NCBI GenBank assembly: GCA_002104945.1
Contig: MCFH01000005.1
Coordinates: forward strand, 1-64,000
DNA from: Piromyces finnis finn
Lineage: Eukaryota > Fungi > Neocallimastigomycota
Length of the DNA stretch: 64,000 bases
Direction: 5' to 3'
A model generated the notes under the pieces. The model was not told where the DNA came from, did not search any database, and worked only from the letters and a program-made list of their open reading frames with translations. Positions within the stretch are counted from its first letter, which is position 1. Every line of letters starts with the position of its first letter. Below, one piece after another: positions 1-64,000 of the stretch. The position numbers and the translations under genes were made by a program.

Positions 1-780
1 ATAATCTTTTAATTAATCATGTTCTTTTTAGATATAAGTTTAAATTTAAATTTTGTTATTTTATTTTTATATTAAATAAAAATTAATATTTGTTTTGTCT
101 TCTTGGTTATTAACTTAGTTTTATGTTATTATTTTCTAATAAAAACTTTGTTTATTTTTTTTTTTTTTAATTAATATTAATTTTATAAATATGTATTTTT
201 ATAAAATAAAAGTATTAGAATTATTATCAATATAACATTAAGAAATCCATTAATAGTATTCAATATATTAAAATTTCCTTTATATTTAATTATGTCAATA
301 AATAGAAAATGTTTTATATGTTTTTTTATTGTTATTATAATTATTTATCATTAAAATATATTTCGATATTTATATTTTTTTTAATAACGTTATGTTCATT
401 GTTTTTATAATTTCATATATAAATGAAATAAATTATGAGGTAAATTAACCAAGCATTTTATTATAAATTTATACACATATAATAAAAGTTTCTCATGTTA
501 TTATTGATTTTAAGTTATACTATTTATGTATTTATAAATTAAAACTTTCAACTTTTATAATTTTTATTATTTAAAAATATTAAATTTCAAATTTTTATTT
601 ATTTCATATATATATAATTTTATATATATGTATTTATAGATTACATATTTCTTTTCTTTTCAAAAAAATTGAATAAAAATTTATAATTATATACATATAT
701 AATTATATATATAAATAAAAAAAATTACTTTTAGTTATAAAGCGATTTAATAATTAGTATACAATTAAATTTAACTTATT

Positions 781-929
781 TTTATATTATTATTTTTTTA
801 TTAAATTAACAAATAAACATTTTTTTAGATTATTTATCATTAAAAAATATGAAAGAAGAAAATATGTAAAGTTTAATATATATTAAAATATAATGTTTTA
901 TTTATTTATTTATTTATTTATTTATATAT

Positions 930-1008
<79 letters not shown>

Positions 1009-1202
1009 TATTAAAAAATATGTTTTATTCACATTAAAAAAAATATTATAATCATAATTTATATTATTATTTTTTTATTAAATTAACAAATAAACATTTT
1101 TTTAGATTATTTATCATTAAAAAATATGAAAGAAGAAAATATGTAAAGTTTAATATATATTAAAATATAATGTTTTATTTATTTATTTATTTATTTATAT
1201 AT

Positions 1203-1289
<87 letters not shown>

Positions 1290-1338
1290 TATTAAAAAAT
1301 ATGTTTTATTCACATTAAAAAAAATATTATAATCATAA
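781..1338. repeat. Tandem duplication of a ~280 bp intergenic unit containing a (TTTA)n microsatellite
   Basis: 781-1057 and 1058-1338 share the same flanks (tttatattattattttttta...atgaaagaagaaaatatgtaaag...cacattaaaaaaaatattataatcataa). Unit lengths of 277 and 281 bp differ by one TTTA unit. Confidence 0.9.
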
Positions 1339-2777
1339 AACATAAAACTTAATAACAGATTCATAAAGAAATATTTATATATATATATTTCAGAGTGGAA
1401 TATGGTTTTATTAAAATGTATTGAACAATGTGTATTCTCAAAGAATATTAATAAGTATTAATTTTATCATCTTTGGCACTAAATTACACCTTAAAAGATT
1501 GATTACTACAAAAAATAATAAACATAAATATAAATATTTTTTAAAAAAAATTGTAATACAATAATCAATACATTTAAATTCGAATAATAGATTTTAATGT
1601 ACATTTTAATTGTGGTTAATAAAAATTATTAATGATCATATTTATTAATTAAAGATTCTTGAATTTTATTATTTAATATAATTCTAATTAATATATTATA
1701 GCTATTTTTAATTTTCCTTATTTTAAAAAAAAAATAAAATAAAAACAATAACAAATATTATAAATTGATATTTAATAAAATTTATATAACAATTTTGATA
1801 ATAATGAAAATAAAATTAATCATGATTATTATTATTCTTAATAATTTGAATCTTATTTATCGCATTATATTTAATTTATATAATAATACACTAATAAATA
1901 TAATAATAAAATATTCATAAACAAATTACAACGGTAAATATTTCGAAATTTTAAATATTAAAAAATTTGAATTAGCATCTTAAAAATCAACAATAATAAA
2001 CAATAGACGGAAATTAATTATTTTAAAATAAAAAAGAATACAATAATTATAATAATAAATATTATATTGATAGATACATTAAATTTATTAAATACAAATT
2101 GTAATACCATAATCTCTTACTTCTTTCGCTAAAAAAAATTAAAAATAAATAAATTCTAAGAATTTAAAAAAGTATATAAACAAAAAATATTATTCAAAAA
2201 ATTCGTATTTAAAATTGTACAACAATAAATATATCATATTATCTTATTACTTTATTTATAATTGTACAACATTAAGAATTGATATTATTAATATCAAAAA
2301 TCTCATATGTTTAATATTCATCTAAAAAATTAATATAAATAAATTATTTATTTTTTTTTAATATATAATAATAACAATTAGCCAATAAATATTCAACTAT
2401 TTAATTATATTAAAAATATATATATTATTAATATTAATATAACCCAAACTTTAATTGTTATCCTATTAATATTTTTAAATAATGAATTTAATTACTACAA
2501 TAACTTGAACTTTAATTACTATATTTTATTTATTACTCTACCTTTACAAAAAGTATATATAATACATGTTAATTTCTCAGTTTTCGTTTTATAAAAAAAA
2601 AAAAAAAAAAAAAAATAATAAATAAATAAAAATATAAATAATAATTTTAAAAATGGATATTTGCTAAATATATATTGTAATATAATAGATTGATAAAATT
2701 ATATATATTTTTATTTATTAATATAAAAAAATAAATTCGTACTAATAAAGATAAGAATAATATAAAATATATTCAAA

Positions 2778-4323
2778 ATGGTGAATAATTATTACGGATA
2801 TACTGAAAAAGATTTTATAGGAAATAATACTAATCCATCTTTTAAAGATTGGATGAGTAGTAAAGGAGTCAGTTATGAATGTTATGTTGATTGTATGGGC
2901 CAATTAAGTGAAATTGAATATTATAATAGAGTAATTCAAAAATTTAGAGTAATAGTAACAGCAATTCAAGCACCACTTAATTTTCTATTTTTTTATTGGA
3001 CATTACTTGTTTTTATGTTACATAAATTTAACTTTAAAAAACCAGTAATGAAACTTCTTCTAGGACATTTTGTATTAAGGTAAACTTTTTTTATTTAATA
3101 TATATTAGAATAATAATAAAATATAAAAATAAAAAATTGTTTATGAATATATAAATATTAAGAAATAAAAAAAATAAAGAATAATATCAATTATCTTTGC
3201 AAAGATGAAAAAACTAATTAAAAAAACAACATACATTTATAATATATTTTTGATTAGATGTTTAGGAAATATATTTGACGAATTAGGTGGTTTATTTCCT
3301 ACATATTATAGTTATCAACCAGATGGAGGTAATAATTATAGATGCGAATGTGGCTCTAACACATTAAATCCTCTAAGATGGATTTTATCAAGATATATTG
3401 GAACATTTTGTTGGTATATGGGAGAAATTATTGGAGATTGGTATCCATTACTTCGTACTAAAGCTGTAGTAAAAAATAAATCAATATGGATAGTATATAT
3501 AACCTGTGCTATATTTAATATGACAAAGATTATTTTAATTGTCTTCCATTGGTCTATGGATCCAACAAAATTATATGATTTACAAACTGGTAGATTTAAA
3601 AAGAAGATTATAAATGACTTCTATACAAATTATTGGATTTTACAATTAGTAATTATTTACGCAACAGTATTATATGAACTTTCAGTATACTTTGTTTTAA
3701 AGAAAAATATATTTAAAGTAACAAAATATGATAACGGATTTTTTAAAAAATTTAAATCTCTATCAGAATATAGAATTTTGGTTTCAGCAGTAGTTGCATT
3801 CATCTTTTTACCTATTGCATCTATTGCTTTATTTTTAAAAATATACTTTATTAAAGTAAAAAATAAAAATTTAGAGTTTGAATTTGAAACTCTAAGACAA
3901 TCTATAGCTAATCTTCAATACTATATGATATTTATTGATCAAATATTATTAATCACCTCAAATTATGAATCAATATTAGCCAATTTCAACATATTTAATT
4001 GTTTTAACAGTAATACTGGTTCATCAAATAATATAAATTCCTCACCGCGTGTTGAAGTACAATATCTTTCAACAACAACTCAAAAAAGTGAAATAGGCTT
4101 TAATAATAATTTTCGTGAATATACCTTTGAAAAAAAAAACAACTCACAAATAAGCACAATGGATAAAGATACAAGCTTTATAGCAAATACAAGTGTGACT
4201 GCTATTAATAGTGATATTAATCAATTCACTTATCAAACAGATAATAATTTAAATATTAACATACGACCAAAGAATTCACTGAGTAGCGATAAATATCTAC
4301 CTACTATTGATGATGACAGATAA
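2778..4323 (+). CDS. Orphan multi-pass (~7 TM) membrane protein, 2 exons (2778-3079, 3258-4323)
   Basis: GT-AG intron 3080-3257 joins ...GHFVL-R|CLGNIFD in frame. About seven hydrophobic segments are followed by an Asn/Ser/Thr-rich tail. No family motif was recognised. Confidence 0.75.
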
Positions 4324-4394
4324 TAATTTAAATATTAACATACGACCAAAGAATTCACTGAGTAGCGATAAATATCTACCTACTATTGATGATG
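4237..4394 (+). repeat. Perfect 79 bp tandem duplication spanning the stop codon of the 7TM gene
   Basis: acagataataatttaaatattaacatacgaccaaag...ctactattgatgatg occurs at 4237-4315 and 4316-4394. Confidence 0.92.
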
Positions 4395-6155
4395 AAGATA
4401 TTTAATATAGTATTTCAATAATATATAATAGAAATATATTATAATATCTAATAAATATTATGTAATAATAAGATATTAAATGATAATATCTAAATATAAC
4501 ATATTTCAATAATTATAATGTAATTAATACTATTTAGTAGTTTCTTTATTCTTTTTAGAAATACAATTATGTATAAACAATTTTCATTTGTAAATAAAAT
4601 GAAAACCATCTATCTATATTCATTTAAAAAATATATTGTATGATAATAATTTAATATACTTTAATATAAATATAAATTAATATTAAAAAAAGAAAATCAT
4701 TTTATATACAAACTGCTTAAAAAATGTATATAACTTTAACTAAAAATAGAACAAATAAGAGATAAATTAAAATAAAAATACTATTAAACTTTCATATGTT
4801 TATATTAATTTTTATATTTAAATTTAAATTTATATAATTTTAATTATTGCATATTTCTAAAATTATACATATTTTTATTTTTAGTTAGAAATATAAAAAT
4901 TAAGATTTTTTTTGACAAAATTATTATTATAAAATAACGGAAGATAAATTATGATTGAAAATGTATAAACCTTAATTATTATTAAATTAAATAGATTATA
5001 TTTTAATTATTTATTATGTTTTGTGATGAATAGAAAAAGTAACTATTTAAAGTTTTTCTTTCCATTGTTTATAAATTATTATTTTATTCATTGTCTCCCT
5101 ATAAACTATGATGTATTGTAACTTAATTTTAATGATCCGAATTTTTATAATAAAAATTGGATAAATGTTAACCCTTTTTTTTTATTATTTTATGAATCAT
5201 AATTAATATTAAAAGATTTTCTTATTTTTAATATACTGCTAATAGATAATATTAATAATAATTTATAATTAATATTTCAAAATTTCATATCAATAATACA
5301 AAAAAAAAAAAGATTGACATAATATTTTTAACTATAAATTATAATAAATATAATATAATAATTCTACCATATTTTTTTGCAAAAAAAAAAAAGATGGTAT
5401 ATATTAAAGCATTAATGCAATTGTTTTATTATAAATATTATTCTATGATATAACATTTTTATTTTTTTTTTTTTTTATTTCAAATTACTAGGTTTAGCTT
5501 TGTAAACTTTTTTTTTTTTTTTGAAGAAATTGACTCTTTTAATTACAATAGTCATCTTTTTTTAATATTATATATATATTTATCTTCTTCCTTATCTTCT
5601 TGCCTTGTATAAAATAGTATATTAGTTATCTTTTACAATTTTTAGCATTTACATTGTCACATTTATTTAATTTTGGGTAAAATGGAGGAAAAGTAAAATA
5701 ACTTTATATTTTTAAAAAATATATTTTTGTATTGGTGTTAATATTATTAAGAAGTAATAAGTTATTAATCTACAAAGCTTATTTTTAAAAATTATAAAAA
5801 CTTAAAATTCAAAATTTTATAATATTAAAAAAAAAAACTTTTATTTAATTATTAATCCTTTTTCAAAAAATAAAAAATAAATATGAAGATTTATATATTA
5901 ATAATCATTTAAAAATATATAACGAAAAGTTTTTTGTTTTTGTTGTTTGTTTATATATTAGTATAAATGAATTTTCAAAAAGGTTAATTAATTGGTGTAA
6001 TGGGGAAAAAATTATGTATTTAATAACTTAGGCACTAAACAATAAATAATTATATAAAAAACTATTAATAAAAAGAAAGAAAAATTAAAATACATAAAAG
6101 GATATTATTATTTTACACTAATATTTTTATCTTGACTTAATATTTAAAAATAAAA

Positions 6156-11611
<5,456 letters not shown>

Positions 11612-12112
11612 ATTATGCATTATCAACTATTTTCAATAATTTATATTATTCATACCCTATAAATGTTATAATATTGGCATGAGCACAGGTTGAGAATAAT
11701 TTTAACTATTTAATTTGAAGTACCTAATTTCCCACTGTATTTTTAAATAACAATTGAGTTTTTCTTTATAAATGCATAGTATTTCTTTATTTTTCAACAA
11801 TTCATTGGTATAATTGGTATAATCTATCTTTTTTTTTTTTCTATTAAACTAATAAAAACACCAATAATTATACAATAAATATTTTTATAAATTATATTTT
11901 CTAATAAAGATTATGAAATCAATTAAATTTTTATCGGGTATAAAGTTATTCTTTTAATTACTAATATAAAAAAAATAATTGACATTGATATAGAAAAAAA
12001 AAAAAAACTATGTACAAAATAATTAATATATAAAATTAAATAGATTACAATAATTTTTTGTTGTTAAATTTTTAACCATCTTTAGAGTATTATTTTTCAA
12101 TGATAAGAATGA

Positions 12113-12603
12113 TTAAAACATACTGTTGTGGTATGAACCAGTGGTAATAAGATCTGGTCTTTTATTAAATAATATTTTTCTTCTAATAATTGTTGTAAGT
12201 TGATAATCTTTTCCCTTATCATTATCATCTGTATCCATCATATCTTCTTCATTTAAAGTTGATTCTTTCCTTATTATAGCAAGAGGTTTTTCTAATTCAA
12301 CTAATGTACCATACAATTTATGATTCCCAATAACAATAGACATTTCTTTCTTTATAATGTTATGATTTTAAAATGATAATACATTGTTTGATTATTAAAT
12401 ATTTATACATATTATATCATAACAAAATTATATAAATTTACCTCATTAAATTCTGTTATATTTCCTAATTCTTTTCCTTGAATATTTAATTCTGAATTAA
12501 ATTGTAATGAACCCTGGAATTCTAATAATATGTAATCTTCAAATTTACTTAAAGGTTTATGCTGAGGTAATAATTGTTCTGTTTTAATTACTAATTGAAC
12601 CAT
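12113..12603 (-). CDS. CTF8: Chromosome transmission fidelity protein 8 (CTF18-RFC subunit), 2 exons
   Basis: MVQLVI...YILLEFQGSL...GKELGNI / MSIVIGNHKLYGTLVELEKPLAII...IIRRKILFNKRP. GT-AG intron 12350-12441 preserves frame. Confidence 0.85.
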
Positions 12604-12732
12604 TTTCAAAGTATCTGGTATTAAATTTTTTTTTTTTTCTTATAAATATAAACTTTTATAAAGTTTTTTATATTAATAAAAATTGTAACATTTTAATAAT
12701 AAAATATTTCTTGAATAATAAAAACTTAACAC

Positions 12733-12779
<47 letters not shown>

Positions 12780-14980
12780 TTTTATTGGTTAACTCTAACC
12801 TTTTAAACTATAAGAAGGCTTCTCAAAAATTGTAATTAAAGCCATGATACATTAATTATTATTGTATTAATGTAATTAATTTTTTAAAAAAAATAATATT
12901 ATTATAATATATGATCTTTAATTAATTTTATCAAAATATCATTTAGTATTTAATTTGTTTAAAAAAAAATTTTTTTTATGTTGTTGTCTGTCAATATTTT
13001 TTTGAATTTTTGTTAATAAATCAAAGAGTGTGAATTTGAAAAAGAAAAGATTAGAGTAATAATAATAATTAATAATAGTCATTGAAACAAAGAAATTGTT
13101 ATTATTTATTGATGTTATAATATTGATATAAATATATTTATATACGTAATTATCATTACTTAATGAAATATGTAGTAGCATTAAAGTTGATTTGTAATAA
13201 CTTCATATAAAAAAAAATTTAATTCTGTATCACATTAACAAGTTTTCTTTAATCTTTTTAAAAAGATGAAATGAAAATATTTCTAATTATATATAATTTT
13301 ATTTTAATAAAAAAGTATAATATTTTCTTTTATTTTCTTTATTAATTTTCTTTTTTTCAAACATGTATATATATATAGCTACTTTTTTGACTTCAAAAAA
13401 ATTATGGTGAAAGGGTTCTTCTTTTCCTTTTTTTTTAAATATAAGTCATTAACCTAACCTTTTAAAATTTGTATGGAATTAATTTAAAAAATAAAAAACT
13501 TCAAATTTAATATATGAAGAAATGAAACCAAATAAAAAATGGTTGTGGATTAATATATTATAAAATATATATTAATATATATTAATCCTTTTAATGGTAT
13601 TAAAATATATGTAAGATTCATTATATTTTAATTTATCAATGAATTTAGTTTTAAAATTTGTTTTTTTTTTTTTAATTGCAAATTATTTATCTTTTTTTAC
13701 ACATTTTTTTTTTTTTTTTTTTTAATTTTTCTTTTTTTTTAAGAAAAAAAGTTTAAAAAATAAACATTTTGTTTTAAATAAACAAATTTCTGAATTTTAT
13801 AATTTTCTTTTATTTTTATCTTCAAAAAGATAAATTGATTAAATATAAATTATAAATAATAACATTATTCAAATTGAAAAAACCCCAATAAATACATATT
13901 TAAATCTACTTTTTTTTTATTAAAAAAAAGAATTTCAAAGGTATACTATTTTTGTTATAAAAATCATATAATAATTGAATTATCTCTAAACATGTATATA
14001 AGAAATCTTTATGAATAGTAAAATTAAAAAAAAAAAAAGTAATTGATAATATAAAAAATTCAATTTTATGAAATAATAATGATAAAAGAATGAGAAAAAT
14101 AAGATAAATTTAAATAGAAATTCTTGAAATATTTCAAAAAAAAAAAAAAAAAAAAGAAAAAAAAACATAGCGAATATAGTATATTCTATACAATATATCC
14201 AAGAATATCTATTGAAAAATAATGCCGCTTTTTACATTTTAATACATTAAATATAATTATTAATTTTTATATTATCAGTAATAGAATTGGAATTATCAAT
14301 ATTATATATATATATAAAAGATGAATAAACTTTTTTTTTTTTTTTTTCAAGAATAATATCTAAATATTTTTGTTAATAAAATAATATTTTATTATTCTTT
14401 CTTTCCCCCCTTTTTTTTATTTAATATGAAATCTTTTTGATAAAATTAATTTCTAATTTATTTATGCCATTATTAATGATTATTAAATGTTTATTAAGCT
14501 AATTTATTATTAAATAATAATTATATAAATTTATAAATTTTTAGTTACATACTAACATTGTTTTTATATATATAATTTTTAATATATATTAAAGAAAAAA
14601 GAATTCTATTAATTTATATAATATCTAATATCAAATAATAGAAAATATTAAGCGTATGCTATCTACATATATATTCACATATTTTAACAAAAATTGAGGA
14701 ATTAATACTCAGAATATTTAAATAATTAATAAAAATTGCATAAAGTCAGCAAATATTTTAATACTATCTTTTATATTAACCTGGTAAATTAGTAATAATA
14801 ATATTAACAACAACAACAAAAAAAAAAAAAAAAAAAAAAAAAATAAACAGAAAAAACAAAGTAACAATATTACTATAAAAATTATTTCAAACCTCTCTTT
14901 TTTTTTTTTTTTTTTTTTGTATCATTATCTCAAATTATACAATAACAAATATAGAAATAGAAAAAGAAAAAGCATACCAA

Positions 14981-17095
14981 ATGATAAATAAAAAAGAAAA
15001 AATTATAAATGACCCTGTTCATGGGATAATTAACCTAGAAGAATTTGCAATTGATATTATTAATACTAGATATTTTCAACGTTTACATCATGTACGTCAA
15101 TTAGATATTGCTTATTTAGTATACCCTGGTGCTATGCATACTCGTTTTGAACATTGTATTGGAACTTATTATATTACAAGAAAATTATTAGAAAGTCTTA
15201 ATTTAGAGAATACAAAATATGCTAATATTATAAAGGTTTCAGCTTTAATCCATGATATTGGTCATGGACCATTTTCACATCAGTACGATAGTTGTAGAGT
15301 TGATAAATTTCAACACGAAGAAAGAGCAAGTGTAATTATAAAAAAAATGTCAGAAGAAATTACTAATCCAGAGACAAAAAAATACTTTACCCCAGAAAAT
15401 ATAAAACTTATTTGTCGTATTATTAATGGTAATGATACTATTATTCAAGATGGTCATAAGACCCCTGATTGTGTATCAGTGAATTGTGATGATTCGGATG
15501 AAGAAAATGATAATAATGAACTAAATCATAATAATAATAGCATTGATGATGACGTACCAAATTATGTTTTTGAAATTGTTAGTAATCACTATAATGGTAT
15601 TGATGTTGATCGTTTTGATTATATCATAAGAGATAGCTATTATACTGGCGTTTGCACTTCATTTAATTTACAAAGAATTCTGCAAGTTGCTGAATTAAGA
15701 AATGGTCATATGGTTTTCCCTAAAAAAGATTTTTATACTATCTTTTTATTTTTTCAAGCTCGTTATATTTTACATAAATTAGTATACCAAGTAAGTTTTT
15801 TTTTTTTTTTTTTTTTGTTTTAAAGATATTCATAAATTTATCATTAGTATTAATTATGATATACTTTTTTTTTTTTTAAATATTATGTAAAAATATTATT
15901 TAACAATTTTAACATTGTAGCATAAAACAGTAATATGTTATGGAAAAGTTTTAAGACAAATCATAAAAAGACATATTAATCAAATTAGAGCATTGTAATT
16001 AAATATATATATTTATAATATTTTAATTCATGGAGTATTTATAATTAAATCCTTATTATAAATTAATATTAAATGCTATTATTTTTATTATTTTTATTTT
16101 ATTATTCTAAAGGGAATGGGAAGATCAAACGGATGAAAATCTACTCTATTTAATGAGGTAAAAGTCAAATGCTAAATAAAATATAATTAAATATATTTAA
16201 AATATATTTATATATCATTGAATGTATTATTAAAATTGAATATTATTATTTTATTTGTGTATAATTAAAATATATATATATATATATGTATATTATCATT
16301 ACTACTACTAATAATAATACTAATAATACTAATAATAAATAGAGCAACTGATGCTAAGTTTAAAAAAATAAAAAAATACTATCCTACTTATGAAGAATTT
16401 AAAAAAAATGATATTAAGGATATCATAAAAAAATCAAATTTATATTTGACTCCTGAACAAATTAAAGACCTAACCTATATATCAGAATCTCAGTATAATG
16501 AAATTGGAGAAGTTGGAGCAGATAATATCCTTTATCGTGTACCAGTTTATAAGATTGCTAAAAAAATTGTATTGAAACGATTAGATGTGAATGGCTATCA
16601 TCATCTAGTGAACACTGATAAATTTTATAAAATACAAAATGGAAAACCAAAACTATTGGATGAAGAAGAAGTATGCTTAATTCATAATAATAATACTATA
16701 TTAATGGAGGCGATAAATGATGGTTTATATGTTTTTACAGAACCAATGGATTCTTCATACGAAATAAAAGATGTAGGTTTAAAGAATATAAAAACAAAAG
16801 CAAAAAAAAAAAAAACTTTTAATTATTATAAATAATGTTTCTTTTAAAAGTATAAAATTTTTATACTAAATTTTAATAACCCCTCTTTTTTTTTTTTTCC
16901 TTAATTTATTAGGAGGTATCCTTTGGATTTGGTGTTCCTTCACAGTCATTCTATAAAAATATTCTATTTTTTGATAAGGATGAACCTGATGAATGTAATG
17001 TTAAATCATTTGAAGAATTACATGAATCAGCATGTCTACCGCAAGAATGGTTTGAGTACTCTATTAATTATTATAGCAAGATAAATAAAGTCTAA
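14981..17095 (+). CDS. SAMHD1-like HD-domain dNTP triphosphohydrolase (no SAM domain), 5 exons
   Basis: DPVHG, FQRL..VRQL, YPGAMHTRFEHCIG, LIHDIGHGPFSH, HEERA and GIDVDRFDYIIRDS motifs. Downstream exons (about 15922-15995, 16111-16157, 16343-16771, 16913-17095) join in frame and end CLPQEWFEYSINYYSK. Confidence 0.85.
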
Positions 17096-17924
17096 AATAA
17101 TACCATTATTAATAAATAAATCATCAATATAAAAATTTGAGAAAAAAAAAAAATCATATAATTTACTTTTTTTAAAGTAATGAATTATAAACAGTATTTA
17201 TAATTGTGTCAATACTAACCAACTAATATCTTTCTAATTTTCTAATATTATTAATCATTATAATATTATCCTTTTTCCTTTCTTTTTACTTTATTTTCAT
17301 TCCATTATTTAATTATTTTTATAGAAGGCATTCAAAAAACTTGTTATAGAACTAATAATAATAATAATAATAATAACAATAATAATTATAGTAATAATAA
17401 ATAAATAAATAAAATAATATTTTACATTTAAATAATATTAAATATAAACTTTTTTTTCAAATACATTGACAATACTTTTAATTAACCTTGGTATTATGAA
17501 TGCTTTTAAAATTTGTTTATTATTATAATTGTTATATTTAATATTATCATAATAAATAGTAGAATGAATAAAAAAATTTCTTTATTAATAGTTAGATTGA
17601 TCAATAAACTCTGGCATTTTTATTTTATTTATTTATTATTATTATTATTTTTTTTTTGTAATAACTATCAAAATAATAACTGTATATTATGAATTAAAAA
17701 GAAAAAAAAAAAATTTTTTTTTTTGAGGTATTTTAAAAAAATTAAAAGATTATAGTTAATTATACCAATAATAATTAATAATAAATACAATTACTCTATT
17801 GATTTTTTTTTTTTTTTATACAAAAAATAATACTAATATTAATAATAATATTATAATTTTAATTTTAATTTACTTTTATTTATCTTTACTTTTTTTTTTT
17901 TTAATTGTTTTATATCTGTTATTA

Positions 17925-18085
17925 TTCTTATTATTCTTATTATTCTTATTATTATTTTAAATTGAATTGAATCATGAATCAAATCAAATTGAAATATTAT
18001 TATTTTTATTATTTTTATTATTTTTATTATTTTTATTATTTTTATTACTATTTTTATTTTTATTTTTTATTTTATTTTATTTTTT
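17925..18085. repeat. Compound 9-bp/5-bp simple repeats ((ATTATTCTT)n, (TTTTTATTA)n) between converging gene ends
   Basis: Directly visible short tandem units. Confidence 0.7.
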
Positions 18086-18312
18086 TTTTGCATTAATTTT
18101 TTTTATTTAATTATGATGTTACAGATGATTACTTGTTGATATTAAAAAAGATAAGATATATAAAATTATAAATACATAAATAATAATAATATATAAATGA
18201 TTTATTATCATTATTATCATGTATTGATATGAAAATATAATTTATACAAATAGTCTATTGAATTATTAAAAAATTAAATTATGAAAAGTTATTAAAATGT
18301 ATATTTTTTTTT

Positions 18313-21899
<3,587 letters not shown>

Positions 21900-23056
21900 T
21901 TTGTGGGTTTATATTTATATATTATTTCTTAAAAAAAAAAAAAAATTGAAGAATAAATATGTGAATTTAAACTTTTTTTTTTTATTTTATCTTTTAAATG
22001 ACAAATTATATGTATTTGGTATATTTTTAAATGAAACTAAAATAATAATACTATTATATATTGTTTTGGATGCAAAAAGATAATGAAAAAAAAAAGAAAA
22101 GTTTTGTTTTTTAAGTGTTTTTTTTTGTATTCATAGGATAATAGTTATTTTATAATTTTTATTTATTATTATATATTATAATCTTTATGTTTTTGTATTT
22201 ATATTATTTAAAAAGATTCATTTATATTTCAATTTTTCTTGATTGATTTCATTTTTTTAACTTATTTTTTTATTGTTTTTGTTTTTATTTTTTAATTTTA
22301 ATTTTAATTTAGTTATTATTTACACAGTTTTAATATAATTTTTATTTATTTAATTATTTATTTATACTATTTAATATATAAAAATTTTTATATTAAACAA
22401 TTGAAATTATATAAAATATATTTTGAATATAAAATTTTAAATAAAAATTAAATTGAAAAATATTAAAAACATAAAATTTTATTTTTTTTATACAAGAATT
22501 GGGATGTAGCTATAGCTTTGTATTTTTTTTTTTTATTAAAATACGTATTACTTTCAATTAAGTTTCTAATATAGAAAAAAAAAAGAATAAAAACAGTAAT
22601 AATAATAATAGTTGTTTCTTTTTTATAAAATAGTAAAATTATGAGTTAAATAATAATTTTAATATATACTACACTATAATACATCATCAAAATCCCCATT
22701 TATTTTGATTTTAAATTTTTTTTTTCTTTTACAATTATTATTGAACATTGTATGGTGGTGTGTTAAGTCTTTCCTTAAAATACCAATAAAATAAAAACAA
22801 AAAAAAAAAGAATTTTCTTAAACATATTTATTAACATAAATTAATATTGGTCAGTTTTATATACCTAATCTAAACAATTTAACAAAAAAATTTTTTTAGT
22901 TTTTATTAAATTTAGTAATACTCCTATAAATTATTAATAAAAACATTTTATATTAAAAGTATATAATGTTGTTACACAAAAATTCTTAAATTATAAATAA
23001 TAAGTTTTTATATGGTGTGATGTTTTAAGTTATACCATTAAAAGTATATTAATTTA

Positions 23057-26000
23057 TTAGTGCAGTTGATCCAAAATATATTGGTGAAGGGAGATAGTAT
23101 TGTATAATGTAGTAAAGAGTGATTCTATTTCTACTTTATAATTAATAAATAACATTTTTTCTATGGCTTTTCTTTTATAACAATATTAAATATTAAACTT
23201 AGTATATAATATATTGTTTACTTCTAATATAATAAGTACTTACTTTACTTGATGATTATTAAAACATTTATTAATTAGGGTAAAACATTTTTTCCTATCA
23301 TTATTAGTTAATGGGATCATCTGGGAATTTAATATTTTATAGCTAATATAAGTAATTGGAAATTAGTAAATAATAATACTATTAAAAAAAAAAAGGATAA
23401 ATTATAAAGTTACTTTTGAATATCATTATAATTAATACCAAGTGGTATTATTTCTGGAATTGATAAATGATCTTTATAATATTCAAGGGACTATAATAAA
23501 ATAAAATTTTATCATAATTATTAAAATTTAAAAAACTAAAAATATGTATTTTAATCTTATATATACTTTTGAGCCATTTTGATATATTAAAAATATTTCT
23601 TGGCCATAAGGATCAAAATCCATTAATCCATATATTTTAATATTTTTACTAAAAAAAAAATTATATCATTATAAAAAAAAAAAGTATTTTTAATTTTATA
23701 TATTTAAAAATAATATGTATTTCTTGTTTGTTTATTTGTATATTTACCTATTTTTTTGAGAGTCATTTAATTTTTTATTAAAGTATTTATTAATAGAGTC
23801 TTTATTTTTTTTATCTTTTGTTATATATTTTATTAGATATTTAATATGTATTAGTTTTTATTTATTTATTTATTTATATATTATTTTTTTTGTAAAAAAA
23901 ATTTTTGTATTACAATTTAATTTATTAATTAGATATCTCAAAAATAATCTTGTACATAAATCAGGATAGCCTTTTCCCTTAATTATTATTGAAACACAAT
24001 ATAAATAATCAAATATCATACATCTATTTAAGATGAAACTTTAATTTAAATCAATACCGTTACTAGGATAATATTTTTATATTTTTCTAGAAAATTTGAA
24101 TTATACAAGTATTGAAAAATGGCATCTTTTTCAATTACTATAATGGTATTTCCAAAAAATTCTATATGTTTTTTTTTAAAAAAATTTTATAGGTTAAGTA
24201 TTATTTTATATAATAATATAATATAAAATTCTCATAACAAAATGCAATATATATGTATGTAAAGGATATCTTCAATTTCATCTATATATGGGATTTGATT
24301 TACCTATTTAATTAAAAGAAATATATTAGAAATAATTAAAAAAATATAATAATTATAGTTAACAATTCTTTTCTACTTTTTTTTGGCAATTTATTAAAAT
24401 CCCTTTTTTTGTTTTAATAATAATATTCCCTGTTATTAACCCTTTTTGAGAAGCTATCTTTATTATATATAGATAATTTATTAATTATTGATAATTTAAA
24501 TTACATAATATTTATATCAGTATTACAATATTTAATGATGAATGTGGAACTCCAAGAGAGCAACTTATGTCATTAATAATCTGTTTTTGTATAAATTATT
24601 AATATATATATTTTAAATATTAAAAGAAATATATATTCATTAATATATTTAATATTTATTTCATTTCATTTTATATTATATATATATATATTTTTTTTTA
24701 CATTATTAACAGTTATTTGACTTTTATATAGAGTAACATTTCTATAATAAATATCTCTAAAATTGAAATAATATAATATACTATTAATTATTTTTATTAT
24801 AATAATATATTATTTACAATATATTTATATTATATTACCTTTTTGTAACAATAATATTATTTTTTAAAAAGCTTTGAAGTAATTGAAGGATAGAAACAAA
24901 AATTTCTAGATAAAATATAGTTTATACAATTAATATTATATATATTTAATGAAAAATCCTATTACATAATAAAAAAAAACATTCTGATGATAATTCTTAT
25001 ATTTTATACCAAAACTTTTAGATTTTTTTCTATTTAAATTAACATATTTAAATTTTAATTGCATTGAATTTGAATTATTTATTGGATTAATAGAAAAATT
25101 TGATTTTCCTCTTGAAATAAGTTTCAATCGTATCTTTTTATTAGGAATTGTTTGCATGCTTATTAATTCAAATTTTATAATTTCTAATAATTGATCGATG
25201 ATATTTAGTGTCCAAGAACTTTTAAAATTGTAATATAATTATAATAATCAAATGAATATATTATGCTTTTAATAGATATTATTATGTTATACAGTTATTA
25301 TATTACCTATCACGCAATAAAAAATCATAGGATGAATAATCTCTGAAAGAAATAGTAGAAATATTTTTGTATTTTTCTACAAGATTACTATACTCTTCCA
25401 TTATTAATTTTTTTTTTGTAGTACGTTTATTATTTTAAATATAAATAAATATATTTTCATCAAACATAAAAAAGAAAATATCTTTTATTATTTTACAAAA
25501 ATAAAAGTAATAAATAAAAAATAAAACAAATTTTGTACTTTTTTTTATTGAGCTATGAATTATACTACTTTCACTTATACTTTCCCATTCCTTTTTATCT
25601 ATTTTTTTGGAGACATAAATAAGAAATATTTTTTTTAAATAATTTTAATTATTATTAATAATTACCTGTTTTTTTATTGTCTAGTTTTAATGAATAACTA
25701 ATTTTATCCATATTGTAAATTGTTTTTATTCTATTATTCTTGTTTTCAAAAACTTGATTTGACATGTTAATACATACATTGTTAGTAATTCTGGTATTTT
25801 CCTTTTTTGAATTGAAACTTTTTATATTACTTTCATTATACATATATTCAAAATTATCTTGTTTTTCATTATTATTGGGCAATATTAAATTAATATTATC
25901 TATTATATTTTCATTAATAATATTTTGTGAATCTTTATTTATGTCATGGAAAAAAACATGAGATGAAGTATTACAATTTGTTTTAATTTTTTTTCTTTTA

Positions 26001-26883
26001 GTATTTTCATTAGAAAAATTATTGTCCCTATTTTTAAAATCTTTTTTGGTTGTATAATTATTATTGATTAAATTATTATTATATTCAATATTTGTAAAAA
26101 CCAAATTATTATTCATACTACTATTTAAATTTTTGATTTTTTTTCCATTACTATTTGAAATACAATTTCCTAAATTTAATACTTTATTCATGTATATATT
26201 TTCTGAGTAGTATTTATTATCGTTATTACGATTTGAATTAGTTAAAGATGTTATTGCTACGTAATTTTCCTCATTGTTAATAAGTCTATCAATATTTTTA
26301 TTTATATATTTATCATTAATATTAGTATTATTATTTAAAGTTTTTTCTTTTTCCTCGTTATTACTATAACATTCATATGTAATTCGTTTAATAGCATTAT
26401 GTAAACTTTGATTAATATTGATATCTTTTTTTTTTGTTTCCTTCATATTATTATTAATTTGGTCATTGAAATTTATATTAGCAATATTTATAGTGTTCAT
26501 ATTATTTTCATTTATTTTTAAATCATTTATATTGATTAATTTATTAATATTATATGATTTTTCATCATTATTATCATTACTATTAATTATGTTTATGTTC
26601 AAGTTTTCAATTTCTCTTTTAAATGAGTTATATATAAATAAATTTTCATTTTTTTCCTCTTGGTTTTTAAAATCTATTAAATATACAAAGGGTTAAAAAA
26701 TTAATTTAAAATTCTTGTTATTATTGTGTTACAATATAAAGAATTATCAAAAACATTTTTCTAATTTATTAGAATCTTCTAATAAATTTGAATATAAACA
26801 CTTTTTATTAATATATATTATAAATAATTACTTTTATTATTACTTATATTCATAGCATATTCAAACAAGTCATCATTGTTCAT
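23057..26883 (-). CDS. SPO11: Meiotic topoisomerase-like protein SPO11 (Top6A family), ~17 exons; the 5' Asn-rich exons are a less certain part of the model
   Basis: Manual exon chaining gives TKRDIYY (catalytic Tyr, exon 24702-24756), KSQITVNN|IINDISCSLGVPHSSLNI, ASQKGLITG, IIVIEKDAIFQYL, LVT|GKGYPDLCTR (exon 23914-23977), YGLMDFDPYG (exon 23567-23648), PLTNNDRKK, MLFINYKVEIESL and stop at 23057. Confidence 0.88.
24168..24269 (-). other. U12-type (minor spliceosome) AT-AC intron in SPO11
   Basis: Minus strand reads GAA G|ATATCCTTTACA...AATACTTAACC...AAAAAC|AT ATA GAA TTT. The 5' site matches the U12 consensus ATATCCTTT, a branch-like TACTTAAC lies at 24200-24193, and the 3' end is AC. Removal restores the frame into the EKD Toprim motif; retention gives a TGA stop. 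Confidence 0.85.
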
Positions 26884-29171
26884 TTTTTTTTATAGATATT
26901 AATTAAAAAAAAAAAAAGTTTAAATTTAATGTCACCTTTTTAATATTTATATATCTTTAGAAAACTTTTTTTTTTTTTTTAAATAATTAATAGTATAAAA
27001 TTATTATGAAAAATTATCCTTAATTATATAATAATGACATAATCAAAAAAAAAAAAAAAAGAAAAAGAAAAATATTACAAATATTTATTTTATGATCTAT
27101 ACGATGAGATAATTAATTTTCTTTCATTAACAACATAACAAATTCATTGAATAAAAGCATAAGAATTATGAATAGTTATAAAACATTTTTGTACATTTAC
27201 GATGTTTATATAATTTATAAAAAAGTAATAGTAACAATTTAAGCGTTATATATTTGTAATTTAAATGTAACTTTGTAATTTCATAAAAATAAAAATATTT
27301 GATATTAAACGCAATCCATTAATAATGATTAACACCACCTAATATATATATAATATTTAATATATATAATCTGCATAAAATTGTATTGTAAATGTAGTGT
27401 TTACATATTTTAGATATTATATAATCACATGATTAACATTTTATTTGAATTTGCTGAATTTATGTTTACAATAAAACCATCTCTCCTTATTAATCAAATT
27501 TAAAAATTATTAAATTTATTTCACAATAATAATACAATAAATTTTGTAAAAACACATAAAATTATAATACATTTTATTGATTATCTACCAATATATTCAT
27601 AGAATTAAAAGAAAAATATTAAAAATGTGGCTTTTTATCAACCAATCATTATACAAAATAATATATATTCACAATTAAAATACAATACTTAACATATAAT
27701 GATTAACTTATAATGTATACAATCTTTAATATATCTATTAATGAGTAGCTATTAATAAATTATATTAATGTTAGTGTTCGGTGCTGTTTTAAACTTTGAA
27801 TTAAAATCTTATTATAACATATAAAATTTGATATTTTCAACCAGTATGTATGTGTTTATATAACATTCATTAAATATTAATACTTTTAGGTCTATATATA
27901 AATTTTTTTAATTCATTATTTATATTACTTAAGGTAACTTCCTAAATGATAATATTATCAATTAATTTAGTTTATACTTTCCAAAAAAGTGTATTTTCAC
28001 ATGTTAATATTTATACCAATTATTAATAAAACTATGTAATAACACTAAATCACATGTATATGTGTTTTAATACATTCATACATTCATAATACATAATTTC
28101 TTCTAATATGATTTTTAATGTACAAGAGATTTTAATTTTACTTTTGTTTTGTATTAATATATTTTAAATTAAGTTTAATATATCTTCATATATGAAACTT
28201 TGATACAATATGATTATATGTTTAAATTGATAGATTATTAATACTATTTTTATTAATAGTTTATCTTTGTATGATGTGGTTTGTTATTTACATATATTAT
28301 TATTTGTAAAATTAATTCTATTTCTGTTTTTGTTTTGTAATATTAATAGTTATAAAAGTTAAAATTACCTCTTTTTTTTTATAATGTAAAATATTAAAGT
28401 TTAACTATTAGTTTTTAGAAACTTTACTAAATGAATAAAGTTTATTTTATTACAGTTAAACCATATATTATCAATAGTCTGATAATGAAACTTAATAGTA
28501 ATTAATAGAAGAAATATAGAGCTTATAATAAATAAAATAGAAATCTTCATAAATTTTTAATATATTGATACTACTATTTTATATTAAAAAAAGATTAAAA
28601 TATTTATTTATAATTATTAAATTTTTATTTTATATATTTGAATATACTAGATTAAATAAAAATATATTAGGAATAGAATCATAAATGCACCAGTATAAAT
28701 AAAGATAATACAAATTTAATTATATATAAATAAATTGAATAAAAATTTATAATTATACATATACTAATTATATATAGATAAGTATATAAATATATAATTA
28801 TAGTATAAATGAAATATATAAAATTGAATTAAATAGGCTAATAATATCATTAGAGTTGAATAAATGTTATTATAATAATATATAAGATTTCTTAAGTCAA
28901 ATCATTATTAATTAATTAGTTAGAATCCTATTTTTGTTACTTTATTTTCCTTTTTGTACATTTTTAGGTATGAATTATTGTATAAATTAATAGTTATTAC
29001 AATTCATATATATTGAGAATCAATTATACTGATATATTATTATATTATCATATACCCTTTTATATATACAATGATTTAATAAAGTTCCCATTTTATATAT
29101 TTAAATCATAATTATAATAAAATAATTTTAATATAATTAATATAATTCAAAATTATACTCATTCTTTAATA

Positions 29172-29295
29172 TTAATAAATAAATAAATAAATAAGTAAAT
29201 AAGTAAATAAATAGTTAAATAAATAAGTAAATAAATAAATAATTAAATAAATAACTAACCAAGTAAGTAAATAAGTAAATAAATAAATAAATAAA
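29172..29295. repeat. Degenerate (AAAT/AAGT)n microsatellite
   Basis: Visible aaat/aagt mosaic run. Confidence 0.75.
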
Positions 29296-30466
29296 AAAAT
29301 TCATCTCATATTACCTCATTATTAATAATATTAATAATTTAATATTAAAATTAAATATCACCATTCTTCCTATATTAAATAATAAAATATAATAATTAAT
29401 TGTAATATTAATAGTTTTAATAATAAAATTTTATTTATTCAAGGTATATTAAATAATATATATATTATTTATTAACATAAAATTTTTTTAAATAAAAATT
29501 ATTTTTATATTTTTTTAAAAAAATAAAGACTTAAAGAATAATATTTTTTTTTTAAAAAAAGTAAACAATAAAAATAAAAAAAAATCAATTTAATTTTATT
29601 TTACTTTAATAAATTGAAAGTAAATAAAACTAAAATTAAATAATACCATTTAAAAAAAAAAGAAAGGGAGAATTTAAATAAATAAACAATATTAAAACAA
29701 AACTTTTACATTTTTTAATCGATTATAAAAAGTAATTTTTTATTTTTAATTATCGAATAAAAATTTAATATTAAAGGAAAATATAAATAAATGTTTAAAA
29801 GATAAAAGGATGAAGAAAGAAGAAATAAAAGAAGTTAAATAATAAATGAAAACAATTATTTCAAATATAAACAAATTATAAACAATAAGAACAAATAAAA
29901 ATTAATATTAATTAAAATCTAATCGAAAAAACACAAAAATAAGGTTATAAATAAACAATAAAAAATAGTAGTTGAAGAAACAAAGATACAAAGAAAATAG
30001 TAAATAAAAATCAATTATGTAAATAAGCAATCATTATTAAAGGAGAGTGATATTAAATATTTTTTTCAGTATTATTTGCAGTACTTCAATATTTATTATT
30101 AAACACTATATTGTAGTAATAAAATATAAAATAAATAAACAAATAATTAAATAGTAAATAAATAAAAATAAATTTTAATTAAATATACATAAATAAAATG
30201 ATAAAGAAATACTTTATGTAGAAAAATGAAGAAGAATAATTAACAAAAATAAAAAAAAGATTTAAAAGAAATATAAATGTTGGAATATGTTATTAAGAAA
30301 GATTTAAATAGAATTAATAGTTTTCCAAAAAAGAACACAAATTTAGTTTATAATATTATTTTATTAGGAATTTGAAAATGAAGTATTTTATTAAATGTAA
30401 TACTTAACAGAAATTAAAATTAAATTATTATTATTATATTTATTATTATAGTAATATAGAATAAAA

Positions 30467-31048
30467 ATGCAAGCTATAAAATGTGTTGTTGTTGGTGATG
30501 GTGCCGTCGGTAAGACTTGTCTTCTTATCTCATACACTACCAATGCTTTCCCAGGTGAATATGTCCCAACCGTTTTTGATAACTACTCAGCCAATGTTAT
30601 GGTTGATGGTAAGCCAATCAATTTAGGTTTATGGGATACTGCTGGTCAAGAAGATTACGATCGTCTCAGACCACTTTCATACCCACAAACTGATATTTTC
30701 CTTATCTGCTTCTCACTTGTTGCCCCACCATCATTAGAAAACGTTAAGACCAAGTGGTGCCCAGAAATTTCTCATCACGCTCCAGGTACTCCAATTATTC
30801 TTGTTGGTACCAAGCTTGATTTACGTGAAGATAGAGATACCATTGAAAAGTTAACTCAAAAGAGAATGGCTCCAATTAGTTACCAACAAGGTTTACAAGT
30901 TTCTAAGGAAATTAACGCTGTTAAATACTTAGAATGTTCTGCTCTTACTCAAACCGGTTTAAAGAACGTTTTTGATGGTGCTATTCGTGCTGTTCTTTGC
31001 CCACCATCTCCAAAGAAGAACAAGACTAAGAAGTGTCTTATTTTATAA
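30467..31048 (+). CDS. RAC1: Rac-type Rho GTPase, intronless CDS
   Basis: [57 protein letters not shown], polybasic tail and CaaX (CLIL). Confidence 0.95.
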
Positions 31049-31746
31049 GCAGTTTTTAACTAGACTATTATTAGCTTATTAAATATAAAGCGAATTCAGC
31101 AAAAATACTATACAAATCAATAAAAATACATACTAATAAAATAATTTAAAATTCAATTAAAAATATAAAAATAAATAATTAAATAAAAAAATATAAAATA
31201 AAATTAGAATTAAATAATATGAATTAAGATGTTAAAATATAAAACAAATTCTTTTTAAAAAGTAAAAAAAAAAAAGAGAAAAGAAATAAAATAAAATTGT
31301 ATTTTTTTTATAAATTAAGTTTTCAAATCTTATTGAAAAAATACCATCTTATTATAATATATAAAAATATAAATATATATATTTTTACATTTTAATTCAG
31401 TTTAAGTAGTTATATGAATTATAAAAGAAGTACTTTTTCAGAAAAACTAAAAAGAAAAAAAAATATAATTAAACTAGAATAAAAGATTTTTTTTTTTTTT
31501 ATTAATAATATGTAATATCAAAGATATAAAATACATAATGAGAAATATCAATTTTATGAAATTAAACATTAAATTTTAATTAAACTTTTATGTCAGTTGA
31601 AAAAGTTCATATATTATAAAGAAAACGAAAATATAAATAAAATTAAATAAAACAAAAAATAAAATTTATAGAAGTATTTTTAATAATTTCTTTTATTAGT
31701 TTATTCCATTCTTGAACGTCCCAAGTAGTTGTTATATTTAAAATAT

Positions 31747-31825
31747 ATCGTTCAAAATTAACCAAGGAAAATCGACCATTCTAGTCAATAGAATGGTTAT
31801 TTTCCCTAGGCTAATTTTGAACGAT
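31747..31825. repeat. Imperfect inverted repeat (37 bp arms, 5 nt loop)
   Basis: Left arm atcgttcaaaattaaccaaggaaaatcgaccattcta, loop gtcaa, right arm tagaatggttattttccctaggctaattttgaacgat. Confidence 0.8.
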
Positions 31826-32972
31826 TATTTAGTAAAGAATGATTGCTATTTTTTTATATAAACGTTTTAACATTCAAAAGAAGAATAATTTTAAATGATA
31901 ATTGCTATTTTTGTATTAATATTTTAACATTCAAAAAAAAAAAAAAAAAAAAAAAAAAAGAATCCTTTTATTACAACAAAATATAAAAGTAAAAATATAT
32001 ATTAATATCCATTACTCTTTTTATTAAACATAATATATACACATTAATCGATAATGTTTATGTATTTCTGGATAGGCATTAAAGAAATAAATTTAATTTA
32101 CATATTTTTTTTTTAAATTTAAAAATTATAAATATCTCATGGTCCCTATTCAATTAAGTATTTGAAATATCATCAAGATTATTTAAAAGGAAATTATTAA
32201 CATCAAATATATTAGCTTTTTTTTAAAATTGTTTTTAATTTTTATTTTATATCTATTTTATATTCAATATAATTATATCTTATTATTATTTTTTTTTTAA
32301 AGAATATTTTATTTATTATTTCCAAAAGAATAAAGACTAAAAATTATTTTTTGTATTATCCATCAATACATAAAACTAAATATTTTTCACATAAAGCTGA
32401 ATATGTCACGTTAAAATCTACCAATAAGAACTATACACCAATTACTTAATAATTAATTTATTTATTTATTATAAATACATATATTTACTTATTAATTTTA
32501 TATTAATAGTTGTCAAATATAGGTATATTCAATATTCTGTACTTTTATTGAAACCCAATAATTTTTAAAAGTGGATATTGATCATTTAATAAAATAAATA
32601 AATATATAAACTAAATAAATAAATTATTATGTTTTATATATTAAAACTTTAATTATTTTTTATATTAATAACAGAAATCAATTATTAAATTTTTTCTTTC
32701 ATATTTTTATTTTCATACTCAAAAAAAAAAAACAAAACAAAAAAAAAAACAAAAAACAAAAAAAACAACAAAAAAAAACAACAATAAACAAAGTAAAACA
32801 AAATAAAACAAAATAATTAATAATAAAAAAAGTAAATAATACTATTTATTACAATTATCATTAATGCTATTATTATCCATTGCTATTAAATACTCAAATA
32901 CATTTTAAAAATAATAAATATTCCAAAACTAATTTATACACAAATTTATATTTTAACATTTATATATAAAGA

Positions 32973-33173
32973 ATGAGTGAAACAGTTCCAGAAACTGAAG
33001 CTCCAGCTTCTTTCTTAACTAAATTAACTACTGATCCAGAATTTACTATCTTAATTACCTATGTTGGTTTAATTGTCTTAGCTATTATTCCAATTTATGT
33101 TGGTTCTTTAAAGAGTATTAAACAACCAAAGGTTAAAAAGAATGTAATTATTAAATTAAAATATAAACAATTA

Positions 33174-33215
<42 letters not shown>

Positions 33216-34482
33216 TTATATACTTATAGAAAATTAAATTATGCTATATACTATTTTTTTTATACAATAAAATATTTTTTTTTAATTTTTTATAATAACA
33301 TTTTTTTTAATATAAAAACATAAATATATAAATTTTAATAAAGGAAAATGAAAGTACTAAAGAAGAAGACAGTGAAGAAAGTGAAGAAGAAGAAGAAGAA
33401 GAAATTGAACGTTTCTCATTTGATGATGCTAAACAATTCCCAATCGTTGGTTCTATTGCATTACTTACTCTTTTCTTAGTTTACAAGTTCTTCGATAAGA
33501 AATACTTAAATATTCTTATTACCATTTATTTCTCAATTATCGGTGTTGGTTCCCTTACTCAAATGTTCTCTTACTTTACTGAATTTGCTTTAGGCCAAAA
33601 AATCAAGAATGAATTTAAACTTCGTTTAACTCAAAAGAAGGAAGGTTAGTTATAAAAAAAATACAAAATTAATATAATTTATATTTATTTCATAATTTTC
33701 ACTATCTTAATTTTTAATTATTTTTTAAATAATTTTACAATAAATGACTAATTTAAATGTTTCTGTTTCATTTCATAAATTAATGAACAAATTAAAACAA
33801 ACATTAGAAATTCTTAAAGTCTCTTTCTCCAAAATTCACATTGCTTTAGTTGTTTTAGCTATTGCTGTTACCGTAACTTACTCTTTAACTAAGAACTGGA
33901 TTGTATCTAATCTTCTTGGTCTTGCTTTTTCAATCACTACTATTCCACTTTTAAAGTTAGATTCCTTCAAGACTGGTATTTTATTATTATCCGCTCTCTT
34001 CTTCTATGATATCTTCTGGGTCTTCTTTACTCCAGTTATGGTTACTGTTGCTAAGAACTTTGATGCCCCAATTAAAATGTTATTTCCAAGAAACGTCTTT
34101 GCTTGGATTAAGGCTGGTGTTTTAACCACTAAGGGCTTAGAATTCAGTATGTTAGGTTTAGGAGATATCGCTATTCCAGGTAAATATACAACATTATTGT
34201 TATAATTTATCAAGTATTTTTAAGATCATTATAACTAATAATAATTTATTTGTTATATATTATGTTATTTATATATTAATAATTATTTAAAGGTGTTTAT
34301 GTTGCTTTATGTGCAAGATTCGATCATTACCATGCCGTTCAAAAGAATGGTGGAAAGCCAGTTAAGAAGTTCCCAATGCCATATTTCACTACTTGTTTCA
34401 TTAGTTACATTCTTGGTTTAATTACTACTATGGGTGTTATGCACTTCTTCAAGCATGCTCAAGTAAGCATTTTTATACATTA

Positions 34483-34517
<35 letters not shown>

Positions 34518-34819
34518 TATTTGGTCATAATAGTATATATATGTTAATACTAATATTTTATTTAATTTTAAATTTATAGCCAGCTTTACTTTACTTATCC
34601 CCAGCTTGTATTATTTCTTCACTTATTTGTGCTGTTGTCCGTGGTGAAATTAAGGAATTATTCGAATATAGTGATGAATCTGAAGAAGAAAAGAAGAAAC
34701 GTGAAGAAAAGGAAAAGGAAGAAAAGGAAACGAAAGAAAAGGAAGAAAAACAAAAGAAGGAAGTAAAAGAAAAGAAAGAAAATACTAAAAAGGCTGCTAA
34801 GGATAAGAAGAAGAATTAA
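32973..34819 (+). CDS. Signal peptide peptidase (HM13/YPF1-type GxGD intramembrane aspartyl protease, A22B), 5 exons
   Basis: YDIFWVF, NFDAPIK, MLGLGDIAIPG and Q|PALLYL motifs. GT-AG junctions are in frame, with a Glu/Lys-rich tail ending at TAA 34819. Confidence 0.92.
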
Positions 34820-35860
34820 AGTTTATATATAAACTTTTAATATCTTTTTTTATTCTTGCCATCAATTTTTTTTTTTTTTTAATTTAGTTTATAAATTTTT
34901 TTTAATATAGAAATATTTATATAAAAATAATACCAAATAATCATATAAAATGCAATATAATCTAATCTAATCTAAATAAATAAAATAAATAAAACTATAT
35001 AAGAAAAAGAAAAAAAAAATTATTTTAAAATATTATATTTTAATATAAATATATATATTTTCTTTTAATTATATATAAAAAAAATTTAAAGGAATTTGAA
35101 TAAAATATTTTACATCTAAAAAGTGTACTTTTATAATAAAATTCCATACACAATATTAGAAATTAGAGAAAAGAATAATTAAATAAAAAGAAAAAAAAAA
35201 GAAAATGAAAAAATGAAATTAAAAGTAAAAAAATAAGCAAAAAAAAAAAAAAAAAATATTAATTAATTATCATTTATATAATAAAATACTGAAATAAAAT
35301 TAAAAAAAAAAAAAAAAAAATTAAGAGTTTTTTTTTTGTTTAATCCTTTATGAAAGGTAAAAAATAAATTTATCCATCGAATAAATATATTTTCTTTTTT
35401 TAGTTATCCATAGTTTGTTACATATCATCATGGTTGTATTAATATTTTTTGTATTATTTTTTTATTTTAATTTTTATTTTTATTTTTATTTTTTTTTTTT
35501 TTTTGTATATACAAAATAATTGTTATTAATTTTTATTACTTTAATTTAGTGGTATAAATATAATATAATAATAGTATTTTATTATATTAGAATAAATATT
35601 ATTAAAATAAATATTTCTTCTTAATTATATAAAATAAAATAAAATAAAATAAAAAAATAAATAAAAAAATATATATTGTATATCTGTATATTTTCCTTAA
35701 AGGATTATAAATTTTAGAAAGTCTTCTTTTTCTTTATAGTTTTAATTATACTAGTAAAAAGAGAAATAAATTAATTTTAATATTGATTACTTATCAATAT
35801 AGAAAATATTTTTCATAAAAAAACTTATCTTTTTTTTTTTTTTAAAGCGAAGAAAATTAT

Positions 35861-35896
<36 letters not shown>

Positions 35897-36511
35897 TGAT
35901 ATTATATATATTTTATATATTTAAAAAAGTAAACGATTAAGGTCAAAATTGATAAAAAGCTGTTTGCTATTATATATAAAGGTTTCTTGCAAAGCATGAT
36001 ACTATCATCGTTATTTTTTCCCTTTTTTTATATATAAATAATAAAAAAAGAAAAAAGAAACTTAAAAACTTGATTGACTATAGTATACTAAAAATATTAT
36101 TATATATAAAAATTAATATTTTTCTTTATACATATTAATATAATTAATATATATATTTTAATTTTATTTTTAATTATATAGGTATAACAAAATATTTTTG
36201 ATTTTATCTTTTTCTTTTTAATTAACCATCATTTCAGAAATACTAGATTTAAAAAAGGGTTGAGGGTTAAAAAGAAGGTTATAATAAATAAATAATTAAA
36301 AAAAAAAAAGAGTTTAATAATCAATCCAAAATTCATTTATTATATATTATAATATTATTATAATATTTTGTTATCTGTTTATGTCTTCATTTAATAATTC
36401 CCTTGCTTATATAAATATAGAAAATGAAATATATATATGAGCTTTGTTAGATCCTTTTATATATATTATCTTTTTAATAAATAATTAATCTTTTTTTTTT
36501 TTTTGGTTTTC

Positions 36512-37264
36512 TTAATAAATATGCTTTTTTCTTTCAGAGAATTTGGTCATTGGTCTACCGGAACCAGAAAAACCAACCTTTCCATTATACTCTGTGGGTG
36601 TTTTAAATATACTAGAATTTCTTGAAATCTTTGAATTGCTTTTAGCAAATAAATTCCATGCCTTTTGCTTTTGTACCTGCTCTTGTTCTTTTTTACTAAT
36701 ATTAGCTTCCTTCTTCTTTTTTAACTTTTTCTTTTTTTCTGGATCAACAGCGTGAGGATTAGTTAATTCTGTTGATGGTGCAGCAATAATAGTAGAATAT
36801 GATCTCTTTTTATTATTAGAATCAGTTGATGGTGCTGGTGCAGTTTCTGCTTTTGAAATTATTTCTTTTATATCATTATCACTAACTATTTCTTCATTGC
36901 CATAACCATTGAATACAATTTGATATGAAGTTGGTGAAATTACATTTAATATAGTAGCTTCATAATATTGTTTATCTACAGACCATTTGGCCATAACTAC
37001 ACTTCCTTTTTCTAATTTTTTTTTGTTATGATTTTTGGTGTTTGTTTCTGATTGTGTATTAACATTTGAATGATGTTTACTACTACTTTCTGTACTTTGT
37101 TTTGAGTTTTCATTTGAAGATGCCTCTGTACTTGCTTTTAATAAATTAACAAGTTGTAATAAATCATCTCTTAATTTTTGTAATTCTGTATTTTCTGGAT
37201 CCTTTTCAATAGCTTCATTAACTTGATCTAATTGGAATTGGTAGGTTTCTAAATCCTCTGACAT
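36512..37264 (-). CDS. SPF30: Tudor-domain splicing factor SPF30/SMNDC1, single exon
   Basis: N-terminal LETYQFQLDQVNEAIEKDPENTELQKL, Tudor motif AKWSVDKQYYEATI...IVFNGYGNEE, C-terminal SIFKTP...GKVGFSGSGRPMT. Confidence 0.88.
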   Translation of the reverse strand: MSEDLETYQFQLDQVNEAIEKDPENTELQKLRDDLLQLVNLLKASTEASSNENSKQSTESSSKHHSNVNTQSETNTKNHNKKKLEKGSVVMAKWSVDKQYYEATILNVISPTSYQIVFNGYGNEEIVSDNDIKEIISKAETAPAPSTDSNNKKRSYSTIIAAPSTELTNPHAVDPEKKKKLKKKKEANISKKEQEQVQKQKAWNLFAKSNSKISRNSSIFKTPTEYNGKVGFSGSGRPMTKFSERKKHIY

Positions 37265-38379
37265 TTTTATATTATTTTATTATTATTATTATTGTTTTTA
37301 ATTTTTATTAATAAAGGTTTTAATAATATTATTATTTTTAAAATAAAGTGAAATTTTTATACTTGTTTTATATTTATTTAATAGTATTTTAAATTTCTAA
37401 TAATTAAATAAAAAATATTTAAATTAAAATTAATGTTGAAAAATATTACTTTTTTTTTAGATTAATTAAATTAAATGTATATTTTAACAATATTATGATG
37501 TTTTAATAAATAAATGATAAATTGCCTTTATTATTTTTTTTAGAAAAAGACGAATGATAATTATATATAATTTTTATTAATAACGATTAATGTTTGTTGT
37601 TAAAATTATTGTTTGATTGTAAAAGAATCCCAACTATAAAATTAAAATTAAAATTAAAATTAATATGAAAAAAAAATTTTAAAATAATTAATTTTTTTTT
37701 ATTTCATTTTTTTCAATATACACAAAGAAAGAATAAAAAATGTATGATATATTTAAAATTCAATACATTATACATTAAAAATGGAATATGATTGGTAAGT
37801 ATAATTCATTAATTCTTAATTTATTTTCATAATCTAACGTTTGGTTGAAATTTATAAAATAACATTAAAGAAAGGAATAGAGAATATATACTATACTAAA
37901 TCTAAATGGTGATACTATAAGATTATTACTTTAAAACCTTTTAAATTACAAAGAATAATAAAAATATGATAAAGAAAAAAAATTTTGAATATATAGTAAA
38001 TATAAATAATATAAATATTTTATTTTATTTTAATATTACAATACAATATTATTATATATAAGTAATTCGACAATTTTACTAAAGTTATAAACATTCCTAT
38101 AGAATAAAATTAACAATAAAGGATATTGAAGTTGCATTATATATTTGTATATATATTTTAAGAAAAATCCAATTAAACTATATGTACCATTTTACCATTT
38201 TTATGATTTTAAATGATACATCTTCTTTTTCTTTTTTTTTTTAGTTTTCTATTAATTAATAGAAAAATTCATAATGAGATATATCATTATTGTAATATTT
38301 TAATATTAATTTTAAATTTATTTTTATTAAATATTGCTTTAAAAAATGTTTTGTTTTTATTTTAAAATATAAAAATAAC

Positions 38380-38506
<127 letters not shown>

Positions 38507-41006
38507 CATCTCTAAGAATTAAATTTTTAATGCATCAAAAATGTAATCAAATATGTTTGAATTATTAAATATAAAATAATCCTTTAAAATACATTTAGCT
38601 CTATAACTGTATAAAAATATAAATAACTAGTATATAAAGCTAGTTAAAATATATTTTTATGAAATATAGTTCAAATTACATAAAAATTGATTGTGTAACA
38701 TGTAATCCATTTTATAAATATATATTGTAATTAATATATTAAATTAAAAATTCTATTATATATATTATATATATGAAATTATAATAAACTTATAAACAAA
38801 ATGAATCGCTAATACTTAAAATTTTATTAAATAAGCTTTTTGTAAAATTATAATTAATTTATTTTTAATCAACCTTAAACTTTTCATTATTATATAGTAC
38901 AAAACTAAAATAGTGAATTTTATATTATCAAACACTTTTAAAGAGAAAAAAAAAGTAAATGAATTAACATTCTTTATATAATAGAAATAAATAATATTAA
39001 TAATATTTTAATATGCACATATGAGATTTCATTAATAAATAAGTTATTCATAATAGAATATATAGCAAAAAAAGATTAAAATATTATGAATTTTGTTTTT
39101 TAAATTATTGTTTTAAATTATTAAAAAAATATTGATCGTCCAGTTGTTCAGAAGTAATGTTTCACAATATTATTAACCAAAAGGAATATAAATTTGTGAT
39201 ATTATAGTTTCATTAATTATTTATCAATATTTATAAAGCTAATACTTTTGTATATTGAAATATTTTATTATTAATAATAAAGAAATTAAAGTAAAAATAT
39301 TATATTTTATTATATATTAATCTCTAAATTTATAATATTTATACCTAACTATTTAAATGAGACAATATTTGATAATTACTATATTTTAAATTTTACATTT
39401 TCCAGTGTAAATTAAAATGAATAGTTTATAATATTCCAATATATATAAATTGAATATTTATTAAATATCTAAAAAAAGAATTTATCATGTTACACAAATC
39501 AAACTATTTGGAAATGGTTATTATTTAAATTATTTATATATTTCGTTTCAATTAAAAAAGAGAACCTTATTTAATATAATAATATTGGTATAGTAAACTT
39601 AATATAAGTCAATTTTAAATATAATTAATAGTGAATCAATATTGAAAGAATATTAGATATAATTAAAGTTAATTTAAATAATATATAATATATTTAAAAT
39701 AAACTAATAAAATACTTATTCAAGTCTTAAATATATTAAAAGAATGTTTATATTTAATGCTATTATAATTTAATTTGAAATTCTGTATTAATATAAAATA
39801 AAATTAATATTGTATTCAATATTAATTAATTTTGTATAATGTATTGATTATTAATAAATACTTTAATATATTCTATATATTAATAATGTCCTATATTGTA
39901 TAGTTACATATATAAATAATAGATTGATAGAATTACAAAATAATTATTTATATTAAAAAATATATATCAATATATTTAAAATATATTGATAAAGATATTA
40001 ATATATTTCTTATTAAAAAAATAAAATTAATAAAATTTCCTCGTTTTTTTTCATAATTTATAAATTAATGTTATAATAATATATGTAAAACTTTTTCTAT
40101 TCTTTTTTTATTAACTTTTAATAATAAATAAACTTTTAATAGAAGAATTACGTTTTAAATATTTATTATATATATTTATATTTTTTTTATTTATATTTTT
40201 TTTATCTATTATTTATTTATAAACAGATACCTTTTTAAAATTATTGAGAATTATAATCTTTAAATATTTTCAATAATTATTCAATGAAAATTGAAAAAAA
40301 AGGAAAATAATAATAAAAACTATATATTTCTCATTGAATAATTCAAAGAAAATATTAATTAAAAAGTAAATAAAACTGATTTTAATTTATTAATAATTAT
40401 CATATAATAAAATTTTAGAAAAATCAAATCAAATAGAAAATTAAATCAAATAAAATAATATGTTAAAACAACAACAAGAAAAAACATGAAGTTTTTTTTT
40501 TTTTTTTTTTTTTTTTTGAAATAAAAAAAAGTTGAAAATTTATAATTGCTGTTATTTAAAATAAAAAATATTTATTATCGAAAGAATGAAATTAAATAAA
40601 AATCTAATAAATATAATGTTTTTAATAAAAATCAACAATTATTATACAAAATAATATATAACAGTATATAACTCTCAAATTAATAATAATATATAATTTT
40701 CAAAATTTTAACAATAATATATATAATTTTTTACAAATTCTTTTTTTATTAGAATAAAAATGTTGTTAAAATACAAAATATATATAAATAATATTTTTTC
40801 ATTTTTATCTAACAACTTATAAAATCTTTTTATTCTATTATATTGAAATGATAGATACTATAAAAAGCGATATTTATAATTAGGTTCTTTTCAATAAAAT
40901 ATTAATTAGGAGTAAGTCATTATTAAGTTTTAGTAAATATATTGATTATTTTATTTAATATTGATTTATACAAATATTAATTTATAAAATAATATATTTA
41001 TAGAAA

Positions 41007-42479
41007 ATGAATGAATTAGGTATGTCTCAAAAGTGTTTGATAACATATTCATATATAAAAAAATAAAAAATGATAGCAATGATAAAAGCAAGCATATTAT
41101 TTATTGTTAAAGTTTCAATAATAAATCAATAATGAATATTTTATTAAACTTATATATATATAGATGCTCTTTTAAAGGAATTAAATGATCCAAGATCATC
41201 TTATTTCCCACGTAATCCAACCCCATCTACCCTTATTAACAACCCACAAGCTATTAATGAATATAATCAAAATATGGGAGGATCACCAATGTTTAACAAT
41301 ATGAGATACACTCAACAAGAACCTTCACCAGATCAATCTCCTTTAAAAGCACCAATTAAACCAAATATTAATCAATATCAACAACAACAAATGATGTCAC
41401 CAAGTCTTAGAAATCAACAACCATCAGGTATATAATATAATAATATATAATATATTATAACTAGAAACAAACTATTAATAAATATGATTAAATTTAAAAT
41501 AAAAGGAATGAAATTGCAACAAAATAATATGCCAAATATACCATATTCACCAAAAACAAATGTAAATAAATTAAACAGTCCAAATTTGAATTTTTTAAGT
41601 AGTCCAAACATAAATAAAAAATTAGAGGAAGAAAAAATTCAAAATAAGAGTCATAGTACTCCTAATTTATCTTCACCAGAAATGTCACCATTACCATATA
41701 ATAAACCAACAAATTCTACTCCAAGTTCAGGACAAAAGCAATCTAGAAAAATTGTTTGTGCTACTTGTAAAGGTCCAATTAAAGGTAAAGTTGTTTCATG
41801 TCTTGGTAAAACATGGCATCCAGAACATTTCATTTGTCAAGCTGGATGCAAGAAATTATTAGATCCAAACAGATTCTTTGAAAAAAATCATTTACCATGT
41901 TGTGAAAATTGTCATCGTGATTCATTTGTACCAAGATGTGCTTATTGTGGTGATGTCATCAATGAAAAATGTATTACTGCATTAGGTACTACCTGGCATA
42001 CAGACCATTTCTTCTGTTGTCAATGTGCTGTTCAATTCCCAGCTGGTAGTGGCTTCTTAGAAAAGGATGGTAAAGCTTATTGTGAAAGAGATTATTATCG
42101 TTTATTTGCTACTCGTTGTGGTAAATGCGGAGAAATTATTGTTGGTGAATATATTTCCGCTTTAGGAAAGGAATGGCATAATAAATGTTTCACTTGTAAG
42201 GAATGTGGTTGTTCTTTCCCAACAGAAAGTTTTTATGAATTTAAAGGTATGCCATATTGTGAAACTCATTATCACTTAAAGCGTGGTTCATTATGTTCAC
42301 GTTGTAATAAACCAATTGTTGGACGTTGTATTTCAGCATCTGGAAAGAAGTACCATCCAGATCACTTTACTTGTGTTAAATGTAATAAACTATTAGCAAC
42401 TGGAAATGTTGACGATGAATATAAAGAAGTTAATGGACATCCATTCTGTGGAAATTGTGCTTCAAGAATAAGATTCTAG
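41007..42479 (+). CDS. PXL1: Paxillin-like protein (N-terminal LD motif, four LIM domains), 3 exons
   Basis: A 13-nt first exon (41007-41019) joined to exon 2 gives MNELDALLKEL (LD motif). Four CxxC...H..HF.C LIM domains follow in the last exon. Confidence 0.85.
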
Positions 42480-43800
42480 GATTATTAGTTTTTTTTTTCA
42501 TATTAACTACTATTTCATATCATTGATAAAATAATTATTCTGATATAAGTTAATATATATAAATATAAATATTAAAAAATTTTATTAAATTTATTTTTCT
42601 ATAAGAAATAAATGATAAGGAACAAGAAAAGGAATAAAAATTTATTCAAAATGAATAAAATTCGTATCTTTAATTTTCTACCAGAAAAAAAATTAAAGAA
42701 ATTATAAATAATGAAAGTAATTCAAAGAAAGGAAAAAGAGGAATTGAATTTAACTTATTTTTTTCTATTATTATTACTTTTCATTGATAAAATCAAAAAA
42801 AAAAAAAAAAAAAAAAAAAAAGAAAAAAACATGCAGCAATAAAAAATCTTAGTATTATTTTTCAAGAAATGATATATTTATGTTTTAATATCAAACAATA
42901 ATAAATTATGAAAAAATAAGCAATAAATCTATCGTTTTAGCAACACTAAATATTAAAAAATATTATAAGGAAAAACAAATATAAATATCTATATTTAACA
43001 GTATAACTATCAGAGAAAACAACTAAATATTAAATTAAGAAGCAAAAATAAAAACAATACTAAATTGAATATAAAGAATATAAATAATAGATAAGACAAT
43101 TATTTTTTATAAATTTTTATAATTCATATACAATACAATACAGAAAATAATAAATAATAGAAAAGGTTTTATATTTATAAACTATTAATATATATATTTT
43201 TCTTTATTCAATCTATGTATAATATTAACACAAAAAAAAAAAAAAAAAAAAAAAATTAGAAATTAACTACTATTTCATTATAGAATTAAAAAAAAAATAT
43301 TTTTTTTTTTATTTGATTTAGATTATTTATTATATTTCATTAAAAAATAATCTATTATCAAAAGTAAATAAATAAATAAAGAAATTTTTTTAAAAAAAAA
43401 TAATTAAAAAATAAAATTTTGATTAATATATATATATATTTTTTTTTGAAACAAAAAAAAAAAATTATCTTTGGAAAAAAGTCGTTGTATCACTTTAAAT
43501 ATATTCTATATTTTATTATTATTTATATATATTACTATAATGTTGTATATTGTGTATTAAATACTTTAAAAAATATACATATTATATACATATTATTATG
43601 AGTATTATAATACTTAATACAATTAATAAAAAAAAAAAAAGGAAAATTAACAAAAGTCTAATATATGTATATTGTAAAAAAAAATAAATATTCAATTTAA
43701 TATAATAATAAAATTATAAAATTATATTAATATTTATACCACTATATAAAATTGTATATTAAGACGAGAAATAACGATAATAAAAATAAACTGATGTTAC

Positions 43801-45761
43801 TTAATAACATCTACCATATAATGGTTGACATCCACTACCACAGTGTGAACTACTATTACTACACCAACCATATCTACTACAACATTCATTATTCCTACAT
43901 TTACCATAACTTGAACCACATCTATTGGAAGAGGAATAAGGGATAGAAGTAGTAATTACTTTCTTTGTAGTTGATTTTTTTGTGGTTGTTTTTTTAGTAG
44001 TTGATTTTTTTGTGGTGGTAGACTTTTTCAAAGTAGTAAAATATTTACATATACCATATTTAGTTTGACATCCTTTATCTACATCACAGTGATCATTACT
44101 TGTACTACACCAACCATATTTGCTACAACATTTACCACTAGGACATTTTCCATAGCTTGAACCACATCTATCATTAGTAGAAGTTTTGATGGTAGGATTA
44201 TTATTGTTAGTAGTAGTGGTAGTACTACCACTTCCACTGCTACTACCGCTTTTTTTAGCTTGATAAGCAGCAATTTTTTCACTTAAGAAACGAGAATCAA
44301 TTTTATCATAAGCGATATTTTTTGGATCATTATTTCTATAGATGGTAAAACTATCAAAAACAGAAGTACTTGAATTAATTCTTTTGAATTCACAATAAGA
44401 TTTTTTATTGTTACCACCAACATTGAATTTACAGAATAAACCTCCATATTTTTTTGCATTTTCTCCATTACTTCCTCTAGCATACTTTTTTATCCAATGT
44501 GAAAAGTTTTTATGCTTACCAGCTTCATCATATACTTCCCAACCACCAACAGCGTCTAAAATGTTAAGGGTAGCACCTTTACGAATTTGGACAATATTAC
44601 TTGGGGAATCATAGTCATAAGTGTCAATAACAGGTTTACTGAATTTGGACATAACATGTGTTCTAGCATATACATGATCATGTGCACTGAAAATTATTGC
44701 TCCTTGATTTTTACAATAGTCATAGAAATTTTCACCATCACCAGATACATAGTTTTTATTTTTTTGATATTTACCTGTATGATAATAATCATCATAATAA
44801 TGCCAAGCACAAATTTTCCAATCTTCTGAACTTTCAGATAAATATTTTTTTAAAAAGGCAAGTTGAGAACTTCTACTTTCTTCTTTACTAATACTAGGTG
44901 ATAAACCAACAATTCTCTATATGAATTCACAAATTATTAGAAATAAATAATAAATAATATATTATGAGTATCATATATTAATATTTTTCATATTGATGAA
45001 AAAGAATATAAATTAAAAAATATGAAATTGTTTATGCTAAAAAATAAGAATGTTGATGTTTCTATCTATTATAAATGAAAATAAAAAATTTTACTTACAA
45101 CATTATTATAAACACAAGACCACATAGTTTTATATTTTGAAAATACACATGATGTACCAGTGTTTTTTTTCATTTGATAATTGATATTACTAACATATCG
45201 ATGATATTTACTTTCCCCACATTCACCAGCATCTTCATGGTTACCTAAAATACCAAAAAATTTATATTTACGATTGCTACCTAAAATTTTTGTAAAATAA
45301 CTGTCAGGTTCACATTTGTAGTCATAGTCACCAAGATGTAATAGAGCATCAAAACTAGCCAAATTCATAACTTGTGAAGCTTCTTTTGTATAACCACTTT
45401 ATAAAATAATTTTAAAATAATATATGATATATACATTAATGAATAAAATGCCTTTTATTTTTTTTTTAAAAAAAAAAGAAAAATAATAATTGATCCTAAT
45501 ATTTATATTTCTTCTTCTTATTATTATTATTAACTAGAAATTATAATTAACTATTTTCATTTTATATTTATTATTATTAACAATAATTTCATCATTCTCA
45601 ATTACAACTTACGTATCACCAATAATCGCCATGGTAAATTCTTTTGCTCCATATTTAAAATTGTTTAATTCACTTTCAGAAATTTTTACACCCCGAGCAT
45701 TAGGTAATTGATTAATTGCAATTACTAGTAAATTAATAATGAAATTTCTATTGAACTTCAT
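43801..45761 (-). CDS. Secreted calcineurin-like metallophosphoesterase with two C-terminal CBM18 (hevein-type chitin-binding) modules, 3 exons
   Basis: Leader MKFNRNFIINLLVIAI. Motifs IIGDT|GY, LHLGDYDY, ILGNHE, ICAWH and SAHDHVY are followed by a Ser/Thr linker, RCGSSYGKC...CCSKYGWC, a Thr/Lys linker and a second RCG...CCSRYGWC...GCQPLYGRC. Confidence 0.85.
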
Positions 45762-48219
45762 TTTTAATTATTTGTAAATTCTATATTTTTCAGATAATTA
45801 ATATAAACAATAACAAAATTTATTCACAAATAAAGATAGGTATATATACAATGTGTTATTATTTTTTAATTTTATTATTATAAATTCCAAATAATAATAA
45901 AATAATAAAAAGTTTAAAAATTCAAATATTTTTTCACCTTTATAAATGTCTCAAAATCTAAAACTATTTATTAATCCTTTTTTTTTTTTATTATTATATA
46001 TATTTAATTAAACTAATTTATTAGCTAATATATTATAATAATCTAAGAATTAAATGAAAAAAAAAACATTTTTAAAATGTTATAATAATATATGTTAAAT
46101 GTTATTTAATAATTTTCGTTTTATTTTTGAAATTATTAAAATGATATTATTGGTTTATTTGTTGCCGTAAATTAACTTTTATATTTAATATTACCAAAAA
46201 AGCACAAAAAACTCAAACATTATTTTGTCATACAATGTATACATAATATATGTTTTATAATGATTTTATTATGAATAAAGTTATGTAATATTAGCCAATA
46301 AAGTTTCATTTTCTAAATTAAAAAAAATAATTATTTTAAATTTATTTTTAATCTTTTATTTTTTTCGGAAATTCATTCTACATTTAAACGAACTATTTTT
46401 GTATTATTTCTACTATTTAAACTATAATTATTCTTATTTTTATGGAATATACCATTTAGAATACAAATAAGTAAAACGAAAATAGTATGAAAATCTCTAT
46501 TTATTTAATAAATAATATAAAGTTAAATTTTCAATAATTCAATACAAATGATTAAACTTATAATAATATAATGAATCCTAAGAACATAAATTATCTATTA
46601 TCCTTTTAATGAGAAAATATAACAATAATAAAGTATTAGATAAACTATACAATTAAATTCAATGTTTTAATATAATTATATATATTAGAATATAGCGAAT
46701 ATTTTAAACAATAATAAACCTTTTCTACTATATGTATCAATAGAAACGTAACATTTTTATCATACTTTTCACAAATCTAGAGAATTTATAATTTTATATT
46801 TTAATTGAAAAATTTTAAATTATGCAAAAAAAAAAGATAATAAAATAACATGTAAATATGTATTTCAATGATTTAAAAATATCATTAGTTCAACACAATA
46901 TGCGAATATAAGAATAATAATAATAATTATTATTATATATCTTATGAATTGAATTTAATTACATAATTATTAACAATAATTTATCTAAAATTTAATTATG
47001 TATAAATTTGAATTGAAAGCTAAAAAGTTGATGTAAATAGTATTAATATGCCAAGATGATTTTTATTTTATTTAAAGTATACAAATTATTATTATTTATT
47101 CATATTGATAATGAAAAGTATTCCAAAAAAAAAAAAAAGTTCTTATTCTTCTTTTTTAAATTTTTATTAATTTTTTAAAATTTAACTAGTTTTGTTACAC
47201 AAATTAAATCTAGAAAAAAAAAAAAGGATATTATACAATTTATTTAGATTCATAAAGCATTATATTATATTGATATTATAAGAAGATCCTATATTTTCTA
47301 ATTACTATAACCTACCTATATATGTTTATTTATAACTCATAAATATTCTTATTCTTATATTTTCATTATTTATTTGAGCAAAAATTAATTTAATTCAATT
47401 CAAAAAAAAAGTCTAAAGGTATTTATAATTAAAACACATGATATAAAAATATGATTCACATGATCTAATAGTAGGGTTAGAATATATTAGAATTTATTTA
47501 CTAATAATAATATAATTATACATTTTTATATCATTCTATATTTATTATTCATTATAAACTTTATTTATTAATATTATTTTTTTGTGATTGATAATGAGAA
47601 AAATGATGAAAAAGAAATTATTGGCTAATTTTTATGTAATTTAAAAAATAGTTTTTATCATCAAAAAATTTAAATAAATAAATTTTTTAAAATTTAAAAG
47701 TGTAGTAAATAATAAATAAATAAATAAATAAATAAATAAAAACAACATATATGATATATATAATAAATATATAATTAAATCATTATTGTTATTATTATAT
47801 TTTCTTTTTCTTTTTTATTTTATAAGTTGAAATTTAAAAGAAATAATAATAATAGTAATAGTATAAATTAAATAATATTTAGAAAAATAATAAATTATAT
47901 TAGATTTGTCAAAATATTCAACATTTTTTCATTTGGATAATTTAATTGTAAGATCTTTAATATACAAAAATAATAAAACGTTTTAAATTTTTATTATAAA
48001 TTTATTTAATTACCAAAATATTATTTATATTAAAATTAAAAATATCATTTATATTAGTATTAACAAGGTGTTTTCTTTCTTTCTTTTTTTTTTCTTTTTT
48101 ACTAATTAATTAATTAATAATTATTATCACAATTTTTTTTTTAAATTCAACATAATTAATTGTTTATTATTTTCATATTCATCATACTAAAAAGGCATAT
48201 ACATAATAAGCGAAATAAG

Positions 48220-50824
48220 ATGGATAAAAAAGAAGTTCAACCAAAACCAATTAGTAAAAAGCCATTGAATTTTAATGTCTTAACCGTTGGTTATCCAGTA
48301 TTTTCATTGGCTTTTACTACAAAACATAGACTATTTATTGGTGGTGGTGGTGGTGTAAATCGTTCAGGGGTTAAAAATGTTATTGTAAGTTTCTTATCCA
48401 AATTTATATTATATTTAAATTTTTAGTATTTCATTTGTTAAAATAAATGAATGAGTAAATAAGTAATATTAAAAATGTTGGAAATAAATGGTATAAAAAA
48501 ATATTATTGAAACAAAAACAAATAGTATAAATAAAAATTTATGAGTATGAAAATAAAATATAAATTATAATGCTAACATATTAAAGTTTTCATAAATTGT
48601 TTTAAGAAGAATATCATAAAAATTTTAATTATTTAAATATTTTTCTTTTCCTTTTTAATAAATATATATTAAAATATGTAATAAATAAAAGTCACTTTAC
48701 GTGTTAAACCAAAGAACTTTAGAAGTTGTTCAAGCTATGGAACATATTCTACCTCAAGATGAAGATTCAGTAATGAGTATGTGCCTTCACCCAAAGGTAA
48801 ATTTCTAATATATATTTATTTTATGTTATGATCTAACAAAAAAAAAAAAAAAAAATTATATAATTAATATAATTTTAATTTATATAACTATAAATAGTCG
48901 AAATTTATTATTTGTGGTAAAAATGGAACAAATGAAGAAATATTAAATGGTGAAAATAAAAGTTTAAAGGTATATAGATTGGCTAGAACAAAGTAAGTAT
49001 AAAATTAATTTTTGTTTTAGTTAATGTTTATAATTGTTATTATCATATTATCATTATCATAAATATTTTAATAAAAACATTAAGTAAAATCTCATTTTAC
49101 TAACTGCTTATTTAATATATAATGAAATTATTTTAAAATATATAGTAGCGATGTTATGTCTGTTTGTAGCTCTGATAGTATGGATACATATAATCATAGC
49201 TCTTTAAGTTCATCATTTAATTCTTTACCATCTGCTGACAAGAATGATTATAGATTAGATTTCATTAGAGCAGCACGTGCTAGTGAAAGTAAAAATGTTT
49301 CAGAATATCAAGTAAGTGTTTCTATAATAGAAATATCTATTAATTATGATGCCTTCATAATTAGAAAATTAACATTTATTTATAATGTTATTTATATATA
49401 CCTTTTAAAATAGAAAATCACTGAATTTGACCATGAAGGTAGACATATTTTAACTGGTACTACAGACGGAACAGTAAGCTAATTCTTATTTTAGAAAATT
49501 TCTATTTAATTATAAATTATAGTTAATAATTAAGAAATGTTTTTTATTATTTAATAGTTTACTTTATTTGATTCTTCATTAAGAACAATCTTTACTAAAA
49601 CTTATAAAAATGATATCACTGATGCTCATTTTGATACCAAAGATGAAAAGGTTAACACATATAATTAATTTTTACATGTTTATATATATTAGTAATTAAT
49701 GAAACTAATTATTTCGAAAAAAATATTTATTCCTATTTCAATAGATTGTTGTTACCACTACAAAGAATGTTTATATATTAGATGTTATGGATGGTAGTTT
49801 AATTTGTGAAATTAATAACAAATCATTACCGGTTAGCGAAACCAGTAACTTTAGAGCTGCTAAGTAAGTGATTTTTTTTTATATAAAATGAAATAAAAAT
49901 TTAATCATGTTTTTTAATAGTTATACTTTTTTATATATAAATAATAAAGATTTGGATGTGGTTCTTCTGAAGGAATTTTATTTGTTATAGCAAATAGTTT
50001 AAAGAGAAATAAGACTTTTGTCTGTAAATACAATACAAAAAATTGGAAATTAATATCATGTAAGCAAGTACACAATAAACCAATTACTGCCTTTACTATA
50101 AGGTATTATTCACATATTAGTATTCATTAATAATAAAAATAAGAATAATATATTAAAATCACTATTATTGTTATTATAGTCCAAATGGTAAACTTTTAGG
50201 TTATGGTAGTGCTGATTTGAGCCTTGGTATACTAAGTACTGATAAATTAAAAACTCTTTCAAGAATAAAGGATGCTCATGGTCTTCCATGCACATGCATT
50301 CAATTTACTAGAGATTCAACTGTTATTGTTAGTGGTTCTGCTGATGGTACTTGTCGTATATCAAGAGTTGAAAAATATGATACAGGTAATATAATAATAT
50401 ATTATTATTGATATTATTATTGATTTTTAATATGGATATCAATTTAAGATACTTGATTTTAAACTTTTCTTATTTATATATTTAATATTAATTGTAATTA
50501 TGTAACTATACATGATTAGGTTCATCATTCTTAACATTCATTATTTTTGGTATGATTATAGCAGTTATTGCTGCATTATATTCACAATATACCGATGAAA
50601 TCTTAACACAAGTAGATAAATATTCAGGAATACTAAATGATTATTCTTATAAATACACTGGTAAATATTTACTTAATAATAAAAAATATGATAATTATGA
50701 TGAAGAATTATTCCCAGATGATGTCATTGAAAATATGGATAATTTAGAAAACAATGAATTATTTGAAGAAAATGATAATGCAAATATCCAAGAGATTGAA
50801 GAATTATTTACAGAATATCTTTAA
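48220..50824 (+). CDS. SEC12: SEC12/PREB-like WD40 Sar1 guanine-nucleotide exchange factor, 10 exons
   Basis: GYPVFS...IGGGGGVNRSGVKN, WD repeats (SPNGKLLGYGSAD, AHGLPCTCIQF...SGSADGTC), C-terminal TM helix and acidic tail. All GT-AG junctions are in frame. Confidence 0.85.
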
Positions 50825-51442
50825 TTATAAAATTAAAACTTTTTAATCTGTAAAATAATATCTTTTTTATATCACATTTCGTATATATTATTTTTTATTA
50901 CCCAATCTTAAAACTTAATTCAATTTATTCCATCACATTATTTTACCAGCTACTACAAAATGATAATCACTTTATTTTGTATTTTATTTTCTCTTTTATT
51001 TTCAATTTAATCAATGAAAATATATATAAATAAACACAAGCTAATCAACAAGACAATATTTTTTTTCGTTTCCTTTATTTTTATATATCTTCAAATAAAA
51101 TTATTTTAAATTAGAATTCTTATATAAAAATATAGAATGAAATGAAAATATATTGAAAAAAAAAAAAACATATAATTCAGATAATCGAAAGTATTTTATA
51201 TATAATATAGGTTAAACATTTAATTGTAATTTAGATATTACAGAATCAATAATAAACACTTATTTAATAAAATAATTTAGAAAGAGAAAGATCAAAACAT
51301 CTTTTTTTTTTTTTTTTAATATTTTCTATTTTATTTTATTAAATATCATGAAAGAATCTTTTAATTATAATTCTTTACGATACAAATATTTATATTTAAA
51401 TATATTTTCATTTAATTTTATTATGAATTATAATAAAAGAAT

Positions 51443-51480
<38 letters not shown>

Positions 51481-52918
51481 GAAAAAGAAAATTATATATA
51501 AAATAAATTAAGAAATCCTTTTTTTTTTTTCTCATTCATTAGTTAAGCAACAAATGAATAATGATAAAATTATAATTAAACTCACTATTCATAAACTATA
51601 ATTAATAGAAAAAATTATATTAAATATTGTCATAGATACAAGTAAACAAAACAAAAACGAAGAGTAATAATATTAATATATTAATATAGAATACAATAAA
51701 TTAAAATATATATAAATAATACAATAAAAAAAAAGTTATAAAAGAAAAATAAACTTCATTTATGTAATTGAAAATGAAAAATAAATAAAAATAACAAACA
51801 CATAAAAATATTAAAGGAAATGATAATAAAGTATAATCATTATTCTTAATATCATTCAATTAATATACACTTCAACTTTATAAGCAAAGAAACCTTAAAA
51901 ACATTTTTATAAAAAGAAAATTTTAAAGCAGGCTCAATTTTCTTTAAAATATCTTTTAATAAAAATATATTCTTTAGAAAAAAAAAAAATAATAAAAAAA
52001 AAAAAAAAAAACTATAGAAATTAAAGAGAAATAATATAAAATTAATATAATATTAATTTTCATAAATTCTTTATAAAAAGAATATTTTTTATTTCTTTTT
52101 TTTTTAAATTGAAAAATAATTCATCAATAAAAAATTAACAAATAAATGCATACAATAATTATTTATAGTATTTTTATTATAAACATAAACTAAATTTAAA
52201 AATAAAATAAAACAAATAACAAAACAAAACAAACAAAATAAATAAATAAAAAAAGAAAAGTAAATTAAATGTTTAACAATCTTATTAAAATAATATAAAA
52301 TTATTATATATAAAATAAAGAGTAGAAATAAAAAGAGTTATCATTTATATAGTAGAATAATAATGTGATATCTTATAGACTAAAGATGGAAGAAGTAATA
52401 AAAAAATAAATAAAATAAAAATTAATAATAATAATAAAAAACTAATACACATATTATATATGATTTTTTTTTTTATTATTATTATTATTTAAAATTAATT
52501 TAAAAAATGGAGTTGTTTATATTGTTATTTTTTTTTATATAATTTTACATTGTTTTGTTATTGTTCATAAATTTATTGTTAATGGAGACAATCAATACAT
52601 TTTTAACAAATTCACACGTACTAAATCAAAAGATATAGCCAATAAGAATAGAAGGTGGTATCATTACCTAAATAAATAAAGAAAAATAAGGAATAAAAGA
52701 AAGCTTTCAATTTAAAAGGTAAGGCTATTTTAAATTTTTAAAAAAAAAGAAAGATATTTATTTACTTTTATCTTTTTAATATATATTTTATTATATAATA
52801 AGTTTTTAATATATATTTCATACTTCATTATTATTTATTATAAATATGCTTTATTTAAAATTAAATGTATATATATTAAATGAATAAATATTAAAATATT
52901 GATAATAAAAGATTAATA

Positions 52919-54223
52919 ATGAGAGAATGGAAATGTGAATCAGGTACTTTTTCTGGCTATGAAACGGAAAATTGTATTCATATAAGTGGTATAAGATATG
53001 CAAATTCAGAAAGATATGGAAAACCTGTGCCATATAAATATAACGAAAATGTTTACGAATGTAAATCCTCACCTTTTGGTATTCAATTACATTCTGTAAT
53101 GGAAAATTATATTTCAGGTGTTGAATTTGAAAAAATGGAACAAGAAGAAAATTGTCAATATTTATCAATTACCATGCCTAAAAATATTAATAAGGAAAGT
53201 AAACTTCCAGTAATGGTATTTATTCATGGTGGATCTTATAAAAATGGTGGCTGTGATTTGAAATATTATGATAGAGAACCAATGGTAAAAGAAAATCAAA
53301 TTATTCATGTTGGAATCAATTATCGTTTAGGTGTATTTGGATTTTTAAGAGATAAAAATGGAAATATGTCAAATAATGGATTGTTTGATATAATTGAAGG
53401 ATTAAAATGGATCAAGAAAAATATTTCATCATTTGGAGGTAATTCAAACAACATAACTATTTATGGTCAATCTGCTGGAGGAGATGCAGTTCGTTGTGTT
53501 ATGCTTTCAAAAGGAACTGAACAATTATACCAACGAGCTATTATTCAAAGTGATCCAATTGGAACAATGTATAATCGAGAAAATATGGAAAATAAAATGT
53601 TAGAAGAATTAAATCAACTTCCTATTGATGCTACTATTGAACAATTGAAAGAATGTCAAGCATCTATTGCAAAAAATATCACTGAAAAAGGAAATCCAAA
53701 ATACATGATTTTTGCTCCTCATTTTGGAATTGATCCACTTCCTAAGATTGAGGATATTCCTAAAAGACTCCAAGAAATTGCACCAAGTCATCCATTATTT
53801 ATAGGAAATACATCAAGAGAAGTGGCTCTTTTTATTTCATCTAATAAATTAATTAGAGGGTTGAGTAGTATATTCTTAACTAGTTGGGCTATTGAAGGCA
53901 TTATAAAAAGAATTAGTAATTCTATATATCATAATCCTACGAGTATTTTTGCAAAGCAATATGCAGATGCTGGAGGTAAAACCTATCGTTATGTATTTTC
54001 ATGGGGTGAAAATGATTCATTTGTAGGTGCAGCACATATGTCTGAACTTTCTCTTCTTTTTGGAGGCTCTGAGGTTGTAGGAAGAGATATGGGAATGGGA
54101 CTAACTGAAGAAGAAATATATAAACAAGGAAAGCCTATAAGAGAATTATGGTCTAGCTTTGCCAAAACTGGCAATTTTAAAACAATGAAGATTGATGGTG
54201 TTATTGAAATTCAAAAATTATAG
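52919..54223 (+). CDS. Type-B carboxylesterase (alpha/beta hydrolase), intronless, copy 1
   Basis: GIRYA, ENCQYL, PVMVFIHGGSY, GINYRLGVFGF, GQSAG nucleophile elbow, NTSRE (acid) and GAAHMSEL (His). No signal peptide seen. Confidence 0.92.
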   Translation: MREWKCESGTFSGYETENCIHISGIRYANSERYGKPVPYKYNENVYECKSSPFGIQLHSVMENYISGVEFEKMEQEENCQYLSITMPKNINKESKLPVMVFIHGGSYKNGGCDLKYYDREPMVKENQIIHVGINYRLGVFGFLRDKNGNMSNNGLFDIIEGLKWIKKNISSFGGNSNNITIYGQSAGGDAVRCVMLSKGTEQLYQRAIIQSDPIGTMYNRENMENKMLEELNQLPIDATIEQLKECQASIAKNITEKGNPKYMIFAPHFGIDPLPKIEDIPKRLQEIAPSHPLFIGNTSREVALFISSNKLIRGLSSIFLTSWAIEGIIKRISNSIYHNPTSIFAKQYADAGGKTYRYVFSWGENDSFVGAAHMSELSLLFGGSEVVGRDMGMGLTEEEIYKQGKPIRELWSSFAKTGNFKTMKIDGVIEIQKL

Positions 54224-54685
54224 AAATGAAATTTAATGATTTATTTAATAAAAATCATAGAATAATTATTTATAAAACAAAAAATAAAAACAGTAATAAT
54301 AATAAAAAAAATATTATTTAAAAAATTGCTAATATATATATTAAAGATTTCTCATTATGACAAAATGTTAATTTTGTTTTATTTATTATTACTTATTCAT
54401 TAATCTATATTCATATTCATATTATAGTTTATTAGATAATAAATTTACTATAATTAAATCGTATTTTTTTGATATATGTATATATAAAAGAAAAGATTAT
54501 AATTATATAATTATAATAAATATAATCTTTAATTTTTTTTTAATTTAAATGTCTCACATTTATAATTTTAATTAAAATATGAATTGAAATTATACTAGTT
54601 TCAAATAACTCTTTTTTGTCTATAAATTTAAATATATTATATAATTCTTAAAAATATATTAATATAATATAAAATAATAATCGAT

Positions 54686-55975
54686 ATGGAATGGGAATGT
54701 GAAGCAGGTACTTTTTCTGGTTTTGAAACAGAATATTGTATTAATGTTAATGGCATTCGATATGCAAATTCAGAAAGATATGGTAAACCTGTGCCATATA
54801 AATATAACGAAAATGTTTACGAATGTAAATCCTCACCTTTTGGTATTCAATTAAGATCAGCCGTTGAAAATTATGTAAGTGGTGTTGAATATGAAAACTA
54901 TCCACAAGAAGAAAATTGTCAATATTTATCAATTACCATGCCTAAAAATGTTAATAAGGAAAGTAAACTTCCAGTAATGGTATTTATTCATGGTGGATCT
55001 TTTAAAAATGGTGGTTGCGATTCCAAATTTTATGATAGAGAACCAATGGTAAAAGAAAATCAAATTATTCATGTTGGAATCAATTATCGTTTAGGTGTAT
55101 TTGGATTTTTAAGAGATAAAAATGGAAATATGTCAAATAATGGATTATTTGATATAATTGAAGGATTAAAATGGATCAAGAAAAATATTTCATCATTTGG
55201 AGGTAATCCAGACAATATTACTATCTATGGACACTCTGCCGGAGGTTATGCAGTTCGTTGTGTTATGCTTTCAAAAGGAACTGAACAATTATACCAACGA
55301 GCTATTATTCAAAGTGATCCAATTGGAACAATGTATAATCGAGAAAATATGGAAAATAAAATGTTAGAAGAATTAAATCAACTTCCTATTGATGCTACTA
55401 TTGAACAATTGAAAGAATGTCAAGGCAACATTGAAAGAAATGTCACTGAAAAAGGAAATCCAAAATACATGATTTTTGCTCCTCATTTTGGAATTGATCC
55501 ACTTCCTAAGATTGAGGATATTCCTAAAAGACTCCAAGAAATTGCACCAAGTCATCCATTATTTATAGGAAATACCACAAGAGAATGGTCTATTTATTAT
55601 GCTGCAAAAGACATATATTATGAAGATTCTGAACCTGAAATTAAAAGCATAACAAATTCTCTCTATCATGAACCTACTACTAAATTTGCTAAACAATATA
55701 AAGAAGCAGGAGGGAAAACTTATCGTTATATATTTTCATGGGATGATAAAGATTGTAGCTATAAGAATAAACGTGTTGGAGCGGCACATTTATCAGATGT
55801 TATCCTTCTTTTTGGAGGTTTTGGCACAGTTGGAAGAGAAATGACATTAAATTTATCTGAAAAAGAAATAATTGAAAAAGGAAAACCTCTAAGAGAATTA
55901 TGGGCTAATTTTGCTAAAAATGGTACTTTTAATAAAATGAAAATTGATGGCATTATTGATATCCAAAAATTATAA
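54686..55975 (+). CDS. Type-B carboxylesterase, intronless, copy 2
   Basis: Same motifs with GHSAG, NTTRE and GAAHLSDV. Tandem paralog of 52919-54223. Confidence 0.92.
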   Translation: MEWECEAGTFSGFETEYCINVNGIRYANSERYGKPVPYKYNENVYECKSSPFGIQLRSAVENYVSGVEYENYPQEENCQYLSITMPKNVNKESKLPVMVFIHGGSFKNGGCDSKFYDREPMVKENQIIHVGINYRLGVFGFLRDKNGNMSNNGLFDIIEGLKWIKKNISSFGGNPDNITIYGHSAGGYAVRCVMLSKGTEQLYQRAIIQSDPIGTMYNRENMENKMLEELNQLPIDATIEQLKECQGNIERNVTEKGNPKYMIFAPHFGIDPLPKIEDIPKRLQEIAPSHPLFIGNTTREWSIYYAAKDIYYEDSEPEIKSITNSLYHEPTTKFAKQYKEAGGKTYRYIFSWDDKDCSYKNKRVGAAHLSDVILLFGGFGTVGREMTLNLSEKEIIEKGKPLRELWANFAKNGTFNKMKIDGIIDIQKL

Positions 55976-56902
55976 TGTTATATTAATTATTAAAATGGAA
56001 CATTTTTTTTTTAAATTATAACGAAATTTAAATAAATTATTTATTTTTATTATTATAATTTCATTAATAAATAATGATAATATATATAATTATAAAAAAA
56101 AAAAATTTTAATAAATATATAGTTAAATATATTAAATAATTAAAAAAATTTTAAGAAACTTCAAAAAAGAGTTTCTTTCAATAATTATTAATTGGCATTT
56201 GACATTTAGAATTTGAATTTAAAAAATGAAAAATAAAATGTTCTATTATTAATTATTACTATACATAAAGTAATTATTACATATATAAAATATATGAAAT
56301 AAAAAAAAAATATTTATAATATATATTTAAAATATATTATTGTATATTGATAAAAAAAAAGTCTTTTTTCAGTAATTTTTTTTTTTTTTTTTTTTTTGTT
56401 TGTTTGTTTCTTTTTTTTCTTACTGATTTTTAAAAACAATTGAGATCCATTCATCTAAAAAAAAAAAAAAAATAAAAAAAAATAAAAATAAAAAATAACA
56501 ATTTTACGTTTATTTTCTTTTTCCTAAGTTATTTTAATGCGCGTTCGTAATAATAATATATAAAGTGAATTATACCACTTTATATAAGAAATGTTTTATA
56601 TATATTGTATGAGTTTAAAATATGTGCTTTTTTTTTTTTTGCAATATGCGAATGTGAATTATTTATATGCGATTTTGCTTTTGAATTTTGTATATTATAT
56701 GAATATACCGCTTATTGTGATAATAAAAATGATTTCTTTCATAAAAAATTTTATAATAAATTTTATATAATGTTAAATAATCCAAAATTATAAATTAAAA
56801 TAAATATATATTAAAAATATCATCATACAATTTCTCTTTTTTTTTTTTTTTTTTTAATTTGTTATTTTTTTTTAAAAAAAAGATATGAATTCATTGCATA
56901 TA

Positions 56903-56936
<34 letters not shown>

Positions 56937-57479
56937 AAAAAAAAAATTAAATATAAAAAAAAAGACAATTTTTTTATATTAATATTTAATGATGAATGAA
57001 TTTCAATTTTTGTTTGTTTGCTTTAATTATTTTTTTTCATATTAACATCCAATGATTTACTATGAATAAAAGTATTACTGAAATAATAATTGATTCTTAA
57101 AATAAAGAATAAATATGTTGCTAATTTTTTTTTTCAATAGATTGAAATACTAAACTATTTAAATATAGTAATAAATAAAATAATAAAACATTTATTTTTG
57201 GTCTTTTTTTCTTTTTTTTTAAAAAAAAAAATTGTATGATTCAATTTTTAATATATATAAATTTTAGTTAACTTTTATAAATATATTTGTATATTCAATC
57301 TGATTATCAATGAAATAGGCTTGTTAGTTTTGTAATTTAATAAAAATTTTGGATTAATATTATTAAAATTTTATCATAAAACTATGTCTAATAAAATTTA
57401 ATGATTTGTATTATATATGATTGTTATATTATTTTTCTTTATATTATTGTCTTTATGATTTAATATTTATGAGAATTTT

Positions 57480-60400
57480 TTAGTCAAAATAATTAAAATG
57501 TAATACACCTTTTTGTTTCTTTTTATTTTTTTCATTTAATGTATTCGTAACTGTATTTTTCTCTGTTGTATCATAAATATAATAATATTCGGAATCATCA
57601 TCACCATATTTTTTGTCCTTTTTTACGTACTCTGATGAAGAAACTGCAGTTAAGTAATCTTCTGAATTTTCTGTATATTGATTTGTAGCTTTAGATGTAA
57701 AATAATCATTATTAACAGTGCTTTTACCCTTATTTTTACTATTTACACTATTTACTTTAACCACTTCATTATTATCTACAACTATATCATTGATCGAGGT
57801 CTTTAAATTATTCTTTTTGTTCTTTGCTTTGCTTTTATTTTTTTTTATATAAACATCATCATCTTTATTTCCAGTACACTTACTAAATAAACGGAACTTT
57901 CTGTTTTTCTTTTGCTTGATATTTGATTTTTCTCCATTAGAAAAAGTTGTAGTAGTAGTAGTAGTTGTAGTAATGTATTTACATTCATCAGAATTTGGTT
58001 TTTTTGAAGTATTAGTAGTATTTGTTGTGGTAACATTCTCATATTTATCAATTATTGGTTTATTTACATTGTATTCATTTGTATTAATATTATTGTTATT
58101 TTTATTTTCATATTCATCAGTACCTAGTTTTTTGTTAATTTCTAACATTTCAACTCTGTTCTTCTCTTTTAAATCTTGAATACTTTGACTAATTTCATTT
58201 AATTTATCCATTTCTTTTTGTGCTTCTTCACTGTTTCCATTATTATGGAACAATTTAGCATTTCTTTTTATGCTTGAGCGCTTTAAGAATTCATATTTTT
58301 CAATTGATTTCATAGTAGTATTCGCCACATCTTCTAAATCATCATCGATTTCATCTTGTCCATCAATAAATAAGTCTTGCTCAATTTTTGTAGTATAATA
58401 ATCTATATCGTCAAGATTATTATTTTGTTTGGTAATATCATCCATATTCTTTATATTCTCGTGTGATATTTTAGGCATAATACTTTGATCATTGTTACTT
58501 TGATAATTAGTTTCTGTAATATAAGTAGTCATTGGAACAGAAGATTCATTAATAGTGATTGTTTGATCCATGGGAACCTTCTTATCAACGGTTGACTTAT
58601 ACATTGTTGTAATGTTGTTATTTTTATTTGTTGGGTTAGTAGATGTTGTAGTAGTGGTAGTTATGGTTTCAGTTATAGTTTCAGTTATTTTTGGTGAATA
58701 TTTTGTGTTATCGGTATTTATTTCAGAAATCTTTGGAGAATAGTTAGTTTTAAAAGTTGGTTGATAAGTAATTTTGGTTTCAGAAATGGTTTTTGGTAAA
58801 GTAGTGGTGGTATAAGTTGTTTCATTATTTTTGAAGGATGGTTGATAAGAAGTATTCTTTGGAGAGAGAGTTATGGTTTCATTAACCTTTGATTTGGTTT
58901 CACTAATCTTTGACTCATTGTTATTATTGGTTGTAGTAGTAGTGGTAATGGTTTTAATGATTTTTTTCACTACTGGACCTGAAGATGAAGAAGTGGAATT
59001 CTTCATCTTTGGTGAAGTTTTAGTAATAACCTTTTTAACGCTAGTAGACTTCGGTGATGAAGAATTTTTGTTAGTTGTAGTAGTAGTTTTTGTAGTTATA
59101 GTTTTCTTTATTGTAGTTTGGGTAGACTTTGGAGAAGCGGAAGTTGATTCTCTTTTAACATTTGGCAAAGTAACTGTAGCAACTTCATTATTATTGTCGA
59201 AGAATGGATTATTAGTTGAAGTTGTTTTATTATCAACTAAATTAGAATTAAGTAGTTCATTTTGGTAATTAGTGGTAATAATCTTGATATTTTCACTAGA
59301 ATTTGGTTTATAGATTTCAGTTGTAGTATCAACATTTGTTAATGTTTCCGTAATTGGATATACAGTTACTTCATCATTAAGAAGCGTTTTGTTCATAGTA
59401 ATATAATTATTATGAGATTCAATAATTTTTGGTTTAAAATTGGATTTTAAATTATCATCAAAGAAAATGTTTGAATCAGTAGTATTAATAGTTTCCTTAA
59501 CTATTGGCATTTCATTTGTTGTTGTTAAATTATTTGGAACATATGGTGACCAAAGAGTTTCATTAATTTCATTGTTAATAGTTTGAGCATTATTAGCTTC
59601 ATTTGGTTGACATGAAACAGATGTATTTGAATTTTGAGTATTTATAGTGCTGAAGATGTTACTATTCATATTTTTATTCAAGTTCTCTGGATCAGATTCT
59701 ATCTTTGTAGATGAAAAATTACTTAATAATAAAGGGTCTTTTTTATCGATAGCATGACCTTTTGGAATGTTGTCAAATTCTTGTTTCTTTTCATCTAAAA
59801 TTTTATCATCTATATATTTGTGAATTTTAGGATGTTGCTTAAGTAATCCACTTTCTTTTTTTAATTCTGACTGAGTTTGAGTTAATTCATTCTCAGATTT
59901 AATTGTTGGGTTGAGTGGTTGTATAACTTCTGGTTCATTATCAGAAATATTATGTAAATGTAGATTTTTCAATGTATTACCTTTTGGAACTTCGGTAGTA
60001 GTATCATAATATTCTGTAGTTTCAGTACTTGGTGATATATGATGTGAGCTAGAGTAGGATTGATGTGGTGTAATATATGGACTAGAATCTTTACTATAGG
60101 TACCTGAATTTATTTTTATTTGGGTTGGTGGATTTTGTGCACTAAAAGCATTAGGTGAGGAAGTGTTACTATTTAATAAATCTTGATTTATACGTTTTTG
60201 TTGAAGTTGAAGAATTGGCATATCATCATCACTGTCATTATCAAACTCTTTATTTTCCTTTTGCATATCTATTTGAATGGGTGATATTAAAATTTTTTCT
60301 TCTAAAAGTTTATTGTTGTTTGTTGATTGAATTGAATTAGAGTCATTAATAGTGTTACTATTACTACTATTATTATTAGATTTATTTTTTCTTGAGAAAA

Positions 60401-63400
60401 ATTTTGTAAAAGAAGAGCGTTTACTCTCTTTTTTCTTAAGACTGGCTTTATCGCTGTCACTTTTAATTGATTCTGTGCTACTCTTTGAAAAAATATTTTT
60501 TAATGGGTTTCTTCTTTTACCATCTTTATTTTCACTCTTCTTACTCTTTTGATTACGACCAAGTAACTTATCACTTTGAGGTGGTATAGATGTAGAATTT
60601 ATTTGAGAAGATGGAATCATGGAAGGAGCTTCAATATTAGTTTCATCATTTGTTGAGTATTTGGAATTTTGTGAAAGCATTGATTGACGATATATATTAT
60701 TTTTACTTGGACTATAAGTTTGGCCTATATTATTGATTGCATTTATATCATTAATTAATGTAACTTGAGAATCACGATGATTTTTTCCTGTAGAATTAAT
60801 ATTGTTTACTGGTTGAGTAAATACTTTAGATGTGGTAGTAGTCGATTCTTTTTCACCTACAATTGAATCGTGGGATATTTGATTTGGATTATCATTGATA
60901 TCTGCTTTAATAATACTACTATCAAGGATAAAAGAGGAAGATTGATCCTGTGAATTAGAAATAATGTTATTACTATTGTTATAATTCTTAAATTCACGAG
61001 AATTTAAAAGAGTTGAAATATCTGGATTGGAAAATACCGGATATTCGTTTAAATTGCATACATCATAAAGATCTGGTTGTATTTGACTTATTGATTCATC
61101 TATTTCCATACTGTCTTCAATATTATGATTAGTGTTATAAATGAGTGGATTAATTCTTTCTTTATTTCTCTTATATGTAGTACTTTTGTTATTAGGAGTA
61201 TTAATATCATTACTACTAATATTTGAAGTTAAATCGTTAAACTTTAAATTATTTTCATTATTTTGGGTTAATGAAACAATAATAGCTTGGGCCTTCATTA
61301 AAGAAAATTCAAGATTAACAATCATTTCGGATTGACGATCACAACATTTACGAAGATCATTTATTTTTTGATTTTGTTGCTGAATTTTTTGTTCATTTTT
61401 CTTTTCAATTTTTTCTTGCTTCCTATTTTGTGGCTTGGATGAGGTTTCAGTAGTTTTATTATTTTTATTTGTCTTATTCTCATCTTTATTTTCTAAACCT
61501 AATTCTTCCTTGTAATCAAGAAGACTGAATTCCTTGCCATCTTCAACTGGATCATCATCAACAATAATAGAGTTCATAATATCAGATTTAATATTTTCTA
61601 AAGTAGTATTAGCTTCTTTAATTAATCTTTCATTTTCTTCATCATTGCCATCCTTTAATGGTTGTTGAAGTTTACTTAATGCTTCAATTTTTTCCATTAA
61701 TCTAACCTGTTCTGTTTGTAAATTTTCAATATGGCGTTGTTGATCAGAAGAATATTGTTTCCAGTGATTAACTTGAGAATTTAGTGTTTCAGCAGCTTGG
61801 ACTAAATCCATCTGATAGTTATCTTCACTTTTAATATGTTGATGTTCAGTCTTGACAATTTCTTCTGCCTTACGAACAACATTTTCAGTACCTTCAGTAT
61901 TTGAAAGGGAAGAGCTGGTTTTTAAACTTTGGACATCATTACTTTGATTTTCAACTAAAACTTCTTTAAGCTTTTTGAAAATTTTATTATAGTGGTTTAA
62001 AACCTCTGCATAAATTTTATTGTCATGTTGGTTAGAAGCAAGATTAGCAAGATCATCATCACTAAATATATCAGTTAAATCGCTCTTAAAAGAATATATA
62101 TCTGATGGTACATCTTTACTGAAATTTGAAACTATATCACAGTCTTTACGAGAAGCTTCAGAGTAAGGTATGGAGGAATTGCTTAATCTCTTCTTTTCAA
62201 TTAATTTTTTTATAATTTTCTTATATTTGAGACTTTGCTTTTCAAGTTGAACCTTGTGCTTTTCTTTCTGCTTAATTTGTAATTGATAAAGCTTTTCCAT
62301 TCTTTCCTGAGCTTGATTAATTCTATCAGAGAGTTCAGCCATTTGTGCTTGAAGAGCTTCATTAATCTTTTCTTTTTCTTCTAATTGATCCTTTAAGTTA
62401 TTAATATGTTCTTCATAATTAATGACAGAATCATTCAACGATTGATTTTTGTTTTCAATTTCTTTGACCTTTTCGTTAGATTTTTTAATAATGGCATCTT
62501 TTTCATCTAATACACTAATAAGGAAGGAAAGCTTATTTTTTGAACTTTCTAATTCTCTTTCTTTATTTTTTATACTATCATTTGTATTATTAATTTGTTT
62601 ATCTTTTTCATTTAAGAGAGCGGATAAATACTCTAATTTTTCTCTTAATTCATCTATATTTTGTTGTCCTTCTTCTGTCCTTTGTTTAAGTTCTTTTTCA
62701 AACTTTTTGTATTTTTGACTATTTTTTCTACCTAAAATTTGATTTTCTTCTAATGATAACAATGTATCAGTATACTGCTTTATAATTTCCATTCTGTCCT
62801 TAATTTCAGCATCTTTAGCTTCAATAGCTTTTGTAAGAGTCTTAATTTTAGAATCTTCATGTAATTCTTCTTCAATCTTATCGACAGAAGATTCATTCCT
62901 TATTGAACATTTACTTTTTTGTTTTTCATTAGTAGTAATATTAGGCATCTTTTTAGTTTGTTCTTCGTTATGCTCAATTTTATTCTCATTATGGATAATT
63001 TTATTATTAATAATATTATCAACAAAACTTTTACTATTTCTTTCTTTAGATTCTGATGAATTCATTTTTGGAGAAATACTTGGCCTTACACTAGATATTC
63101 TACGTGGAACTAATGATGGTAATAAATAAGTTTGAGTTTGAGATTTAACTTCTGATGATTTTGGTAAATTATTAATAGATTCTGTTCCTGGAGAACTACA
63201 ATTTGATTTTGGTGAATTTGATTCTGGTGAATTTGATTCTGGTGAATTTAATTTTGGTAATCTGGTATTAGAAATTTTTATATCATTAGTAATATTATTA
63301 ATACGTTTAAGTGAAGCAGTACGAACTGGTTTTTCATTAGTAATTTTTTTTGTAATTGGTTTATCATTATTAATTACAGTATTTTCAGTAATAATAGTCT

Positions 63401-63988
63401 TTTTAATAATACTTGGTTTTTGTATCACCTTGGTTTCAACAGTTGGTTCTAATATCTCATCATCTTCAATTAATGAATCATTTATAAATCCATTTGACTT
63501 TATTGTAGTAGTACTAGTACAAATGGTTTTATTAGTGTCTATGGGTTTTCTTTTGGAAACTGTTATTGTTTCTGTATTGATAGTAATAATTCTTTTCTTA
63601 CCACCGGTTGGTTCATTAACAACTTCTTCAGTTACAACTGGCTCACAATAAGTTTTTTCAGTAACAATTTGTTCTCCGTTTTCAATAGATGATTCTGATT
63701 TGATAATTGTTTGTTCAGTAGTTATTGGAAGAATATTAGAGGTTGATTCATCATTAATACCTTCCATTGCCTTAATTACCTCTTGTGAGTCTTCTTCAAA
63801 GATTGTTTCAAGGTAATCGATATCATTTGAATAATTCATTATTTCATTTTTTGGTTCGTTAATAATATATTCTTTACTTGAAGATTCATCTTCTTCATCT
63901 GAAGAATCCTTAAGATCTCCTGAAACTGACACATATGGAACAGTAAATTTTGTAACAGCTGGTGCAGCTTTTGGAGTAACATCATCAT
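57480..63988 (-). CDS. Final ~6.5 kb exon of a very large coiled-coil/low-complexity protein; 5' part lies outside the window
   Basis: The open frame continues upstream of the called GTG start to an acceptor (aaacag|) at about 63989. It has heptad-rich coiled-coil segments, Thr/Ser-rich regions and SPESN-SPESN-SPKSN repeats. No family was recognised. Confidence 0.7.
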
Positions 63989-64000
63989 CTGTTTTAAAAA

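Follow-up and report, generated by a model that had tools for sequence, protein, structure and literature searches.

The gene considered here is a multi-exon SPO11 gene of the fungus Piromyces finnis, located on the minus strand at about 26500 to 23057 of the analysed window, by which the whole 64-kb stretch of DNA is meant. The core of the gene (23057..25598, minus strand) is defined by the gene model, eight GT-AG joints seen in RNA and a blastp search, with RNA support extending over about 23060-25590. The exons described below are all on the minus strand. The gene model places the catalytic tyrosine in an exon encoding the motif (K)RDIYY (24702..24756), an edge of which coincides with an RNA joint. 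Exon 6 (24377..24457) has its donor GT at 24376 and is followed by exon 7 (24270..24303), a mini-exon of 34 nt, which encodes VNQIPYIDEIE and the first base, G, of the next codon. Exon 8 (24058..24167; IEFFGNTIIVIEKDAIFQ..LVT) contains the start of the Toprim domain, as indicated by a Pfam match, a PDB match and RNA pieces. Further downstream, the gene model includes the GKGYPD exon (23914-23977), the DFDPYG exon (23567-23648) and the stop codon (23057-23059). The interval separating the GKGYPD exon from the DFDPYG exon contains a predicted low-complexity exon (YKKNKDSINKYFNKKLNDSQKNS) at positions 23748-23814, which is required to maintain the frame, has no supporting RNA contig and lies in a partly masked region.

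The spliced model contains RDIYY, the Toprim motif IEKD, GKGYPD..TR and DFDPYG, and all the catalytic motifs are intact. Exon 8 alone scores 26.4 bits with the Pfam family PF21180 (TOP6A-Spo11_Toprim), for which the cut-off is 24.1, and the next exon extends this match across profile positions 29 to 30. The same exon is similar to topoisomerase VI subunit A of Sulfolobus (PDB 2zbk_A, E 4e-4). Among named SPO11 proteins, those from chytrids, molluscs and vertebrates were up to 34-35% identical to the spliced core in a blastp search, the best match being SPO11 of Geranomyces (E 3e-57); SPO11 proteins of a frog and a fish gave E values of about 1e-50 or better. Taken together, these sequence similarities indicate an apparently intact gene for SPO11/topoisomerase VI subunit A, with a predicted role in the formation of double-strand breaks.

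The RNA-seen GT-AG joints are 25394|25539, 25218|25307, 24905|25010, 24756|24839, 24457|24527, 24303|24377, 23342|23414 and 23171|23244. Apart from the joint discussed below, all RNA-supported junctions of SPO11 are of the GT-AG type. Since RNA contains the joint 25394|25539, the ATG at 25401, which had been taken as the start of SPO11, is located inside a GT-AG intron (25395-25538). The transcript reaches an upstream exon at 25539-25598 (minus strand), which has no in-frame ATG. Further upstream, an Asn-rich ORF of 315 aa (25666-26500, minus strand) is in frame with the SPO11 core via this exon. Judging by the in-frame join, 25666..26500 is a predicted first coding exon encoding an Asn-rich low-complexity N-terminal extension, and the SPO11 protein may be about 700 aa long with a long low-complexity N-terminus; the link from 25666 to 25598 is predicted, without RNA support.

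The window as a whole is extremely poor in G and C (about 17% G+C). Two tandem intronless carboxylesterase genes (52919-54223 and 54686-55975, plus strand) are found in a stretch of higher G+C content, and NCBI and EukProt list both products among the proteins of the source genome. The nearest Atlas clusters of the product of 52919-54223 are bacterial (Bacteroidota and Actinomycetota). Bacterial gene transfer is known for anaerobic gut fungi, and the tandem pair looks like the outcome of such a transfer followed by duplication. Both the low G+C content and these intronless carboxylesterases of bacterial type agree with the label of a putative anaerobic gut fungus given in the original prediction. 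The G+C content of the window is highest, at about 27%, in the part that holds an uninterrupted ORF of 2,150 aa without a Pfam match (57480-63932, minus strand).

Exons 7 and 8 of SPO11 are separated by a phase-1 intron of 102 nt (24168..24269, minus strand), short and composed almost purely of A and T, whose terminal dinucleotides are AT and AC. Its assignment to the U12 type is supported by sequence, reading frame, an RNA contig and positional orthology. The 5′ splice site, ATATCCTTT (24261..24269, minus strand), is a perfect match to the consensus RTATCCTT and represents the sequence recognised by U11 and U6atac. A candidate branch site, TACTTAAC (24193..24200, minus strand), matches TCCTTAAC at 7/8 positions. 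The intron closes with AAAAAAAAAC at its 3′ side, and no other AC or AG occurs between the branch motif and the terminal AC (24168..24169, minus strand). The distance from a U12 branch motif (TCCTTRAY) to the 3′ end of the intron is usually about 10-20 nt. Here this distance is 26 nt, measured from the 7th base of TACTTAAC, an A, compared with 8-18 nt in five orthologous U12 introns. A possible alternative branch region would be a T7/A9 run less distant from the 3′ end, where pairing with U12 could occur only via G-U wobbles. The original prediction had already described the branch site as imperfect and further from the 3′ end than usual, and both the 7/8 match and the distance bear this out.

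Excision of the intron joins the two exons through a phase-1 codon, G|AT, giving ..VNQIPYIDEIE-D-IEFFGNTIIVIEKDAIFQ. The joined reading, ..IDEIE-D|IEFFGNTIIVIEKD, runs on in frame to the EKD motif of the Toprim domain. When the intron is retained, the reading continues as ..EDILYIHIYCILL and meets TGA after 12 codons. All frame-keeping, stop-free excisions from the first base of exon 7 up to the Toprim motif were enumerated exhaustively. Neither GT-AG nor GC-AG boundaries occurred among those within exons 7 to 8, and no in-frame GT/GC-AG splice led directly from exon 6 to exon 8. In DNA this rich in A and T, chance places many AT..AC pairs in frame, but the pair 24269/24168 alone carries the U12 consensus. 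The claims made from the letters alone, namely that SPO11 has a 102-nt U12-type AT-AC intron, that its removal restores the EKD frame, that its retention leads to a TGA and that it has no frame-compatible GT-AG alternative, are all upheld, the last of them with GC-AG splices included.

By itself, the octamer RTATCCTT is no more frequent than background. It was seen eight times in the window, against 7.8 occurrences expected from a background frequency of about 6e-5 per position. The remaining seven sites were considered as introns and rejected. They lie inside exons or in non-coding DNA and have no branch motif, and are thus regarded as chance matches. A CTTAAC within the last 40 nt contributes a further P of about 0.006. 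On sequence grounds, the significance of the SPO11 match is in its position, i.e. an octamer at the exact ancestral alignment column and phase, and not in the octamer alone. An Rfam search of the 64-kb window identified neither an snRNA nor a member of any other Rfam family.

Evidence from RNA was sought in four runs (Logan contigs) of the same organism, which were compared with positions 22900-25600 (2,701 letters). A repeat mask hid positions 24160-24193 in this comparison, and for this reason the contig pieces stop at 24159. Record 6 of run X3 (217 nt, depth 4) contains exons 5, 6 and 7 and continues to 24266; it then has four unplaced letters and resumes from 24159 downward. Between G24270 and T24159, the contig therefore has eight letters, the first four of which are ATAT. 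Eight letters are exactly what the junction 24270|24167 predicts (ATATAGAA). As 24160-24163 are masked, the match consists of the letter count and the first four letters only. As ATAT is present both at the start of the intron and at the start of exon 8, the cut could formally be shifted by up to 4 nt; among these ambiguous cuts, the splice consensus fits the AT-AC reading alone. The splicing of the AT-AC intron is thus supported by RNA, and the junction 24269^24168, for which inspection of RNA had been proposed, agrees with the contig by letter count and ATAT.

A different transcript is represented by record 2 of run X1 (392 nt, depth 3.4), which comprises exons 2 through 6 and has just two further letters ahead of 24159. 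This RNA lacks exon 7, and the donor of exon 6 (GTAGAA, 24376), which also serves the splice to exon 7, is connected to the AG at 24163-24162, the inferred joint being 24161|24377. This AG acceptor of a U2-type splice (24162..24163, minus strand) is located 6 nt downstream of the 3′ end of the U12 intron. The mRNA is frameshifted and ends in ..CQKK NFLEIPL and a stop codon. A non-productive U2-type alternative splice therefore exists in this gene. Each of the isoforms, productive and exon-skipped, is represented by one low-depth contig, and the two contigs derive from unrelated culture data sets. No contig among the four runs compared with 22900-25600 covers the interior of the intron or represents its retention. 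The RNA contigs, which come from independent studies, have zero letters differing from the genome.

The age of the intron was assessed by comparison with other SPO11 genes. An intronless fungal SPO11 obtained in a metagenome scan (L014) served as the query for named SPO11 proteins; these were mapped exactly onto their genomic loci and aligned, and the introns were placed on the alignment. The AT-AC intron interrupts column 254 in phase 1, and the E of EK[DE] follows 12 codons later. An intron at the same column and in the same phase was found in a fish, Puntigrus (5′ end GTATCCTTCC), in an echidna, Tachyglossus (GTATCCTTTG), in a starfish, Acanthaster (GTATCCTTTT), in a coral, Porites (GTATCCTTAC) and in a moss, Ceratodon (GTATCCTTTA). 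All five are U12-type GT-AG introns that begin with GTATCCTT, and in each a CCTTAAC-like motif precedes the terminal AG by 8-18 nt. The annelid Capitella has an ordinary U2-type intron (GTTAAG..CAG) at column 254, likewise in phase 1. No intron was present at this column in Hydra, in the chytrids Powellomyces and Geranomyces, or in Phycomyces and Dichotomocladium (Mucoromycota). The mini-exon preceding the U12 intron is homologous as well, with a length of 34 nt in Piromyces finnis and 37 nt in the fish. Tachyglossus, Acanthaster, Porites and Ceratodon have the same pair of intron positions flanking the mini-exon, and several other intron positions are common to some or all of the compared SPO11 genes, including those of animals. 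The deposited SPO11 protein of Phycomyces blakesleeanus needs a non-canonical AG..TT ‘intron’ at residue 248, which is probably a modelling error in the record. A fish protein named ‘diacylglycerol kinase (ATP)’ (P0168) is a full-length SPO11 by its sequence and Pfam domains.

The identical column and phase in SPO11 of vertebrates, a starfish, a coral and a moss characterise the intron as an ancient one that was retained, and not as a switch of a new kind. The comparison with orthologues, suggested originally as a way to find out whether the intron is ancestral, thus places it at the column and phase of the animal and moss U12 intron. The simplest reading of the alignment would be that an ancestral U12-type intron was kept in Piromyces finnis and was lost or converted in other lineages. 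The U12 signals in SPO11 of the starfish, coral, moss and fungus suggest that this minor intron probably dates to early eukaryotes. The AT-AC termini would then have arisen in Piromyces finnis SPO11 by a switch of subtype from an ancestral GT-AG intron; switches between U12 subtypes, as reportedly described by Burge, Padgett and Sharp in 1998, are an established phenomenon.

Closer relatives were sought in metagenomes and in homologue searches. The metagenome scan with the pattern GKGYPD..TR returned 72 loci, 35 of which had an SPO11-like sequence. Among the 72 loci, there was no AT-rich anaerobic fungus and no RTATCCTT upstream of an EKD exon. A two-row alignment search for relatives in metagenomes found none. 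The homologue searches, some of which used pieces of the window exons, returned no SPO11 of Neocallimastigomycota, and the best identity to the window SPO11 among the homologues returned was about 35%. With the 36-aa exon 8 as the query against protein representatives, the sole match was a spurious repeat protein (P0001), which was rejected.

The reading most consistent with these data, with an estimated probability of about 0.9, is that 24168..24269 is a U12-dependent AT-AC intron in SPO11 that goes back at least to an ancestor shared by fungi, animals and plants. The same segment could in principle be bounded differently, as a U12-type AT-AG intron that ends at the AG at 24163-24162 and gives ..IDEIE-E-FFGNT. 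Excision of such an intron would likewise be in frame. However, it predicts two letters between G24270 and T24159, where record 6 of X3 has eight, beginning with ATAT, and an AC precedes this AG after the branch motif, so the AT-AG ending deserves very little credence. Removal of the AT-AC intron by the major (U2-type) spliceosome is equally improbable. Rare U2-dependent AT-AC introns exist (PMC1557818), but the 5′ end of the SPO11 intron is a perfect U12 consensus and is not U1-like, and the orthologous introns of five lineages carry GTATCCTT together with U12-type branch motifs. An artefact, either an assembly error or a decaying pseudogene with a chance coincidence of frames, might be suspected from the extreme AT-richness and the number of AT..AC pairs that are in frame by chance. 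Against it, spliced RNA contigs of independent studies match the genome without differing letters, every catalytic motif is intact and the position is orthologous to that of a known U12 intron; in view of the RNA contigs and the orthologous position, an artefact is close to excluded.

A functional elaboration of the U12-dependent intron, building on the original suggestion of a switch by splicing or retention, is a regulated gate, in which the balance of U12 splicing, as the productive outcome, with retention or U2-type skipping of exon 7 would set the output of SPO11 and hence the capacity for double-strand breaks. The occurrence of two isoforms in two RNA data sets (productive in X3; exon-skipped and frameshifted in X1) hints at a switch and is only a hint, each isoform being a single contig of depth about 3-4 in a type of data where contigs drop rare variants. 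There were zero retention contigs, and the alternative form that was seen is GT-AG skipping of exon 7. Cryptic U2 splicing commonly arises as a by-product around U12 introns. The U12 intron and the mini-exon have been kept for more than 1 billion years in several lineages, although Larue and Roy argue that the persistence of minor introns may be largely neutral, and many lineages keep meiosis after losing or converting the SPO11 U12 intron. In the mouse, spermatogenesis is disturbed when U11 is lost, and Spo11 counts as one of the minor-intron genes (PMC12956336); on the other hand, Larue and Roy saw no cell-cycle link in a fungus. On balance, a regulated gate seems unlikely. A broader scheme, in which the mini-exon and the U12 intron would form a conserved regulatory module predating the split of fungi, animals and plants, the competition of slow U12 splicing with U2-type skipping would set the dose of functional SPO11 and the fungus would restrict breaks to an undescribed sexual stage, is a speculation with rather low odds.

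For the U12-dependent intron, the following course of splicing can be proposed. U11 snRNA would pair with ATATCCTTT and U12 snRNA with the branch region, the presumed branch point being in TACTTAAC. U4atac/U6atac.U5 would join next and U11 would be replaced by U6atac, following the established pathway, with a presumed dependence on the U11/U12 machinery. The first AC downstream would be used as the 3′ site, and the 34-nt mini-exon would be joined to the first Toprim exon with the reading frame preserved as far as EKD. In competition with this, a U2-type splice connects the exon 6 donor with the AG located 6 nt past the AC, leaving out the mini-exon and yielding a frameshifted, presumably non-functional mRNA. 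This skipping may be read as a usual by-product of slow minor splicing.

Several elements of this picture have been published. Larue and Roy (2023; PMC10639083) reported minor introns in Piromyces finnis and Neocallimastix californiae, as well as most or all of the minor snRNAs in both species. The splicing of the AT-AC intron in RNA indicates that Piromyces finnis has a working minor spliceosome. The original prediction of a functional minor spliceosome in this lineage is thus supported, and at the level of the lineage it is not new in view of PMC10639083. SPO11 is listed as a human U12-intron gene (PMC7612377), and PMC12956336 treats it as a minor-intron gene that is conserved in mammals and chordates and is ‘major’ and ‘lineage-restricted’ outside these groups; SPO11 as a minor-intron gene is therefore already known in mammals. 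SPO11 was not found in one supplementary text file of PMC10639083, and the literature searched contained no publication pairing SPO11 with Neocallimastigomycota. Contrary to PMC12956336, the SPO11 minor intron is not restricted to chordates, with the starfish, coral and moss introns assigned by consensus signals only. The SPO11 AT-AC intron is a further instance of a known intron class and leaves the knowledge of the minor-intron mechanism unchanged. It adds a minor intron with RNA support to a fungal lineage that has few of them, and documents SPO11 mRNA, both productive and non-productive, in cultures of an organism without a described sexual cycle. Since predictors limited to GT-AG introns would be expected to break SPO11 at this point, the intron is also a concrete marker for correct gene modelling.

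In animals, minor-spliceosome deficiency has been described as giving rise to cryptic splices of the U2 type and to skipped exons around U12 introns. The exon-skipped SPO11 transcript resembles this condition, as its U2-type GT-AG splice bridges the U12 intron together with the upstream exon and causes a frameshift; it differs in that the skip in Piromyces finnis comes from ordinary culture data and from one contig. The minor intron of SPO11 in vertebrates, numbered 7 in the fish and echidna genes, shares with the Piromyces finnis intron the column, phase 1, the distance of 12 codons to EKD, the preceding mini-exon and the 5′ consensus TATCCTT. The differences concern the termini, which are AT-AC in Piromyces finnis and GT-AG in 5/5 of the other U12 copies compared, the distance from the branch motif to the 3′ end, which is 26 nt in Piromyces finnis and 8-18 nt in the U12 orthologues, and the length and composition, the Piromyces finnis intron being short, at 102 nt, and nearly pure A/T. 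The minor introns reported in Neocallimastigomycetes (PMC10639083) belong to the same intron class as the AT-AC intron of SPO11.

Follow-up and report, generated by a model that had tools for sequence, protein, structure and literature searches.

Does a fungal phylum in which sex has never been seen keep the enzyme that makes meiotic DNA breaks? The question is raised by positions 23057-25401 of a 64,000-nucleotide stretch (the window; positions 1 to 64,000 of contig MCFH01000005.1) from the gut fungus Piromyces finnis finn, where the original prediction placed a hidden and apparently intact SPO11. As that prediction stated, no sexual cycle has been observed in Neocallimastigomycota (PMC9457484, PMC6883316), and haploidy has been estimated for anaerobic fungal genomes (PMC9457484). 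An argument for hidden sex in these fungi was already published by Wilken et al. in 2019 (PMC6883316), whose main text names DMC1, STE20, STE6 and GPA1 and not SPO11; among the papers searched, none treats SPO11 together with Neocallimastigomycota. The logic followed here is that of the meiotic toolkits described for Glomus/AMF (PMC3184777) and anaerobic fungi (PMC6883316), in which meiosis genes that are kept where sex is unseen point to cryptic sex. In contrast to Wilken et al., the break-making enzyme itself is considered, with a corrected structure and a selection test. What is new is the corrected SPO11 gene structure, together with the errors in public models, and not the general idea of cryptic sex.

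Gene structure and the AT-AC intron

Encoded on the minus strand, the gene runs from an ATG at 25401-25399 to a TAA at 23059-23057, which are exactly the ends originally proposed. The very small exons that had been expected (about 35-200 nt, joining without stops) are borne out by a spliced model of 14 exons, each of 34-209 nt, that amounts to 1209 nt and 402 codons with 0 stops (Table 1). All four motifs said to be kept were located, namely RDIYY (a split codon plus exon 4), the EKD motif as VIEKD (exon 8), GKGYPD (exon 9) and DFDPYG (exon 11). GC content is 21% in the exons vs 11% in the introns. GT-AG boundaries are found in 12 of the 13 introns and AT-AC in the remaining one, intron 7, and given its removal as such the reading frame is preserved across all 13 junctions.

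Table 1. Exons of P. finnis SPO11 and the AT-AC intron, in window coordinates (identities are of amino acids; sp. E2 is Piromyces sp. E2; bit scores are from exon-wise Pfam searches, with profile positions in brackets).
Feature	Positions	Strand	Description
Exon 1	25307..25401	-	95 nt; ATG at 25401; ends in phase 2; identity 52% A. robustus, 71% sp. E2
Exon 2	25010..25218	-	209 nt; N-terminal region; identity 54% A. robustus across 68 aa (E 3e-20)
Exon 3	24839..24905	-	67 nt; final two bases begin the Arg codon of RDIYY
Exon 4	24702..24756	-	55 nt; (R)DIYYRNVTLYKSQ, catalytic Tyr of 5Y-CAP/winged-helix domain; TP6A_N 26.9 bits (24-49)
Exon 5	24527..24580	-	54 nt; end of TP6A_N, 16.8 bits (44-62); 83% identity A. 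robustus
Exon 6	24377..24457	-	81 nt; IASQKGLITGN...; identity 78% A. robustus, 89% sp. E2
Exon 7	24270..24303	-	34 nt; VNQIPYIDEIE plus base 1 of a split Asp codon; same boundary in A. robustus
Intron 7	24168..24269	-	candidate U12-type AT-AC; 5' ATATCCTTT, 3' AC; frame kept only if spliced thus
Exon 8	24058..24167	-	110 nt; start of Toprim, Glu of VIEKD; PF21180 26.4 bits (2-29)
Exon 9	23914..23977	-	64 nt; GKGYPDLCTRLFLRYL; PF21180 16.7 bits (30-49); 86% identity A. robustus
Exon 10	23748..23814	-	67 nt low-complexity mini exon (52 nt from alternative acceptor 23799); insertion vs Pfam profile
Exon 11	23567..23648	-	82 nt; IYGLMDFDPYGQEI, Toprim DxD metal-binding motif; PF21180 24.1 bits (50-76)
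Exon 12	23414..23490	-	77 nt; 62% identity A. robustus
Exon 13	23244..23342	-	99 nt; identity 63% A. robustus, 74% sp. E2
Exon 14	23057..23171	-	115 nt including TAA stop; ...IEKMLFINYKVEIESL...; identity 71% A. robustus, 77% sp. E2

Exon 10 is needed for the frame, and its two acceptors, 23814 and 23799, provide the only frame-keeping GT-AG solutions. Its counterpart in Anaeromyces robustus has a single such solution, of 31 nt, which encodes NINKYNNILNN and resembles SINKYFNKKLN of P. finnis. At the other end of the gene, an in-frame stop stands 11 codons 5' of the P. finnis ATG. Exon 1 of the A. robustus and Piromyces sp. E2 orthologues is without an in-frame ATG, so that an additional exon may lie further upstream.

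Intron 7 directly precedes the exon with the Toprim catalytic Glu, and its removal is required for the frame. A GT-AG solution was rejected for want of a frame-compatible GT donor, and the intron is thus read as AT-AC. In P. finnis the intron reads ATATCCTTT...AAAC and in A. robustus ATATCCTTT...ATAC, with codon and phase identical in the two, and the consensus U12-type 5' splice site ATATCCTT is present along with the terminal AC. The branch-site consensus TCCTTAAC, expected some 10-20 nt before the 3' splice site, is partially matched in both genera, by an imperfect and distant ACTTAAC in P. finnis (end 25 nt before the 3' end of the intron) and by TTTTAAC in A. robustus (end 12 nt from the 3' end). 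The P. finnis genome also carries a full-length U12 snRNA gene (RF00007; 66.6 bits; C189:428380-428555). Minor introns of P. finnis are already published (Larue and Roy 2023, PMC10639083), and intron 7 shares with the U12-type AT-AC introns of Neocallimastigomycetes the ATATCCTT 5' site, the terminal AC and the U12 snRNA, with a TTAAC motif as its candidate branch site; it differs from those published in that it lies inside SPO11 and is mis-handled in the public A. robustus model. One could imagine the intron as a gate, such that SPO11 mRNA would be translatable only at high minor-spliceosome activity, for example in a resting or sporangial stage, and retention would switch cryptic meiosis; we regard such a gate as very improbable.

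Orthologues and family assignment

Synteny with Rac1 leads to a full orthologue in A. robustus, to parts of one in Piromyces sp. E2 and, in Neocallimastix, to one that is annotated, with a conserved gene order of Alg9-like mannosyltransferase, SPO11 and, further along, Rac1. A. robustus has its introns at the same 13 positions and in the same phases, the AT-AC intron included, whereas the intron sequences themselves are unalignable between Piromyces and Anaeromyces. NCBI BCR36DRAFT_459397 matches a neighbouring ORF at 100% identity, which identifies the host as P. finnis. For the upstream neighbour ORF no homologue other than itself was found, and it is not related to the N-terminal extension of the A. 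robustus model. Spo11 domains are machine-annotated in A. robustus and in one Neocallimastix assembly, and to that extent the gene was less hidden than originally claimed, although the A. robustus model, the only public one checked, is wrongly spliced. Wider searches yielded no further copies. Exon 8 (36 aa), a weak query, found no real relative among 1.84 billion protein representatives with HMMER, a result that is not evidence of absence, as a 36-residue query needs >about 35 bits and orthologues at ~60% identity are missed; the sole match was a tandem-repeat artefact with thioredoxin/zinc-ribbon noise. Exon 2 had no relatives in metagenome contigs, and a degenerate DNA pattern for MDFDPYGQEI retrieved neither environmental nor transcript copies in a metagenome/metatranscriptome scan.

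Pfam searches were run exon by exon. The TP6A_N profile proposed as a check by the original prediction is matched by exon 4 at its curated cut-off of 26 bits and continues in exon 5, and TOP6A-Spo11_Toprim (PF21180) is matched by exons 8, 9 and 11 (Table 1). These matches are colinear and contiguous, those to Toprim spanning profile positions 2-76. In a six-frame search of the 56 Mb P. finnis genome the locus is the sole match to either domain, and neither PF04406 and PF21180 nor the A. robustus protein, used as queries, led to a second Spo11-like locus. The catalytic residue is presumably the second Tyr of RDIYY, by comparison with yeast Y135 and mouse Y138. As in fungal and animal SPO11/Rec12, a 5Y-CAP domain with an RDIYY-type Tyr is followed by a Toprim domain with E and DxD in a protein of ~400 residues, a single locus carries both domains, and DMC1, HOP2 and MND1 occur in the same genome. 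The P. finnis gene differs from SPO11/Rec12 in its occurrence in a phylum without an observed sexual cycle, in its 14 very small exons within a genome of about 17% GC, and in the low-complexity mini exon that separates Toprim profile positions 49 and 50.

Among solved structures the best match is the archaeal Top6A of Saccharolobus shibatae (2zbk), with which the VVEKDAVFQ, GxPD and DxDPYG blocks align: exon 8 aligns to VVEKDAVFQ of 2zbk_A, and the A. robustus counterpart of the exon 11 DFDPYG to its DADPYG. The A. robustus protein matched only archaeal Top6A and neither yeast nor mouse Spo11, and the exon 4 ORF had no match in the same collection. Together with 'DNA topoisomerase (ATP-hydrolysing)', the UniRef name of the A. 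robustus orthologue, this could suggest a true topoisomerase VI A subunit, like plant SPO11-3, that pairs with a B subunit for decatenation or endoreduplication and plays no part in recombination. The archaeal top match says little, however, because with queries this short phmmer fails to reach the divergent Spo11 of yeast and mouse. Unlike the archaeal enzyme, moreover, the P. finnis protein has an intron-rich, syntenic, eukaryotic context and no detectable B subunit: the Topo VIB transducer domain (PF09239) gave no match at E<=1 in an exon-wise six-frame search of the whole genome, which has limited sensitivity, whereas the four archaeal controls were positive. Topo VI is not known from fungi. 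A topoisomerase VI A subunit is thus extremely unlikely, and the gene is probably orthologous to SPO11, that subunit's relative in eukaryotes, functional and with a cryptic, meiosis-like use.

Purifying selection on SPO11

The selection that the original prediction had surmised from intact coding potential is evident in both comparisons. P. finnis and A. robustus SPO11 share 65% amino acid identity without stops, and their dN/dS is 0.21 (bootstrap 0.14-0.29), an approximate value, given the extreme AT bias of the genome and a dS that at about 1.1 comes close to saturation; dN/dS against Piromyces sp. E2 is 0.19. Under neutral simulation about 29 stops (minimum 13 in 2000 runs) and 28% identity are expected, as opposed to the observed 0 stops and 65%. 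SPO11 has therefore been under purifying selection since the divergence of Piromyces and Anaeromyces. Frameshifts or stops, a dN/dS near 1 and a host with known sex had been named in advance as the outcomes that would speak against the gene, and none of these came about: the model keeps its frame without stops, dN/dS is about 0.2, and no sexual cycle has been observed in the phylum.

Were sex lost recently, the gene could be a relic that has had too little time to decay. This would fit the missing transcript in the collections scanned, the public predictors that gave no correct A. robustus model, and the very low GC, which has been interpreted as pointing to very infrequent outcrossing (PMC6883316). 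It is largely refuted already by a dN/dS of 0.2, with both genera free of stops at a divergence where about 29 are expected, and 13 splice-site pairs and their phases have been conserved while the intron sequences were randomised; each lineage would have had to undergo the loss on its own and only very recently. We consider a relic very unlikely. Because dN/dS is about 0.2, and splice sites and phases are conserved while introns are unalignable, SPO11 is, judged by its sequence, functional and not a relic.

Meiotic partners and possible roles

The partner survey suggested with the original prediction was productive for DMC1, HOP2 and MND1 and yielded no Topo VIB partner (PF09239). DMC1 (C158:227144-228139) scores 70.7 bits to human DMC1 vs 38 to RAD51, and RAD51 was also found in the genome, as were HOP2 (C68:351476-351607), MND1 (C164:230367-230450) and a second kleisin gene; REC114 was matched weakly, its 22.1 bits falling short of the cut-off of 23.8. 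By analogy with other eukaryotes, a SPO11 dimer would attack both DNA strands through its Tyr residues, with Mg2+ bound by the Toprim residues, and would leave programmed double-strand breaks. These would then be repaired by DMC1/RAD51 with HOP2-MND1, and the setting may be a meiotic or meiosis-like stage in the life cycle of anaerobic fungi that is rare or has so far escaped observation. The gene may accordingly speak for cryptic meiosis or for a mitotic break-making role, as first suggested, and the presence of DMC1, HOP2 and MND1 in the same genome strengthens the suggestion.

Purifying selection shows function, not which one, and a functional SPO11 might be used outside classical meiosis, either in a parasexual cycle or for other programmed breaks in mitotic or sporangial nuclei. 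In Candida albicans, recombination has been reported during the ploidy reduction that follows nuclear fusion in a parasexual cycle. A use of this kind would agree with the fact that no meiosis or zygote has been described and with the apparent haploidy of the genomes (PMC9457484), but the meiotic specialists of inter-homologue strand invasion, DMC1, HOP2 and MND1, have been kept as well, and retention of the whole module is most simply explained by meiosis. We therefore hold non-meiotic use to be rather unlikely, albeit the most serious of the competing explanations, and cryptic meiosis in gut fungi to be plausible but unproven.

Automatic annotation mis-modelled SPO11, and the corrected structure explains why, with its tiny exons and its minor-type intron; proteome-based surveys of the meiotic toolkit can therefore yield false negatives or truncated proteins. 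Gut fungi are strong degraders of plant biomass, yet genetics and breeding are absent and a sexual stage has never been seen. That selection maintains SPO11, alongside DMC1, HOP2 and MND1, implies that the apparatus for starting and repairing meiotic breaks has not fallen out of use. It is thus reasonable to look for an inducible sexual or parasexual stage, a search in which SPO11, DMC1, HOP2 and MND1 could serve as stage markers.

Structure and family assignment of the SPO11 gene

The window, which belongs to the anaerobic gut fungus Piromyces finnis, is extremely AT-rich (GC ~10–28%), and the SPO11 exon model was built by hand from the three-frame translation, with phase arithmetic checked for each exon. 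The gene comprises 14 exons (E1–E14, numbered 5′ to 3′) of 34–209 nt each, which sum to 1209 nt, or 402 codons with no stops; all exon junctions preserve the reading frame, and 12 introns are GT-AG and 69–121 nt long. The original prediction, made from sequence without database searches, had placed tiny exons joining in frame without stops at exactly these coordinates (23057–25401), and the motifs that it listed as kept (RDIYY, EKD, GKGYPD and DFDPYG) are all present in the model. The Arg codon of RDIYY is divided between E3 and E4, whereas VIEKD, GKGYPD and DFDPYG are located in E8, E9 and E11, respectively. An in-frame stop lies 11 codons 5′ of the start. The protein sequence of exon 1 is conserved, yet only P. 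finnis has an in-frame ATG there when compared with Anaeromyces robustus (L024:6020–6200) and Piromyces sp. E2 (L025:18348–18590, with a 15-A homopolymer directly 5′ of exon 1), and the true start in the latter two species may thus reside in an upstream exon. The ORF directly upstream in P. finnis (P0002) stops 254 bp short of the SPO11 start codon; it has no Pfam domain and no homologue detectable outside P. finnis. Metagenome and metatranscriptome scans with an exon 2 query and a degenerate DNA pattern for MDFDPYGQEI returned no SPO11 transcripts.

Family searches were performed with single exons or an exon's open frame. Against Pfam TP6A_N, the profile proposed in the original prediction, E4 scores 26.9 bits (profile 24–49) and E5 16.8 bits (44–62), and against TOP6A-Spo11_Toprim E8, E9 and E11 score 26.4 (2–29), 16.7 (30–49) and 24.1 bits (50–76), respectively. 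These profile coordinates are colinear and contiguous across the exons, which identifies E10 as inserted sequence with respect to the SPO11/Top6A family. E8 aligned with the VVEKDAVFQ stretch in Top6A from Saccharolobus shibatae (PDB 2zbk). In six-frame searches of the whole P. finnis genome (56.46 Mb, 232 contigs) with both profiles the SPO11 locus is the only match, and likewise with the A. robustus orthologue as query. A Topo VI role for the locus product is disfavoured and a SPO11 role favoured, since the B subunit is undetectable: no Topo VIB transducer domain is found in the P. finnis genome at E≤1, in a search that was positive in four archaeal controls. The analysis establishes that the P. 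finnis gene is intact, belongs to the SPO11/Top6A family, is conserved and shares its genome with meiotic partners.

Coordinates of the features discussed (G000, P. finnis genome, contigs as C-numbers; L024, A. robustus MCFG01000183.1; L025, Piromyces sp. E2 KZ151076.1)
Feature	Location	Strand	Remarks
SPO11 coding region	window, ATG at 25401, TAA 23059–23057	−	hand-built exon model
SPO11 intron 7	window 24269–24168	−	5′ start ATATCCTTT (U12-type consensus 5′ site); terminal AC
P0002 (BCR36DRAFT_459397)	window 25655–26602	−	356 aa; 100% identical to NCBI P. finnis protein
Rac1	window 30467–31045		5 kb from SPO11, upstream side; orthologues in A. robustus, Piromyces sp. E2, Neocallimastix
Alg9-like mannosyltransferase (PF03901)	window 19047–21899; L024:12045–12626	−; +	downstream of SPO11, same strand as SPO11 in both species
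U12 snRNA gene, full-length (RF00007)	G000:C189:428380–428555	−	66.6 bits vs gathering score 53
DMC1, multi-exon	G000:C158:227144–228139	+	70.7 bits to human DMC1 vs 38 to RAD51
RAD51, multi-exon	G000:C156:1476943–1478327	−	reverse score pattern to DMC1
Second, divergent kleisin N-terminal domain	G000:C162:117105–117188	−	possible REC8
Divergent multi-exon MutS_V locus	G000:C90:111403–111995	−	possible MSH4 or MSH5
Piromyces sp. E2 SPO11 exons 1–6	L025 17255–18348	−	7 kb right of Rac1
Piromyces sp. E2 SPO11 exons 13–14	L025 1758–2068	−	8 kb left of Rac1
P0123 (BCR32DRAFT_281586), A. robustus	L024:4001–9163		880 aa; faulty public SPO11 model

A candidate AT-AC intron

No GT donor preserves the frame at the E7–E8 junction, which leaves no frame-keeping GT-AG solution for intron 7. 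The intron carries ACTTAAC, ending 25 nt upstream of its 3′ end. In A. robustus, intron 7 again has ATATCCTTT...AC boundaries, with the same split Asp codon, and carries TTTTAAC, ending 12 nt from its 3′ end. The only frame-compatible boundary, its recurrence in the orthologue and the U12 snRNA gene together support the reading of intron 7 as a candidate U12-type AT-AC intron. ATATCCTTT is not rare in the window (6 matches vs 2.5 expected from shuffles); the five other exact sites, at 6097–6105(−), 7375–7383(−), 16525–16533(+), 38118–38126(−) and 47223–47231(−), may be further U12-type 5′ splice sites. The minor introns and snRNAs of P. finnis have already been published (Larue and Roy 2023, PMC10639083).

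Orthologues, microsynteny and selection

Single-exon queries being too short for direct searches, SPO11 orthologues were reached via Rac1 synteny. In A. robustus, a gene with both Spo11 Pfam domains adjoins Rac1 and has the Alg9-like mannosyltransferase on its downstream side, matching the order in the window; this microsynteny is common to the two genera. Each P. finnis exon but E10 has a colinear tblastn match in A. robustus (52–86% identity), with identical exon boundaries and phases. The A. robustus interval from E9 to E11 contains a single frame-keeping GT-AG mini exon of 31 nt (NINKYNNILNN) that is similar to SINKYFNKKLN of P. finnis E10, which supports E10 as real. Of three Neocallimastix assemblies, only GCA_050613775.1 has an annotated gene with both Spo11 domains adjoining Rac1 (1046 aa, extending past the locus edge); N. 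californiae and N. lanati have no called gene in the possibly corresponding 10 kb covered upstream of Rac1. The Piromyces sp. E2 pieces flank Rac1 in a locus with N runs at 2340–6480 and 17182–17201 and with exons 7–12 absent; the split is probably a scaffolding error, with a real rearrangement as the alternative.

Selection was estimated by Nei–Gojobori counting with Jukes–Cantor correction, sites and differences being counted per exon and summed, with split codons and E10 left out. P. finnis and A. robustus SPO11 (366 codons, 65% amino acid identity) give dN 0.23 and dS 1.11, and P. finnis and Piromyces sp. E2 (250 codons, 74%) dN 0.17 and dS 0.92; the resulting dN/dS values of 0.21 (bootstrap 0.14–0.29) and 0.19 are approximate, given a dS close to saturation and the very strong bias of the genome. 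Identity at codon positions 1, 2 and 3 is 75%, 85% and 59%. When third-position divergence was imposed on all positions in 2000 neutral simulations, ~29 stops (minimum 13) and 28% amino acid identity resulted, as opposed to the 0 stops and 65% observed. Orthologous introns have very unequal lengths, and their alignments do not surpass those of shuffled sequence (z −2.8 to 2.5); GC is 21% in exons vs 11% in introns. The dN/dS values, far from 1, the departure from neutral simulation and the unalignable introns show that SPO11 has been kept by purifying selection since the split of the compared genera (two to three), as originally predicted. A recently disabled relic is largely excluded, being contradicted by this test.

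Meiotic partners and the proposed role of SPO11

The P. finnis genome has one multi-exon locus each for DMC1 and RAD51, distinguished by how they score on the human structures of the two proteins, and a weaker third locus of the Rad51 family at C2:1120758–1121624. HOP2 and MND1 matches score 49.7 and 36.7 bits, and REC114 a sub-threshold 22.1 bits. The genome also holds two kleisin N-terminal domains, one weak HORMA match and at least three MutS loci. Of the genes that the original prediction listed for a meiotic survey, DMC1, HOP2 and MND1 are present.

We take a working SPO11 to be the best explanation of the locus, its stage and activity being inferred. The enzyme would introduce programmed double-strand breaks during a meiotic or meiosis-like stage that is rare or has escaped observation, and their repair would fall to DMC1/RAD51 plus HOP2–MND1; a parasexual or other non-meiotic use is a rival reading. 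In agreement with the original prediction, both Amses et al. (2022; PMC9457484) and Wilken et al. (2019; PMC6883316) state that sexual stages have not been observed in Neocallimastigomycota. The latter already argue for possible sex in anaerobic fungi from DMC1 and other genes, in a main text that does not mention SPO11; our literature search found no paper treating SPO11 together with Neocallimastigomycota.

Machine-annotated SPO11 orthologues are already in public databases. In the A. robustus model, SPO11 is joined to an unrelated N-rich upstream ORF of 570 aa; the model passes directly from '...DCQEK' to 'EAIFQYL' and so omits E7, the AT-AC intron and the E8 start with the catalytic IIVIEK, cuts E9 after 'LCTR' and lacks E13–E14. 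Rather than a categorically new finding, P. finnis SPO11 is a well-supported addition to a known family and a useful annotation lesson.
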